A DNA stretch of 64,000 nt from Solobacterium sp. Its GTDB lineage: Bacteria; Bacillota_I; Bacilli_A; Erysipelotrichales; Erysipelotrichaceae. Shown piece by piece: positions 1-64,000 of the stretch. The notes beneath the pieces are model-generated. The model was not told the origin of the DNA and did not search any database. It saw only the letters and a program-made list of their open reading frames with translations. Location: positions 1,779 to 65,778 of the forward strand of contig JAFYHC010000016.1 of NCBI GenBank assembly GCA_017539385.1, given 5' to 3'. Every line of letters starts with the position of its first letter. Positions within the stretch are counted from its first letter, which is position 1. The translations under genes were made by a program, and so were the position numbers.

Positions 1-309
1 GTAAAAGATCCCGGACCGGAAGAAACGGTACGGACATTGCTTGTGTCACTGACACCGGAAACGATCGATCACTATGAGGCAATAACAGGGTATCAGCTGA
101 TCTGTGAACTGGAAGAACTGGATGATGCATATTATGCATCGTATCCTTCTTTTGCATCTTTGTGCGCACAATACGGAGATACGAAGGGCATGTGTCTTTA
201 CAGCCGCAGAGACCTGTTTTACCACTATCGCAGAATGTACGCTGCAGAACACGATATTCGTGTATATGACGTCACAGACGAGAGGCACAGCGGCAGCCGC
301 AGGCTATAA
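1..309 (+). CDS. 3' end of a hypothetical protein (truncated by window edge)
   Basis: Frame 1 is open from base 1 to TAA at 307-309; no recognisable motif. Confidence 0.55.
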   Translation, partial: VKDPGPEETVRTLLVSLTPETIDHYEAITGYQLICELEELDDAYYASYPSFASLCAQYGDTKGMCLYSRRDLFYHYRRMYAAEHDIRVYDVTDERHSGSRRL

Positions 310-314
310 ATTCA

Positions 315-343
315 TTGTCTTAACAATGTGTGAATGATATATT
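315..343 (+). promoter_or_regulatory. Sigma-A-type promoter of the glp operon
   Basis: TTGTCT (315-320)-N17-TATATT (338-343) with an extended -10 TG. Confidence 0.55.
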
Positions 344-374
344 ATAGGTAATCAGACGAAGATGTTCTTGTTGC

Positions 375-463
375 TATGAGAGATGAGAGTGCGACATTGT
401 AACACATGATTTCTGACTGATGAAGTTGGTTATTTTTATGTGTGCATGACGCACTTTGTTTTT
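375..463 (+). promoter_or_regulatory. Leader terminator, probable GlpP antitermination target
   Basis: AGTGCG(388-393)/CGCACT(450-455) plus inner ACACAT/ATGTGT pairing, then a T-rich tract; purine-rich ATGAGAGATGAGAG just 5'; lies upstream of glpP-glpK. Confidence 0.6.
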
Positions 464-490
464 GTGACGGGATACGTCCGGGAGTGTTGA

Positions 491-2592
<2,102 letters not shown>

Positions 2593-2637
2593 AAATACCC
2601 GGCATGAATGTATGCCGGCAGAAAAAGAGGTGAAACG

Positions 2638-4089
2638 ATGTACGATGTCATAATAATCGGCGCCGGAGTGACCGGGAGTGCTATTGCCCGGGAATTATCG
2701 CGTTATGATGCAAATGTTTGCGTACTGGAAAAATGTGAAGATGTATGTGAGGGAACATCCAAGGCAAATTCAGCAATCATTCATGCCGGATTTGATGCGG
2801 AAGAAGGTTCCCTGATGGCAAAGATGAATGTCCGCGGTAATGAAATGATGGACCAGCTGGCGGAAGATCTGGACATTCCGTTCAAGCGTATTGGTGCCAT
2901 GGTAGTCTGCGTACAGAAGGATACCCTGGATGGACTGCAGACGCTGTATGAGCGCGGTGTCGCCAATGGTGTAAAAGGAATGCGTATCCTGAGCAAAGAA
3001 GAAGCGATGGCAATGGAGCCGAACCTGTCTGACAATGTCGAAGGTGCTCTGTATGCACCAAGCAGCGGGATCGTATGTCCGTTCATTCTGAACATTGCCA
3101 TGGCAGAAAACGCTGCGGACAATGGTGTGGAATTCCGCTTCAATACAAAGGTGGAACAGATCACAAAGGATGATGCGGGCATCTGGCATCTGCGTACCAA
3201 TAACGGTGAATACAAGGCACGGTATGTGGTCAACGCAGCCGGTGTCTACGCCGATGTATTCCATAATATGGTCAGTGACAAAAAGATCCATATTACGCCA
3301 AGACGCGGTGACTACTGCTTATTGGATAAAGAAGCAGGTAATCATGTCAGTCATACGATCTTTACCCTGCCGACGAAGCTGGGCAAGGGCGTACTGGTTA
3401 CACCGACTGTGCATGGCAATCTGATCGTCGGTCCGACAGCTGTTGATGTGAATGACCGTGAAGGAACCAATACAACAGCAGCGGGCATTGCCGATCTCAT
3501 CACCAAGGCAAACCAGCAGGTGAAAGATCTGCCCATGCGCAAAGTGATCACGTCATTTGCCGGTCTGCGTGCCCATGAAGATCATCATGAATTCATCATT
3601 CAGGAAGTGGAAGACGCACCGCACTTTATCGACGTTGCCGGTATTGAATCACCGGGTCTGACATCGTGTCCGGCAATTGGTGAAATGGTTGGAGAAATGT
3701 TACGGGAAAAGATGTCCCTGACACCGAAAGACAACTGGATCGCCAAACGGAAGGGCATCCTGAATCCCCAGACACTCACTATGGAAGAAAGAAACGCACT
3801 CATTCAGAAAGAACCGGCTTATGGCAATATTATCTGCCGCTGTGAATCGATCAGTGAGGGAGAGATCCTGGATGCGATCCACAGAACACTTGGTGCACGT
3901 TCTCTGGATGGCGTAAAGCGGCGCACACGTGCCGGCATGGGCAGATGCCAGGCTGGCTTCTGTTCCCCGCGTGTCATGGAGATCCTGCACCGTGAACTGG
4001 GCATTCCGCTGGAAGAAGTCACCAAGAGCGGCGGCCGCAGCACGATCGTAATGGAACGAACCAAAGGTGCCAACGGAGGTGAAGCATGA
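2638..4089 (+). CDS. FAD-dependent glycerol-3-phosphate dehydrogenase (GlpA/LhgO-like) with C-terminal BFD-like [2Fe-2S] domain
   Basis: IIGAGVTG FAD motif, TSKANSAIIHAG, CRCE...GRCQAGFC; glp context. Confidence 0.88.
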   Translation: MYDVIIIGAGVTGSAIARELSRYDANVCVLEKCEDVCEGTSKANSAIIHAGFDAEEGSLMAKMNVRGNEMMDQLAEDLDIPFKRIGAMVVCVQKDTLDGLQTLYERGVANGVKGMRILSKEEAMAMEPNLSDNVEGALYAPSSGIVCPFILNIAMAENAADNGVEFRFNTKVEQITKDDAGIWHLRTNNGEYKARYVVNAAGVYADVFHNMVSDKKIHITPRRGDYCLLDKEAGNHVSHTIFTLPTKLGKGVLVTPTVHGNLIVGPTAVDVNDREGTNTTAAGIADLITKANQQVKDLPMRKVITSFAGLRAHEDHHEFIIQEVEDAPHFIDVAGIESPGLTSCPAIGEMVGEMLREKMSLTPKDNWIAKRKGILNPQTLTMEERNALIQKEPAYGNIICRCESISEGEILDAIHRTLGARSLDGVKRRTRAGMGRCQAGFCSPRVMEILHRELGIPLEEVTKSGGRSTIVMERTKGANGGEA

Positions 4090-5354
4090 TCCCGTATGAT
4101 ATTGTCATCATCGGCGGCGGACCTGCAGGTCTTGCGGCTGCTGTATCAGCCCGTAAAAACGGCATTGATAAGATTCTTATCCTGGAACGTGACAGAGAAC
4201 TGGGCGGTATTCTGAACCAGTGCATTCATAATGGATTTGGACTGCATACATTCAAAGAAGAACTGACCGGACCGGAATATGCCCAGCGCTTTATCGATCA
4301 GGTACTGGAAATGGGTATTGAGTACAAGCTCAATACCATGGTCATGGATATCTCCCCGGAACGCGTCGTAACGGCCATGAGCAGGGAAGACGGCATGTAT
4401 CAGATCCAGGCCGGTGCAGTGATCCTGGCTATGGGATGCCGTGAGCGTCCAAGAGGTGCTTTGAACATACCGGGCTATCGTCCTGCAGGCATCTTCTCTG
4501 CCGGTACGGCGCAGCGTCTGGTAAACATTGAAGGCTATATGCCTGGCCGTGAAGTGGTCATCCTTGGATCTGGCGATATCGGCCTCATCATGGCAAGACG
4601 CATGACACTGGAAGGCGCAAAAGTCAAAGTCGTTGCCGAACTGATGCCGTATTCCGGCGGTCTGAAGCGGAATATCGTACAGTGTCTGGATGATTTCAAC
4701 ATTCCGCTGAAGCTGTCCCACACCGTTGTGGACATTGAAGGCAAAGAACATATCACAGCTGTCACCATTGCCCAGGTAGACAGTCACAACAAACCGATCC
4801 CCGGCACCGAAGAGCGCTACACATGCGATACACTGCTGCTGTCGTGCGGCCTGATCCCGGAGAATGAATTATCCAATAAAGCAGGCATCCGGATGAACCC
4901 GGTCACCAACGGACCGGTCGTTACGGAGAGCCTGGAAACCAATATCCCCGGTATCTTTGCCTGCGGCAATGTTCTGCATGTGCATGATCTGGTGGACTAT
5001 GTATCCGAAGAAGCAGGCCGTGCCGGTGCTGCAGCAGCCCGCTATGTACAGGCGAAGGGCATAATCGAACATTCCGATGAAGTTGTAAAACTGATTGCCA
5101 CAGACGGCGTACGCTACACCGTGCCGGTCACGATCGATCTCAAGAACATGGCAGACCTGCAGACGGTGCATTTCCGTGTCGGCAATGTCTATAAGAACTG
5201 CTATGTCAGTGTCTATTACAATGACAAACGCATGACGCATACCCGGAAAAAAATCATGGCACCGGGTGAGATGGAAAAGATCATCCTGCAGAAAAAGAAT
5301 CTTCTGAAAGAAGAAGACCTGAAGACGATCACGATTAAAATCGAGGCAGAATAA
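4086..5354 (+). CDS. NAD(P)/FAD-dependent pyridine nucleotide oxidoreductase, probable G3PDH partner subunit
   Basis: IIGGGPAG, GGILNQCIHNGFG, ILGSGDIG, GIFACGNVLHVHDLVD. Confidence 0.88.
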   Translation: MIPYDIVIIGGGPAGLAAAVSARKNGIDKILILERDRELGGILNQCIHNGFGLHTFKEELTGPEYAQRFIDQVLEMGIEYKLNTMVMDISPERVVTAMSREDGMYQIQAGAVILAMGCRERPRGALNIPGYRPAGIFSAGTAQRLVNIEGYMPGREVVILGSGDIGLIMARRMTLEGAKVKVVAELMPYSGGLKRNIVQCLDDFNIPLKLSHTVVDIEGKEHITAVTIAQVDSHNKPIPGTEERYTCDTLLLSCGLIPENELSNKAGIRMNPVTNGPVVTESLETNIPGIFACGNVLHVHDLVDYVSEEAGRAGAAAARYVQAKGIIEHSDEVVKLIATDGVRYTVPVTIDLKNMADLQTVHFRVGNVYKNCYVSVYYNDKRMTHTRKKIMAPGEMEKIILQKKNLLKEEDLKTITIKIEAE

Positions 5355-5355
5355 T

Positions 5356-5721
5356 ATGGAACGCAAAGAACTGACCTGTATCGGCTGCCCGATGGGCTGC
5401 CAGATCACCGTAGAATTTGACCGGGAAAAAGAAGAAGTATATTCCGTCAGCGGAAACTCCTGTGCAATCGGTGATAAATATGCAAGAAACGAAGTCCTGC
5501 ATCCGGAGCGGACAGTGACTTCCACCGTTGTCGTAGACGGAGGCGATAAGCCAAGACTGTCGGTCAAGACAGCCGGCAATATCCCCAAGAACATGATCAT
5601 GGACTGCATGAAGGCTATTGATGCCGTACGTGTAAATGCACCGGTGAAGATCGGTGATGTGATCATTGAGAATGTATGCGGCACGGGTGTAAATGTTGTC
5701 GCAACACGGAATATTCACTAG
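5356..5721 (+). CDS. DUF1667-family small CxxC protein
   Basis: CIGCPMGC...GNSC..G..YA..E..P.RTVTSTV pattern; usual third gene of this operon. Confidence 0.85.
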   Translation: MERKELTCIGCPMGCQITVEFDREKEEVYSVSGNSCAIGDKYARNEVLHPERTVTSTVVVDGGDKPRLSVKTAGNIPKNMIMDCMKAIDAVRVNAPVKIGDVIIENVCGTGVNVVATRNIH

Positions 5722-5722
5722 G

Positions 5723-5756
5723 AAACGGAAACCGGGCGCAAGCCTGGTTTTCGTTT
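5723..5756 (+). terminator. Rho-independent terminator of the glp operon
   Basis: AAACGGAAACCGGGC-GCAA-GCCTGGTTTTCGTTT hairpin. Confidence 0.75.
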
Positions 5757-5824
5757 GAAAATGTTGGATTGTTGTGATTCATGCGCGGCAGGATTATAAT
5801 GCATGCGTAAGGAGATTTTGAATT

Positions 5825-6349
5825 ATGACGACTGCAAATAAGTTAACGATGCTCAGAATTGCACTGATTCCGGTATTTTTGGGCGTATTATATGCGGGGT
5901 TCCCGGGATGCCGCTATTGGGCACTTGCAATCTTTATCATAGCCAGTCTGACAGATATGCTGGATGGCTATATTGCCAGACACTATAACCAGATCACCAA
6001 CTTTGGCAAATTCATGGATCCGCTGGCGGACAAGGTGCTTGTCATGGCTGCCATGTGCTGGTTCGTAGAATGCGGACAGATGCCTGGATGGGCTTTGGCT
6101 GTTGTGCTGTTACGGGAATTTGCGGTATCCGGCATGCGTCTTGTTGCAGTGGAACAGGGCAAGGTCATTGCGGCAGCGTGGTCTGGTAAAGTGAAGACAT
6201 TTGCGACAATGGTATGCCTGTGTCTGATGATGCTGAATATTCCGGAATGGCTGAATACGTTATGCATCGTTGTCATTCTTGCAACAACGATCTACTCCGG
6301 TATTGAATACTTCATCAAGAACGGGGAAGTATTCAAGAACGCTGACTGA
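5825..6349 (+). CDS. pgsA: CDP-diacylglycerol--glycerol-3-phosphate 3-phosphatidyltransferase
   Basis: ANKLTMLRI and the CDP-alcohol motif DMLDGYIAR...FGKFMDPLADK. Confidence 0.95.
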   Translation: MTTANKLTMLRIALIPVFLGVLYAGFPGCRYWALAIFIIASLTDMLDGYIARHYNQITNFGKFMDPLADKVLVMAAMCWFVECGQMPGWALAVVLLREFAVSGMRLVAVEQGKVIAAAWSGKVKTFATMVCLCLMMLNIPEWLNTLCIVVILATTIYSGIEYFIKNGEVFKNAD

Positions 6350-6382
6350 GGCGTGACATGTGAGACAGCTGCGGCTGTCTTT

Positions 6383-7006
6383 TTATTTTGTCAGGGTGTA
6401 GGTGCCTTTGGCAGTATGTGCCAGGATGCCGTCGTCACACAGGTCTTTCAGGATGCGCTGCAGCTGTCTTCTGCTGCAATTGAGACGGATGCAGGCAATG
6501 CCGACTCCCTGCAGAATGCCATCCGGGCACTCCGTACGAATATAGTGGAGAACACGCTGGCGCATGTCTTTCGGAATGGCGGTGGACCAGGTGATGCGTT
6601 GCAGTTTGTCTGCGGCCGACGACAGCAGATAATAGAGAAAGACCGGGTCGTTTTTCAATTGGTCCCGTATATTGGCTAACGGCAGGATGATGCAGGTAGT
6701 GCGCCGTACGATCTCGATCAGAAAGAGAGAGCGGTCATTGCGGGCAAATTCCATATCCCCGAAACAGGTGAACCCGGAGCCGGCGTAGACGATCGAAACG
6801 CTGTCATCGTCGCGTACATGCAGGATGCGGTAGGTACCGGATACCGGAAAACACAGATAATCCTGCGGATCGATGACATTGTTCAGGAATTCTCCCTTCT
6901 CAAAGACAGCCAGTTCAAACGGCAGATCATCTGCTGAAAACAGCGTATCGATCTTGTATGTGCGCAGCAATGTGCGCAGACGTTTTTCATCTTTTTGTAT
7001 CTTCAT
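6383..7006 (-). CDS. Crp/Fnr-family transcriptional regulator
   Basis: cNMP-binding-like FEKGEFL...FGDMEF and C-terminal HTH LNCSRRQLQRILKDL; start taken as MKIQKD at 7006. Confidence 0.85.
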   Translation of the reverse strand: MKIQKDEKRLRTLLRTYKIDTLFSADDLPFELAVFEKGEFLNNVIDPQDYLCFPVSGTYRILHVRDDDSVSIVYAGSGFTCFGDMEFARNDRSLFLIEIVRRTTCIILPLANIRDQLKNDPVFLYYLLSSAADKLQRITWSTAIPKDMRQRVLHYIRTECPDGILQGVGIACIRLNCSRRQLQRILKDLCDDGILAHTAKGTYTLTK

Positions 7007-7010
7007 GGTT

Positions 7011-7034
7011 TTATTGTGCCATATGGCACAATAA
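7011..7034. promoter_or_regulatory. Perfect 24-bp palindrome, probable operator of the adjacent Crp/Fnr regulator
   Basis: TTATTGTGCCATATGGCACAATAA; core TGTGC-N6-GCACA resembles the Crp TGTGA-N6-TCACA site. Confidence 0.7.
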
Positions 7035-7079
7035 TGCGACAGTGAAAATGATAGAATCGGTGCAGATACGGGGTGGAAT

Positions 7080-8408
7080 ATGAAAAACGAACTGTTTGAA
7101 ACGATGCCGGTGCCGAAGGCATATATGAAACTGGCTGTACCGGTGATGATGAGCAGTGTGCTCATGCTGATATATAACATGGTGGATATGTACTTCATTG
7201 CAAAGACCGGCAATACATCGCTGGTCGCAGGCGTATCCCTGTGTGCACCGGTATTTACCTTTATGATTGCGATTGGTGATATCTTCGGACTGGGCGGCAG
7301 TTCGCTGATCAGCCGTCTGTTTGGACAGGGAAAACAGGAAGACGGAAAGCGTCTGTCGGTATTCTCGTTTGTGGGGTCTGCGTTATTTGGCGTACTGATC
7401 GCAGTCGTATTGATGGCGGCACGGGGCGGAATGCTCAATCTGCTTGGTGCAGACGCAGATACATATGAATTTGCATCACAGTATTATACATGGATCGCAC
7501 TGGGTGCACCGTTCATCATCTTTTCCCTGGTGCCGACGAATCTGCTTCGTACGGAGGGATTTGCGACCGGGGCAATGATTGGATCGGTGACCGGTTCCAT
7601 CGTCAATATGATCCTGGATCCGATCTTCATCTTTACACTGGGCATGGGCGCAGCCGGTGCTGCTGCTGCGACGGTCATCGGCAATATCTGTGCAGATATC
7701 TTCTATGTATGGTTCATTCTGAACAAGTCCAAGGCACTATCCCTGGATCCAAGGGGATTCCATATGAGCGGACGGGAGTTGAAACAGATCCTCGGCATTG
7801 GCATTCCTTCATCCATTACCAATATCATGCAGTCAATTGGAGTGATGCTGCTGAACCGGTATCTGCTGCCGTATGGCAGTGATAAGATCGCTGCCATGGG
7901 CATCGTATCCAAGGTCGTCATGATCGTTGTCATGATCATGGTGGCGTTCTCCTTCGGCGGTCAGCCCTTGTATGGCTATCTGTATGGTGCACGCAATACG
8001 AAGCGCATGAAGGAAACGATCCGGTTTGCCTATAAGCTGGTATGCGGACTGGGACTTGGGCTGTCATTGATCCTGTTTGCCATTGCGCCGCAGATGATCG
8101 CATTCTTTATGAATGATGCGCATATGATCGAAGTCGGTGCACCGATGCTGCGGGCAGTATTATGCGGCATGTTCTTCATCGGCATCACCATGGTAACGAC
8201 CTGCATCTTCCAGTCGACCGGCAAAGCAACCGGAGCCTTCCTGCTGAGTGCGGGACGGCAGGGATATATCTATGCCGTTGTACTGGTGATCGCTTCAGCC
8301 ATCGCGGGATACAACGGTGTCATCTGTGCACAGCCGATCGCAGATGTCCTGGCGGCAGTACTTGCCATCGTGCTGTACCGCAGACTGCTTGGCAGAGAAC
8401 TGGCATGA
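7080..8408 (+). CDS. MATE-family efflux transporter
   Basis: About 12 TM segments; IYNMVDMYFI, NMILDPIFIF...GAAGAAAAT. Confidence 0.93.
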   Translation: MKNELFETMPVPKAYMKLAVPVMMSSVLMLIYNMVDMYFIAKTGNTSLVAGVSLCAPVFTFMIAIGDIFGLGGSSLISRLFGQGKQEDGKRLSVFSFVGSALFGVLIAVVLMAARGGMLNLLGADADTYEFASQYYTWIALGAPFIIFSLVPTNLLRTEGFATGAMIGSVTGSIVNMILDPIFIFTLGMGAAGAAAATVIGNICADIFYVWFILNKSKALSLDPRGFHMSGRELKQILGIGIPSSITNIMQSIGVMLLNRYLLPYGSDKIAAMGIVSKVVMIVVMIMVAFSFGGQPLYGYLYGARNTKRMKETIRFAYKLVCGLGLGLSLILFAIAPQMIAFFMNDAHMIEVGAPMLRAVLCGMFFIGITMVTTCIFQSTGKATGAFLLSAGRQGYIYAVVLVIASAIAGYNGVICAQPIADVLAAVLAIVLYRRLLGRELA

Positions 8409-8415
8409 CGCAAAT

Positions 8416-8444
8416 GAATCTGTAGGAAATACAGATTCTTTTTT
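8416..8444 (+). terminator. Rho-independent terminator
   Basis: GAATCTGTA/TACAGATTC stem followed by a T run. Confidence 0.7.
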
Positions 8445-8474
8445 GTATACTCATACGCATAGAGAGGTAGCGAT

Positions 8475-8915
8475 ATGCAGATACGGAATATGCGGAAAGA
8501 AGATTACAGTGCGGTATATGCACTGTGGCTGTCCTGCAAAGGGATGGGATTAAACAATGTGGATGATACCGAGGAAAGCATTGCACGCTTCCTGGAGCGC
8601 AATCCGGAGACCAACTTCGTTGCTGTAGAAGACGATACGATCATCGGTGTGCTGATGGCTGGCTATGACGGACGAAGGGGATATATCTATCACACTGCTG
8701 TTCATGAAGACCACCGCAGAACGGGCATCGGCGAAGCACTGGTAGAAGCTGTGCTGCAGGCATTCCGCAGCGTAGGCATCCATAAAACAGCACTGGTCGT
8801 CTTTGCCCGCAACGAAACAGGCAATGCATTCTGGGAAAAGATGGGATTCACCAGGCGTACGGATATCGTATACAGGAACCTTGCTTTGACGGAAATCACA
8901 CGCATGGATACCTGA
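8475..8915 (+). CDS. GNAT acetyltransferase (YpeA-like)
   Basis: GYDGRRGYIYHTAV...RRTGIG, NAFWEKMGF. Confidence 0.9.
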   Translation: MQIRNMRKEDYSAVYALWLSCKGMGLNNVDDTEESIARFLERNPETNFVAVEDDTIIGVLMAGYDGRRGYIYHTAVHEDHRRTGIGEALVEAVLQAFRSVGIHKTALVVFARNETGNAFWEKMGFTRRTDIVYRNLALTEITRMDT

Positions 8916-8997
8916 GTTCAATTGTGAAAGAAAGGTGAAATTGCAAGGTTGAAATGCATGGGCTCTATCGATAAAATGGTAACAAGGAGGGCAGTAA

Positions 8998-11169
8998 ATG
9001 AGTAATCGGCTTCCTGAAAAACTGGTACTATTGCGAAAAGAATTCGGTTATACCCAGTCGGATGTCGCACAGAAACTGAATATACCTGTGACGGACTACA
9101 TGAACTGGGAAAACGGAAATACAATATGCACGATCGAGCAGCTGAAGACACTTGCGGACACGTACAGTGTGACAGTAGATGCACTTGTAGATAATTCACA
9201 AGAAGTAAAAGCGGTACCGGAGAAAAACGCAGAAACGGTAAATATACCGTTTATGGGACATGTTTCTTCGGTCAATACATTTGATGATACAGAGGACATG
9301 GTACGTCCGGATCCCATGGCAACAGCCACACAGGAACTCAATGACGGTACGATCCGCATTGATATGGGAAGACTGGATGCCCATAACAGACCGGCACAGC
9401 AGACACAGACGCAGACATTTACCCAAAGCGTAACGATTCGTCCCAAACGGGAAGAAGAAAAAGAGGAAGAACCGGTACGGGTGCGTCCGCCCCGTAAGCG
9501 CCGCATCATCCTGATCACATCGATTCTTGCGATACTGGGTATTCTGTTTCTTCTGATCTTCCTCATGCTGGGAAGAGACAAAGGGGAAGTGGGACTTTCC
9601 CAGGTCAACCGGATCGCTCTGGGTGACCGCTATTCCCTGTATATTGATAAGAATGGTTCGATGCAGGTACGCGGTATCTTTGAACCGGCAGCGAAGTTTG
9701 ATAATGTGGTGCAGGTCAGTGCATATGACAGCCATGCGCTGGGACTGACGGCGAATGGAACGGTAGTGAACTCCGTGGCAGACCCGACAACGGAAACATG
9801 GAAGAACGTCGTCATGATCGCAGCCGGAAAGAACCACTCTGCTGCTTTGAAGAAAGATGGCAGCGTCTACTGCACCGGCAGTACAGAAGCCTGCCGTGTC
9901 AGTGACTGGAAAGATATGGAACAGATCTTTGCGGGAGACGGTGTGACGATCGGTATCCGGGAAGACGGAAGTGTTGCGACATCCGGCAATGTACCCTATG
10001 ACATCAATGTGCTGGAAGGGGTACGTACTGCTTCCATCGGAAAAAATACCTATGCATTTATCATGAAAGACGGTACGGTGCGCTTATTCCCGTCCGGTTC
10101 TGATCTTGCGGCTGAGACATCGGTATGGACAAATATGGATGAGATCGCAGCCGGAAACAATGCCGTGGCAGGTGTGCTGAAAGACGGCAGAGCGGTCATC
10201 GCTGCTGCAGATGCGGCATTGAAGGAAAAGGTGCTGACCTGGGGTGATCTGCGCTATATCGCAGCCAATGGTTCTACCATCATCGCAGTGGATAAAAACG
10301 GCAAGATGCACGGGGCTGGGGACAATACCTACAACCAGTACGATGCCGCAGAAGAAACACCGGCACCAAGCGAGACGCCGGAAGTCACGCTGGCAAAGCC
10401 GACGAATATTACATTCAGTGAGACCACGTCCAATATCGTGATCAAATGGAATACCGTTGAACACGCAGACTACTACGAAGTCACGGTAAACACATCGCCG
10501 TTAACGAAGATCAAATCCGCCGGCAACAGCACAAGCATTCCTTCTTCTTCGCTGGTTTCCGGCACAGAGTATACTGTTACGGTTACCGCATATGCCAACG
10601 ATGAGAAGAAATACGGCACCAGTGAGACCGCCAGTGTACGCTATGTATACGAGGCGATCACGATCGAACTGGAAACCATCACCGGCCTGCATGACAGCGT
10701 AGACGGCAAATACTGGCGCTTCAACTGGGAAGCGGTGGAACATGCGGACTATTACCTGTGCACGCTGGAAGGACAGCCGCAGGTACGCATTGACGGTACG
10801 GAATTCGTCGTGGATTCCACCGTGGCAGGTCTTGCCAATGGCAGCACCTACGTCATCCATATCCAGGCATGCTCGGAAGATGCCAAGTACTCCCCATCCC
10901 AGGATTATGTGATATCCAAGCTGTACCAGCGTACGATGTACGACGTTACACTGGTCTTCAAGAATGAGACCAATACAGAGGTATCCCGCATCACGGTACA
11001 GGTGGAACCGGGCAAGTATCTGCTCAGCGCACTGATCCAGGATGCCATGCCGCAGAATTACATGCTGAAAGAAGACTATGAGATCAATGTTTCCAGCATG
11101 ATGGAAAAAGATGTCAGTGTCATCGCTGTAAATCCAAGCGAAGAACCGGGGGGAGACGGCCATGAATAA
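8998..11169 (+). CDS. Membrane-spanning protein: XRE HTH, TM, 7x RCC1/BLIP-II repeats, 2x FN3-like
   Basis: LRKEFGYTQSDVAQKL...WENG HTH; TM after RKRR; repeats such as IAAGKNHSAALKKDGSV; FN3 WNTVEHADYYEV...GTEYTVTVTAY. Confidence 0.8.
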   Translation: MSNRLPEKLVLLRKEFGYTQSDVAQKLNIPVTDYMNWENGNTICTIEQLKTLADTYSVTVDALVDNSQEVKAVPEKNAETVNIPFMGHVSSVNTFDDTEDMVRPDPMATATQELNDGTIRIDMGRLDAHNRPAQQTQTQTFTQSVTIRPKREEEKEEEPVRVRPPRKRRIILITSILAILGILFLLIFLMLGRDKGEVGLSQVNRIALGDRYSLYIDKNGSMQVRGIFEPAAKFDNVVQVSAYDSHALGLTANGTVVNSVADPTTETWKNVVMIAAGKNHSAALKKDGSVYCTGSTEACRVSDWKDMEQIFAGDGVTIGIREDGSVATSGNVPYDINVLEGVRTASIGKNTYAFIMKDGTVRLFPSGSDLAAETSVWTNMDEIAAGNNAVAGVLKDGRAVIAAADAALKEKVLTWGDLRYIAANGSTIIAVDKNGKMHGAGDNTYNQYDAAEETPAPSETPEVTLAKPTNITFSETTSNIVIKWNTVEHADYYEVTVNTSPLTKIKSAGNSTSIPSSSLVSGTEYTVTVTAYANDEKKYGTSETASVRYVYEAITIELETITGLHDSVDGKYWRFNWEAVEHADYYLCTLEGQPQVRIDGTEFVVDSTVAGLANGSTYVIHIQACSEDAKYSPSQDYVISKLYQRTMYDVTLVFKNETNTEVSRITVQVEPGKYLLSALIQDAMPQNYMLKEDYEINVSSMMEKDVSVIAVNPSEEPGGDGHE

Positions 11170-11347
11170 GAACTGGTACTACATGAAAAAAGACCGCAGG
11201 AAGTGCGGTCCCTTCAGTGAAGAAGAATGTATCCGCCTGATTCGTCAGGAGATCATTGAACCGGCAGATTTTATCTGGAATACCTGTATGGAAAACTGGG
11301 TAAAACTGTCCGATTCCATCTATTCCTTCTACATTCCTGAACAGTAA
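11162..11347 (+). CDS. Stand-alone GYF_2 (DUF4339) domain protein
   Basis: WYY.....GPFS...LI....I......IW...MENW pattern; overlaps the upstream stop. Confidence 0.8.
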   Translation: MNKNWYYMKKDRRKCGPFSEEECIRLIRQEIIEPADFIWNTCMENWVKLSDSIYSFYIPEQ

Positions 11348-11371
11348 GAAAGCGGACCACGGTCCGCTTTC
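11348..11371. terminator. Hairpin between convergent genes (likely bidirectional terminator)
   Basis: GAAAGCGGACC/GGTCCGCTTTC perfect stem. Confidence 0.7.
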
Positions 11372-11372
11372 A

Positions 11373-12419
11373 TTATGTATTCGAATGAAACAGGATGGCT
11401 GCCAGAATGACAGCGGAGATGAGATAGCCGAATCCCACCGGCATATAGAAGATCTTGCAGAGACCTGCAAATTCCCGGATCATTGCACTTGGCCAGTAAT
11501 ACAGCGCAGTATGTGCACCGACACCGTCCGCCTCAAGATCGTTCTGTGCTGCGTAGATCAGTGCCCGCAATACGTGGTAATTGGATGTACAGATGGCAAT
11601 GGGACCGTGTTCTCCGCGGCTTTCGATCAGTGCTTTGGAATTCCGCAGGTTTTCCAGTGTATTCACTGACTTGTCTTCCAGCAGGATATCTTCTTCCGGA
11701 ATGCCCTGTTCTACAAGATAGTGCTTCATGGCTTCTGCTTCAGAGATCTTTTCATCCGGTCCCTGTCCGCCGGAGACGATGATCTTGGCGGGCGTTTTGC
11801 ACCGTTTGTAGATCTTGATGGCTTTGTCCAGACGCCCGGAGAGCAGCTTGGATACGCGCTCACCGCCCAGCAGTCCGCATCCCAATGCAATGATATACGA
11901 GTAGTCCCTGCGCTTAGGCATAAACAGGATCAGCCATGTATAGATCATGAAGGCAAGGAAGAGCAGGGAGATGTAGAAGACGAAATAGCCAAAGAAGAAA
12001 CGCGCTACCGGGGCAGTGCCAAGCAGAATGCTGTCGGCGTTGTCCAGTGATACAACAAAGTAGAATTCACCGGCAAAGATCAATATGCCAAATGCCATGG
12101 ACAGCAGATTGGCAACGGACAGTCCTTCCCGCTTGATCATCAGGAATCCATTCAGGATCAAAAGGAACGGTATGATCACGACCAGGCACACGGTAAACAA
12201 TGCATACCAGATCAGGATCGTATTGCCCATTGGTGTGCCAATGTGCATCAGATAGAACGATATGGCCAGCATCAGCAGAAATGCCAGCAGAAGCAGTGCA
12301 TTGCGGAACCGTCTGCGGTCTTTTACAAAGCCCACGATGAATAAAACAAACAGGATGACCGTGAGGCTGTAACATAATATGCGTAATGTACTCATACTAT
12401 GTAGTATACCTTGGATCAT
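11373..12419 (-). CDS. YdcF/ElyC (DUF218) family membrane protein
   Basis: IIALGCG, RLDKA, IVSGGQGPDE.ISEAEAM, LEDKSVNTLEN, TSNYHVLRA. Confidence 0.9.
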   Translation of the reverse strand: MIQGILHSMSTLRILCYSLTVILFVLFIVGFVKDRRRFRNALLLLAFLLMLAISFYLMHIGTPMGNTILIWYALFTVCLVVIIPFLLILNGFLMIKREGLSVANLLSMAFGILIFAGEFYFVVSLDNADSILLGTAPVARFFFGYFVFYISLLFLAFMIYTWLILFMPKRRDYSYIIALGCGLLGGERVSKLLSGRLDKAIKIYKRCKTPAKIIVSGGQGPDEKISEAEAMKHYLVEQGIPEEDILLEDKSVNTLENLRNSKALIESRGEHGPIAICTSNYHVLRALIYAAQNDLEADGVGAHTALYYWPSAMIREFAGLCKIFYMPVGFGYLISAVILAAILFHSNT

Positions 12420-12428
12420 CCTGTCTTG

Positions 12429-13376
12429 TCATTGTGTCAGCCGGATCAATAATTCCAGAAAGTCGATCGAATCGATATCTCCGGCAGCCAGCTTATCCAA
12501 TAGCGCACTGACTTCCGCAGGGACTTCTTCTCCCTGCAGCAGATACAGCAGTTTGATATAGCGGATCAGTTCTTCTGTACCCATATTGGGATCCAGTCCT
12601 TCAAAGGCTTCTTCCTTCTGTTCTTCGGAAGGAATCGGGGCATCTTCACGGATCTCATAGGTACAGGTGTTATGCGCAGTGACGCCATTGCGGTCCGCTG
12701 CTGTTACTGTGATGGTATAGATGCCCGGTACCGTGATATCACCGGAAGCGTGCACGGTATAGGTGCCGGGTGTTGGTGTCTCTTTGTCCGCAAGATATTC
12801 CAGCGCACCATCCACCGGATCATTCACCGAGAGTATATTGGACAATGCATTGTAGTCACTGTGTTCGTACAGGACGACCGTGTCTTCGAAGAAGGTAATT
12901 TCCGGTGCCTTCGTATCATTGACTTCATATATCAGTTCAGCGTCTTCTTTGCGCCATCCCCGCTCAAAGCGGCATCCGATCTTCTGCACGCCCGTTTTAC
13001 TGAGATCCACCATTCCATCGCATTCTGCTTTGGTATCGGAATACAGCACAACATATTTCAATGGATCTGCTGTACCGGTTCCGTATTCCAGTGCCGGGAT
13101 CTGCTTCTGTTCAAATAACGGTCCTTTGTATCCATTCAACGGCATATACTGCAGGAAGGCAGCACACAGTACGATACATGCGGTCAACAGAGGCAGTATC
13201 ATCTTCTGCTTCAGATGCCGGTCAAAGACGTGCTGCAGAACCGGCAGGCACAGTACTGCCGCAATGGCATACAGAATGCCAAGCGGGAATCCCGCCTGTA
13301 TGGCAAACCATACACATATGATCGAAAGTGCAATGCGCAGTACATACAGAAATGTTGAAGTAAATCCCTGATTCAT
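12429..13376 (-). CDS. Membrane protein with Ig-like (DTxAP) extracellular domains
   Basis: N-terminal TMs; VNDTKAPEI, PGIYTITVTAADRNG; RBS GGAGG before ATG 13376. Confidence 0.65.
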   Translation of the reverse strand: MNQGFTSTFLYVLRIALSIICVWFAIQAGFPLGILYAIAAVLCLPVLQHVFDRHLKQKMILPLLTACIVLCAAFLQYMPLNGYKGPLFEQKQIPALEYGTGTADPLKYVVLYSDTKAECDGMVDLSKTGVQKIGCRFERGWRKEDAELIYEVNDTKAPEITFFEDTVVLYEHSDYNALSNILSVNDPVDGALEYLADKETPTPGTYTVHASGDITVPGIYTITVTAADRNGVTAHNTCTYEIREDAPIPSEEQKEEAFEGLDPNMGTEELIRYIKLLYLLQGEEVPAEVSALLDKLAAGDIDSIDFLELLIRLTQ

Positions 13377-13489
13377 AACCCACCTCCTGCATTCCAAGTG
13401 TAGCACGGTTATAAACCATCTGAAAAAAGGGAGTACAAGGGAAAATACTGTCCAACAGCACATGTTTTGGGATATACTTTAAGAAACCG

Positions 13490-13686
13490 CTGAACGGAAC
13501 AAGTACGACAGACCTCTCTGTACAAAGAGAAGGACCGGCCGGTGAAAGGTCCCTGCAGAATTCTGTCCGAATGCCTCCGGGAGGGCTGCTCCGATACGTA
13601 GGACAGACGTCATGCACGTTACGCATACCGAGAAGCAAGAAAAGTGGAACCACGCACAGGCGTCTTTTTGGAAAGACGTTTTTTAT
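13490..13686 (+). promoter_or_regulatory. T-box riboswitch (Cys specifier UGC) with terminator
   Basis: AGAGA...GGTGAAA stem I motifs, specifier loop CTGCAGAA (UGC=Cys), T-box AAGTGGAACCACG near 13642-13654, terminator GCGTCTTT/AAAGACGT plus T run; upstream of cysS. Confidence 0.9.
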
Positions 13687-13698
13687 TGGGAGGAATAT

Positions 13699-15039
13699 AT
13701 GATCAGACTGTACAACTCAAAAACACTGAAAGTGGAAGAATTCAAACCGATCCAGGAAGGACACGTCAATATGTATGTATGCGGTCCGACTGTCTATAAC
13801 CATGCACATATCGGCAATGCCCGTCCGATGGTCGTCTTCGATGTATTAAAGCGTCTGCTGGAAGCGGAAGGCTACACGGTTACCTATGTATCCAACTTCA
13901 CCGATGTGGATGACAAGATCATCAACAAGGCACGGGAAGAAGGAACAACGGAACAGGTGATCGCAGAGCGCTATATCGATGCATACCGCGAAGTACGCCG
14001 CCTGCTCAATACCGAAGAACCGGATATTACGCCGCGCGTTACCGAGACCATGGATGAGATCATTGCATTCATCGATGAGCTGGTCAAAAGCGGTCATGCC
14101 TACGTGGCAGACGGTGACGTGTATTTTTCCGTAGAGAGTGTACCGACCTATGGTGAGATCTCCCACCAAAAGCTGGACCAGCTGGAAGCCGGTGCATCCG
14201 AGCGTGTCGAAGAAAATACCCAGAAGAAAGACCCGTATGACTTTGCATTATGGAAAAAGACAGACATGGGTATTAAATGGAACAGTCCGTGGGGCGAAGG
14301 ACGTCCGGGCTGGCATACCGAGTGCGTCGTCATGATCAACAACAACCTCGGCGAAAAGATTGATATCCACGGCGGCGGAATGGACCTCAAATTCCCGCAC
14401 CATGAAAACGAAGCAGCACAGCAGGAAGCACTGCACGGCAACAGCCTTGCTAATTTCTGGATTCACAATGCCATGGTCAACGTAGACGGCGTCAAGATGT
14501 CCAAGTCCCTTGGCAATACATTATGGGCCAAGGATGTCGTACAGAATCTGGGCACGAATCTGACCAGATGGCTGATCAGCTCCGTACATTACCGCAAGGA
14601 ACTGAATTTCTCCGATGAGACCATCGCAACAGCACGCAAGGAACTCGAACGCGTTCTCAACCCGATCCATCAGGCAGATGTCAAACAGGCAATGGCTGGT
14701 GCAGCCGGCACAGAGGACTTTGACCATGCGGAATACCGGGCATTCCTGGACTGCCTGGATGATGATATGAATACACCGAATGCCTACGCAGTCATCTTTG
14801 AAACGATCAAGAAGCTCAACGGTGCACTGCGCCAGAGAGAGATCGACTATGTCACTGTGGACATGTACCGCAATGCAGTGGAAAAAATGTTGAATGTATT
14901 AGGCATCACGGTGGAAAAACCGGTCATCACGGAGGAAGATAAAGAACTGTATGCAAAGTGGAATGAAGCCAAGAAGGCAAAAGACTTTGCATCGGCAGAT
15001 ATTTACCGTGCAAAGCTGACGGAGCGGGGCATTCTCTGA
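13699..15039 (+). CDS. cysS: Cysteine--tRNA ligase
   Basis: YVCGPTVY..HIGN, GRPGWHTEC, HGGGMDLKFPHHENE, KMSKS. Confidence 0.98.
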   Translation: MIRLYNSKTLKVEEFKPIQEGHVNMYVCGPTVYNHAHIGNARPMVVFDVLKRLLEAEGYTVTYVSNFTDVDDKIINKAREEGTTEQVIAERYIDAYREVRRLLNTEEPDITPRVTETMDEIIAFIDELVKSGHAYVADGDVYFSVESVPTYGEISHQKLDQLEAGASERVEENTQKKDPYDFALWKKTDMGIKWNSPWGEGRPGWHTECVVMINNNLGEKIDIHGGGMDLKFPHHENEAAQQEALHGNSLANFWIHNAMVNVDGVKMSKSLGNTLWAKDVVQNLGTNLTRWLISSVHYRKELNFSDETIATARKELERVLNPIHQADVKQAMAGAAGTEDFDHAEYRAFLDCLDDDMNTPNAYAVIFETIKKLNGALRQREIDYVTVDMYRNAVEKMLNVLGITVEKPVITEEDKELYAKWNEAKKAKDFASADIYRAKLTERGIL

Positions 15040-15428
15040 TGTCTCCTTCGGAGTGCTCTGGACGCACACTGGCGTTTCTGGGGGATGCCGTATGGTCTTT
15101 GACCGTACGGGAAGACCTCATCCTGCGCAAAGAAACACGGGGAAGCCAGCTGCAGAAGAAAAGCGTGCACTATGTCAGTGCCTATGCACAGGCGGAATTC
15201 TACCGCCGTCTGCATGAGGAGGGCTTCTTCACGGAAGCAGAAGAAGATATCTTCCGCAGGGGAAGAAACGGACATGCCGGTACAGTTCCTGCTCATACGG
15301 ATGTAGGAACATACCGGATCTCCACCGGGTTTGAAGCACTCATCGGTGCATTATACCTGGAGGGAAAGCAGGAACGGATCGGACAGATCTGGGACAAGGT
15401 CAGGACCATGACCGGGAGGGAAGTATGA
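15039..15428 (+). CDS. mrnC: Mini-ribonuclease III
   Basis: LAFLGDAV, RRGRN, YR.STGFEALIGALYL; conserved position after cysS. Confidence 0.92.
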   Translation: MSPSECSGRTLAFLGDAVWSLTVREDLILRKETRGSQLQKKSVHYVSAYAQAEFYRRLHEEGFFTEAEEDIFRRGRNGHAGTVPAHTDVGTYRISTGFEALIGALYLEGKQERIGQIWDKVRTMTGREV

Positions 15429-16150
15429 CACAATTTGTATATGGGAAGAATGTTGTAAAGCAGATCCTGATCGAGAACCAGCGGGCAAAATGTGTATACC
15501 TGAACGGCAATGATCCGGAGATCGTCAAACTGGCAAACCGGAATCATATTCCGATCCAGATGGTCAGCAAGAAAGAACTGCTGCATATGGTCAAGACAGA
15601 CCGCCATCAGGGTGTTGTCTGTTCGGTAGAACCATATAAGACCTACACACTGGATGAACTGATCGCTTCCGTACCGAAAGACCGCCACGGTCTGATCGTA
15701 CTGCTGGATGAGCTGGAAGATCCCCACAATCTCGGTGCCATCCTGCGTACGGCTGATGCCGTCGGCGCAGACGGCGTGATCTTCAAGAAGACTAACGCAG
15801 TCGGCTTAACACCGACGGTCGCAAAGGTGTCTGCCGGTGCCATAGAGACGGTCAAAAGCTGTGCGGTCACCAATCTGGCCCGTGCCATTGAAAAGCTGCA
15901 GAAAGACGGCTGGTGGGTCGTCGGCGCAGATATGGACGGACAGGATTACCGCAGTCTCGATTATGCCATGAATACCGTGCTTGTCATCGGCAACGAAGGC
16001 AGCGGCATTTCCCGCCTTGTCCGGGAGAAATGCGACTATGTCGTATCACTTCCGATGCGCGGAAAGATCACATCGCTCAATGCGTCGGTCAGTGCCGGTA
16101 TCCTGCTGTATGAGATCCAGAGCAAACGCTTCCCATTAGCGGAGGTGTAA
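15425..16150 (+). CDS. rlmB: 23S rRNA (guanosine-2'-O)-methyltransferase (SpoU/TrmH family)
   Basis: HQGV, EDPHNLGAILRTA, GNEGSG, SLNASVSAG. Confidence 0.92.
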   Translation: MTQFVYGKNVVKQILIENQRAKCVYLNGNDPEIVKLANRNHIPIQMVSKKELLHMVKTDRHQGVVCSVEPYKTYTLDELIASVPKDRHGLIVLLDELEDPHNLGAILRTADAVGADGVIFKKTNAVGLTPTVAKVSAGAIETVKSCAVTNLARAIEKLQKDGWWVVGADMDGQDYRSLDYAMNTVLVIGNEGSGISRLVREKCDYVVSLPMRGKITSLNASVSAGILLYEIQSKRFPLAEV

Positions 16151-16151
16151 G

Positions 16152-16745
16152 ATGGAAGAAAATTTATATGAACTTCTGTATATGAGTCGAATGGGTGATA
16201 CTTACGCCCGTAAGACTCTTTTTTCGTATTACCGCAAAGTCGCAAAGATCCAGTGCATCCGGGTAGAGAATACCGATCCCCGCATGGCAGCGTATGAAGA
16301 AGACCTGATCCAGGAAGGTCTCATCACCATGATGCGGGCACAGGAACTCTACCGCGAAGACATGCACGCTTCCTATGCCACCTATACAGCGATCGTGATA
16401 CGCCGCAAGATTCTGAATGTCATCCGGCATTACAAATCCCATGAGTATGTCAATGTCTGGGGCTCCGTATCACTGGATGAAGTCAATGAAAGCGGCGAGG
16501 TCTTTGAAAGTGATCCCATCGACCTTGGCAACCCGGTCTATTACGCCGACTTCTTCGCAGCAGTCAGCCGTGTCCGCCGCCTGATCGCATCGCTATCCTC
16601 GATGGAGCAATTGATCCTTCGCTGCAGCAACGAAGGCATGAGCTATGCACAAGGCGCCGCAAAAGCAGGCATCTCCGTCAAAGCCTATGACGGACGTCTG
16701 CAGAGGCTGAAAAGCCGTGTAAAAAAGGCAATATTTGCACAATGA
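16152..16745 (+). CDS. sigH: SigH-like alternative sigma factor
   Basis: EDLIQEGLI region 2, region 4 GMSY...KAYDGRLQRLK; syntenic with the sigH position. Confidence 0.75.
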   Translation: MEENLYELLYMSRMGDTYARKTLFSYYRKVAKIQCIRVENTDPRMAAYEEDLIQEGLITMMRAQELYREDMHASYATYTAIVIRRKILNVIRHYKSHEYVNVWGSVSLDEVNESGEVFESDPIDLGNPVYYADFFAAVSRVRRLIASLSSMEQLILRCSNEGMSYAQGAAKAGISVKAYDGRLQRLKSRVKKAIFAQ

Positions 16746-16751
16746 AACCGA

Positions 16752-16780
16752 TTGACGCAGTATATTTCGCGTGGTACATT
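16752..16780 (+). promoter_or_regulatory. Sigma-A promoter of rpmG-secE-nusG
   Basis: TTGACG-N17-TACATT. Confidence 0.65.
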
Positions 16781-16808
16781 TATATGGCATTTGAAGGAGT
16801 TTTTCGTA

Positions 16809-16964
16809 ATGGCAAAAAGCACTAAAGTGATTCTGGCCTGTGAAGTTTGCCTTTCGCGGAACTATTCTGTGAACCGTTCCAAGAACAGCAGCGGTTCACG
16901 GCTCGCATTGATGAAGTTCTGTCCGAAATGCAACAAGAAGACACTTCATAAAGAAACAAAGTAG
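16809..16964 (+). CDS. rpmG: 50S ribosomal protein L33 (Zn-binding C+ form)
   Basis: ILACEVC..RNY...[20 protein letters not shown]. Confidence 0.95.
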
Positions 16965-16973
16965 GAGGTTTTC

Positions 16974-17210
16974 ATGGCAGAGAAAACAACAAATACCGCA
17001 CCGGCAAAAGATCCATGGCTGACATGGAGCGGTATCAAAAAAGAAGCAAAACGTGTCAGATGGCCGGAATGGAAATCCGACGGCAGCAAAGACGGCATCG
17101 CCAAGACGACCGGTGAAGTGCTCACATTCACAGCATTCTTCGCTCTGTATTTCGTTCTGTGCGATTTCCTTGTCACATATTTACTGAAAGTGATTGGAAT
17201 AGGTGCATAA
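16974..17210 (+). CDS. secE: Preprotein translocase subunit SecE
   Basis: EAKRVRWP motif plus a single TM; between rpmG and nusG. Confidence 0.88.
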   Translation: MAEKTTNTAPAKDPWLTWSGIKKEAKRVRWPEWKSDGSKDGIAKTTGEVLTFTAFFALYFVLCDFLVTYLLKVIGIGA

Positions 17211-17211
17211 G

Positions 17212-17787
17212 ATGGCTGATAAGAAAGAACCCGAAGTAAAAGAAGAAGAAGTACAGTGGTATGTCGTCAATACTTACTCCGGACATGAAAACCGTGTAAA
17301 AGAGAATCTCGAGAAGCGTGTTGAAAGCATGGGTATCCAGGACTATCTGTTCCGCATCGTCGTAGCAGAAGAACCGGAAATCGAGATCAAAGGCGGCAAA
17401 CAGGTCGAAAAGATGCACAACCTGTTCCCCGGTTATCTGTTCGTAGAAATGAAGATGACAAACGAAGCCTGGTATGTTATCCGTAATACGCCGGGCGTCA
17501 CCGGATTTATCGGTTCTTCCGGCGGCGGTGCAAAGCCGTTCCCGGTCGCACCGGAAGAGATGGAATCCATCCTGCGCCGCATTGGCAAGAACGATAAGAA
17601 CGCAGCGATCGACTTCAAGATCGGCGACCGTGTCAAGGTACTGTCCGGACCGTTCGTTGGAAAGATCGGCCGTGTCATCGCCATGAACGACCAGACACGC
17701 ATTGCCAGCGTTTCCATCGCCATGTTCGCAGGACGTGAGATCCCGTCCGATCTGGAATATACCGATCTGGAAAAGACTGAGAAGTAA
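17212..17787 (+). CDS. nusG: Transcription termination/antitermination factor NusG
   Basis: WYVVNTYSGHENRV, FPGYLFVEM, RNTPGVTGF, KOW GDRVKVLSGPF. Confidence 0.97.
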   Translation: MADKKEPEVKEEEVQWYVVNTYSGHENRVKENLEKRVESMGIQDYLFRIVVAEEPEIEIKGGKQVEKMHNLFPGYLFVEMKMTNEAWYVIRNTPGVTGFIGSSGGGAKPFPVAPEEMESILRRIGKNDKNAAIDFKIGDRVKVLSGPFVGKIGRVIAMNDQTRIASVSIAMFAGREIPSDLEYTDLEKTEK

Positions 17788-17813
17788 TTAAATATACTGC
17801 ACAGGCATACATG

Positions 17814-17844
17814 AGCTGTGAATCATAGGATTCACGGCTTTTTT
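17814..17844 (+). terminator. Terminator after nusG
   Basis: AGCTGTGAATC/GATTCACGGCT followed by a T run. Confidence 0.75.
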
Positions 17845-17917
17845 CATAAACTGGTGTATTTCCGGGAAATCTGTCTTTTCATGATGTAGTATGGGTATAA
17901 CAGGATTGGTAAGCAGT

Positions 17918-18462
17918 ATGAAAAAACAATTGCAGGGTAATTACACAGTGCGGATCATGCTTGTACTGTGCATGATCCTTTCGCTGCTCGGAGTGTCATT
18001 TTCAGTGCGTGCGGAAGAAAGCAAAGAGATCGTACCGGACGGCAGCCTGCCCAGATCACCTACACTGTTACAAACGGTGGTCATACGGCATGGACCAGGG
18101 ATTCCAAGCAGGATATCACGATCATCGTCAAACGCAGTGAGGATGACGCATCCTGCTTCAGTCATTTCCGCAATGTCCGCATCGATGGGAAACTTCTGGA
18201 AAAAGACAAAGACTATACAGCTGTTTCCGGCAGTACGATCGTAACAGTGAAAGCAGAGACGCTGGAAGCTCTTGCGGACGGCCGACATACCATCACCTTG
18301 GAATTTGATGACGGCAAAGCGGAAACATCCCTCACCATCGCCGCAAAGGATTCGAGACGTTCACCCTATACCTCCGACTCAGGCACTATGATCTGGTTAT
18401 TCGCTCTGCTTGCATCACTGGCAGTCCTTGCAGCAGTACGCCATATGGAAAAAGCACTGTAA
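17918..18462 (+). pseudogene. Frameshifted sortase-anchored surface protein (signal peptide, X2-like Ig domain, SPYTSD sorting signal)
   Basis: Signal peptide is in one frame and the domain plus sorting signal in another; one extra C at CCC 18050-18052 would fuse them. Confidence 0.7.
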
Positions 18463-18477
18463 ATAAGCGGTTTTTGC

Positions 18478-18506
18478 TTGACGCAGGCAAAACGGTATAG
18501 TATTAT
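18478..18506 (+). promoter_or_regulatory. Sigma-A promoter of rplK-rplA
   Basis: TTGACG-N17-TATTAT. Confidence 0.7.
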
Positions 18507-18532
18507 CATTCTGCACGTTTTTAAGCGTGCTT

Positions 18533-18569
18533 CATGCGTGGGAGGAGTAATCCGCTGAACCACTGCATG
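18533..18569 (+). promoter_or_regulatory. L1-binding autoregulatory leader of rplK-rplA
   Basis: CATGC-GTGGGAGGA...TCC...GAACCAC-TGCATG hairpin with the GGGAG/ACCAC internal-loop pattern typical of L1 sites. Confidence 0.7.
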
Positions 18570-18593
18570 TGGAAATTCATAAGGAGGAGCCAC

Positions 18594-19016
18594 ATGGCAA
18601 AGAAAATCGCTAAAGTCTGCAAGCTTCAGTTCCCTGCAGGCGGCGCAAAACCAGGTCCTGCACTGGCATCCGCAGGTATCAACATGCCGAAGTTCTGCTC
18701 GGACTTCAATGACAAGACAAAAGACCGCAAGGGCGACATCGTTCCGGTCATCATCACAGCGTATGAAGACAAGTCCTTCGACTTCGTCATCAAGACAACA
18801 CCGGCTGCGAACCTTCTGAAGAAGGCTGCAGGCATTGACAAGGCTTCCGGAAACCCGAAGGCAGTCAAGGCAGGCAAGATCACAGAAGCACAGCTCCGTG
18901 AGATCGCTGAATACAAGATGCCTGATCTGAATGCGAACGACGTTGATGCGGCAATGAAGATCATTGCCGGCACAGCCCGCAACATGGGTATCACAATTGA
19001 AGGTTGGGAGGCTTAA
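18594..19016 (+). CDS. rplK: 50S ribosomal protein L11
   Basis: [42 protein letters not shown]. Confidence 0.97.
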
Positions 19017-19018
19017 TC

Positions 19019-19696
19019 ATGGCAGGCAAAAAGTATAACAACGCTAAGGCTATGGTAGACCGCACAACTACCTACAACTACAAAGACGCAGTTGCTCTGG
19101 CAAAGAAGACAGCTGTTACATCCTTCGACTCTTCTGTAGAAGTCAGCTTCTTCCTGAATGTTGACCCGCGTCAGGCGGAACAGAACATCCGTGGTGCTAT
19201 GGTTCTTCCCAACGGCACCGGTAAAACACGCAAGGTTCTGGTCATCACACAGGGTGCCAAGCTGGATGAAGCAAAGGCTGCTGGTGCAGACTTTGTCGGC
19301 GGAAAAGACATGATCGACGAGATCCAGAAGGGCTGGCTCGGATTTGATGTCATCGTTGCTACACCGGATATGATGGGTCAGCTTGGTAAGTTGGGCCGTC
19401 TGCTGGGACCGAGAGGCTTAATGCCGAACCCGAAGACCGGTACAGTTACAATGAACGTTGCACAGGCAATCGAAGAGATCAAGAAGGGTAAAGTTACATA
19501 CCGTGTTGACAGAGACGGAAACATCAACGTCATGATCGGTAAGTGCTCCTTCACAGAAGAAGCTCTTGCAGAGAACTACCTGGCAATCCTCGACCAGATG
19601 AAGAAGGTCAAGCCGAATACGGTTAAAGGTACCTACATCAAGAAGGTCACAATGTCCACAACAATGGGCCCGGGCATCCCGGTAACAGTTGAGTAA
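19019..19696 (+). CDS. rplA: 50S ribosomal protein L1
   Basis: [36 protein letters not shown]. Confidence 0.98.
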
Positions 19697-19705
19697 TTGA
19701 ACTGG

Positions 19706-19735
19706 AAGAGAGGCTGAAAAATCAGTCTCTTTTTT
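19706..19735 (+). terminator. Terminator after rplA
   Basis: AAGAGAGGCTGA/TCAGTCTCTT followed by a T run. Confidence 0.8.
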
Positions 19736-19914
19736 GTTTGGCTCCTATTTAAAGATTTTTCAAATAACGAAAAATATTTAAATAGTATTTTAAGAAAATG
19801 TAGAAAAAAGTAAAATCTTAAAATGGAATAGAAAAATGGAATAGATGAATATAAGTATATTTGTATTCCTGGATGTAAACATAATCACAGTGTGTTCTTT
19901 GCTATACTTAAGAC

Positions 19915-22893
19915 ATGGCACAGCATTACAAGGCATTTATCAGCTACCGGCATGTACCGGCAGATATCACAGCTGCGAAAGAAGTACAGAAGCAGCTGGA
20001 ACATTTTCATATTCCTTCATCGATCCGGAAAGCATATGGGATACAGGAGATCGGAAAACTGTTCCGGGATCAGGATGAACTGTCCATTACCAGTGATATC
20101 TCAGAGAATATTACGGAGGCACTGCACAACAGTGAGAAGCTGATTGTTATCTGTTCGAAAGATACTGCGTCTTCCCGCTGGGTGGCACGGGAAATCAGTG
20201 AATTCATGAAGACACATTCCCTGCAGGATATCCTGACAGTATTGGTCAATGGGGAACCGGGAGAAGTCATTCCGCAGGTGCTGCTGGAAGAGCGTGTTGC
20301 GAGCATTGATGCGGATGGCAGGGAATGCACAGAAGTGCGTCCCAGAGAACCGCTGTCCTGCGATCTGCGCAAAGGGAAAAAAGAAGGACGCAGTATGGAA
20401 ATACCGCGTCTTGCGGCGGCACTGATCGGGTGTTCGTACGATGAACTGGTGCAGCGGCAGAAACAGTACAAAACACGCAGACTGACGGCGTGGACCACTG
20501 CCATATCCATCCTGACGACATCCGGTGCCGGGTATATGACATATTCCCGCAGCCAGGTACAGAACAGTCTCTGGGAAGCACAGATCCGTGAATCCATGTA
20601 TCTTGCCTCCGAAGCAAAAGACCTGCTCGACAGCCATGACAATATCACCGCTGCCCAATTAATCCTGGAAGCACTGCCGTCCGTGGACAATAAGCGTCCC
20701 CTGGTACCGCAGGCACTCGGTGTACTGACAAAAGCAGTCAGTGCGTACAAGGCACCGTCTGCGGATTATATCAACGATGGCAAATATACGATGAATGCGA
20801 TCACTGCATCCTTCAGCGTGAACGATGACGGTACGTATCTTGCCATCCGTGATGAAGAAAATGAACTGGCAGTGTATGATCTGCGCACAGATTCCCGCGT
20901 GACGTGCAATTGCCTCGATCGTGTATACAATGCAGTCTTTACCGATGAAGATCATCTGATGGTCAATGATTATGACAAAGTACAGATGTATGACATCTCC
21001 GATGAAAGCGTGATCTGGGAATATGAAGACAGTGCCATGTATTCCTCTATGGATTACGTATGTGCCGGTGATTCCCATATCATCCTGCTGGATCATACAA
21101 CATTTACCGTACTGGACAGTCATACCGGGGAACTGTTATTGCAGAAGGAACGGGAGGCCGACAGCATGCATCTGACTGCCTCGGATGCCAATACATGCTT
21201 CTCTGCTGATGACCGCTATTTCCGCACCATTCGTAATAGATACGAAGAAGAAACCAATGTCATCGTGCAGTTTGATACAGAGACCGGTGAAATGCTGGAA
21301 GGGGAAACCATGTGCAATGATTATTCGGTCCTGACTGCTACGGAAAACGGCACGGCGCTGGCTGGTACGATTGCCTCCATGCCGGGACAGATGAATGATA
21401 CGCTCCGGGTGGAAATCTATGATCAGGCTATGAAACAGACCGGTACATACGAAGAAGCAATTGGTCCCAACCATTCGGTCAAGGATATCCGCATGATCCC
21501 ATATCCGGTCCGTGAAGATACCATACAGAATGTACTGGCTGTGATCTATGACAACCGTGAGATCCTTTTAGATCCTGTCACCGGTGCGTTCATCCGCCAG
21601 ATCATCTTCCAGGAAACGATCGCTGTACCGTTTCTGAGTGTCACAGAGAAATCCCAGCTGCATCTCAACAGCCATGGCCAGCATGCCGGCTTCATGTATG
21701 AGGATAACTGGACGGTCTTTGGAAACAGGCAGTTCCCGGAAAATATCCGCTCTGCCAAACTTGTCCGCATGGATGAAGGCAGACAATGCTATTTCATACA
21801 GGAAGGAGACAGCCGCTCCATACAGCGCTATACCCAGGGTGTTTACGATACCGGAATGGAAGACCTTGGTGCACCGGATGAAACCACAGCATCGTATATT
21901 GATACCGGGGAAACGATCGAAGACAGCTATGTATATATAGCCCACAATGATTCAAAACTGTATGTATGCCGCATCCATGACGGTGTGCATACGGGCACCT
22001 CGGTCCCAGAGCGCATCAGTTCCATGCGCCGCATGGGAAAATGGCATGGGAATATCCTGTACAGTGTGTATCTGATGGATCAGGGAAAGAATGATATCCT
22101 CTCCGTAACACCGGACGGACAGGCGCAATTGCTTGGAGTGGAAGGCAAAGGGGAGTATGTCGTCGCTGCGGATACACTGTATGAAGTCAATACGGACGGC
22201 CTGTCCCGGATCGATCCGGAAACCATGCAGAAAGAGAACATCGTATCTGGGTATATGTATTTCAGGAAACAGGATCCGGACAGTGACCGCATCCTGGTAT
22301 CGACCATGCATGGCAGTGCCGTCGTGGAACTGAAGAGCGGAGAGATGACGGAATTTGAAATTACTTCAGATGCGGATATAGCTGACTTTAGTGATGACGG
22401 GCATGTCTTCATGATTCAGGATAATGTATATACCGATCTGATCGACGGCACCAGTGTGCAATTGCCGGTCAGTGATTCCTGTGCCGCATACAGGCACGGG
22501 GATGATCTGTATCTATTGGCAACGGATGGAACACTGACCGTCGTGGATGTCCATGATGGTCATACGAAGCAGAAAACCATCCTGTCGGGGAATGGCAGCA
22601 ATTCTCAATGGCAGGTCTATGGCGATACATTGTATATCCATAACGGCTATATGCTGTACATGGTGGATCTTTCGACCTGCTATGAATATGCGGCGGTAAG
22701 AAACTGCATCAGCTATGATCCTGTCAAAGGCGAAGTCTATGTCGAATATTCGGACCAGAGCACCACGGAGACACGCAGCCGGATCGGCCGCTTCCACTTC
22801 TACACACTTCCGGAACTGCTGGAAAAAGGCTATGCGTATACACGCGGGGAAAGACTGGAAGAACCGCTTCGCCTGCGCTATGGACTGAAATAG
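19915..22893 (+). CDS. TIR-domain protein with a TM segment and a large C-terminal WD40-like beta-propeller region
   Basis: AFISYRH, LFRDQDEL, LIVICS...SRWVAREI (TIR); hydrophobic segment near aa 190-210; beta-strand repeats such as FSVNDDGTYLAI, CFSADDRYF. Confidence 0.8.
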   Translation: MAQHYKAFISYRHVPADITAAKEVQKQLEHFHIPSSIRKAYGIQEIGKLFRDQDELSITSDISENITEALHNSEKLIVICSKDTASSRWVAREISEFMKTHSLQDILTVLVNGEPGEVIPQVLLEERVASIDADGRECTEVRPREPLSCDLRKGKKEGRSMEIPRLAAALIGCSYDELVQRQKQYKTRRLTAWTTAISILTTSGAGYMTYSRSQVQNSLWEAQIRESMYLASEAKDLLDSHDNITAAQLILEALPSVDNKRPLVPQALGVLTKAVSAYKAPSADYINDGKYTMNAITASFSVNDDGTYLAIRDEENELAVYDLRTDSRVTCNCLDRVYNAVFTDEDHLMVNDYDKVQMYDISDESVIWEYEDSAMYSSMDYVCAGDSHIILLDHTTFTVLDSHTGELLLQKEREADSMHLTASDANTCFSADDRYFRTIRNRYEEETNVIVQFDTETGEMLEGETMCNDYSVLTATENGTALAGTIASMPGQMNDTLRVEIYDQAMKQTGTYEEAIGPNHSVKDIRMIPYPVREDTIQNVLAVIYDNREILLDPVTGAFIRQIIFQETIAVPFLSVTEKSQLHLNSHGQHAGFMYEDNWTVFGNRQFPENIRSAKLVRMDEGRQCYFIQEGDSRSIQRYTQGVYDTGMEDLGAPDETTASYIDTGETIEDSYVYIAHNDSKLYVCRIHDGVHTGTSVPERISSMRRMGKWHGNILYSVYLMDQGKNDILSVTPDGQAQLLGVEGKGEYVVAADTLYEVNTDGLSRIDPETMQKENIVSGYMYFRKQDPDSDRILVSTMHGSAVVELKSGEMTEFEITSDADIADFSDDGHVFMIQDNVYTDLIDGTSVQLPVSDSCAAYRHGDDLYLLATDGTLTVVDVHDGHTKQKTILSGNGSNSQWQVYGDTLYIHNGYMLYMVDLSTCYEYAAVRNCISYDPVKGEVYVEYSDQSTTETRSRIGRFHFYTLPELLEKGYAYTRGERLEEPLRLRYGLK

Positions 22894-22955
22894 GTCATTC
22901 TTTCTCTTTTATGCATGAATGTTAAAATGATGCAGAGAAGCAGGAGGTAGAAACA

Positions 22956-24794
22956 ATGTCTATGGGACGGGGACCGCGGGGAGCCCGCGGCTTTCTGACA
23001 GAAGAAGAAAAAGCCAATGCTCCAAAGGTCACGAAAGAACTTCTGGTTCGTATCTTTTCGTATCTGACGCCATATTGGAAACAGTTTGTACTGGTACTGG
23101 GATGTATACTGATCAGTTCGATCCTGGCATTGATGCCGTCGGTACTGACCGGACGCATGATCGATGAAGGACTGATCGGAAGAAATCTGGACATCCTGAT
23201 CAAACTGATCATCCTGTCACTGGCAGTGACACTTGGCTCCAATCTGATCGGTGTGCTGGAAAGCTATCTGAATACATGGATCGCCCAGCATATTACCTAT
23301 GACATGCGCAATAAGATGTTTGCCCATCTGCAGAAGATGTCCCAGCGGTTCTTCACCACGAATAACCAGGGTGACATCATCACGCGCATGACCAGTGATA
23401 TCGCCGGTGTCCAGCAGATCATCACCAATACGTTCACAAGCATCCTGTCCAATACGATCACCCTGATCGTTGCACTTGCGGCAATGTATCAGAAGAACTG
23501 GATCCTTGCGACTGTCGGCATATGCATTGTGCCGTTATTTACCCTGCCAACGCGCAAAGCCGGCAAGACACGCTGGACATTAACACGCGAAGCACAGGAA
23601 TGCAGCGATGAGATCAACGGCATCCTGAATGAAACAATGTCCGTCAGCGGACAGATGCTGGTCAAGCTCTTCGGCCGGGAAACGTATGAATACGACCGGT
23701 ATGAGAAAGCCAACAAGCGCATGATCGGACTCAATATCCGTGAGAATATGGCAGGCCGCTGGTTCCGTGTCGTCATGAGTACGTTCTCATCCATCGGACC
23801 TATGGCACTGTATCTGGTCGGCGGCATCCTGATGATGAAATACAATGCGGATATCTCCGTCGGTGATATCACTGTGTTAGTTGCTCTGCTTGGACGCATG
23901 TACGGACCGGTCAACTCCCTGCTCAATATACAGGTGGACTGGATCCGTTCCATGGCCATGTTTACACGTATCTTTGAATACTATGATATGCCGGTGGAAA
24001 TCGATAATAACGACAAGGCGATCATACCCACAGAGACCCATGGCAATATTGAATTCAAGAATGTCTGGTTCCAGTATGATCCCGAACGTATGATCCTGAA
24101 GGATGTCAATTTCACGCTGAAAGAAGGCGACTGTATTGCCATCGTCGGTCCCTCCGGCTCCGGCAAATCCACCACGATCAACCTGATCCCACGCCTGTAC
24201 GATGTCACGAAGGGCTCTGTGACCTTCGACGGGATCGATGTACGCGACTTGGATCTTGCGTATCTGCGCTCCAACGTCGGTGTCGTCACACAGGATACCT
24301 ATCTGTTCAACGGCACGATCCGCGATAACCTGCTCTATGCCAAAGCCAATGCGACAGAAGCAGAGATCATCGATGCCTGCAAAAAGGCCAATATATGGGA
24401 ATTCATCGAAAACCAGCCGGAAGGATTGAATACCATGGTCGGCAACCGCGGTCTCAAATTATCCGGCGGTGAAAAACAGCGCATCTCCATTGCCCGTGTC
24501 CTGCTGAAAGATCCTGCTGTGATCATCTTTGATGAAGCAACGGCTTCCCTGGATTCCATCTCTGAAAAGGCAATACAGGATGCCATTGATCCTTTGATCG
24601 ATGCACGCACCAGTATCCTCATCGCACACCGCTTATCGACCATCCTTGCGGCCGATGAGATCCTGGTGATCAAAGACGGCCAGATCGTTGAACATGGCCA
24701 GCATGAAGAACTGGTCAAAACCAGCAATGTCTATAAAGAACTCTACGAGACACAGTTCACCATCCCTGACCGCAAAGACAAGAATCCTGCATAA
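22956..24794 (+). CDS. ABC exporter (fused TMD-NBD, MsbA/MdlB-like)
   Basis: GPSGSGKST, LSGGEKQR, IFDEATASLD, AHRLST. Confidence 0.95.
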   Translation: MSMGRGPRGARGFLTEEEKANAPKVTKELLVRIFSYLTPYWKQFVLVLGCILISSILALMPSVLTGRMIDEGLIGRNLDILIKLIILSLAVTLGSNLIGVLESYLNTWIAQHITYDMRNKMFAHLQKMSQRFFTTNNQGDIITRMTSDIAGVQQIITNTFTSILSNTITLIVALAAMYQKNWILATVGICIVPLFTLPTRKAGKTRWTLTREAQECSDEINGILNETMSVSGQMLVKLFGRETYEYDRYEKANKRMIGLNIRENMAGRWFRVVMSTFSSIGPMALYLVGGILMMKYNADISVGDITVLVALLGRMYGPVNSLLNIQVDWIRSMAMFTRIFEYYDMPVEIDNNDKAIIPTETHGNIEFKNVWFQYDPERMILKDVNFTLKEGDCIAIVGPSGSGKSTTINLIPRLYDVTKGSVTFDGIDVRDLDLAYLRSNVGVVTQDTYLFNGTIRDNLLYAKANATEAEIIDACKKANIWEFIENQPEGLNTMVGNRGLKLSGGEKQRISIARVLLKDPAVIIFDEATASLDSISEKAIQDAIDPLIDARTSILIAHRLSTILAADEILVIKDGQIVEHGQHEELVKTSNVYKELYETQFTIPDRKDKNPA

Positions 24795-24808
24795 TCGCAG
24801 GATTTTTT
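24783..24808 (+). terminator. Terminator
   Basis: AATCCTGC/GCAGGATT followed by a T run. Confidence 0.65.
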
Positions 24809-24904
24809 GGTAAATGCAATTGGCAATTGACAAAGTGAAATGTCTGCTTGGTGGCATATGCGGCTGTGAAGGGATATGATTTGGTTGCCAGGAGGGAACA
24901 TACG

Positions 24905-26047
24905 ATGACGTTAGGAGAGAGAATTGCACATCTGCGAAAAGAACACGGCTGGTCGCAGGAAGATCTTGGCAGCCGCATCGGTGTATCCCGTCAGGCAGTC
25001 AGCCGCTGGGAATCCGATCAGGCAGTACCGGAGACGGAAAAGATCATCGAATTATCCCGTCTGTTTGAAGTCAGTGCCGGCTCTCTGCTTGGCACAGAAG
25101 ATATTGTAAAGAATACAAAACCGGTACAGGAACCGGTTCGTAAGAAAGTATGGATGCCAATTGCCGCAGGTATCGCAGCAGCAGCGCTTCTGTGCACGGT
25201 GATCGTGAACCAGAACCGCCAGATCAACGAACTGCATGACAGTCTGAATGGATTACAGGGCATGTATGGCACACTCAGTTATCAGATGGACCAGATGCGT
25301 TCCGATCTGACCAGTATTCTGGATGAAAAACTGACCGATACCGTATTTGCGGAATATGCACTGAAGGTGGATTCCATCGACAGAGAAGCCGGTACATATC
25401 GTGTGCGCCTTGATGGTGTACTGCGCAGTCCTTCCGATGCAGTGCGCTATTTTGCCAAAGACAGCAAAGATGCCATCTATAACGGAGAGATCACAGTAAC
25501 CGATGCACAGAACGGCAGTGTGACAGGAACGATCGATGTGCCATTGGAAGAAGGCATGCGCTTCTATGCCGGTACTGCGGAAGAAGCATCGCATCTGAGT
25601 ACACATGGTCTGGACTTATATTCCTTTACCGTTTTAAATACTGGTCTTTCCGGATATGGCTATCAGGACAGATCGGGAAACAATAAGAAACAGTTCTATC
25701 TCGAATTCACCGTGTTCATTCCATATGTCTTTGATGAAACGGATACACCTGGCAAAATACAGGGCACGGTACAGATGATCCGTGATGGCAAAATCATACA
25801 GGAGTGTGAACTGACAGAAAGACCCCAGGACAGTCAGAGTCATAATCAGAAATTCCTGGAAACTGTCTTTACCCGGACGGAACCCATGGAAGATCCGGAA
25901 GAATATCTGATCTATGCGGATATCACCGATGAATACGGCAGACAGTTTCAGGGATATGTATCCCTGCTGCATTTTGAATACAAAGCCGTCACCGGCTTCT
26001 TCATCAATATCCCGGTCAATCCCAGAACCGGTGAGAAGATCCAGTAA
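24905..26047 (+). CDS. XRE HTH, TM, coiled coil and extracellular domain protein
   Basis: LRKEHGWSQEDLGSRIGVSRQAVSRWE; TM WMPIAAGIAAAALLCTVIV; RBS AGGAGG. Confidence 0.8.
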   Translation: MTLGERIAHLRKEHGWSQEDLGSRIGVSRQAVSRWESDQAVPETEKIIELSRLFEVSAGSLLGTEDIVKNTKPVQEPVRKKVWMPIAAGIAAAALLCTVIVNQNRQINELHDSLNGLQGMYGTLSYQMDQMRSDLTSILDEKLTDTVFAEYALKVDSIDREAGTYRVRLDGVLRSPSDAVRYFAKDSKDAIYNGEITVTDAQNGSVTGTIDVPLEEGMRFYAGTAEEASHLSTHGLDLYSFTVLNTGLSGYGYQDRSGNNKKQFYLEFTVFIPYVFDETDTPGKIQGTVQMIRDGKIIQECELTERPQDSQSHNQKFLETVFTRTEPMEDPEEYLIYADITDEYGRQFQGYVSLLHFEYKAVTGFFINIPVNPRTGEKIQ

Positions 26048-26071
26048 ATACTGCCATTGGCAGTATTTTTT
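26046..26071 (+). terminator. Terminator
   Basis: AAATACTGCCA/TGGCAGTATTT followed by a T run. Confidence 0.75.
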
Positions 26072-26145
26072 GAAATTCCCGGTTAAATACATAGGATTCT
26101 CTGCCAATAGCGTTTATAATAGGACAGCCGCAGAGGAGGAAACCT

Positions 26146-27507
26146 ATGTCAGAAATCAAAGAAAATAAAATGGGTGTCATGCCTGTACGCAAACTGATCG
26201 TATCGATGTCACTGCCGATGATGATCTCGATGCTTGTACAGGCTTTATATAACGTTGTGGACAGCATCTTTGTCGCAAGGATCGGAGAAGGCGCACTGAC
26301 CGCAGTCACGCTGGCATTCCCGCTGCAGAACCTGATGATTGCATTTGGTTCCGGTGTGGGTGTCGGTGTCAATGCACTGTTATCCCGCTCCCTTGGACAG
26401 AAGCGTTTTGACCGCTCCGACAAAGCAGCCAACACCGGTATTCTGCTGACATTCTTCAACTATGTGCTGTTTCTGCTGATCAGCCTGTTTGTCGCAGCAC
26501 CGTTCATTGCCACACAGACAAATGATGCAGAGATCATCAAACATGGTACGGAATACCTGCAGATCGTAACCGGATTCTCCTTCGGTCTGTTCTTCCAGGT
26601 CATGTTCGAACGACTGCTGCAGTCGACCGGCCTGACCATCTATTCCATGATCTCACAGGCAGCCGGTGCGATCCTGAATATTATCTTTGACCCGATCATG
26701 ATCTTTGGTCTGCTTGGATTCCCGCGTCTTGGCGTCGCCGGTGCAGCATATGCCACCGTGCTGGGACAGATCGTTGCGGCGATCCTTGGTCTTATATTGA
26801 ATCTCAAGTACAACAAGGAGATCACCTACTCATTTGAGAGTATTCTTCATCCGGATAAGGACATTGTCCGCCAGATCTATACCGTGGGTGTACCGTCGAT
26901 CTTGATGATGTCCATCGGTTCCATCATGACCTATCTCATGAACCGGATCCTGATTGCATTCTCGACGACCGCTACAGCTGTCTTTGGCGTCTATTTCAAA
27001 CTGCAGAGTTTCTTCTTCATGCCGGTATTTGGTCTCAATGGCGGCCTGATCCCGATCCTTGCATACAACTACGGCGCACGTAAAAAAGACCGCATCGACG
27101 AAGCATTGAAAAACGCTGTCACGATCGCAGTCGTGATCATGGTGATCGGTACGATCGTCATGAATCTCATTCCGGAAACACTGCTTGGTTTCTTCAATGC
27201 CTCCGAAGATATGTTAAAGATCGGTGTGCCTGCACTGCATATTATTTCCCTGCACTTCCCGATCGCTGCTGTATGTATCATCATGGGTTCCATCTTCCAG
27301 GCATTTGCCAAGAGTCAGTATTCCCTGATTACATCTGTTGCCCGTCAGCTGGTCGTATTGATCCCGGTCGCCTGGTTATTGGCACAGACAGGCAATGTTA
27401 CAAATGTATGGTGGTGCTTCCTGATTGCAGAAAGTGCATCTGCCCTCGTCAGTACCTACTTATTCCGTAAACTCTATCAGGAAAAAGTAGCACCAATGGC
27501 AAAGTAA
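26146..27507 (+). CDS. MATE-family efflux transporter
   Basis: LYNVVDSIFV, NIIFDPIMIFG...GVAGAAYAT. Confidence 0.93.
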   Translation: MSEIKENKMGVMPVRKLIVSMSLPMMISMLVQALYNVVDSIFVARIGEGALTAVTLAFPLQNLMIAFGSGVGVGVNALLSRSLGQKRFDRSDKAANTGILLTFFNYVLFLLISLFVAAPFIATQTNDAEIIKHGTEYLQIVTGFSFGLFFQVMFERLLQSTGLTIYSMISQAAGAILNIIFDPIMIFGLLGFPRLGVAGAAYATVLGQIVAAILGLILNLKYNKEITYSFESILHPDKDIVRQIYTVGVPSILMMSIGSIMTYLMNRILIAFSTTATAVFGVYFKLQSFFFMPVFGLNGGLIPILAYNYGARKKDRIDEALKNAVTIAVVIMVIGTIVMNLIPETLLGFFNASEDMLKIGVPALHIISLHFPIAAVCIIMGSIFQAFAKSQYSLITSVARQLVVLIPVAWLLAQTGNVTNVWWCFLIAESASALVSTYLFRKLYQEKVAPMAK

Positions 27508-27519
27508 AACATACCGCAA

Positions 27520-27754
27520 TGAAGTGAACCCCCAAAGTTTGGACCAACCAATAAGGAGGTTCACTTTTAATATGAAGTATATAAAAGAGTATAAACTGGA
27601 ATGCATTCGGAAGCGACAAGCGGGAGAGTATATTGAACTGCCACCTGAGTTTAAGAAGCGGAGATCCTTTATGAATAACAGGACCGGGGAGTATGAAACA
27701 ATTGCAGAGATCCTGCCGGATCTGTCCGACTATCACGAGTTCTTTGTGAATTAA
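27520..27754 (+). mobile_element. IS3-family (IS150-group) left-end remnant with truncated orfA
   Basis: TGAAGTGAACCCCCAAAGTTTGGAC resembles IS150-group terminal IRs; RBS then MKYIKEYKLECI (27572) resembles the OrfA N-terminus; no orfB or right IR. Confidence 0.65.
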
Positions 27755-27757
27755 GAA

Positions 27758-27798
27758 AACAGCTTCTGTTGCGGCTTAGCCGGTGTGCAGAAGCTGTT
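27758..27798. terminator. Hairpin between convergent genes
   Basis: AACAGCTTCTG/CAGAAGCTGTT. Confidence 0.6.
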
Positions 27799-27800
27799 GT

Positions 27801-29213
27801 TTATTTTTCCGGATGTGTGACGATGCCGCTGAATAAGAGCGATGAGTCTGCGTGTACTACCGCAAAGGCGAAGGGACGGTCAACAGTGAAATCGACGGTC
27901 TGACCGGGAATGAAATAGCCCCCTGCCATGGCAATATCGGTATATGCTGCACCGGTTACGCCTTCTTCATCAATGATGAGGCGGGCTGCGTGGTTTGCAT
28001 CACTGACAAAGATCGTTTCATCCGTGAGCGGTGAAAAGTCTGCTTCATTGGTGAATACACGCTGGATGCCCAGTTCCGGCAGAATGTCACATAGATCCAA
28101 TGTGCAGGAGATATCGAAGACCGGAAGACTGAGATTGACTTCGTCTGCGGCATTGCTTTGATGCAGAGAGGGATCCCGGAGTATTTCATAGGATACAGGA
28201 TCCTGCAGTACTTCTTCGGGTGTATGCCCTTCGTCCGGCAGATAGATGTACATTGCTCCGCCTTCCGCAAGCGGCAGACTGACGGCTGTCCATGTATCAC
28301 CGGTATACAGCGGATAGTCGAAGGTATTATGCAGGAAGGTGGTATCAATGGTTTCTTCCGGTGTATGGAAGGGCTGGGTATCTGTCAAAGTGGAATCAAA
28401 GCGCATAGCCCAGGATGCTTTGTAATAGAGAGCGGAAGCCAGTGTCAGTACCATGTCCGGCGTGAATTTTTCCTGGGATACAGAATCTTTCAGCAGACCG
28501 CCTGTTGCAGTATTGAGCCAGTCCTGAAACATGCTGGTATATGCGGGATCGGATGGATCACCGGCATAGGAGGATGCTTTGTACGTATCTGCGAGCACCT
28601 GCAATGGATCTGTGCGGAAGGTATGGGAGCCATTCAGCCACATGGAATTGAGGGCTTTGCACTGCAGGGTGGGTGTATCCGCATAACAGGCATTCCAGAT
28701 GGCATTGGCGGCAGTACGAAGCTGTTCTGTGTGATCGATGCCAAGCACCTGCAGGATCTCCTTTTGCGTATCATTGGCGGTTGTTTCTTCCAGCATGGCA
28801 AGTGCCATCCAGATATTGAGCGGAGAGACGATCCGGTTGTCATTGGAGGAACCAAGCAGAAGCGGCACAGCCTTCTCATAGAAGGAATAGAGGGGGGCGT
28901 TGACATTGCGTGATGCAGTGGACTTCTGATGGAAATCATTCCTCCATGTGCCATAGTCATCGCTGTAGATGAACTGCTCAGGTGTTTCGGCATCTGTCAT
29001 GGGTTCCGGCATCTGTGCTTCGGCGAGGATGAGCGGGGAAGTGACAGGGGAAGCAGTATTTTTCGGCAATAGCAGCACAATGGCTATGGCTGCAGCGAGC
29101 GGAAGAAGCCAGAACGAGCGGGGTATTCTCCGTTTTCTCTGGTATGTTTCACTTTCCTGAATATAACTGTCCGGAATGTCTGTGACTGCTTTATACAGAT
29201 CTTCTTTTTTCAT
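27801..29213 (-). CDS. Membrane-anchored serpin with anti-sigma-like N-terminus
   Basis: IVSPLNI shutter, ALYYKASW, hinge IDEEGVTGAA, FTVDRPFAF signature; N-terminal cytoplasmic helix plus TM (aa ~35-50). Confidence 0.88.
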   Translation of the reverse strand: MKKEDLYKAVTDIPDSYIQESETYQRKRRIPRSFWLLPLAAAIAIVLLLPKNTASPVTSPLILAEAQMPEPMTDAETPEQFIYSDDYGTWRNDFHQKSTASRNVNAPLYSFYEKAVPLLLGSSNDNRIVSPLNIWMALAMLEETTANDTQKEILQVLGIDHTEQLRTAANAIWNACYADTPTLQCKALNSMWLNGSHTFRTDPLQVLADTYKASSYAGDPSDPAYTSMFQDWLNTATGGLLKDSVSQEKFTPDMVLTLASALYYKASWAMRFDSTLTDTQPFHTPEETIDTTFLHNTFDYPLYTGDTWTAVSLPLAEGGAMYIYLPDEGHTPEEVLQDPVSYEILRDPSLHQSNAADEVNLSLPVFDISCTLDLCDILPELGIQRVFTNEADFSPLTDETIFVSDANHAARLIIDEEGVTGAAYTDIAMAGGYFIPGQTVDFTVDRPFAFAVVHADSSLLFSGIVTHPEK

Positions 29214-29770
29214 TGGATGTAATCCTCCTGTTTCAGTACATTGCGCAGATCCTGCCGCATGCGGTACAGGATCGTTTTGATATTTCCCCGGGTAATACCG
29301 GTGCGTGATGCAATTTCTTTGAGAGGTTCATTGAAGAAATAGCGGCGGACAAACAGGACGCGTTCGGTTTCTGTGCGTTCCGAAAGAAAGCGAGTGATGA
29401 CATCGGTCAGCTGGTGCAGATGCACTTCTTCTTCCACGGAAGCATCGGAAGGAATGCACTCTGCCAGTTCATCCAGAATGACGGCTGTTTCACCATTTCC
29501 GCGCTTTTTGGCATGAATGGCTTCATAGCGGTCAAAGGAAAGATTGCGGGTGATCTTCGCAAGATAGGCGCGCAGGCTGACGGGGTGAGCCGGCGGGATG
29601 GAATTCCATGTACGCACCCATGTATCATTGACGCACTCTTCCGCATCCGCATGATTTCTCAATATCTGAAATGACAGATGGCGGCAATAGCTGCCATACT
29701 GCTCTGCAGTATGCCGCAGGGCATCTTCATTCCGTTCATAATACAAAGCAATGATCTCACTGTCTTCCAT
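29210..29770 (-). CDS. ECF sigma factor
   Basis: DAEECVNDTW..W..IPP...L.AYL.KITRN, LFVRRYFFNEPLKEIA...KTILYRMR; 4-bp overlap with the serpin gene. Confidence 0.92.
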   Translation of the reverse strand: MEDSEIIALYYERNEDALRHTAEQYGSYCRHLSFQILRNHADAEECVNDTWVRTWNSIPPAHPVSLRAYLAKITRNLSFDRYEAIHAKKRGNGETAVILDELAECIPSDASVEEEVHLHQLTDVITRFLSERTETERVLFVRRYFFNEPLKEIASRTGITRGNIKTILYRMRQDLRNVLKQEDYIQ

Positions 29771-29791
29771 ATTGTCCTCTCTACTCATTAT

Positions 29792-29818
29792 GACGGGAAA
29801 ACAGCATATGCGGTTACA
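29792..29818 (-). promoter_or_regulatory. Candidate ECF-type autoregulatory promoter
   Basis: Minus strand TGTAAC-N17-CGTC, directly downstream of a terminator and about 20 nt before the ATG. Confidence 0.6.
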
Positions 29819-29845
29819 AAAAAACTGTGCCCGTACGGACACAGT
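29818..29845 (-). terminator. Terminator after the SDR remnant
   Basis: Minus strand ACTGTGTCC/GGGCACAGT followed by a T run. Confidence 0.7.
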
Positions 29846-29861
29846 CTGAGAAAGCAAATAT

Positions 29862-30035
29862 TTACGCTGTGCACCAGCCGCCGTCGACTGCGAGCTCTGC
29901 ACCGCTGATGTAGGCCGCATCATCACTGGCCAGGAAAGCAACAGCCTTGGCGATTTCCACCGGATCAACAGGTGCCGGAGAAGTCGCAAGGTTTGCCTTG
30001 AGCTTGCCATAGGCTTCCATATTCGGCATGCCCAT
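29862..30035 (-). pseudogene. C-terminal fragment of an SDR-family oxidoreductase
   Basis: Translates as MGMPNMEAYG...PVEIAKAVAFLASDDAAYISGAELAVDGGWCTA*, the classic SDR C-terminus; Rossmann fold and YxxxK absent. Confidence 0.85.
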
Positions 30036-30119
30036 TGTTTTGTGGTGTCTGAATGAGAAGAACTTTGATCTTCTGGAAGAAGACCGCAGGATATTGGAAT
30101 TACTGCTGAAAACGAAATA

Positions 30120-30150
30120 ACCCCGTATCTGTACATGGCAGATACGGGGT
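30120..30150. terminator. Hairpin terminator downstream of the ABC pair
   Basis: ACCCCGTATCTG/CAGATACGGGGT perfect stem. Confidence 0.75.
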
Positions 30151-30163
30151 ATTGCGTAATGGA

Positions 30164-32020
30164 TCAGGCAGCGGCTTCTTCGAACTGGGAATTGTACAGC
30201 TGTGCGTAGAATCCGTTTTTGTCGAGGAGTTCCTGATGGGTGCCGATCTCAACGATATCACCATGGTCCATGACCAGGATCATGTCGGCGTTGCGGATGG
30301 TGGAAAGACGGTGGGCAATGATGAAGGAAGTGCGTCCTTTCATCAGGTTTTCCATGCCTTTCTGGATCAGGACTTCGGTACGGGTATCGACAGAAGACGT
30401 GGCTTCATCCAGGATCAGGATCTTTGGATTGGACAGGAAGGCACGTGCAATGGTAAGCAATTGCTTCTGTCCCTGTGAGATGTTGGTGGATTCCTCGTTG
30501 ATCACGGTCTGGTAGCCGTCTTCCAGCGTACGGATGAAGTGATCGACATAGGCAGCGTCTGCTGCTGCGATGACTTCTTCGTCCGTGGCATCGGTGCGGC
30601 CATAGCGGATGTTGTCCATGATCGTTCCGGAGTGCAGCCATGCGTCCTGCAGGACCATGCCGAAGGCATCACGCAGGTCATGGCGCTTGAGACGGGTGAT
30701 GTCCTTGCCGTCGACGTAGATATGTCCGCCATTGAGATCATAGAAGCGCATGAGCAGCTTGACCATGGTGGTCTTGCCGGCACCGGTCGGTCCGACGATC
30801 GCCACCGTAGAACCATAGCGGATATAGGCATTGAACTGATGAATGATGATATTGTCCGGATCATAGCCGAAACGGACATCTTCGAAGGTAACGTTGCCCT
30901 TGAGCTTGAGTGCACCGTTTTCATCACGGATGGACAGAGGATTCGGATCATCCGGTACTTCTTCCGCTTCTTCCAGGAATTCGAAGACACGCTCAGCAGC
31001 TGCAGCAGTGGACTGCAGGACGTTCATGATCTGTGCGGTCTGTGTAATGGGCTGGTTGAAGTTGCGTACATAGGAGATAAATGCCTGGATATCACCAATG
31101 GCAAGTCCCTCATGGACGGCAAGATAACCGCCCAGTACGCAGCATCCCACATAGCCCAGATTCCCGATAAAGCTTGTGATCGGCTGCATCGTTCCGGAGA
31201 TGAACTGGGCTTTCCATGCGGATTCATACAGTTTCTGGTTGAGTTCGTTGAATTCACTGATGGAGCGTTCTTCACCATTGAATGCCTTCATGACGATATG
31301 TCCGCCATACATCTCTTCGATATGTCCGTTGACATTGCCGAGAGTCGCCTGCTGGGCTTTGAAGTATTTCTGGGAATGCGATACGACAAAGGCAGCGGCC
31401 ATGCCGGACAGCGGCACAACGATGAGCGCCATGAGCGTAAGCTTCCACGAGATGGAAAGCATCATATACAGGATGCCCAGGATCGAAATGACCGAGGTGA
31501 ATACCTGGTGGACCGCCTGGTTCAATGACTGGGAAACGGTATCAACGTCGTTGGTGACGCGGGAGAGCACTTCACCATGGGTCTGTTTGTCAAAGTACTT
31601 TAACGGCAGGCGGTTGATCTTCTGGGAGATCTCCTCGCGCAGGTGATAGGTGACGCTCTGTGTAACACCGGCCATGATCCATCCCTGCAGATAGTTGAAG
31701 ACGGCCGAAGCCACATAGATGGCTAACAGTGTTAACAGGATCTTCTTGATGGCATCGAAATCGATTCCGCCGGTGTTGGTATATTTGGCTACCAGTCCTT
31801 CGGCCAGCTTTGTGGTGGCAGAGCCGAGGATCTTCGGTCCGATAATGGAGAAGACGGTGGAACCGACCGCAAAGATGAGAATGAACAGGATCTGTACATA
31901 GTACGGCTTGAGATAGCGGATGAGCTTGGCAACAGTGCCTTTGAAGTTCTTGGCCTTGTCACCGGCCATCATGCCGCGGGGTCCGCCATGCTGGCGGGGC
32001 TGCTGTCTTCTTTCACTCAT
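30164..32020 (-). CDS. Heterodimeric ABC exporter subunit (canonical Walker B)
   Basis: GPTGAGKTT, ISQGQKQL, ILDEATSSVD. Confidence 0.95.
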   Translation of the reverse strand: MSERRQQPRQHGGPRGMMAGDKAKNFKGTVAKLIRYLKPYYVQILFILIFAVGSTVFSIIGPKILGSATTKLAEGLVAKYTNTGGIDFDAIKKILLTLLAIYVASAVFNYLQGWIMAGVTQSVTYHLREEISQKINRLPLKYFDKQTHGEVLSRVTNDVDTVSQSLNQAVHQVFTSVISILGILYMMLSISWKLTLMALIVVPLSGMAAAFVVSHSQKYFKAQQATLGNVNGHIEEMYGGHIVMKAFNGEERSISEFNELNQKLYESAWKAQFISGTMQPITSFIGNLGYVGCCVLGGYLAVHEGLAIGDIQAFISYVRNFNQPITQTAQIMNVLQSTAAAAERVFEFLEEAEEVPDDPNPLSIRDENGALKLKGNVTFEDVRFGYDPDNIIIHQFNAYIRYGSTVAIVGPTGAGKTTMVKLLMRFYDLNGGHIYVDGKDITRLKRHDLRDAFGMVLQDAWLHSGTIMDNIRYGRTDATDEEVIAAADAAYVDHFIRTLEDGYQTVINEESTNISQGQKQLLTIARAFLSNPKILILDEATSSVDTRTEVLIQKGMENLMKGRTSFIIAHRLSTIRNADMILVMDHGDIVEIGTHQELLDKNGFYAQLYNSQFEEAAA

Positions 32021-34209
32021 TTGGCCAGTTCCTCCTCATTCAGCTGGGAGTAGGCGATCTCCTGATAGACCTGGCAGTTTTTCAGGAGTTCTTCATGGGT
32101 GCCGATTCCCGCTACTTTTCCGCTGTCCAGGACAACGATCTTGTCCGCGTGCATGATCGTGCTGATGCGCTGGGCAACGATCAGCACCGTGGCACCGGTC
32201 TTTTTGATCATGGCGTTGAGTGCTTCACGCAGCTTAGCATCGGTCTTGTAGTCCAGAGCGCTGAATGTATCATCGAAGATGAATACATCGGCTTTCTTGG
32301 TCAGTGCACGGGCAATGGAAAGACGCTGCTTCTGTCCGCCGGAGACGTTGGTGCCGCCCTGTGCGATCGGATCATCGATCTTTTCCGGACGTCCTTCTAC
32401 GAATTCGCGGGCCTGTGATACATCCAGGGCATTGTCGAGTGCTTCCTGGGTAGCGTGTTCGTCCGCATAGAGCAGGTTGGAGCGGATCGTACCGGAGAAG
32501 AGAATTCCCTTCTGCGGGACATAGCCGATGCGATCACGCAGTTCATGCTGGGTAACATCACGGATATCGATATCACCATAGCGGATCGATCCCTGGGTGA
32601 CATCGAAGAAACGCGGCAATAGGTTCACCAGTGTGGATTTGCCCGATCCGGTTGAACCGATAAACGCAACGGTCTCACCCGGTGAAGCAGTAAAACTGAT
32701 ATCTTCCAGGACGTCCTGCTCTGCCTTGGGATAGCGGAAATGCACATGATCAAATGTAATGACCTGGCTTCCTTCCGCAAGATGCTTTGGCTCTTTCGGA
32801 TCATGGATAGCAGGGACGGTCTCCAGCACTTCGAAGACACGGTTGGCGGAGACGGAAGAACGCGGAATCATGATGAAGATCATGGCCACGATCATAAAGG
32901 ACATTAATACATGAATGGCATACTGCAGGAAGGCCATCATATCGCCGATCTGCATGGCACCGATATCGATCTGATTCGCACCGATCCAGATGATCAGTAC
33001 CGATACAGAACTCATTAAGAAGGACATGACCGGTGAAATGACCGACATGGTCCGGTTCAGGAAGATGTTCAGCTTTGTAATATCCGTATTGACTTCGTCG
33101 AAGCGCTTTTCTTCCACGTCTTCGTTGTTGAAGGCACGGATGACCAGCATGCCGTCCAGCTGTTCGCGGGTAACGAGATTGAGGCGGTCGACCAGCTTCT
33201 GTGCGATCTTGAACTTTGGATAGGTAAAGAAGAATACCAGGATCATGAGGGAGATCATGATCAGGATCGTCCATCCCAGCACCGAAGCCAGTTGCTTATA
33301 GCGCAGTACCTTGAATAAAGATGTAAAGCCCATAAACGGTGCAAATAGCACGATACGCAGCAACATCGTTAATAGCATCTGTACCTGCTGGATGTCATTG
33401 GTCGTACGGGTGATCAGGGATGCCGTAGAGAAGCGGGAGAATTCCTCATTGGAGAAGGATTCTACCCGGCGGAAGACATCACCGCGCATATTGCGGCACG
33501 CACCGGTCGCTGTCCGTGACGCAAGGAACGCCGAAGCGATCGCACACAGGGAACCCAGTAATGCGATTCCCAGCATGATCAGTCCTTCGTGCAGGATATA
33601 GCCGTTCTGGATGGCATCGGTATCAAGACCGACCGAAGCATATTCACTGCGGATCATCATGCGCTCTGCAGCACCAAGATTATCCGCGGTAAATCCATTC
33701 ATCTGTTCATCCACCATGGCAGAAATACCCTGGGCAGCACCCGGTACATTCTCCAGCATGACCATGAGCTCATCGATGGATGAAACACCCATCTGTTTCA
33801 TGATCTCTTCTCTCTGCAGGGTGCTGACGATCAGGAACGGCTTCTGCAGTGCTTCTGCGACATTGACATCACCATCGTAGGCATCATTGCGCAGATAGAC
33901 GGCCTGTTCCTTCAAAACGGGATAGGTATCCGCATACGCAGGATCGTTCTGTTCGATCTTCGTATAGGCATGATCAAGAATTTCGGTCCGGATATCCTCA
34001 TCCATGAAATACTGCAGGAGTGATGCGGTAGAAGACCGCATGACTTTTGGGGCATCTTCGGTAATGCCCCCGTATTGAATTCCATACGTAACGATATCGG
34101 ACATGTAATCCGGCAAAGCCAGTTCCATCTGCACCTGAGCGAATACAAGTGCTATGATGGCAATGACTGATAGCCAGAATGGTTTGAGATAACCAAGGGC
34201 TTTTCTCAT
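32017..34209 (-). CDS. Heterodimeric ABC exporter subunit (degenerate Walker B, large extracellular insertion)
   Basis: GSTGSGKST, VSGGQKQR, IFDDTFSALD. Confidence 0.95.
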   Translation of the reverse strand: MRKALGYLKPFWLSVIAIIALVFAQVQMELALPDYMSDIVTYGIQYGGITEDAPKVMRSSTASLLQYFMDEDIRTEILDHAYTKIEQNDPAYADTYPVLKEQAVYLRNDAYDGDVNVAEALQKPFLIVSTLQREEIMKQMGVSSIDELMVMLENVPGAAQGISAMVDEQMNGFTADNLGAAERMMIRSEYASVGLDTDAIQNGYILHEGLIMLGIALLGSLCAIASAFLASRTATGACRNMRGDVFRRVESFSNEEFSRFSTASLITRTTNDIQQVQMLLTMLLRIVLFAPFMGFTSLFKVLRYKQLASVLGWTILIMISLMILVFFFTYPKFKIAQKLVDRLNLVTREQLDGMLVIRAFNNEDVEEKRFDEVNTDITKLNIFLNRTMSVISPVMSFLMSSVSVLIIWIGANQIDIGAMQIGDMMAFLQYAIHVLMSFMIVAMIFIMIPRSSVSANRVFEVLETVPAIHDPKEPKHLAEGSQVITFDHVHFRYPKAEQDVLEDISFTASPGETVAFIGSTGSGKSTLVNLLPRFFDVTQGSIRYGDIDIRDVTQHELRDRIGYVPQKGILFSGTIRSNLLYADEHATQEALDNALDVSQAREFVEGRPEKIDDPIAQGGTNVSGGQKQRLSIARALTKKADVFIFDDTFSALDYKTDAKLREALNAMIKKTGATVLIVAQRISTIMHADKIVVLDSGKVAGIGTHEELLKNCQVYQEIAYSQLNEEELAK

Positions 34210-34293
34210 ACAGCTGTCCTCCTGTAACCACTATCATAGCAATTCTGATGCACAGGGGGAATGAAAAGGCTTCAAGAATCACAGGAGGGAATT

Positions 34294-34977
34294 ATGTGGA
34301 ATCGGAAACTCATTACAGTCGGTGCAGCAGCGCTTGGCCTGCTGTATGTGGCTGCCTCGCATGCCATTGCCGGTCTTATATATATTAAGGATACATGGAA
34401 GACGGACGGCAGGATCTTCAAAGTACGTGCATACACACCGGAATACCGGAAACGGATGGAAGAGATCTGCATAGCGACGGCATCGGAGAAGGCACGCACG
34501 GATGCGGTACATGGGGAATTTACGAAGAAGATGTACTGTGATCTGTATCTGGACCATGGTATTGGAATGATGCTGGTGGATGATACAGAGCAGGCTGTCG
34601 GCTATGTGCTGGCAGCGAAGGATATCGGTACATTCCTGCAGAAGTCCAAAGAAGACCGCAAAGCCATTACGGACCTTGGTGAGTATTATACAAAGCGTGC
34701 TGAAGCGGAATGGGATGGCTATCTGCAGTATGCGGAAGACTATCCTGCCCATCTGCATATCGATATTCTGGAGGACTATACAGGACACGGCAACGGATCG
34801 CACCTGATGCAGGATATGCTGAAAGAACTGAAAGCACAGGGTGTCAAAGGCGTCATGCTGGGGGTCGCAAAAAGCAATGAACGTGCAATTGCGTTCTATC
34901 AGAAAAATGGATTTACGGTATTGGAAGAAAGTGAAGGCGGCTATGCCATGGGCATCCGCCTGCAGGAGGAGAAATGA
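34294..34977 (+). CDS. GNAT acetyltransferase with N-terminal hydrophobic segment
   Basis: YPAHLHIDIL...GHGNG...NERAIAFYQKNGF; RBS AGGAGG. Confidence 0.85.
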   Translation: MWNRKLITVGAAALGLLYVAASHAIAGLIYIKDTWKTDGRIFKVRAYTPEYRKRMEEICIATASEKARTDAVHGEFTKKMYCDLYLDHGIGMMLVDDTEQAVGYVLAAKDIGTFLQKSKEDRKAITDLGEYYTKRAEAEWDGYLQYAEDYPAHLHIDILEDYTGHGNGSHLMQDMLKELKAQGVKGVMLGVAKSNERAIAFYQKNGFTVLEESEGGYAMGIRLQEEK

Positions 34978-35684
34978 ACAGACCATATGTACGATATCTG
35001 ATGACGGTGAGTATTGATCAGAAAGTCACCGGGCGCTTTCTGGAACATGCGGCGGCGTATACAGAGGAATATTACCGGATGCACCGCCAGTACCGCCATG
35101 ACGGAGCACAGGCATTTTTATGCGGACGTGCCACGATGCAGAGCAGCTTCGCCGGAAACGGTGCACCGGATGTGAGTGCGCATGCAAAAGAGATCTGGAA
35201 CAGGGAAGACTACAAGGCAGGGGATTATGCCTTCTATGCCATATCCATGGATACCCATGGTTCCGTCGCATGGAAAACAAATACGATCTTTGATGATGAT
35301 CCCGGCTATGACAACTGTCATATCATTGAAATCTTGAGCGAAGATGTAACAGATACCTATATCGGCTATCTCAGAGAACGCAATATTTCCTATATCTTTG
35401 CCGGAAAGGATCGCATTGATATCCATATGGCATTAGAAAAGCTGTATGCACTGTTTGGCATCGAAGATCTTCTGCTGGAAGGCGGCGGGATCATCGGCGG
35501 TGCCTTCGAAGAAGCAGGTATGATCGATGAACTGGCTTTTGTGGTCAGTCCGCTGATCGAAGGAGAAAACGGCCGGGATGTCTTTGCCGGCATGTACAAG
35601 GAAGATGCCGTAAGCTTCTGGAAGACGGTGGAACTGCGTCCGTTTGAAGGCGGCTATGTGTGGCGGGCTGTGCGCAATGGCTGA
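34974..35684 (+). CDS. RibD C-terminal / dihydrofolate reductase-like protein
   Basis: RPYV...MTVSID.K, LLLEGGG...IDEL..VVSP. Confidence 0.85.
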   Translation: MNRPYVRYLMTVSIDQKVTGRFLEHAAAYTEEYYRMHRQYRHDGAQAFLCGRATMQSSFAGNGAPDVSAHAKEIWNREDYKAGDYAFYAISMDTHGSVAWKTNTIFDDDPGYDNCHIIEILSEDVTDTYIGYLRERNISYIFAGKDRIDIHMALEKLYALFGIEDLLLEGGGIIGGAFEEAGMIDELAFVVSPLIEGENGRDVFAGMYKEDAVSFWKTVELRPFEGGYVWRAVRNG

Positions 35685-36573
35685 AGAGAAGCGCATGCTC
35701 TTCGGACCAGAGGGATATCCCATCCCCGGCATGGTCATTTCCGGGAAATACCCCGGGAAAACACTGCTGGTGACTGCCCAGATCCACAGCGGGGAATACC
35801 CTGGCACAGCAGCGCTCATTCGTCTTGGCAGGCAATTGGATCCCATGGTCATGCATGGCACCGTGATTCTATTGCCATGTGTGAATATGAGCGGCTTTGT
35901 ACAGGAGACAGATGCATATATACCGGAAGATCACGGAAACCTGAACCGGGATTATCCCGGTGAAGGGAATGGCACAACAGCAGCCATCGCACGTTATTTC
36001 ATCGAAGAACTGTTTCCAAAGGCAGACTTTGTACTGGACCTGCACAGCGGCGGAATTCCCGAGGCACTCACGCCATGTATGTTTGTGCCATACCGGATGG
36101 AAGAAGAACTGATGCATATCCTGGAGGTAGTGGATATACCGTATGCAGTGCGTTCCTATAATGAACATGGGGAAGCAGGATACGCCGCCAATATACTGGG
36201 TATTCCTTCCTTATTACTGGAGCGGGGATACGGGGGACTGTGCGAACAGGACTGGATCAATGCCTATATGCAGGATGTACTGGCAGTGATGGGTGCACTT
36301 GGCATCGTCGATGCACCGGTGCGGGATGTATGCACTACAGCATATTTCACAAAAGCATGGTATCCGGAAAGCGAAGAAGAAGGCCTCTGGTATCCGTGCA
36401 TACGTGAAAATACCTGTGTCAGGAAAGGGGATATACTGGGTCATACAGAAGATATGGAGGGAAATATCCTGCATACATATACTGCGGAATGTGACGGTAT
36501 CGTCCTGTATTACCGGACGTTCCTGCATGTATCAAAAGGTACCCCGCTTGCGGCGTATGCATGCACATCATGA
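35677..36573 (+). CDS. M14-like succinylglutamate desuccinylase/aspartoacylase family hydrolase
   Basis: IHSGEYPG, NLNRDYPG, LDLHSG, LLERG. Confidence 0.88.
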   Translation: MAEEKRMLFGPEGYPIPGMVISGKYPGKTLLVTAQIHSGEYPGTAALIRLGRQLDPMVMHGTVILLPCVNMSGFVQETDAYIPEDHGNLNRDYPGEGNGTTAAIARYFIEELFPKADFVLDLHSGGIPEALTPCMFVPYRMEEELMHILEVVDIPYAVRSYNEHGEAGYAANILGIPSLLLERGYGGLCEQDWINAYMQDVLAVMGALGIVDAPVRDVCTTAYFTKAWYPESEEEGLWYPCIRENTCVRKGDILGHTEDMEGNILHTYTAECDGIVLYYRTFLHVSKGTPLAAYACTS

Positions 36574-36635
36574 GAGATTGCGGAAATAATAAGTTGGGCA
36601 CTTTACTTTCATTGAAATTTTGCTAGGATAATAGC

Positions 36636-36805
36636 GTTATCGGCCGTTTGCCGGGAAAGGTGTACTATGGCAGTTCGCACATTCATTCGGACATACGAAA
36701 GACAGTACGAAGCAGTCAAAGGGGTTTTTCCGCATCGTTTTTTCAGAGCATCGGCCGCAATGGGAATTTACTAAGTACAGCACGCTTTCAGCGGGCTGTT
36801 TTTTT
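36636..36805 (+). promoter_or_regulatory. pur operon leader with attenuator-like terminator
   Basis: Possible promoter TTTACT...TGcTAGGAT (36602-36629); hairpin ACAGCACGCT/AGCGGGCTGT plus T7 immediately before the purE RBS. Confidence 0.55.
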
Positions 36806-36815
36806 GGAGGGCAAT

Positions 36816-37322
36816 ATGAAAAAAGTAGCAGTGATCATGGGCAGTGATTCGGATCTTCCGGTCATGAAGAAAGCAATGCAGGTCCTGGCAGACTATGGCG
36901 TACCGTTTGAGGCGCATGTCTATTCGGCACACCGCACACCTGTACAGGCAGCGGAATTTGCAGAGAATGCACGGGCGAACGGCTTTGGTGCGATCATTGC
37001 CGGTGCCGGCATGGCAGCCGCACTGGCTGGTGTACTGGCAGGGCATACCACATTGCCGGTCATTGGCGTACCGCTGAAATCCGCGGTACTGGAAGGAACA
37101 GATGCACTGTTATCGACCGTCATGATGCCAAGCGGCATTCCGGTCGCCACGGTAGCGATCGACGGTGCAAAGAATGCGGCATATCTGGCCATGGAGATCC
37201 TGGCTGTGGCAGATGATGCACTGGCAGAAAAGCTGATGCAGGAAAGAACAGCGATGCAGAAGGGCGTACTGGCCAAAGATGCAAAGCTGCAGGATACCGT
37301 AAAGGAGATACAGGGAAAATGA
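36816..37322 (+). CDS. purE: N5-CAIR mutase / AIR carboxylase
   Basis: [31 protein letters not shown]. Confidence 0.97.
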
Positions 37323-38371
37323 GTGAAAAGAGCTACAGCGACAGCTACAAGGCTGCCGGTGTCGATGTGACAGCCGGCTATAAAGCCGTAGAACTGATGA
37401 AAACACACGTGGCACGCACCAGTGTGCCGGGTGTACTGGACAGTATTGGCGGATTCGGCGGACTGTTTGCGCCGGACATGACCGGTATGGAACGTCCTGT
37501 CTTCGTATCCGGTACAGACGGTGTCGGCACAAAAGTTAAGCTTGCCTTCTTGATGGACAAGCATGACACCGTGGGCATCGACTGTGTGGCCATGTGCGTC
37601 AATGACGTGGTATGCGCCGGTGCAAAGCCATTGTTCTTCCTGGATTACATTGCCTGCGGAAAGAACATTCCGGAAAAGATCGCTTCGATCGTCAGCGGCG
37701 TAGCAGAAGGCTGCGTACAGTCCGGCTGCGCACTGATCGGCGGCGAAACAGCAGAACACCCCGGTCTGATGGCAGAAGATGAATATGACCTTGCCGGATT
37801 CACTGTCGGCATCGTGGATGAAAAGAAGATCCTGGACAAGGGAAATGTCAAAGAAGGCGACGTGATCATCGGTCTTGCGTCTTCCGGCGTACATTCCAAC
37901 GGCTTCTCGCTGGTACGCAAAGTATTCGACATTGATAATGCCGATGTACTTGGCAAATATACCGAAGAGCTGGGAAAGACACTGGGTGAAACACTGCTTA
38001 CACCGACACAGCTCTATGTCAAGCCGGTATTGAAACTGCTGCAGGATGTCAATGTACATTCCATCGCGCATATCACCGGCGGCGGCTTCTATGAGAATCT
38101 GCCCCGTGCATATGGCAAAGACCTCTCTGCCGAGATCACCATGGGCACATGGGAGATCCTGCCGATCTTCAAACTGATCCAGAAGGTCGGTAATATTCCG
38201 GAACACGATATGTTCAATACCTTCAACATGGGTGTCGGTATGGCAGTCACTGTTGCGAAAGAAGACGCAGACAAGGCACTTGCTTCGCTTGCTTCTTCCG
38301 GCATCAAGGCAACTGTCATCGGCAAAATGGTCAAAGGCGATCACGGTGTGATCTTCCGGGAGAACGCATGA
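37319..38371 (+). CDS. purM: AIR synthetase
   Basis: [41 protein letters not shown]. Confidence 0.97.
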
Positions 38372-38976
38372 CGCGCATCGCAGTACTGGTGTCCGGCGGC
38401 GGAACAAATCTGCAGGCACTGATCGACAGTGAGCGTGCCGGAAAGATCCCGCACGGTTCGATCGAACTGGTCATCGCATCCAATGAGAAAGCCTATGCTT
38501 TGACACGTGCAGAGAATGCCGGCATTGCCCATGCGGCAATACGGCGCAAAGACTATGCGGACCAGGACAGCTATGATGCCGCATTGGTGGAAGCACTGCA
38601 TGTGCATGATATCGATATGGTCATTCTGGCCGGGTTCTTAAGCATTCTGGGACCGCGGTTTATCCAGTCCTATCCGGACCGGATCCTGAATATACATCCG
38701 TCCCTGATCCCGTCGTTCTGCGGGAAGGGCTTCTATGGACTGAAAGTCCATGAAGCAGCCCTTGCCAAAGGCGTCAAAGTGACCGGGGCAACGGTACATC
38801 TGGTGAATGAGATTCCCGACGGCGGCAGGATCTTACTGCAGAAAGCCGTGGAAGTGCAGGATGGGGATACACCTGAGATCCTGCAGAGACGTGTCATGGA
38901 GCAGGCCGAATGGATCCTGCTGCCAAAGGCTGCCGAAATGCTGGCAGAAAAGCTTGAGGAGGAAAAACAGGCATGA
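38368..38976 (+). CDS. purN: GAR transformylase
   Basis: [26 protein letters not shown]. Confidence 0.97.
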
Positions 38977-39680
38977 AAGAATACGATTTATTTGATTATC
39001 TGCGCGGAAACGAATATCCGGGCCGCGGTATTGTCATCGGACGCACACCGTGCGGAAAGAAGATCCGCGTCGGCTACTTCATCATGGGAAGAAGCGAAAA
39101 CAGCCGCAACCGTGTGTTTGTAGAAGAAGGCAACGGCATCCGCACAGAAGCATTTGATCCGTCCAAAATGGTTGATCCTTCCCTGATCATCTATGCACCG
39201 GTCAGAGTGCTTGGTGATACAACGATCGTAACAAACGGCGACCAGACCGATACCATCTATGATTTCATGAAAGAGGGCAAGAGCTTTGAAGAAGCACTGC
39301 GCACACGTACATTTGAACCGGATGGTCCAAACTATACGCCGCGCATCTCCGCTGTCATTGAAAAAGACAGCTACAAGATCTCCATTCTCAAGAGTGCAGA
39401 AGGAGACCCGGAAAGTGCACAGCGTTATTTCTTCGAATACAATAACGTCCGTCCGGGCTATGGCCATGTGATCCACACATACAGAGAGAACGGCAATCCG
39501 ATCCCGTCATTCGAAGGAGAACCGGCACTGTTCAAGATGGTCAAAGAACCGCTCGATGACTTCGCAGCACACTTATGGGAAGCCCTGAACGAAGATAACA
39601 AAGTATCTCTGTTCGTCCGTTCCATCGATATTGAAACAGGTGAAACACGTACGATCCTGTATAACAAGAACCAGAAATAA
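38973..39680 (+). CDS. Stand-alone IMP cyclohydrolase (PurO-like)
   Basis: YPGRG, YFIMGRSENSRNR, IVTNGDQTD, EPD.PNYTPRIS; in pur operon. Confidence 0.85.
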   Translation: MKEYDLFDYLRGNEYPGRGIVIGRTPCGKKIRVGYFIMGRSENSRNRVFVEEGNGIRTEAFDPSKMVDPSLIIYAPVRVLGDTTIVTNGDQTDTIYDFMKEGKSFEEALRTRTFEPDGPNYTPRISAVIEKDSYKISILKSAEGDPESAQRYFFEYNNVRPGYGHVIHTYRENGNPIPSFEGEPALFKMVKEPLDDFAAHLWEALNEDNKVSLFVRSIDIETGETRTILYNKNQK

Positions 39681-39692
39681 GGAGTGTAAGAC

Positions 39693-40868
39693 ATGGCAAA
39701 AGAATTAGAACTCAAATACGGCTGCAACCCCAACCAGAAGCCGTCCCGCATCTTCATGGAAAACGGTGAACTGCCGGTAACAGTACTGAGCGGAAGACCG
39801 GGCTATATCAACTTCATGGACGCATTCAACAGCTGGCAGCTGGTCAAAGAACTCAAAGAAGCGACTGGACTTCCGGCTGCAGCGAGCTTCAAGCATGTCT
39901 CTCCGGCTGGCGCAGCAGTGGCTATCCCGCTGAGTGATGTAGAAAAGCAGATCTATTTCACCGATGATGTCGAACTGACACCGATCGCAACCGCATATGC
40001 ACGTGCACGCGGCGCTGACCGCATGAGCTCCTATGGTGACTTTGCGGCATTAAGCGATGTCTGCGACAAGGCAACTGCGCTGTTATTGAAGAAGGAAGTC
40101 TCCGACGGTGTCATCGCACCAGGCTACACAGAAGAAGCACTGGAGATCCTGAAGGCAAAGCGCAAAGGCGGATACAACGTCATCCAGATCGATCCGGACT
40201 ATGTACCGGAGCCGATCGAACGCAAGCAGGTATTCGGCATTACCTTCGAACAGGGCAGAAATGATCTCAAGATCAATGCCGACCTGTTCAAGGACATCGT
40301 CACAAAGAACAAAGATCTCACCGAAGAGGCAAAGCGCGATCTGATCGTTGCACTCATTACGCTGAAATATACACAGTCCAACTCTGTTGCCTATGCAAAG
40401 AACGGACAGGCGATCGGTGTCGGTGCCGGACAGCAGTCCCGTGTACACTGCACACGTCTTGCCGGAAACAAGGCAGATAACTGGTGGCTGCGTCAGTCCC
40501 CGAAGGTACTGGGACTGCCATTCCGCAAGGATATCCGCAGAGCAGACCGTGACAATGCGATCGACGTATACATTGGCGAAGAATACGAAGATGTACTGCG
40601 TGATGGGGCATGGGAGAAGGTATTCACCGAGAAGCCGTCCGTCTTCACAGCAGAAGAAAAGAAAGCATGGCTGGCACAGAACACCGGTGTTTCCCTTGGC
40701 TCCGATGCATTCTTCCCGTTCGGCGACAATATTGAGCGTGCCCACAAGAGCGGCGTCTGCTACATCGCTGAGCCGGGCGGATCCATCCGCGATGACAATG
40801 TCATTGAGACCTGTGACCGCTACAACATGGTCATGGCATTCACAAAGATCCGTCTGTTCCACCATTGA
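39693..40868 (+). CDS. purH: AICAR transformylase (PurH lacking the cyclohydrolase domain)
   Basis: LKYGCNPNQ, SFKHVSPAG, GQQSRVHC, SDAFFPF, PGGSIRD; no N-terminal IMPCH domain. Confidence 0.9.
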   Translation: MAKELELKYGCNPNQKPSRIFMENGELPVTVLSGRPGYINFMDAFNSWQLVKELKEATGLPAAASFKHVSPAGAAVAIPLSDVEKQIYFTDDVELTPIATAYARARGADRMSSYGDFAALSDVCDKATALLLKKEVSDGVIAPGYTEEALEILKAKRKGGYNVIQIDPDYVPEPIERKQVFGITFEQGRNDLKINADLFKDIVTKNKDLTEEAKRDLIVALITLKYTQSNSVAYAKNGQAIGVGAGQQSRVHCTRLAGNKADNWWLRQSPKVLGLPFRKDIRRADRDNAIDVYIGEEYEDVLRDGAWEKVFTEKPSVFTAEEKKAWLAQNTGVSLGSDAFFPFGDNIERAHKSGVCYIAEPGGSIRDDNVIETCDRYNMVMAFTKIRLFHH

Positions 40869-40885
40869 TCCAAAGAGGTGATCCC

Positions 40886-42148
40886 ATGAACATACTCGTA
40901 GTAGGATCCGGAGGCCGTGAACATGCGGTCATCCGCAAATTAAGAGAAAACCAGGAGATCGAAACGATCTGGTGCGCACCGGGCAACGGCGGTATCTCCG
41001 CCATTGCCGAATGCGTTGATATCAAGGCAACGGACATCGAAGGGATGAAGGCATTTGCGCTGAGTCATCCGGTGGACTTCTGCATCGTGACGCCGGATGA
41101 TCCGCTGGCACTGGGCATGGTGGATGTACTGGAAGAAGCAGGAATTCCCTGCTTTGGTCCGCGTGCCAACGCAGCGATCATCGAAGCATCCAAGGCATTC
41201 TCCAAGGAACTGATGAAGAAGTATCATATCCCGACAGCTGCCTATGAGACATTCGATGATGCAGAGAAGCTTTCTGCATATATCAAAGAAAAGAATACGT
41301 ATCCGATCGTTCTGAAAGCAGATGGACTGGCACTTGGCAAAGGCGTGCTGATTGCCAATAACGAAGCAGAAGCGATGGAAGCTGTGAAGGAACTGATGAT
41401 CGACAAGGCATTCGGTGCTTCCGGCAATAAGGTGGTCGCCGAAGAATTCATGACCGGCAAAGAAGTATCTGTACTTGCCTTTACCGATGGTGAAACAGTG
41501 AAGCCGATGATCTCTTCCATGGACCATAAGCGTGCCTATGACAATGACGAAGGCCTCAACACCGGCGGTATGGGAACCATTGCACCATCCCCGTACTATA
41601 CCAAAGAGATCGCTGACAGATGCATGCGTGAGATCTTTGAGCCGACGGTCAAAGCCATGAAGGCAGAGGGCAGACCGTTCAAGGGATGCCTGTACTTCGG
41701 ACTGATGCTTACACCGAACGGACCGAAGGTGGTGGAATACAACTGCCGCTTTGGGGATCCGGAAACACAGGTCGTACTGCCTCTGCTCAAGAGTGATCTC
41801 TATACGATCATGAAGGCATGCCGCGAAGGCACTCTGGCAGATACCGATGTGGAATGGAGCGATCAGGCTGCAGCGTGCGTCATTGAAGCAAGCGGCGGCT
41901 ATCCCCAGTCCTACAAGAAGGGCTATCCGATCAGCGGACTGGATGCGGACGGCGGCCATGAAGGCGTTATCGTCTACCATGCCGGTACAAAGAAAGAAAA
42001 CGGCATCTACTATACCAACGGCGGCAGAGTGCTCGGTATTACCGGACTTGGTGATACATTGCAGGACGCTCTTGCAAAAGCCTATGCGGCAGTAAAGCAG
42101 ATCACATTCGAAAAGGTGCACTACCGGACGGATATCGGCCGCAAATAA
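40886..42148 (+). CDS. purD: GAR synthetase
   Basis: GSGGREHA, KADGLALGKGV, NTGGMG, EYNCRFGDPE. Confidence 0.97.
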   Translation: MNILVVGSGGREHAVIRKLRENQEIETIWCAPGNGGISAIAECVDIKATDIEGMKAFALSHPVDFCIVTPDDPLALGMVDVLEEAGIPCFGPRANAAIIEASKAFSKELMKKYHIPTAAYETFDDAEKLSAYIKEKNTYPIVLKADGLALGKGVLIANNEAEAMEAVKELMIDKAFGASGNKVVAEEFMTGKEVSVLAFTDGETVKPMISSMDHKRAYDNDEGLNTGGMGTIAPSPYYTKEIADRCMREIFEPTVKAMKAEGRPFKGCLYFGLMLTPNGPKVVEYNCRFGDPETQVVLPLLKSDLYTIMKACREGTLADTDVEWSDQAAACVIEASGGYPQSYKKGYPISGLDADGGHEGVIVYHAGTKKENGIYYTNGGRVLGITGLGDTLQDALAKAYAAVKQITFEKVHYRTDIGRK

Positions 42149-42167
42149 AGACAAGGAGAAAACATTC

Positions 42168-45100
42168 ATGACAGTATATCGCTGTTTTGTAGAAAAGAAA
42201 CCGGAATTTGCGGTCGAAGCACGTTCTGTATGGAATGACCTGAAGACAGCACTTCGTACAGACAGGATCACAGGTGTCCGTATTCTGAACCGGTATGATC
42301 TGGAAAATATTGAATACGAAGACTATCTGCAGTCCCGCTATACGATCCTTTCCGAACCGCAGGTCGATGATCTGTATGAGGAAGAAGCACCGGCGCCGGC
42401 AGAGAATGAATGGGTGCTGGCAGTGGAATATCTGCCCGGTCAGTTTGACCAGCGTGCTGATTCCTGCGCACAGTGCATCCAGCTGTCCACCTGCCGTCAG
42501 AGACCGGACGTGCGTACAGCACGGATCTATTACATTGCCGGTGAACTGAGCGAAGAGGACCGCCGCAAGATCAAAGAGACACTGATCAACCCGGTCGAAG
42601 CAAGAGAAGCAGTTCTTGCCAAGCCAGAAACGATCCGCATGACCTATCCGAAGCCGGAACTGCCAAAGCCGATCGAAGGATTTACCACGATGGATGAAGA
42701 AGGCAGAAAGCAGCTTCATGCATCGATGGGACTTGCCATGGACCTGGCTGACCTGGCCTTCCTGCAGACATATTTTGCAGAGACAGAGAAGCGTGATCCG
42801 ACGGTGACTGAAGTACGTGTCATTGATACATACTGGAGTGATCACTGCCGGCATACGACATTCAATACGATCCTGGAAAATATCGAGATCGAACCGGAAT
42901 ATATCCGGCGTACATACGATAACTACATTGAACTGCGCAAGAAGATCTATGCCGGAAAGACGGAAAAACCGGTATCCCTGTGGGATCTTGCGACAATTGG
43001 CGGCAAGGCTCTGAAGATGAGCGGTGCATTGAAGGATATGGATGAATCCGAAGAGATCAATGCATGCTCGGTGCGCATCACAGTGGATGTGGACGGAGAA
43101 GATCAGGACTGGTTGCTGATGTTCAAGAATGAGACACACAACCATCCGACCGAGATCGAGCCGTTCGGCGGTGCTGCAACATGTCTTGGCGGTGCGATCC
43201 GTGACCCGCTGTCCGGACGTGCCTATGTATACCAGGCAATGCGCATCACCGGTGCAGCAGATCCGCTTGTGCCGGTCGAAGAGACCATGAAAGGCAAACT
43301 GCCGCAGCGCAAGATCGTTACGACCGCAGCGGCCGGCTACAGCTCGTATGGCAACCAGATCGGCCTTGCGACCGGTCATGTCCATGAACTGTATCACCCC
43401 GGCTACGCAGCCAAGCGTATGGAAGTCGGTGCGGTACTGGGTGCTGCACCAAGCGAGAACGTTGTACGCATGCGTCCGGCGCCGGGTGATGTGGTCATCC
43501 TGCTGGGCGGACGTACCGGAAGAGACGGATGCGGCGGCGCAACCGGTTCTTCCAAATCCCATACCGTGGAATCATTGGAAACTTGCGGTGCAGAAGTGCA
43601 GAAGGGAAATGCCCCGGAAGAGCGCAAGCTGCAGAGACTGTTCCGTGATCCGCGTGCATCCCGTCTGATCAAGCGGTGCAATGACTTCGGAGCCGGCGGT
43701 GTATCCGTTGCAATCGGTGAGCTGGCAGATGGCCTGCATATCGATCTGAACAAAGTACCGAAGAAATACGAAGGCCTGGACGGCACAGAACTGGCCATCT
43801 CCGAATCTCAGGAGCGTATGGCAGTCGTCACTGCGAAAGAAGATGCAGAGGCATTCCAGAGACTCGCAGATGAAGAAAACCTCGAATCCACCATCGTTGC
43901 GGAAGTGACCGAAGAAAAGAGACTGGTCATGGAACTGGACGGACAGGTGATCGTGGATATTGCAAGAGACTTCCTCGATACCAATGGTGCAAAGCGCAGT
44001 GCAGATGCGTTGATCGTACAGCCTGGCCGCATGCCTGCACCGGTGCAGGGAAGCTTCAAAGAGCGGATGGAAGCACTGGTATCCGATCTCAATGTCTGCT
44101 CGCAGAAGGGACTGGTGGAGCGCTTTGACTCCACGATCGGTGCCGGTACAGTGACGATGCCGTACGGCGGTCTGCGCCAGCTGACACCGATGCAGGCAAT
44201 GGTATGCAAGCTGCCGGTGCTGAATGCGGAAACAACGACCTGTTCCGTCATGGGATGGGGCTATGATCCGTATGTATCCTCTGCTTCCCCATACCATGGT
44301 GCTCAGGAAGCCGTCATCACATCGGTCGCGAAAGTCATCGGTGCCGGCGGCAGTGCGCATCATGCATGGATGAGCTTCCAGGAGTTCTTCGGACATACAT
44401 CCAGCGATCCAAAGCGCTGGGGTTCCCCGATGTCTGCACTGTTAGGTGCTTTGAAGGCACAGATGAACCTTGAGATCGCAGCAATTGGCGGAAAAGACTC
44501 CATGTCCGGTACATTTGAGAATCTCGATGTACCGCCGACACTGATCTCCTTTGCCGTTTCCACGACAAAGACCGACCGAGTCGTCACAACGGAATTCAAG
44601 AAGGCAGGCCACCCGGTATGGTGGATCCGCCCGAAATACGATGTAAACGGTGAACCGGACTATGCCAGCGTCAGGCATGTCTTCGATACCGTCGAAGGAC
44701 TGATCCGTGAAGGCAGAGCACTGTCTGTATGGACAACGGAGCGCGGCGGCGCAGCAGAAGGCCTGTTCAAGATGATGCTGGGCAACCGGATCGGCTTCAA
44801 AGCCGCAGACGGCATTGCCTGTGAAGATCTGTTTGAACGCCGTGCCGGATCGTTCCTCATTGAAACCGAGGCAGACGATGCCATCGGCGGATCGATCCTG
44901 CTGGGAAGAACATGTGAAGACTATGTATTCACATGCGGTGAGACAGTGGATATGGAAGCACTGCAGTCACTGTGGGAAGAGAAACTGCAGCCGGTATTCC
45001 CGTATCTCCATGTACAGAAGGATGAAAAGCGTGAAGCTGTCAGCTATACAGACCGCGGCATCCTGCATGCCTCCTATACATGTGAGCGTCCGCACGTACT

Positions 45101-45887
45101 GATCCCGGTATTCCCGGGAACCAACTGTGAGTGGGATACCGCACGTGCATATGAAAAAGCCGGTGCGGAGGCAGAGATCTATGTCATCCGCAACCGTACA
45201 CCGGAAGAGATCGAAACAAGCGTCAACGAAGTGGCAGAAAAGATTGCACAGTCGCAGATCATCGCTCTGCCCGGCGGTTTCTCCGGCGGTGATGAACCGG
45301 ATGGATCTGGCAAGTTCATTACGGCATTCTTCCGCAACCCGAAGATCAAGGCTGCTGTGGCAGACCTCCTGAATAAGCGGGAAGGCCTCATGTGCGGCAT
45401 CTGCAACGGCTTCCAGGCACTGATCAAGCTGGGTCTTGTACCGTATGGCAGAATCATCGATACCGATGAAAACTGCCCGACCCTGACCTTCAACACCATC
45501 GGCCGTCACCAGTCCATGCTGGTGCGCACCCGTGTGGCATCGGTCAAGTCACCGTGGCTGCGCTACTGCAACGTGGATGATATTCATACCGTTGCGATCA
45601 GCCATGGCGAAGGCAGATTCGTAGCCAACCGCGATGTACTCAGAGAACTGGCAAGAAACGGCCAGATCGCTACCCAGTATGTTGATCTGGATGGTGAACC
45701 GACCGGCAATGTCCGCTACAATCCGAATAACTCCTACCTCGCTGTAGAAGGCATCACGTCTCCGGACGGACGCATCTTTGGCAAGATGGGACATTCCGAG
45801 CGCTCCGGCGATTCGCTGTATGTCAACGTACCGGACAAGCAGCTGGAAGAAATGATCTTCAAAGGCGCAGTCGACTATTTCCGCTGA
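42168..45887 (+). CDS. purL: FGAM synthase (large fused form with glutaminase domain)
   Basis: WSDHCRH, ETHNHPTEIEP, DFGAGG, GGFSGGD, GICNGFQ, MGHSER. Confidence 0.97.
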   Translation: MTVYRCFVEKKPEFAVEARSVWNDLKTALRTDRITGVRILNRYDLENIEYEDYLQSRYTILSEPQVDDLYEEEAPAPAENEWVLAVEYLPGQFDQRADSCAQCIQLSTCRQRPDVRTARIYYIAGELSEEDRRKIKETLINPVEAREAVLAKPETIRMTYPKPELPKPIEGFTTMDEEGRKQLHASMGLAMDLADLAFLQTYFAETEKRDPTVTEVRVIDTYWSDHCRHTTFNTILENIEIEPEYIRRTYDNYIELRKKIYAGKTEKPVSLWDLATIGGKALKMSGALKDMDESEEINACSVRITVDVDGEDQDWLLMFKNETHNHPTEIEPFGGAATCLGGAIRDPLSGRAYVYQAMRITGAADPLVPVEETMKGKLPQRKIVTTAAAGYSSYGNQIGLATGHVHELYHPGYAAKRMEVGAVLGAAPSENVVRMRPAPGDVVILLGGRTGRDGCGGATGSSKSHTVESLETCGAEVQKGNAPEERKLQRLFRDPRASRLIKRCNDFGAGGVSVAIGELADGLHIDLNKVPKKYEGLDGTELAISESQERMAVVTAKEDAEAFQRLADEENLESTIVAEVTEEKRLVMELDGQVIVDIARDFLDTNGAKRSADALIVQPGRMPAPVQGSFKERMEALVSDLNVCSQKGLVERFDSTIGAGTVTMPYGGLRQLTPMQAMVCKLPVLNAETTTCSVMGWGYDPYVSSASPYHGAQEAVITSVAKVIGAGGSAHHAWMSFQEFFGHTSSDPKRWGSPMSALLGALKAQMNLEIAAIGGKDSMSGTFENLDVPPTLISFAVSTTKTDRVVTTEFKKAGHPVWWIRPKYDVNGEPDYASVRHVFDTVEGLIREGRALSVWTTERGGAAEGLFKMMLGNRIGFKAADGIACEDLFERRAGSFLIETEADDAIGGSILLGRTCEDYVFTCGETVDMEALQSLWEEKLQPVFPYLHVQKDEKREAVSYTDRGILHASYTCERPHVLIPVFPGTNCEWDTARAYEKAGAEAEIYVIRNRTPEEIETSVNEVAEKIAQSQIIALPGGFSGGDEPDGSGKFITAFFRNPKIKAAVADLLNKREGLMCGICNGFQALIKLGLVPYGRIIDTDENCPTLTFNTIGRHQSMLVRTRVASVKSPWLRYCNVDDIHTVAISHGEGRFVANRDVLRELARNGQIATQYVDLDGEPTGNVRYNPNNSYLAVEGITSPDGRIFGKMGHSERSGDSLYVNVPDKQLEEMIFKGAVDYFR

Positions 45888-45890
45888 GTG

Positions 45891-46406
45891 ATGGATTTTG
45901 ATACATTGATCAAAGCGCGCTATTCCGTACGCAAATATGCGGATACGCCCATTGAACCGGAAAAGCTGCAGGCAGTCCTGGAAGCAGGAATGCTTGCGCC
46001 GACCGGCGTCAATGCCCAGCCCCAGCGCGTCTATGTGCTCTCTTCCAATGAAGCCATAGAGAAGATACGCAGTCTTACGAAAATGGCATTCAATGCGCCG
46101 GCGGTATTGATGATCACACTGTGCAAAGATGAACAGTGGGTCAATCCGCTGGAAGAAGGCTATGCGGCCGGTGTGCAGGACGTCAGTATCGTAGCAACGC
46201 ACATGATGCTGAAAGCAGCAGAGATCGGTCTTGGTACCTGCTGGGTCAATTACTTTGCACCGACACAGGTCAAAGAAGCCTTCCAGTTGCCGGACAACGA
46301 AGATGTCGTACTGTTAATGCCAATTGGCTATCCCGCAGATACTTCCAGGCCATCCGCAAAACACTTTGCGTCCAAGGCACTGGATGACATCGTGCACTAT
46401 CTTTAA
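45891..46406 (+). CDS. Nitroreductase family protein
   Basis: RYSVRKY, APTGVNAQP, GLGTCWV, PIGYP. Confidence 0.9.
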   Translation: MDFDTLIKARYSVRKYADTPIEPEKLQAVLEAGMLAPTGVNAQPQRVYVLSSNEAIEKIRSLTKMAFNAPAVLMITLCKDEQWVNPLEEGYAAGVQDVSIVATHMMLKAAEIGLGTCWVNYFAPTQVKEAFQLPDNEDVVLLMPIGYPADTSRPSAKHFASKALDDIVHYL

Positions 46407-46410
46407 ACAC

Positions 46411-46455
46411 AAACAGATCCCCATTGTATTCCCGTACAATGAGGATCTGTTTTTT
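46411..46455. terminator. Bidirectional terminator
   Basis: AAACAGATCC-CATTGTA/TACAATG-GGATCTGTTT between convergent genes. Confidence 0.7.
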
Positions 46456-46471
46456 AGCATGTGAGCTGTTA

Positions 46472-47965
<1,494 letters not shown>

Positions 47966-48058
47966 TTATTCCTTTCTTTGCGTATATATACATTATACTG
48001 GTAATCGGAAGCCATCACATGCATTTCGGCAAGAAAAAAAGGCATTTCAGCCTTTTCA

Positions 48059-48679
48059 TCATTCAGCAGGATTTCCGTCTGCGTCCACATGTACCCAGCA
48101 TGGCTTGCTGTCTTTTGTATAATACATCTCCCAGTCACTGTGCCATGTTGTATTCAGTGTATCGATCAGCTTTGCATCTGTCTTGAAATAAGTCTTTTCC
48201 TTGCCTGTACGCAGGATGATCGTACCATCGTTATAGATCGTAAGCTTGTCATTCTTCGTTGTATCAAAGACATCTTCTTTGCATTCGAACGAAATATATT
48301 CGTTCATTGCATCAGCAGTGAATGCATCGATCTTTTCTGTTTCTGCTTCAGCGATCACTTTCAGCATATCCTTGCGGTATGCTGTTTCAAATTCATAATA
48401 TGCCTTCATGCCGGCATCGACTGCTTCTTTGGAGCAGTCTGGTGTGATCAGCTTCGGTCTGGCTGCTTCCTTTTCTTTTTCGAATTCTTCTTCTGTCAGG
48501 ATGACTTCTCTTTCCTGATTGCGTACGACGATCTGTGCGCTCTTGTCTGCCGCGGTGTATTTGTCCGCAAATGCCTGGATCCCGTTCTTCTGTGCTGTAC
48601 CGGAGGCACTGCATCCGGCAAATGCAATGGTGCAGAGCACTGCTTTGAAGAAGCGTGCTGTAATCTTGTTTTTACTCAT
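48059..48679 (-). CDS. Lipoprotein of unknown function
   Basis: Signal peptide ending in lipobox FAGC. Confidence 0.75.
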   Translation of the reverse strand: MSKNKITARFFKAVLCTIAFAGCSASGTAQKNGIQAFADKYTAADKSAQIVVRNQEREVILTEEEFEKEKEAARPKLITPDCSKEAVDAGMKAYYEFETAYRKDMLKVIAEAETEKIDAFTADAMNEYISFECKEDVFDTTKNDKLTIYNDGTIILRTGKEKTYFKTDAKLIDTLNTTWHSDWEMYYTKDSKPCWVHVDADGNPAE

Positions 48680-48787
48680 TGTTTTCCTACCCCTTTATTC
48701 ATACCTGCCTGAAAAGACAGCATATAGAATTGTAGTACAGAAATATAAGGGGAGAGAATTTCTGTGGTGACAGAACGGTCACATCAC

Positions 48788-49420
48788 TCATTGTTTCCGG
48801 ATCAGTTTCCTCTCTGACAGGTACAGGATGTCTTCTGCATAGTTTTCGTCATCTTCCATATGACTTGTATACACCAGCATACGGTTGTTATCTTCCTTCA
48901 GATACTCCGCCAGCATTTGTTTAACATGCGTTTTCATTGCGGCATCCAGCGCATCAAATGGTTCATCCAGAATCAGATATTTTGGTGTATCCATCAGTGC
49001 CTGAATCAGCCGCATTTTCTGTTTCATGCCAAGTGAATATGTCCGGTATTTCTTATCTATGTCCGCTTCCAGCTGCATATCCCCAATAAGATAACGGAGA
49101 CGTTCATCTGTGCACTTCTTCAGAATATTCTGCAGGTATTTCAAATTCTCCCATCCTGTCCAGTACGGAACAAATTCCGGTGCATTGATGCATACGCCTG
49201 CATCGGGAAGAAAATCACATGTCTTTCCGATTACGATGTCATCCACTGTTACGGATCCTTCGTCCGCCTGCGAATAGCCGACGATCATCTTCAGCAATAC
49301 GCTTTTTCCGGTTCCGTTGGTTCCTTCAATTTTTGTCTTCTGTTTTGTGATTTCCGCAGAAGCATCTTCAAAGATAACTTTGTCTTTAAATCGTTTTGTT
49401 ACATGACTGATCTGAATCAT
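48788..49420 (-). CDS. ABC transporter ATP-binding protein
   Basis: GTNGTGKS, YSLGMKQK, ILDEPFDALD. Confidence 0.9.
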   Translation of the reverse strand: MIQISHVTKRFKDKVIFEDASAEITKQKTKIEGTNGTGKSVLLKMIVGYSQADEGSVTVDDIVIGKTCDFLPDAGVCINAPEFVPYWTGWENLKYLQNILKKCTDERLRYLIGDMQLEADIDKKYRTYSLGMKQKMRLIQALMDTPKYLILDEPFDALDAAMKTHVKQMLAEYLKEDNNRMLVYTSHMEDDENYAEDILYLSERKLIRKQ

Positions 49421-50718
49421 AAGAACTCCCTGCAATTTTGTATTCGTTTCTGGAAATACCAGATCTCTGTACATCCGAGAAGTGTTTCTACGGCAAGCCA
49501 AATTCCTTCAGAAAGCATATTCCCTGAATAGGATATGAAATGCATTCCTGTAATCATGTCTGTTATTAATAGTGCTATATACAGCCCCAGCAGTCTGTCC
49601 GCCGGAAGAGGTCCGTCATTCAATACCGCTGTATATTGAAACCAGAGCACAAACAGCAGAATGATGAGAGAATACCGCAATACATACACCAGTATGCCGG
49701 CAGTATCTGTCAGACTGCTTCTGTCCATCTGTGATACCGCAATAACCGTAAGGACCATTGCTGTGTACAGCTTTCCTGCCTCTGTGCCTGTCTGGTATAA
49801 AGTCCTTCTCAATAGCTTTGTTCTTCCCAGTTTATGCAGATACATACGCGTAATGGATCCATCTGCACCGAATGAGCGGATCTGAAGCAGGATATTCACA
49901 AGAAACAGCAGGATATTTGGAATGATCAGCGTCAGATTCATCTTGGAATAGGCATATTTCTCAAATGCCGGAAAATTCATATAGATGAGATCACTAAGCT
50001 GCAAATACGTCTTCCCGGGAAACACCGGACGCAATATGAGCAGGTACATCATCAATGTCCATGACGGTATAACCACTGCTGTCTTCAGCCATGACGCAGT
50101 AATGTCTGCTGTCTTCCTGTCATTCACCCAAAGGATAAAAACAATGGTGCTCCACAGGCTCATATGCCATATGAATAGTCCTGCATCCATGGAACGCAGC
50201 ACAGAGAATGGACTGAACATTGTCGCAAAAACACCTTCTGTAAGAATGAATCCCAGATACAGTACACTCCATATGATCCATAGAATCACCAGTCTCTTTT
50301 TTCTCTTTTCAACCTTGTGCAGATGCCATACACGGCAAACCAGGCACATATACAGAAACAGACACAGGTTCCTGTACAGATAGGATGGAAGGAAAAACCG
50401 CTTGTCCAGTATCCCCAGAAAAATAATCTGTACAGTCATAACTGTAAGAAAGAATATGCCGGTATTTGCAAGTGCCTGTTTCAGCTCAAACCGGTCGTAT
50501 GCGTCTCTTTCCGCATATCTGCACATGACCATGGACGAGGACATTGGTGAACCGACTGAAGCAAAGAGAAGCCCGGAGAACAGCAACGACAGCGCATAAC
50601 TATTCAGTGTGCGGACGTGAAGCGATGTGTCTGTATGTCCGTTCAGGATCATGCAGTATAACAGGCTGACTGCCGCATAAACCGCGGCATTTTCCGCTGC
50701 TCTTTTATATTTCCACAT
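49417..50718 (-). CDS. Polytopic membrane protein, probable ABC permease
   Basis: Many TM segments; translationally coupled to the ATPase. Confidence 0.7.
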   Translation of the reverse strand: MWKYKRAAENAAVYAAVSLLYCMILNGHTDTSLHVRTLNSYALSLLFSGLLFASVGSPMSSSMVMCRYAERDAYDRFELKQALANTGIFFLTVMTVQIIFLGILDKRFFLPSYLYRNLCLFLYMCLVCRVWHLHKVEKRKKRLVILWIIWSVLYLGFILTEGVFATMFSPFSVLRSMDAGLFIWHMSLWSTIVFILWVNDRKTADITASWLKTAVVIPSWTLMMYLLILRPVFPGKTYLQLSDLIYMNFPAFEKYAYSKMNLTLIIPNILLFLVNILLQIRSFGADGSITRMYLHKLGRTKLLRRTLYQTGTEAGKLYTAMVLTVIAVSQMDRSSLTDTAGILVYVLRYSLIILLFVLWFQYTAVLNDGPLPADRLLGLYIALLITDMITGMHFISYSGNMLSEGIWLAVETLLGCTEIWYFQKRIQNCREFL

Positions 50719-51586
50719 ATCTCGTTCTGTAAAATGTCATAAGCCATGCCAGTATCATCGGTATTGCATTCACTGCCAGCAGTATGAACGAATTGAATTC
50801 AAAGTCACCATTTGCCATCAGCACTGCCGGACTTATATAAATGCTTAATACCGGTATGACATTTGCCAGTGCCATTCCTGCAGCAGTAAGCCCGTAATAA
50901 TACAGTGCCGGCAGAAATACCGGTTTCTTCCAGTCAGATTCATACAGTACAGCAGCCTGACCCATCCGGCAGTATATATACGGCATCCAGAAGAAACGGA
51001 TTGATCCTTCTATGAAGAAGTAAATAAATGTATGTTCGCCATAGAACCGGTCATTAAATATCTCATGAAGCAATGACCTGTACGGTGCACCGTTTGGTTC
51101 TGAAGCAGCAGCCTGAACGATACACATGTATATGAAATAGGACAGAAACAGCGTACCAGCCATCTTTAAGGCATTATGATGCATTGTATGATTCAGGTCT
51201 GCCCGGTATCCTTTTCCCCGGTAAGCAGCGCTTGTATAGATGGAATGATAATAGCGGTAAAAATCATACGTACAGATCATTGGGAACACTGGCAGGAAAA
51301 TAGAAAACAGGGCAGTACCGAAGATAATCGATACATCGAACTGATAGGGTGTTTTTGTCAGGATAACCCAGATCAATCGAAATATAGAACGTTCCGCTTC
51401 AGGTACAAACTCTAAGAATCCTCCTCCATCATTAGTCCATATCGATTTCCGATATTCTTCACTGGAAACATACTGTTTCAGTATGTATTCAATGTTTGTT
51501 GAACTGGTCATAAAATACAGCATGATCAAAAGACATAAGATAAAGATGATAATATTTACTCTGTTTCGTTTGATGAAGAATTTCAT
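50705..51586 (-). CDS. Polytopic membrane protein, probable ABC permease
   Basis: About 6 TM segments; overlaps the next gene. Confidence 0.7.
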   Translation of the reverse strand: MKFFIKRNRVNIIIFILCLLIMLYFMTSSTNIEYILKQYVSSEEYRKSIWTNDGGGFLEFVPEAERSIFRLIWVILTKTPYQFDVSIIFGTALFSIFLPVFPMICTYDFYRYYHSIYTSAAYRGKGYRADLNHTMHHNALKMAGTLFLSYFIYMCIVQAAASEPNGAPYRSLLHEIFNDRFYGEHTFIYFFIEGSIRFFWMPYIYCRMGQAAVLYESDWKKPVFLPALYYYGLTAAGMALANVIPVLSIYISPAVLMANGDFEFNSFILLAVNAIPMILAWLMTFYRTRYVEI

Positions 51587-51795
51587 GATCTTTCTTTTCC
51601 GTGTCCGTTTAGGCATATAGCATTCCGTATTCTTCACGCAGTCCCCCTGAAATCATTGTAGGGGATGTTCCTGTATATGCCTTATTCCGTATCGTCATAA
51701 TCTATGACGTTTCGGAATAATGGCTGTGGGACAGCCATTTTGACGTCAAAAAAAGAGCCAGGAAATGGATCCTGACTCTTAATGCAGTAGATAAT

Positions 51796-52911
51796 TCAGA
51801 TCACAGTGCTTCGCAGCAGTGGTATTTTCTTCAGGACAGCCGCAAGGAGTGCTGAAACAATGAAGACGAGCAGGGACAGCAGCGGGATGGAAAACAGCGG
51901 ATTGAAAGAGGCAACGGTGATATTGAGATAGTGGGCAAGGGACTCCAGAACAGCAAGATGAATCAGATAGATACCCATAGAGAGGCTTCCGAGGAGTACT
52001 GCGGCTTTCTCTGTAAATGTTTCCGATCTGTCTTTCAGCATCGGTCGCTGTCTGCCTCTGAAGAATGCCATGATGCCGGCTGATGCAAGAATGATCAGGG
52101 GATTTGTCTCCATCATGAATGTATATACGTATTTGCCGGATACCTGAGAAGCAAGAATGGTGAGCAGGGCAGAAAGAAGCAGTGCCGGTATTGCGGCTGT
52201 AATAAAGGTACTGTGCCATTTGCCAAGACCATATTCATGGATATAGTGACCAAGCAGGAAACAGCCCAGATAGCCGGGCACAAAGCTGATGTTCATTTCA
52301 CCAAGATCAGTCAGAAGCATGTCCCACAGATTGAACAGCGTATTTTCGGACAGGAGCGGTTTAAAGAATCCGTTGATTCCCTTGAACATGCCGAATATAG
52401 TGCCGAAGACGACTAACAGGGTGATCAGATACCTGGTGAGTGCTTTGTCCTTTGTGATGGGCTTTAATACAGGTATTGCCAGATAAAGACCGATTAACAT
52501 TAACAGATACCACAGGTGTCTTGGCATCTTAAACAGATTCTGAATGAAATAAGTGAAGCCGCCCTTATACATAACTGTGTAAAAGACATCATAGAGAATG
52601 ATCCATGTCACAAAACAGATCAGAATTCGTTTGATGTTTTTATGGAAAATATCATGGATACAGATCGTTTTGTCAGGACGCAGTAAAAGTGCACCGGAAA
52701 TCATACAGAATACACAGACGGAAAAACGACCGAACAGATTATAAAACGTATGTATGATCCAGTTTGCGGAACCAATTTCGATCTTAAACCAGTTCGCACC
52801 GGACACATGGATCATAATGACCATAAATGCGCAGATCACACGCAGATATTCCATATACATATATGAAGCGTTTCGTCTATTCACCTTTTGCATCTCCTCT
52901 TTTAATAGCAT
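51796..52911 (-). CDS. Acyltransferase family 3 (AT3) membrane protein
   Basis: LRVICAFMVIMIH, F.MISG.LLL, HLWYL, SMGIYLIH. Confidence 0.9.
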   Translation of the reverse strand: MLLKEEMQKVNRRNASYMYMEYLRVICAFMVIMIHVSGANWFKIEIGSANWIIHTFYNLFGRFSVCVFCMISGALLLRPDKTICIHDIFHKNIKRILICFVTWIILYDVFYTVMYKGGFTYFIQNLFKMPRHLWYLLMLIGLYLAIPVLKPITKDKALTRYLITLLVVFGTIFGMFKGINGFFKPLLSENTLFNLWDMLLTDLGEMNISFVPGYLGCFLLGHYIHEYGLGKWHSTFITAAIPALLLSALLTILASQVSGKYVYTFMMETNPLIILASAGIMAFFRGRQRPMLKDRSETFTEKAAVLLGSLSMGIYLIHLAVLESLAHYLNITVASFNPLFSIPLLSLLVFIVSALLAAVLKKIPLLRSTVI

Positions 52912-53016
52912 TTTACATACATTTGATTCATTTACGAAAGCGGTTATGCTCTGCAGGAGAAAAAACGCCGGATCTGCTGGATCCGACGGGAAAAACTTGG
53001 TGATTGCAGTGCAGCA

Positions 53017-53457
53017 CTATTGCTGAAACCAGATCTGCAGATACAGATTCAGTGCACTCATCAGATGATTGATCAGAAACGGAAGAATGAGAATGCCGAT
53101 TGTTTTCACGAATGCAGGCAGATTCTTTTTGAAAGAATAGACAATAGCAATCAGGTCAAATACGATCCCAAACGGAGACAGCAGAATCGATACAAGCCAT
53201 AATACAGCAGTAATCAGATAGTCATTTGTGATTGGCTTGCTTTCATTGACTGTGGGTTCATCTATTCCTGCAAGTCTGCTGAGTGAAATGTTCAATTCAT
53301 CCGATATGCGGACAACATCAGAAAAAGCCGGTTCATTTGTGCCGTTTTCCCATTTGGAAAGTGTGGATTGAGATATATTCAGGCTTTTTGCAAAATCACT
53401 TTGGGAGATCGCAGCAGCCATGCGTTCTTCTCTGATTCTGGTACCGATCGTTGTCAT
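53017..53457 (-). CDS. XRE HTH regulator with C-terminal TM helices
   Basis: ISQSDFAKSLNISQSTLSKWENG; hydrophobic C-terminus. Confidence 0.85.
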   Translation of the reverse strand: MTTIGTRIREERMAAAISQSDFAKSLNISQSTLSKWENGTNEPAFSDVVRISDELNISLSRLAGIDEPTVNESKPITNDYLITAVLWLVSILLSPFGIVFDLIAIVYSFKKNLPAFVKTIGILILPFLINHLMSALNLYLQIWFQQ

Positions 53458-53535
53458 GAATGATACCTCCCCTTATAGATTCAGGATACTGCATCCGATA
53501 ATAAATGACAATTATCCCAGAATGATGAAAAACGT

Positions 53536-53829
53536 TTAGTCGGCAGACAGGATCTCTGCAATAGCTTTGCCGCAGAGGATGAAACAGATGCGTATCCTGG
53601 CAGTGGATTCGAAGTCCCTGTAGATATAACCGGCAGAGTGGGTGCCGCGGGCTACACTGTCTGTAGAATTTGCAACATAGCCATAGGTTGCACCGTTATC
53701 CGATACGACGCGGATCGCTTCATCATCGAAGCTGTTGCGCGGTTCTTTTTCAATGGTGAGGATCTGTCCGACATGGAAGGCTTCGATGCCCATGTAGTAG
53801 GAAGCACCGGCAATTGTGATGTAGTTCAT
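53536..53829 (-). CDS. Stand-alone HIRAN domain protein
   Basis: IAG..YY, KEPRNSFDDEAIRV, GYVANS; RBS AGGAGG. Confidence 0.9.
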   Translation of the reverse strand: MNYITIAGASYYMGIEAFHVGQILTIEKEPRNSFDDEAIRVVSDNGATYGYVANSTDSVARGTHSAGYIYRDFESTARIRICFILCGKAIAEILSAD

Positions 53830-53864
53830 AAGTCACCTCCTGACACCAGAAGAATAGAATTTCA

Positions 53865-53886
53865 GGTGTGCAAAAAAGCGCACACC
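53865..53886. promoter_or_regulatory. Inverted repeat, candidate WYL operator
   Basis: GGTGTGC-N8-GCACACC in the short divergent intergenic gap, adjacent to TATAAT. Confidence 0.6.
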
Positions 53887-53911
53887 GGTATAATGAAAGC
53901 AGGAGGTGCAT

Positions 53912-54880
53912 ATGGCAGAGAAGAAACACAGTGTATTGGCAGTATTGGAAATACTGGAGAATGAGTCTGATGAAGAGCATATCCTGACCTGTCCGCAGCT
54001 GCTGCAGAAAGTAGAAGAAAGAACCGGTATGCGGCTGGACCGCAGAACGCTGTATTCCAATATCCAGATGCTGGAAGAATTCGGCTACAGCATCTCCAAA
54101 TTCGAAGACAATAAGAAGGGGTATTACCTGACAGAGCGGAAGTTTGAGCGTTCTGAGATATTGCTGCTGTGCAATGCAGTGCATGCCTCGCATTTTATTC
54201 CGAATACCGCAAGCAGGGATCTGGTCGATAAGCTGCTGTCATTGCGGAGCAGGTATGAACAGCAGGAATTTGTACGGCAGGTGTATCTGCCCAATCATCA
54301 GAAGACAGAGAATCAGGAGCTGTTTCTGAATATAGAGATGATATCAACGGCAATAGCAAAGAACTGCATGATCTCGTTTACGTATCTGACGCATGATATG
54401 CAGAAGAATCTGGTGCCGAGACGGACGGAGCCGTATATTGTGGAACCGCGCTATATCGTATACGAAGAGGGACGTGGGTATATGATTGCGACCAGCCGCA
54501 ATCATCCGGGATTTATTCATTATCGTCTGGACCGGATGAAGGATGTACAGCATCTGGAAGAGAAGTGTGTCCGGCTGAGCAACGATCAGGACCCGTACGA
54601 ATATTCCAAGAATAAGCTGTTCATGTTCTCCGGGGATAATATGACCGCAAGACTGGTATGTGATGCATCGATCCTGAGTCATATGATCGATATCTTCGGG
54701 AAAGAGGTGCGTATTATACCGGCATCCGGGAATCGCTTTGAATTATGCATCTCAGCACCAAAGACGGGGATCCTGTGGCTGGCACAGGAGTATATGGATG
54801 CGATGGTCATCCAGGAACCGGAGAGCCTGCGGGAAGAGTTTAAAGAACATATGAAGCAGGTACTGAAACGGTACGAATGA
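53912..54880 (+). CDS. WYL-domain transcriptional regulator (wHTH-WYL-WCX)
   Basis: wHTH LDRRTLYSNIQML; VEPRYIV...GYMI; YRLDRM; EPESLREE. Confidence 0.9.
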   Translation: MAEKKHSVLAVLEILENESDEEHILTCPQLLQKVEERTGMRLDRRTLYSNIQMLEEFGYSISKFEDNKKGYYLTERKFERSEILLLCNAVHASHFIPNTASRDLVDKLLSLRSRYEQQEFVRQVYLPNHQKTENQELFLNIEMISTAIAKNCMISFTYLTHDMQKNLVPRRTEPYIVEPRYIVYEEGRGYMIATSRNHPGFIHYRLDRMKDVQHLEEKCVRLSNDQDPYEYSKNKLFMFSGDNMTARLVCDASILSHMIDIFGKEVRIIPASGNRFELCISAPKTGILWLAQEYMDAMVIQEPESLREEFKEHMKQVLKRYE

Positions 54881-54907
54881 AAAGGGAAGGCGTGTGCCTT
54901 CCCTTTA

Positions 54908-55810
54908 TCAGTCTTCCGGTTTTTCACCCATCCATTCCAGCTCGTACTCACCGGTACATTCGAGTACGCCGCCGGCTGACAGGTTGATATGTTCATTATT
55001 CTCGTAATAGTCTGTGACACGTCCCATGGCATCCCGGATATGCAGGCCGGCATCGTTGACTGCTTTGACGCGGTAGATGCCCGGACGCAGGCTCTTGGGG
55101 ATATCGTAGATACCAGGTGTGATCGTGATCTCGTTATCGTTGCGGATATAGATCAGGTGCTGCGTCTTGTTCTGCTTTGCGGCATTGCACTTCTGGAAGA
55201 AGCGCTCGCGCATGAAGAACAGATCGGCATGTTCGATCAGATAGGTATAGGTGTTGTTGGGCGTGACGATCATGACACGGTCTTCATCACCGGTATTGCG
55301 GCGTACGAAGCCGAGACGGTGGCAGTTGACAAAGTGATCACTCATGAAGTAGATCGCAGCTTCTGTTTCATACAGGGTGCCTCTGACTTTGACAGCACCG
55401 GAACGGGAGCTGGTGTCAGGGATGTTGTCAATGGTGCGCTTGCGTACATCGGCGATATGACGGGCCGGTTCCCGGTTGGGGAGACGGTCTTTCTGTACGG
55501 TGATGATGGCTTCTGCGGCGTTGATGCAGTGCTCGCCCTCATGCAGGCGGATATCCGGAGCCGGATAGAATTTGTCGATCGTTTCTTCCGGGTTATGGTT
55601 TTCCAGATAGCTGAACATGATCATGTCTTTCATGCTTGGCTGAGCAGTAACGAGAAGCTGGAACAGATCGTGTTTTACCGGAAGTCCGTAGGACCGGATG
55701 ATATTCTTGCATTCCCTGCAGATCCGATGCCCATCCGAAAGTTTTTCCGGCTTATTGAATACACCTTTAAATTCCGCAAGGCAGAAATCACATACATTGT
55801 TGTTTGCCAT
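54908..55810 (-). CDS. Hypothetical protein with N-terminal Zn-ribbon (DUF4428-like)
   Basis: CDFC...KLSDGHRICREC. Confidence 0.7.
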   Translation of the reverse strand: MANNNVCDFCLAEFKGVFNKPEKLSDGHRICRECKNIIRSYGLPVKHDLFQLLVTAQPSMKDMIMFSYLENHNPEETIDKFYPAPDIRLHEGEHCINAAEAIITVQKDRLPNREPARHIADVRKRTIDNIPDTSSRSGAVKVRGTLYETEAAIYFMSDHFVNCHRLGFVRRNTGDEDRVMIVTPNNTYTYLIEHADLFFMRERFFQKCNAAKQNKTQHLIYIRNDNEITITPGIYDIPKSLRPGIYRVKAVNDAGLHIRDAMGRVTDYYENNEHINLSAGGVLECTGEYELEWMGEKPED

Positions 55811-56019
55811 ACGTACCTCCTTTTTACTGTGACAGAGTTATCTGTCCGGAAACTGATTATATCATATCGCATATGTGTCGGAAAACGATAACCGGACATT
55901 GCTTTTTTCACATCTATTTCAGACAATGGGAGAAATGTGGGAAAGATCAGGTTTGTTTTCTGGTCCTGTGAGTAAAATGTTAGTACAATGAATAAGGCAT
56001 TGGAACAGGGGGATAGACC

Positions 56020-57639
56020 ATGAAACAGTACAGATGGATGAAAGGAACACTGGCAGCGCTTCTGGCACTTGGAATGATCGGTGTGCAGCCGCTTTCTGCA
56101 GAAGAAGAAAGCACGGAAGAGGCAGAGATCCTTTCTGAAGAGAATACAGAGGATGCATATAATAAGGAACAGGAGGAGATCCTGACGGAAGAGGAAGCTC
56201 CTGCAGAGGAAGAAACACCTGCTGTGGAAGAAGAGCCTGCGGAGGAGGAAACACCGGAAGAAGAACCGGAAGAACCGTTTGATCCTTCGACGATATCCAG
56301 TGATGAAGCAAGCATCCGCGGCTTCGTCGTGCGTCTGTATCGGATCGCACTGGGAAGAGAAGCGGAATTATCCGGATATACCTACTGGACGGAGAGAATC
56401 ACCGATGGTACGGTGACCGGCTGTAAGGCAGTGCGGGGATTCTTCCTGAGTGCAGAATTCTTAAAGAAAGGTCTTGGCGATGACGAATATGTGCGCACAT
56501 TGTATCGTACGATCCTGAACCGTGAAGCGGATGAACCGGGACTGGAATACTGGAAAGAGCGCCTGAGTGTGCATATGACACGGGAATGGGTCATGAACGG
56601 ATTCCTGAATTCCCAGGAGTTTACGAATTTATGTGCAGCATATGGCGTTACGAAGGGAACAGCCGGCAGCACTGGCAAATACCGGGATAAGAATTACAAC
56701 ATTACGGCATTTGTAAACCGTATGTATACGACGGTACTGAACAGAAGTGCGGATGTGTCCGGACTTGAGAACTGGTGCAAGAAGATACACAGTGCAAATG
56801 CGACCGGTGCAGATCTGGTGCTGGGATTCTTCATGAGTCCGGAATTTATCAAGAAGGGTCTCAGCAATACCGACTTTGTCAAGACGTGCTATAGAGCGAT
56901 CCTGGACCGGGAAGGCAGTGCGAAGGAGATCAGCAGCTGGGCAGCAACACTCAGTACAAAGAGCCGCAAGGAAGTACTGGCAGGATTTGCCAATTCAGCA
57001 GAATTCAACAATCTGTGCAATAAATACGGCATGAAGCGCGGAACGATCGTGCTGAACGGATGGAGAAAGGAAAACGGCAAAGACGTTTACTATAAGTCCA
57101 ATGGCCAGAAAGCGACGATGGAAGTGCTGACGATCGGCGGAAAGGAATATGGATTCAACGCAGACGGTGTATGGATTGGAAATAAGACATCTGCGTATCT
57201 GACGGTATATAAGAAAGCAATTGCACAGGTGAAAGCGACTGTGTCGTCTTCCATGAGCAAAGCACAGAAGCTGCGTGCATGCTTCGATGTATTCAAGACA
57301 TTCCGGGAGAAGAACCCATGGATCCCGCATGACAGAAGCGAGGGATGGGAACTGCGTTATGGAAACAACTGCTTCGATACCAAGTCCGGCAACTGCATGA
57401 GCTATGGTGTGGCATTTGCGTTCATGGCAAAGGTGCTTGGCTATGAGGAAGTGTATTGCTGCAACAGCGGCGGACATGGATGGGCAGAAGTCGGCGGTCT
57501 GGTGTATGATCCGGAATGGACACTGCACAGAGAAGGCAACTTCTTCGGACGTCCGCTGGGAACAGGATCCGGAAATGATCCGGACTACAAGAATGCGATC
57601 CAGCGCTATTCCGGTGCGCCGGGATACGTCAAGCTGTAA
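56020..57639 (+). CDS. Secreted protein: acidic linker, 4x DUF4214-like repeats, cell-wall-binding repeat, transglutaminase-like domain
   Basis: Repeats (F/Y)V..(L/M/C)Y...L.R......W...F..S.EF; triad GNC...GHGW...YDP. Confidence 0.8.
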   Translation: MKQYRWMKGTLAALLALGMIGVQPLSAEEESTEEAEILSEENTEDAYNKEQEEILTEEEAPAEEETPAVEEEPAEEETPEEEPEEPFDPSTISSDEASIRGFVVRLYRIALGREAELSGYTYWTERITDGTVTGCKAVRGFFLSAEFLKKGLGDDEYVRTLYRTILNREADEPGLEYWKERLSVHMTREWVMNGFLNSQEFTNLCAAYGVTKGTAGSTGKYRDKNYNITAFVNRMYTTVLNRSADVSGLENWCKKIHSANATGADLVLGFFMSPEFIKKGLSNTDFVKTCYRAILDREGSAKEISSWAATLSTKSRKEVLAGFANSAEFNNLCNKYGMKRGTIVLNGWRKENGKDVYYKSNGQKATMEVLTIGGKEYGFNADGVWIGNKTSAYLTVYKKAIAQVKATVSSSMSKAQKLRACFDVFKTFREKNPWIPHDRSEGWELRYGNNCFDTKSGNCMSYGVAFAFMAKVLGYEEVYCCNSGGHGWAEVGGLVYDPEWTLHREGNFFGRPLGTGSGNDPDYKNAIQRYSGAPGYVKL

Positions 57640-57661
57640 TAAGCAGGATATAGGCATATAA

Positions 57662-57696
57662 GAAAAGGATCTGACAATGTGCGTCAGATCCTTTTC
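57662..57696. terminator. Bidirectional terminator
   Basis: GAAAAGGATCTGAC/GTCAGATCCTTTTC. Confidence 0.75.
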
Positions 57697-57709
57697 GGTA
57701 TAAGCACAA

Positions 57710-58507
57710 TTATTTGTCCGTGACGATGCGTGCAGCAGGTGCCTTGAAGCCTGCTTTGCCGAATGCACGTGTTACGCCTTCGGTGATCGCTGCAGATGTC
57801 GGTGCATAGTTTTCCGGTTTTACCCAGCATCTTGCCAGCAGATTCAATGCTTCGTTCGTTCCGCCGGCGACTGCTCCGGTAACACCTTCTTCCACCAGGA
57901 CATTCGGTGTTTCCTTTAATACATTCCGGATGATCTCTTCGGCCTGATCAATATCTGTATCTTTGGCAACGGAGAAGACAACGTCGATGCGGCGTTTGCC
58001 CTGGGCGGAGAAGTTGGTGACATTGGCACCCATCAGGGAACCGTTCGGAATGGTGATCGTTGTGCCGTCCGGTGTTCTGAGTTTCGTATAGAACATGGAG
58101 ATCTCATGTACAACGCCATCTGCTCCGGCTGCGTTGATGATATCGCCGACCGAGAACGGACGGAAGATCATTAACATGATGCCGCCGGCAAGATTTCCAA
58201 GTGCACCCTGCAGAGCCATGCCAACAGCGACGCCGCATGTTGCCAGGACCGTAACAATGCTTGCCATCGGGACGCCGAGGATGCCGATGATCGATACGAT
58301 CAGCACGGTGTAGAGTACACCGCGTATGATCGAGAGAATGAACTTGCGGACCGTCTCATCCATGGCAGAGAGAACCTTTGCCCGGGAGAGAACTTTGAGC
58401 AGCTTTGATACGACTGCCTTTCCGATCAGCCATACCAGAAGAGCGAGGATGAGTTTGGACCCGGCTTCGGTGCAGAGTTCCACAGCTTTCTTTGTGAATT
58501 CTTCCAT
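57710..58507 (-). CDS. mscS: Small-conductance mechanosensitive channel
   Basis: GMALQGALGNLAGG, RPFSVGD.I, T.DG..ITIPN, NFS. Confidence 0.9.
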   Translation of the reverse strand: MEEFTKKAVELCTEAGSKLILALLVWLIGKAVVSKLLKVLSRAKVLSAMDETVRKFILSIIRGVLYTVLIVSIIGILGVPMASIVTVLATCGVAVGMALQGALGNLAGGIMLMIFRPFSVGDIINAAGADGVVHEISMFYTKLRTPDGTTITIPNGSLMGANVTNFSAQGKRRIDVVFSVAKDTDIDQAEEIIRNVLKETPNVLVEEGVTGAVAGGTNEALNLLARCWVKPENYAPTSAAITEGVTRAFGKAGFKAPAARIVTDK

Positions 58508-58652
58508 TATCTAAAGAACCTCCTTTGTTTTATTGTACACTCTCAGAAATGCATTCGCTGACGGTTTTTCTTTTCTTTCTGCAGTATTGCGTTGTGAAAT
58601 GAGAGAAAACCAAAGTACAATAGCAATAGTTATTTTTACGGGGGAAAGCTAT

Positions 58653-60140
58653 ATGAAGCATCATTGGCTGAAAGCATGCATGGCGATGGCCATTGCATTG
58701 ACAACAATACATTCCATACCGCTGCAGGCAGAAGAGAGTGAAGAGGCTTCTATCGAAGAGATCACGGAAGAAGCAGAAACACTGGATGTGGATCCGAAGG
58801 ACATTCCCAGCAATGAAGCGAGCATTGAGGGCTTTGTGGTGCGTCTGTACCGGATCGCACTGGGAAGAGAAGCGGATAACCATGGATTTGCCTATTGGAC
58901 AAATGGCATCAAAGACGGCAGTGTGAGCGGATGCACGGCAGTGCGGGGATTCTTCCTGAGTGAGGAATTTACAAAGAAGGGATTGTCGGATACGGCATTC
59001 CTGGAAACACTGTATAAGACGGTATTGAACCGGACCGCGGACAGTGCGGGACTGGCGTACTGGAAAGAGCGTCTGGCAGTGCATATGAGCCGTACATGGG
59101 TGATGAACGGATTCCTGAATTCGCAGGAGTTTACCAATCTATGTGCCGCATATGGCGTCACAAGAGGCAATGCCCCGGGTACGAACAATTACCGGGATAG
59201 AAACTACAGCGTGACAGCATTTGTCAGCCGTATGTATACGAAGGTATTGGGAAGAAATGCGGAAGTAAGCGGCGTAGAAAGCTGGTGTACGCGGATCCTG
59301 CGGGATGGCAGCACCGGTGCAGACCTGGCAGTAGGCTTCTTCATGAGTCCGGAATTCGTATTGAAGAATGTAAGCAATACAGAGTATGTCAAGACATGTT
59401 ACAGAGCAATCCTGGACCGGGAAGGCAGTGCTTCGGAGGTCAGCAGCTGGACATCGGCATTAGCCACAAAGAGCCGCAAAGAAGTACTGGCGGGATTTGT
59501 GAATTCTGCCGAATTCAACAACCTGTGCAACCGCTATGGAATCAACCGGGGAACGCTGGTATTAGAAGGCTGGAAGAATGTCGGCGGGAAATACTACTAT
59601 TACAAGGCTGATGGCTCCATGGCAAAAAAGGAAGTACTGACGATCAAGGGCGTACAGTATGGATTCAATGCGAAGGGCGTATGGATCGGTGATAAGAACA
59701 GCAGCTATCTCAGTGCATATGGAAAAGCAATCACACTAGTCAATTCCATCACCAGTGATGCAATGAGTGATGAGCAGAAGCTGCGTACATGCTTTGATGT
59801 ATTCCGGGGATTCAATGAACGGAATCCATGGATCCCGCACTATATGGGAGAAGGATGGGTAGAAAAGTATGCCAATCACTGCTTCGATACCAGAAGCGGC
59901 AACTGCATCAGCTATGCGGCATGCTTCGGACTCATGGCACAGGTGATCGGCTATGAAGAGATCTACTGCATCAATAACGGACATGGCTGGGTGGAAATGA
60001 ACAGCCTGGTCTATGATCCGGAATGGCAGCTGCATCATTCGGGCAATTACTATGCACGGCCATTGACACAGCAGGGGGACCAGAATTACCAGGGAGCGAT
60101 CGACCGCACCCGTCCTTCCACGAACTATGTAAGACTCTGA
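58653..60140 (+). CDS. Paralogous DUF4214-transglutaminase-like secreted protein
   Basis: Same architecture as 56020..57639 with long near-identical stretches; GNC..GHGW..YDP. Confidence 0.8.
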   Translation: MKHHWLKACMAMAIALTTIHSIPLQAEESEEASIEEITEEAETLDVDPKDIPSNEASIEGFVVRLYRIALGREADNHGFAYWTNGIKDGSVSGCTAVRGFFLSEEFTKKGLSDTAFLETLYKTVLNRTADSAGLAYWKERLAVHMSRTWVMNGFLNSQEFTNLCAAYGVTRGNAPGTNNYRDRNYSVTAFVSRMYTKVLGRNAEVSGVESWCTRILRDGSTGADLAVGFFMSPEFVLKNVSNTEYVKTCYRAILDREGSASEVSSWTSALATKSRKEVLAGFVNSAEFNNLCNRYGINRGTLVLEGWKNVGGKYYYYKADGSMAKKEVLTIKGVQYGFNAKGVWIGDKNSSYLSAYGKAITLVNSITSDAMSDEQKLRTCFDVFRGFNERNPWIPHYMGEGWVEKYANHCFDTRSGNCISYAACFGLMAQVIGYEEIYCINNGHGWVEMNSLVYDPEWQLHHSGNYYARPLTQQGDQNYQGAIDRTRPSTNYVRL

Positions 60141-60153
60141 GACAGGAGGACCT

Positions 60154-61566
60154 ATGACATTCAGTTCACTTGTATTTATATGTATATTCCTTCCGGTGGT
60201 GTATGTGCTGCATACGGTGATTCCATCGCTGCAGGTGAAAAACGGACTACTGATCGCAGCCAGTCTGCTGTTCTATGCCTTTGGAGAACCGGTGTATGTA
60301 CTGCTCATGATTGCCAGTGCAGTGATGAATTACCTCTTTGCGCTGGCGATGGGCAAGAAGCGCATAAAGCTGTTTCTGATCCTTGCGGTCGTATGCAATA
60401 TCGGAATTCTGTTTGTATTTAAATATACCGGTTTCTTTGTACAGAGCATCAATACGCTGCTGCATATGAACATACCGGTGCCGCAGATCACACTGCCCAT
60501 CGGCATATCGTTCTTTACATTCCAGGCACTGTCATATGTGATCGATGTATACCGGGGACAGACGGATGTACAGAAGAATTTCTTCAAAGTACTGCTGTAT
60601 ATCTCCTTCTTCCCTCAATTGATCGCCGGACCGATCGTCAAATACAAAGATATTGAAAATGAGATCAATCACCGCACAGTGACAACGGATGAAACAGCAG
60701 CGGGACTGCGAAGATTCATTGTGGGTCTTGGCAAGAAAGTATTGATTGCCAATGCCATGGCAGTCACTGCCGATGCGGTATTTAATGCCGGAGCAGCCAA
60801 TGTCAATATTCTTGGCGCATGGCTTGGTGCAATTGCCTATACCATGCAGATCTATTTCGACTTCAGCGGCTACAGTGACATGGCCATTGGCATGGGACGG
60901 ATGTTCGGGTTCCACTTCAAGGAGAATTTCAACTTCCCGTACGCATCCGCATCTATTAAGGAGTTCTGGAGACGGTGGCATATATCGCTGTCATCCTGGT
61001 TCAAGGACTATGTGTATATACCGCTGGGCGGAAACCGGAAAGGGGAATTCCGCACCGGCATGAATAAACTGGCTGTCTTCTTCTTATGCGGCTTATGGCA
61101 TGGGGCGAACTGGACGTTTGTGGTCTGGGGTCTGTTCCATGGTGCATTCAGCTTCCTGGAAGAAGCGGTGTCGTCGCTTCGGAAGATGCCGAAGTGGCTG
61201 GGACATCTGTATACGATGCTTGTCGTATGCATTGGCTTTGTGATCTTCCGTGCGGATACCATCGGCGAAGCACTGGGCATGATCGGAAAGATGTTTGCCG
61301 GATGGGATCTTTCCGCTGCACCGGTGAGCTTTGCCCTGCAGCAGTGCACGCCATATTTCCTGTGCATGCTTGTGATGGCGGTCGTGCTTTGTGCGCCGGC
61401 GGAAAAAGCCGTCAAGCGCGCACGCATCGGGGCAGAGGCAGAAGGCAGCAGAAAAGAAACAATGGTGCAGATGGCTCTCTATGCGGCTTCGTTCGTCGTT
61501 CTTGCCTGGTGCATCATCCGTCTGTCCGGCGGATCGTATAATCCGTTTATCTATTTCCGGTTCTAA
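60154..61566 (+). CDS. MBOAT O-acyltransferase (AlgI/PatA/DltB-like)
   Basis: LPIGISFFTFQ, FFPQLIAGPI, DFSGYSD, ENF..PY, FWRRWHISL, GLWHG; C-terminal FIYFRF. Confidence 0.95.
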   Translation: MTFSSLVFICIFLPVVYVLHTVIPSLQVKNGLLIAASLLFYAFGEPVYVLLMIASAVMNYLFALAMGKKRIKLFLILAVVCNIGILFVFKYTGFFVQSINTLLHMNIPVPQITLPIGISFFTFQALSYVIDVYRGQTDVQKNFFKVLLYISFFPQLIAGPIVKYKDIENEINHRTVTTDETAAGLRRFIVGLGKKVLIANAMAVTADAVFNAGAANVNILGAWLGAIAYTMQIYFDFSGYSDMAIGMGRMFGFHFKENFNFPYASASIKEFWRRWHISLSSWFKDYVYIPLGGNRKGEFRTGMNKLAVFFLCGLWHGANWTFVVWGLFHGAFSFLEEAVSSLRKMPKWLGHLYTMLVVCIGFVIFRADTIGEALGMIGKMFAGWDLSAAPVSFALQQCTPYFLCMLVMAVVLCAPAEKAVKRARIGAEAEGSRKETMVQMALYAASFVVLAWCIIRLSGGSYNPFIYFRF

Positions 61567-61578
61567 GGGGGCGTACGT

Positions 61579-62976
61579 ATGAAAAAGTTCAAAATCCTGT
61601 ATATCGGAGCGTGCATGCTTCTGTGTGCGGTGCCTTTTGCGGCAATGAGCGTACATCCTACGACCGCAACGACCGAGAACCGCAGACTGAGTGAATTCCC
61701 GTCATTCACAAAGAAAGAGGGCGGACTGAATCTGAATTTCTTCTCCCAGTTTGAAAAATACTTCGGGGAACACTTTGCCTTCCGCAATGAACTGGTCGCC
61801 GCAGACGGCATGATCCAGGGAAAGCTGTTCGGCGTTTCTTCGGTGAAGAATGTCATCCATGGCAGTGACGGCTGGCTGTATTACACATCCACTCTGCCGG
61901 ATTATCTGGGAGAGAATGCCATGAGCGAGCGGGAGCTTGCGGCACTGCGGCATAATCTGTCACTGGTGAATGACTGGCTGAAAGAGAGAAATACGGCATT
62001 TGTATTCACTGTGCCTGCCAATAAGAACACGCTGTATGGCAGTCATATGCCGTATTATGCAGCGAAGAAAGTCAGTGAGGATCATACTCTGTATCATATC
62101 GGACAGATATGTGCACAAGCCGGCATCACCTATGCCGACCTGTATGAAGCATTCCATGCACAGACGGAAGTATTGTATCTGAAGCGGGATTCCCACTGGA
62201 ATAACAAGGGGGCAGTGCTTGCCTGCGATACCATACTGGATGCGGCGGGACATGCGCATGAGTCCTTCGCTCATGCTCCGGCAGTCCGAAAGAAGGAAGA
62301 AGACGGGGATCTGAACCGGATGGTCTATTCCTACTATGGGGAAAAAGAAGTCAATTACTATTACGATATTCCCCAGCGCTATACCTATGTAACAGATACT
62401 GCCAGCGTGGAAGACGGCTGGATCGAGACGGCATGCGAAGGACAAAGCGGATCATTGTTAATGTTCCGGGATTCCTTCGGCAATACGCTTCTGCCGCTTG
62501 TGGCGGATTCCTTCGGCCATGCATGGTTTACGAAAGAGTCTCCGTACCGTCTGGAAAAGACGGTTACCGAACAGATGCCGTCCCTTGTCATCTTTGAGAA
62601 GGTCGAGCGCAATCTGCGCGACTTCATCACTGCTCCGCCGATCCTGTCTGCCCCGCAGTTTCAGGAAAACATTCCGGTGGAAGAGGGCACGCCGGATTCA
62701 TCCGCTTCCGTGAAGATCGAAGAAAATATGTTTGATCCGAACTTCTGGCAGCTGAGCGGCACAATTGATCCAAAACGGGTGCAGACAGATACAGAGATCG
62801 TGATCGCAATTGACGGAATGTACTATAAAACCTATGATATTGGCAGTAATGGCTTTATGGCATATCTGCGTAAAGATCAGTATCCGGACAGTGCCATGTC
62901 CTGGGAAATACTGCTGAAAGAGAATGGTGTGCTGAAACGGATCGCACGCTGTGATGATGGAGGAATGCAACAATGA
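61579..62976 (+). CDS. AlgJ/AlgX/PatB-like (DHHW) extracellular O-acyltransferase
   Basis: ENR.L..FP, G.DGWL, DSHWN, RDSFG. Confidence 0.85.
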   Translation: MKKFKILYIGACMLLCAVPFAAMSVHPTTATTENRRLSEFPSFTKKEGGLNLNFFSQFEKYFGEHFAFRNELVAADGMIQGKLFGVSSVKNVIHGSDGWLYYTSTLPDYLGENAMSERELAALRHNLSLVNDWLKERNTAFVFTVPANKNTLYGSHMPYYAAKKVSEDHTLYHIGQICAQAGITYADLYEAFHAQTEVLYLKRDSHWNNKGAVLACDTILDAAGHAHESFAHAPAVRKKEEDGDLNRMVYSYYGEKEVNYYYDIPQRYTYVTDTASVEDGWIETACEGQSGSLLMFRDSFGNTLLPLVADSFGHAWFTKESPYRLEKTVTEQMPSLVIFEKVERNLRDFITAPPILSAPQFQENIPVEEGTPDSSASVKIEENMFDPNFWQLSGTIDPKRVQTDTEIVIAIDGMYYKTYDIGSNGFMAYLRKDQYPDSAMSWEILLKENGVLKRIARCDDGGMQQ

Positions 62977-63902
62977 CACCTGGCAGAAAACTAACAATGG
63001 CCGCTGTGCTTCTGGGCATGCTGGTGATGACCGGCTGCGGGAAAAAAGTGGAAGTCACAATCACAGACGAAGAAGTAGACACAACGATCGAAACGAAAGT
63101 CCCCAATACGGTGAAAAAGATCCTGGAAGAAGCAGAGATCGTATTAAATGAGGAAGATGAGACCGAACCGGCACTGGATGAGAAACTGGAGGATGCCGGA
63201 AGGATCATCATCCACCGCATGCATCATGTATCGATCAGCGTAGACGGCAAAAAGACGGAAGCGAAGATGCTGGACGGCACGGTTGCAGACATCCTGAAGC
63301 AGGAAAACATCACGCTGGAAAAGAATATGATCATGAATGTGAAGAATGAAGACCGGCTGACCGAGGGCATGGAGATCGTAATCGAAAGCTCGTATGGCGT
63401 AACGGTCGTCCATGATGGCAAGGAGGAGTCCCTGGGGGCACGCAAGGGCACTGTGGCAGATTTCCTCAAGGCAGCTAATATCACGCTTGGTGCAGATGAT
63501 ATGATCGATCCTGCGGTGGATACAGAGATCACCGAAGGACTCAAGATCGTCATCCAGCGTGTCGTATACGAAGAAGTCACAGAGACGGTCGTCATCCCGT
63601 TCAACACTGTCCGTCAGAACGACAGCACGATGAATGCCGGCACGACATCCACAGTCGTCAACGGCGTCAATGGCGAAAAGAATGTCACATACCGGATCAA
63701 GAAGGTAGATGGCGTAGAAGCAGAGCGCGAAGTCCTGAAGGAAGAGGTCGTCAAGAACGCAGTCGATGCCGTTGTCAAAGTCGGTACAAAGCAGGCACGC
63801 TACGTTGTTTCGCGCATTGCATATCCCAACTGCGACGATGGAAGTCACGGCTATTATGAGATCCATTATTCCGACGGAACGGTCGAATACGAGGAATACT
63901 GA
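62973..63902 (+). CDS. Lipoprotein with 3x DUF348 (ubiquitin-like) domains and a G5 domain
   Basis: Lipobox MTGC; TV...L....I.L...D...P repeats; G5 IPF.T....D....G......G..G.K...VKVGTK. Confidence 0.85.
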   Translation: MTPGRKLTMAAVLLGMLVMTGCGKKVEVTITDEEVDTTIETKVPNTVKKILEEAEIVLNEEDETEPALDEKLEDAGRIIIHRMHHVSISVDGKKTEAKMLDGTVADILKQENITLEKNMIMNVKNEDRLTEGMEIVIESSYGVTVVHDGKEESLGARKGTVADFLKAANITLGADDMIDPAVDTEITEGLKIVIQRVVYEEVTETVVIPFNTVRQNDSTMNAGTTSTVVNGVNGEKNVTYRIKKVDGVEAEREVLKEEVVKNAVDAVVKVGTKQARYVVSRIAYPNCDDGSHGYYEIHYSDGTVEYEEY

Positions 63903-63923
63903 GCCCGAATTTGAAAGAATTTC

Positions 63924-63968
63924 AAAAAACCTGTCAGATGCATGAAAAAGTGTTTGACAGGCTTTTTT
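63924..63968 (+). terminator. Possible terminator overlapping the next promoter
   Basis: AAAAAACCTGTCA/TGACAGGCTTTTTT inverted repeat with a long loop. Confidence 0.45.
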
Positions 63969-63982
63969 ATTGACGTTAATAT
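63954..63982 (+). promoter_or_regulatory. Strong sigma-A promoter for a gene beyond the window
   Basis: TTGACA-N17-TAATAT. Confidence 0.7.
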
Positions 63983-64000
63983 AGTGGGGCTTAGCAAAAG

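Follow-up and report, generated by a model that had tools for sequence, protein, structure and literature searches.

The window, a stretch of 64,000 nucleotides from Solobacterium sp., a gut-type bacterium, carries on its reverse strand a gene for an ECF sigma factor of 186 aa with sigma2 and sigma4 domains (29210..29770 (-)), followed by a gene for a 470-aa partner (27801..29213 (-)) that is very probably an anti-sigma::serpin fusion. An earlier reading, made from the letters alone (the sequence-only reading), had described an overlap of 4 bp between the two genes, which is confirmed by the ORF coordinates and by direct inspection of the sequence, where the stop of the sigma gene and the start of the partner fall within the ATGA at 29213-29210. 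The layout that it gave to the partner (a short N-terminal tail, a basic stop, one TM helix and a complete serpin) also stands, as judged by Pfam and the residue ranges. The protein starts with MKKEDLYKAVTDIPDSYIQE, and its residues 1-26 (29136..29213 (-)) form a predicted two-helix, sigma-binding cytoplasmic tail, an assignment that rests on the model helices, the predicted interface and the repetition of the tail after paralogous sigmas. The basic run RKRRIPR (residues 26-32) and the hydrophobic stretch 33-50, a single TM helix, occupy 29064..29138 (-). They are followed by an N-terminal extension of the serpin (residues 58-103; 28905..29042 (-)), with a strand at 61-64, A-E-A at 64-66 and a long helix at 85-102, and by the complete serpin domain itself (residues 104-470; 27804..28904 (-)). 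The latter contains the hinge P17-P8, EEGVTGAAYT (residues 416-425; 27939..27968 (-)), and the exposed bait loop P7-P5', DIAMAGG-YFIPG (27903..27938 (-)), marked by low pLDDT (425-436) and by its variability.

Upstream of the sigma gene there is an ECF-type promoter, TGTAAC-N17-CGTC, which was also found as first read. Its -35 element TGTAAC (29813..29818 (-)) matches the TG(T/C)AA(G/C) kept in related loci, and its -10 element CGTC(ATAAT) (29787..29795 (-)) places CGTC at 29795-29792, 17 nt after the -35. The promoter comes directly after a terminator-like hairpin with a U-run (29822..29847 (-), read from 29847 to 29822; 11 pairs, -15.9 kcal/mol), and a similar hairpin exists in a compared locus, L001 (L-numbers denote compared loci and P-numbers proteins). 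A second hairpin (27758..27798 (-), -20.6 kcal/mol) is a candidate terminator closing the operon. Contigs of run X6 span most of both genes, with substitutions present and no indel inside the genes among the differences listed. The RNA runs X2 and X5 gave only single short contigs on the serpin gene, too sparse to show transcription. The serpin of the 470-aa gene is the sole one found in the genome to which the window belongs (G000; 2.7 Mb, 85% complete).

Remnants lie on both sides of the operon. The last ~28 codons of one, at 27510-27754, match the end of a 408-aa membrane protein of L001, where its gene comes after another ECF sigma gene that converges on the serpin gene; the window lacks this additional pair. 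An inverted repeat near 27526-27561, which resembles an IS3-family end, precedes this remnant and is present in a single copy in G000, and at 27521 one contig of run X6 parts from the window. On the other side, 29856-30035 holds the 3' remnant of a short-chain dehydrogenase-like gene, and about 1.1 kb of L001 (a TetR-like gene plus the 5' part of the dehydrogenase-like gene, all named by eye) is absent from the window. Farther away, at 19915-22893, a 992-aa protein combines an N-terminal TIR domain, a hydrophobic segment and beta-propeller repeats, and may possibly be a membrane-linked defence or signalling protein; a 781-aa protein of G000 (C65:2795-5137) opens with a TIR-like motif, by eye. 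A candidate one-component membrane sensor, with an XRE-type HTH, one hydrophobic segment and an outer domain, is encoded at 24848-26047.

The sigma factor and the tail of its partner

The 186-aa protein is an ECF (group 4) sigma factor, with sigma2 and sigma4 only and about 20 kDa. It scores above cut-off with Pfam Sigma70_r2 and r4_2 and with TIGR02937 (76.9 bits, cut-off 42.9), and it reaches 35 bits against a cut-off of 188.5 with TIGR02954, which we take to be the model of the SigV-like family. Three sigmas of its clade are encoded in G000. The partner, on its side, has the layout of a single-TM anti-sigma factor, namely a position beside an ECF gene, a cytoplasmic N-terminal domain, one TM helix and an outer domain.

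The cytoplasmic segment has 32 residues here, with model helices at 4-11 and 15-26, and 29-43 residues across 49 representatives. Its net charge over residues 1-22 is zero or negative in 47 of the 49, and at least +2 ahead of the TM helix in all of them; with its neutral or acidic front and the basic stretch before the membrane, the tail fits an N-in topology rather than a plain signal peptide. When G000 was searched with a profile of the tail, exactly three matches were obtained at E<0.1, each directly after one of the paralogous sigmas, and two of them carry unrelated, non-serpin ectodomains. The same pattern, tails after paralogous sigmas and different ectodomains, recurs in L002. The paralogous pairs of G000 lie at C65:147-1303 and C105:5107-6242; their ectodomains are short, and the pairs would serve well as controls of specificity.

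The complex of the sigma with partner residues 1-34, one of the checks that the sequence-only reading had proposed, was predicted with a score of 0.91, the best control reaching 0.02; of 157 solved complexes 116 attained that mark, as did 2 of 215 mismatched pairs, a calibration only roughly valid for the alignments used here. The runs share at least 94% of contacts, with a partner pLDDT of at least 78, and in the predicted interface residues 1-26 of the partner wrap around sigma2, the linker and sigma4. Interface positions on the sigma are not more conserved than others (0.58 vs 0.59). Recall of a solved pair by the predictor is possible in principle; even the closest sigma in the PDB, SigW, is remote (44.6 bits), and a PDB sequence search with partner residues 1-60 found nothing at E≤10.

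The prediction thus supports binding, and it does so without a sign, which would also suit a tail that stabilises or co-activates the sigma instead of inhibiting it. We find this hardly credible, as both the sigma2 and the sigma4 domain are complete, tethering to the membrane agrees with sequestration, and the predicted contacts span sigma2, linker and sigma4 like those of the short ASDII-type inhibitors (PMC8103513, in its available part). The tail does not have the size of a class I anti-sigma domain (ASDI), which is given as a four-helix domain of at least 50 aa, 101 on average, in the available part of PMC7406223; with 29-43 aa and two helices, it resembles class II domains instead by its size, its predicted contacts are compatible with that class, and it matches no PDB chain in sequence. 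Strict co-occurrence with the sigma (see below), a modular tail, the N-in topology and a confident complex prediction together give good support to the anti-sigma reading, and we consider it highly probable that the tail is an anti-sigma domain and that the partner has an anti-sigma role.

The serpin and its membrane-proximal extension

Pfam Serpin (PF00079) matches partner residues 123-468 at E 3.5e-65, over profile positions 19-370, and is the only Pfam match in the protein (P0002) at E≤0.1. The fold matches that of known serpins with Z 42.6 and rmsd 2.0 over 349 aligned residues, at pLDDT 86-90, and as modelled the partner is a member of the serpin superfamily, with a complete fold, three sheets and the conserved scaffold.

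The hinge and reactive loop, EEGVTGAAYTDIAMAGGYF, comprise residues 416-434, and the usual count from P17 would put P1-P1' at Gly432-Tyr433. Against the inhibitory consensus ExGTEAAAA for P17-P9 (PMC8233489, available part), the hinge EEGVTGAAY agrees at 5 of 9 positions and differs at P14, P13, P12 and P9. In the 49 representatives, P15 is Gly in all, P14 is Val in 44 and Cys in 5, P12 is Gly in 26 and Ala in 23, P10 is Ala in 48, P8 is Thr in 48, and P9 is Tyr or Phe family-wide; a similar pattern was seen in 112 of the 122 tailed representatives, those that could be parsed. On insertion the even-numbered hinge residues point inward, and working inhibitors such as C1-inhibitor can have Val at P14. 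As the inward positions P14, P12, P10 and P8 are small and uncharged across the family, with no charged P14, and as P14 Val has this precedent, loop insertion is likely possible, so that the hinge is likely insertion-competent rather than degenerate. The departure from the canonical hinge in the sequence-only reading is therefore real, but it belongs to the family as a whole (P14 Val, P9 Tyr/Phe) and leaves the inward positions small and uncharged. A dead serpin with a degenerate hinge was considered and ruled out, the hinge being the most conserved part of the loop.

The bait is less constrained. Between the window and its nearest relative the hinge is identical at 10 of 10 positions and the bait at 6 of 12, and bait entropy rises up to 3 bits, compared with a core median of 1.6 and a core 90th percentile of 3.0. 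The variability looked for in the loop is thus present relative to the hinge, but it is moderate, with a peak near the core 90th percentile and not beyond. From P17 to RPF there are 30-32 residues in 49 of 49 representatives, a normal bait loop length; P2-P1' are dominated by Gly, Ala, Ser and Thr, and Lys and Arg are absent from the P1 residues listed. Unusually, P1'-P2' of the window copy are Tyr-Phe, possibly an additional site of the chymotrypsin type.

A loop of this kind might also belong to a non-inhibitory serpin, working as a conformational receptor or timer that would free the sigma upon binding a ligand in the manner of hormone-binding globulins, or upon latency under heat, pH or detergent stress. 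The non-canonical hinge with its fixed aromatic P9 would suit such a role, as would a tengpin-like latch, which would permit regulated latency, and structural matches that include CBG among the best, tied with other relaxed serpins. We regard it as distinctly unlikely, because the likeness to CBG amounts to only 23-24% identity, and the bait loop is of normal length, has small P2-P1' residues and diverges faster than the hinge.

Between the membrane and the serpin, the full AlphaFold model (mean pLDDT 86) predicts a strand at 61-64 with confidence and then a long helix at 85-102, and residues A66, P69 and W90 are conserved in the extension. Superposed on native tengpin (2pee), the model gives Z 38.8 and rmsd 2.1 over 350 aligned residues, with residue 59 corresponding to tengpin 37. 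Tengpin residues 38-41 form strand s1A', which lies on helix F and holds the native state, and whose place is taken by s1A on relaxation (PMC1905895, available part). In the model, strand 61-64 thus appears to sit where the native-state latch of tengpin sits, an overlap that rests on the end-points of the ranges only. Both AlphaFold models are closest to cleaved or relaxed serpins. In the full model strand 61-64 coexists with a hinge that has become a strand as far as P9, so mutual exclusion of latch and insertion is not apparent from the models. When the serpin was folded without the extension, no latent model was obtained and the partner strand of 61-64 was not revealed.

The A-x-A at 64-66 lies about 16 residues past the TM helix here and 11-54 in relatives, and only 19 of 49 have a strict A-x-A no farther than 15 residues from the TM helix. 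If the extension works as in tengpin, cleavage would free a stalk 11-16 residues from the membrane and expose A64-E65-A66, by analogy with the 66/67 site of RsiV that is exposed by lysozyme (PMC6066255, available part). Candidate proteases for the cascade are encoded in G000: an M50 protease, three PrsW-like proteins and signal peptidase I. The same A-E-A, together with the Ala that 41 of 49 representatives share at the site of residue 66 and the existence of lipoprotein and signal-peptide forms in the clade, might instead denote an extended signal peptide, cleaved constitutively, in which case the serpin would be secreted and the sigma would simply drive its expression. This is very unlikely: the conserved acidic tail of 29-43 residues is unlike a Sec n-region, as judged from the known features of the latter, it occurs only beside the sigma clade and it is predicted to bind the sigma. 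Moreover, the signal-peptidase site of RsiV is itself shielded until the signal arrives (PMC6066255, same part).

Distribution of the module and its promoters

Homologue searching yielded 370 proteins at E≤1e-20, 120 of them listed. The nearest named relative is L001, from a MAG of Solobacterium, which has the same pair at 70%. Loci L001 and L004-L103 (L003 was left out as a duplicate of the window) provided 108 serpin rows, which fell into 55 clusters at 85%. All 16 clusters with a window-type tail (the window counted among them) have a sigma of the same ECF clade next to the serpin gene. It lies upstream and overlaps in 14, and lies downstream in two (L051 and L094), where a promoter-like site precedes the serpin; this flipped order, serpin gene first, sigma second and a promoter-like site at the head, was also seen in L098. 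A second type of tail is present in four clusters, each preceded by an ECF other than that of the window. Most of the remaining 35 are lipoproteins, and only one, L012, has an ECF in its locus, a count obtained by screening with the window sigma, which misses the second ECF type, with Pfam scans of 17 of the 35 and some short flanks. The co-occurrence that the sequence-only reading had proposed to examine therefore holds across tailed clusters, and chance adjacency of sigma and serpin is ruled out by the 16 of 16 and 4 of 4, counts that come from related, not independent, loci. A third ECF lies beside a tail::serpin fusion in L114. The TM-type serpin of L115 has a divergent N-terminus, and the 1.2 kb upstream of it contain no ECF; L109 lies at a contig end.

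Several variants accompany these forms. In L026 (433-3937), one sigma is followed by two tandem near-identical tail::serpin genes, and in L065 and L092 the serpin frame begins at or after the TM helix, with the sigma just upstream, apparent tail/TM frameshifts that are either real or assembly errors. Among P0167, P0199 and P0269 there are members of the clade with a fused Big_14 Ig-like domain and one protein that has three serpin domains. Tandem serpin lipoprotein genes occur in genomes of the window's family (L013, L014, L016, L018, L019, L022).

In even genome samples, the sigma/tail::serpin module is uncommon. Among 150 other genomes of the window's family, 38 have a serpin match and one match spans the tail; 399 other genomes of its phylum-level group gave no match at E≤1e-80; and in the class around G510 (399 genomes) 14 matched at E≤1e-70, of which four, the centre genome among them, have an ECF next to the serpin. 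A pattern scan of genome contigs returned only two loci. The window copy groups with mostly metagenomic relatives, the few named ones being Clostridia among the matches listed, and a horizontal gain of the module is plausible from these affinities. In a FastTree of the serpin core, whose labels were set by simple rules (P0010 is probably mislabelled), tailed forms are intermingled with lipoprotein forms, a pattern suggesting that the N-terminal module has been exchanged repeatedly.

Related operons share the promoter TG(T/C)AA(G/C)-N16/17-CG(T/A)(C/G) about 50 nt before the start, and similar motifs are given for ECF30 and ECF265 in the available supplement of PMC7826278, by which these two are candidate groups for the sigma in the 2021 classification. 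When G000 was scanned, as had been suggested, with a matrix from 13 hand-picked sites of other loci, the window site ranked second of 300 matches above 11 bits. In a leave-one-out test it beat 100 of 100 shuffles, and 9 of 19 loci, the window included, passed cleanly, a tenth match being a ribosome-binding site. The scan of G000 yielded no convincing second target, and the promoters of the two paralogous sigmas were absent from its top 40. We infer that the sigma drives its own operon, and its output looks mainly autoregulatory. The same promoter type was found in 7 of 13 close stand-alone lipoprotein serpins (about five independent) and in 0 of 21 distant ones, at the p=0.005 level, so this serpin clade appears to have come repeatedly under ECF-type control even when unfused. 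The lone lipoprotein genes of L028, L037, L044, L069, L070, L096 and L099 have ECF-type promoters and no adjacent sigma was found beside them.

These arrangements also bear on the main rival reading, in which the tail would be a true anti-sigma and the serpin a passenger effector, a surface inhibitor under ECF control joined to the brake, with the sigma freed by another envelope signal or by non-specific clipping of the stalk, independently of loop insertion. Stand-alone serpins with ECF-type promoters, the interleaving on the tree, the unrelated ectodomains accepted by the tail and the unfused order of L012 (ECF, anti-sigma-like gene, serpin lipoprotein) are all in its favour. Tail-less lipoprotein forms share the hinge, bait features, A-x-YP motif and extension, so that hinge, motif and extension are not specific to signalling. 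We nevertheless hold a passenger serpin to be rather unlikely, since fusion is the commonest form among close relatives (of the best 150 50%-identity representatives at E<2e-153, 122 are tailed, 16 lipoprotein-like and 12 other, as counted with a profile built from tailed proteins and thus biased towards the query), it has occurred with at least two tail/sigma types plus the third ECF of L114, and the serpin makes up the entire ectodomain, where RsiV and RsgI place their sensor.

A proposed protease switch and its relation to known systems

The sequence-only reading regarded the serpin as a bait whose cleavage by a protease triggers release of the sigma. After the analysis, this protease-sensing step stands at an even balance, and the outer serpin is likely both protease trap and sensor. 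According to the proposed mechanism, an outside protease preferring small residues, elastase- or subtilisin-like given the Gly, Ala, Ser and Thr that dominate P2-P1', would cut the exposed loop, and the cut loop would insert into sheet A. Strand 1A and helices E and F would then shift and evict the membrane-proximal strand 61-64, as in tengpin, where the corresponding shift overlaps the place of the N-terminal latch. The freed stalk with its A-x-A could be cut at site 1 by signal peptidase, PrsW or the attacking protease, followed by an intramembrane cut by an RseP/RasP-type protease, and transcription of its operon by the freed sigma would then make good the loss of spent serpin and silence the sigma again. 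The net logic would be that of an inhibitor re-ordering itself when consumed.

The closest parallel is SigV-RsiV of Bacillus subtilis, C. difficile and E. faecalis, which also combines an ECF with a single-TM anti-sigma, an ectodomain that is both receptor and inhibitor of a host enzyme, a shielded membrane-adjacent site 1 followed by RasP, and an autoregulated TGxAAC/CGTC promoter (available part of PMC6066255), the sensing, the cascade and the autoregulation in the window being proposed ones. The sensor differs, a lysozyme-binding domain in RsiV versus a serpin here, with no DUF4179 match in the window's partner, and so does the trigger, which is binding in RsiV and, as proposed here, an irreversible cut-and-refold. 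With Serpin as its only Pfam match at the threshold used, the partner is a protein that would work like RsiV yet lies outside the RsiV family. In CnrH-CnrY and EcfG-NepR (available parts of PMC8103513 and PMC7406223), the tail likewise has fewer than 50 aa, and two helices, predicted in our case, embrace the sigma surface, but the sigma clade and the sensor are others and the tail of the window is without a PDB match. SigI-RsgI of cellulolytic clostridia also has interchangeable outer sensing modules and several pairs per genome, with a SigI-type sigma and carbohydrate-binding sensors instead, and no serpin module in the available part of PMC3413522.

Among serpins, tengpin of Thermoanaerobacter tengcongensis is likewise a Firmicute protein with an N-terminal extension strand capping strand 1A and helix F; its identity is 22%, its latch holds the native state, and the available part of PMC1905895 describes no signalling role, anti-sigma tail or sigma partner. 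Corticosteroid- and thyroxine-binding globulins use the S-to-R change as a switch and not only as a trap, although as soluble hormone carriers with no membrane or transcription coupling (PMC8233489, available part). The gut bacterium Bifidobacterium breve induces a serpin on protease exposure, through a separate two-component system and with the serpin as output only (available part of PMC8012564). The logic of a protease-induced serpin has this precedent, then, and for the sigma/tail::serpin hardware none was found in the sources available: full-text literature searches for a serpin with an anti-sigma or ECF sigma, whose coverage excludes subscription journals, gave no description of the pair, and the word 'serpin' is absent from the main text and part of the supplement of the ECF re-classification PMC7826278, the remaining tables of which may bear on novelty.

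Taken as a whole, the hypothesis is that of a surface serpin acting as a transmembrane receptor, in which cut-and-refold would pull the latch strand and free the sigma, giving gut Clostridia and their relatives a protease alarm and antidote that would have arisen more than once with different sigma/tail pairs; we place it somewhat short of an even chance. The physiological role and regulation of prokaryotic serpins are largely unknown, according to the available parts of PMC8233489 and PMC6718151. In this module a serpin is coupled directly to transcription, and its two genes make a convenient reporter system for asking whether gut bacteria sense host or competitor proteases. If the hypothesis is true, serpin conformational change would have a new job, signalling across a membrane, as a parallel of RsiV for proteases, and the pair would be a natural protease biosensor with its specificity set by the bait loop, relevant to gut inflammation with raised protease activity.
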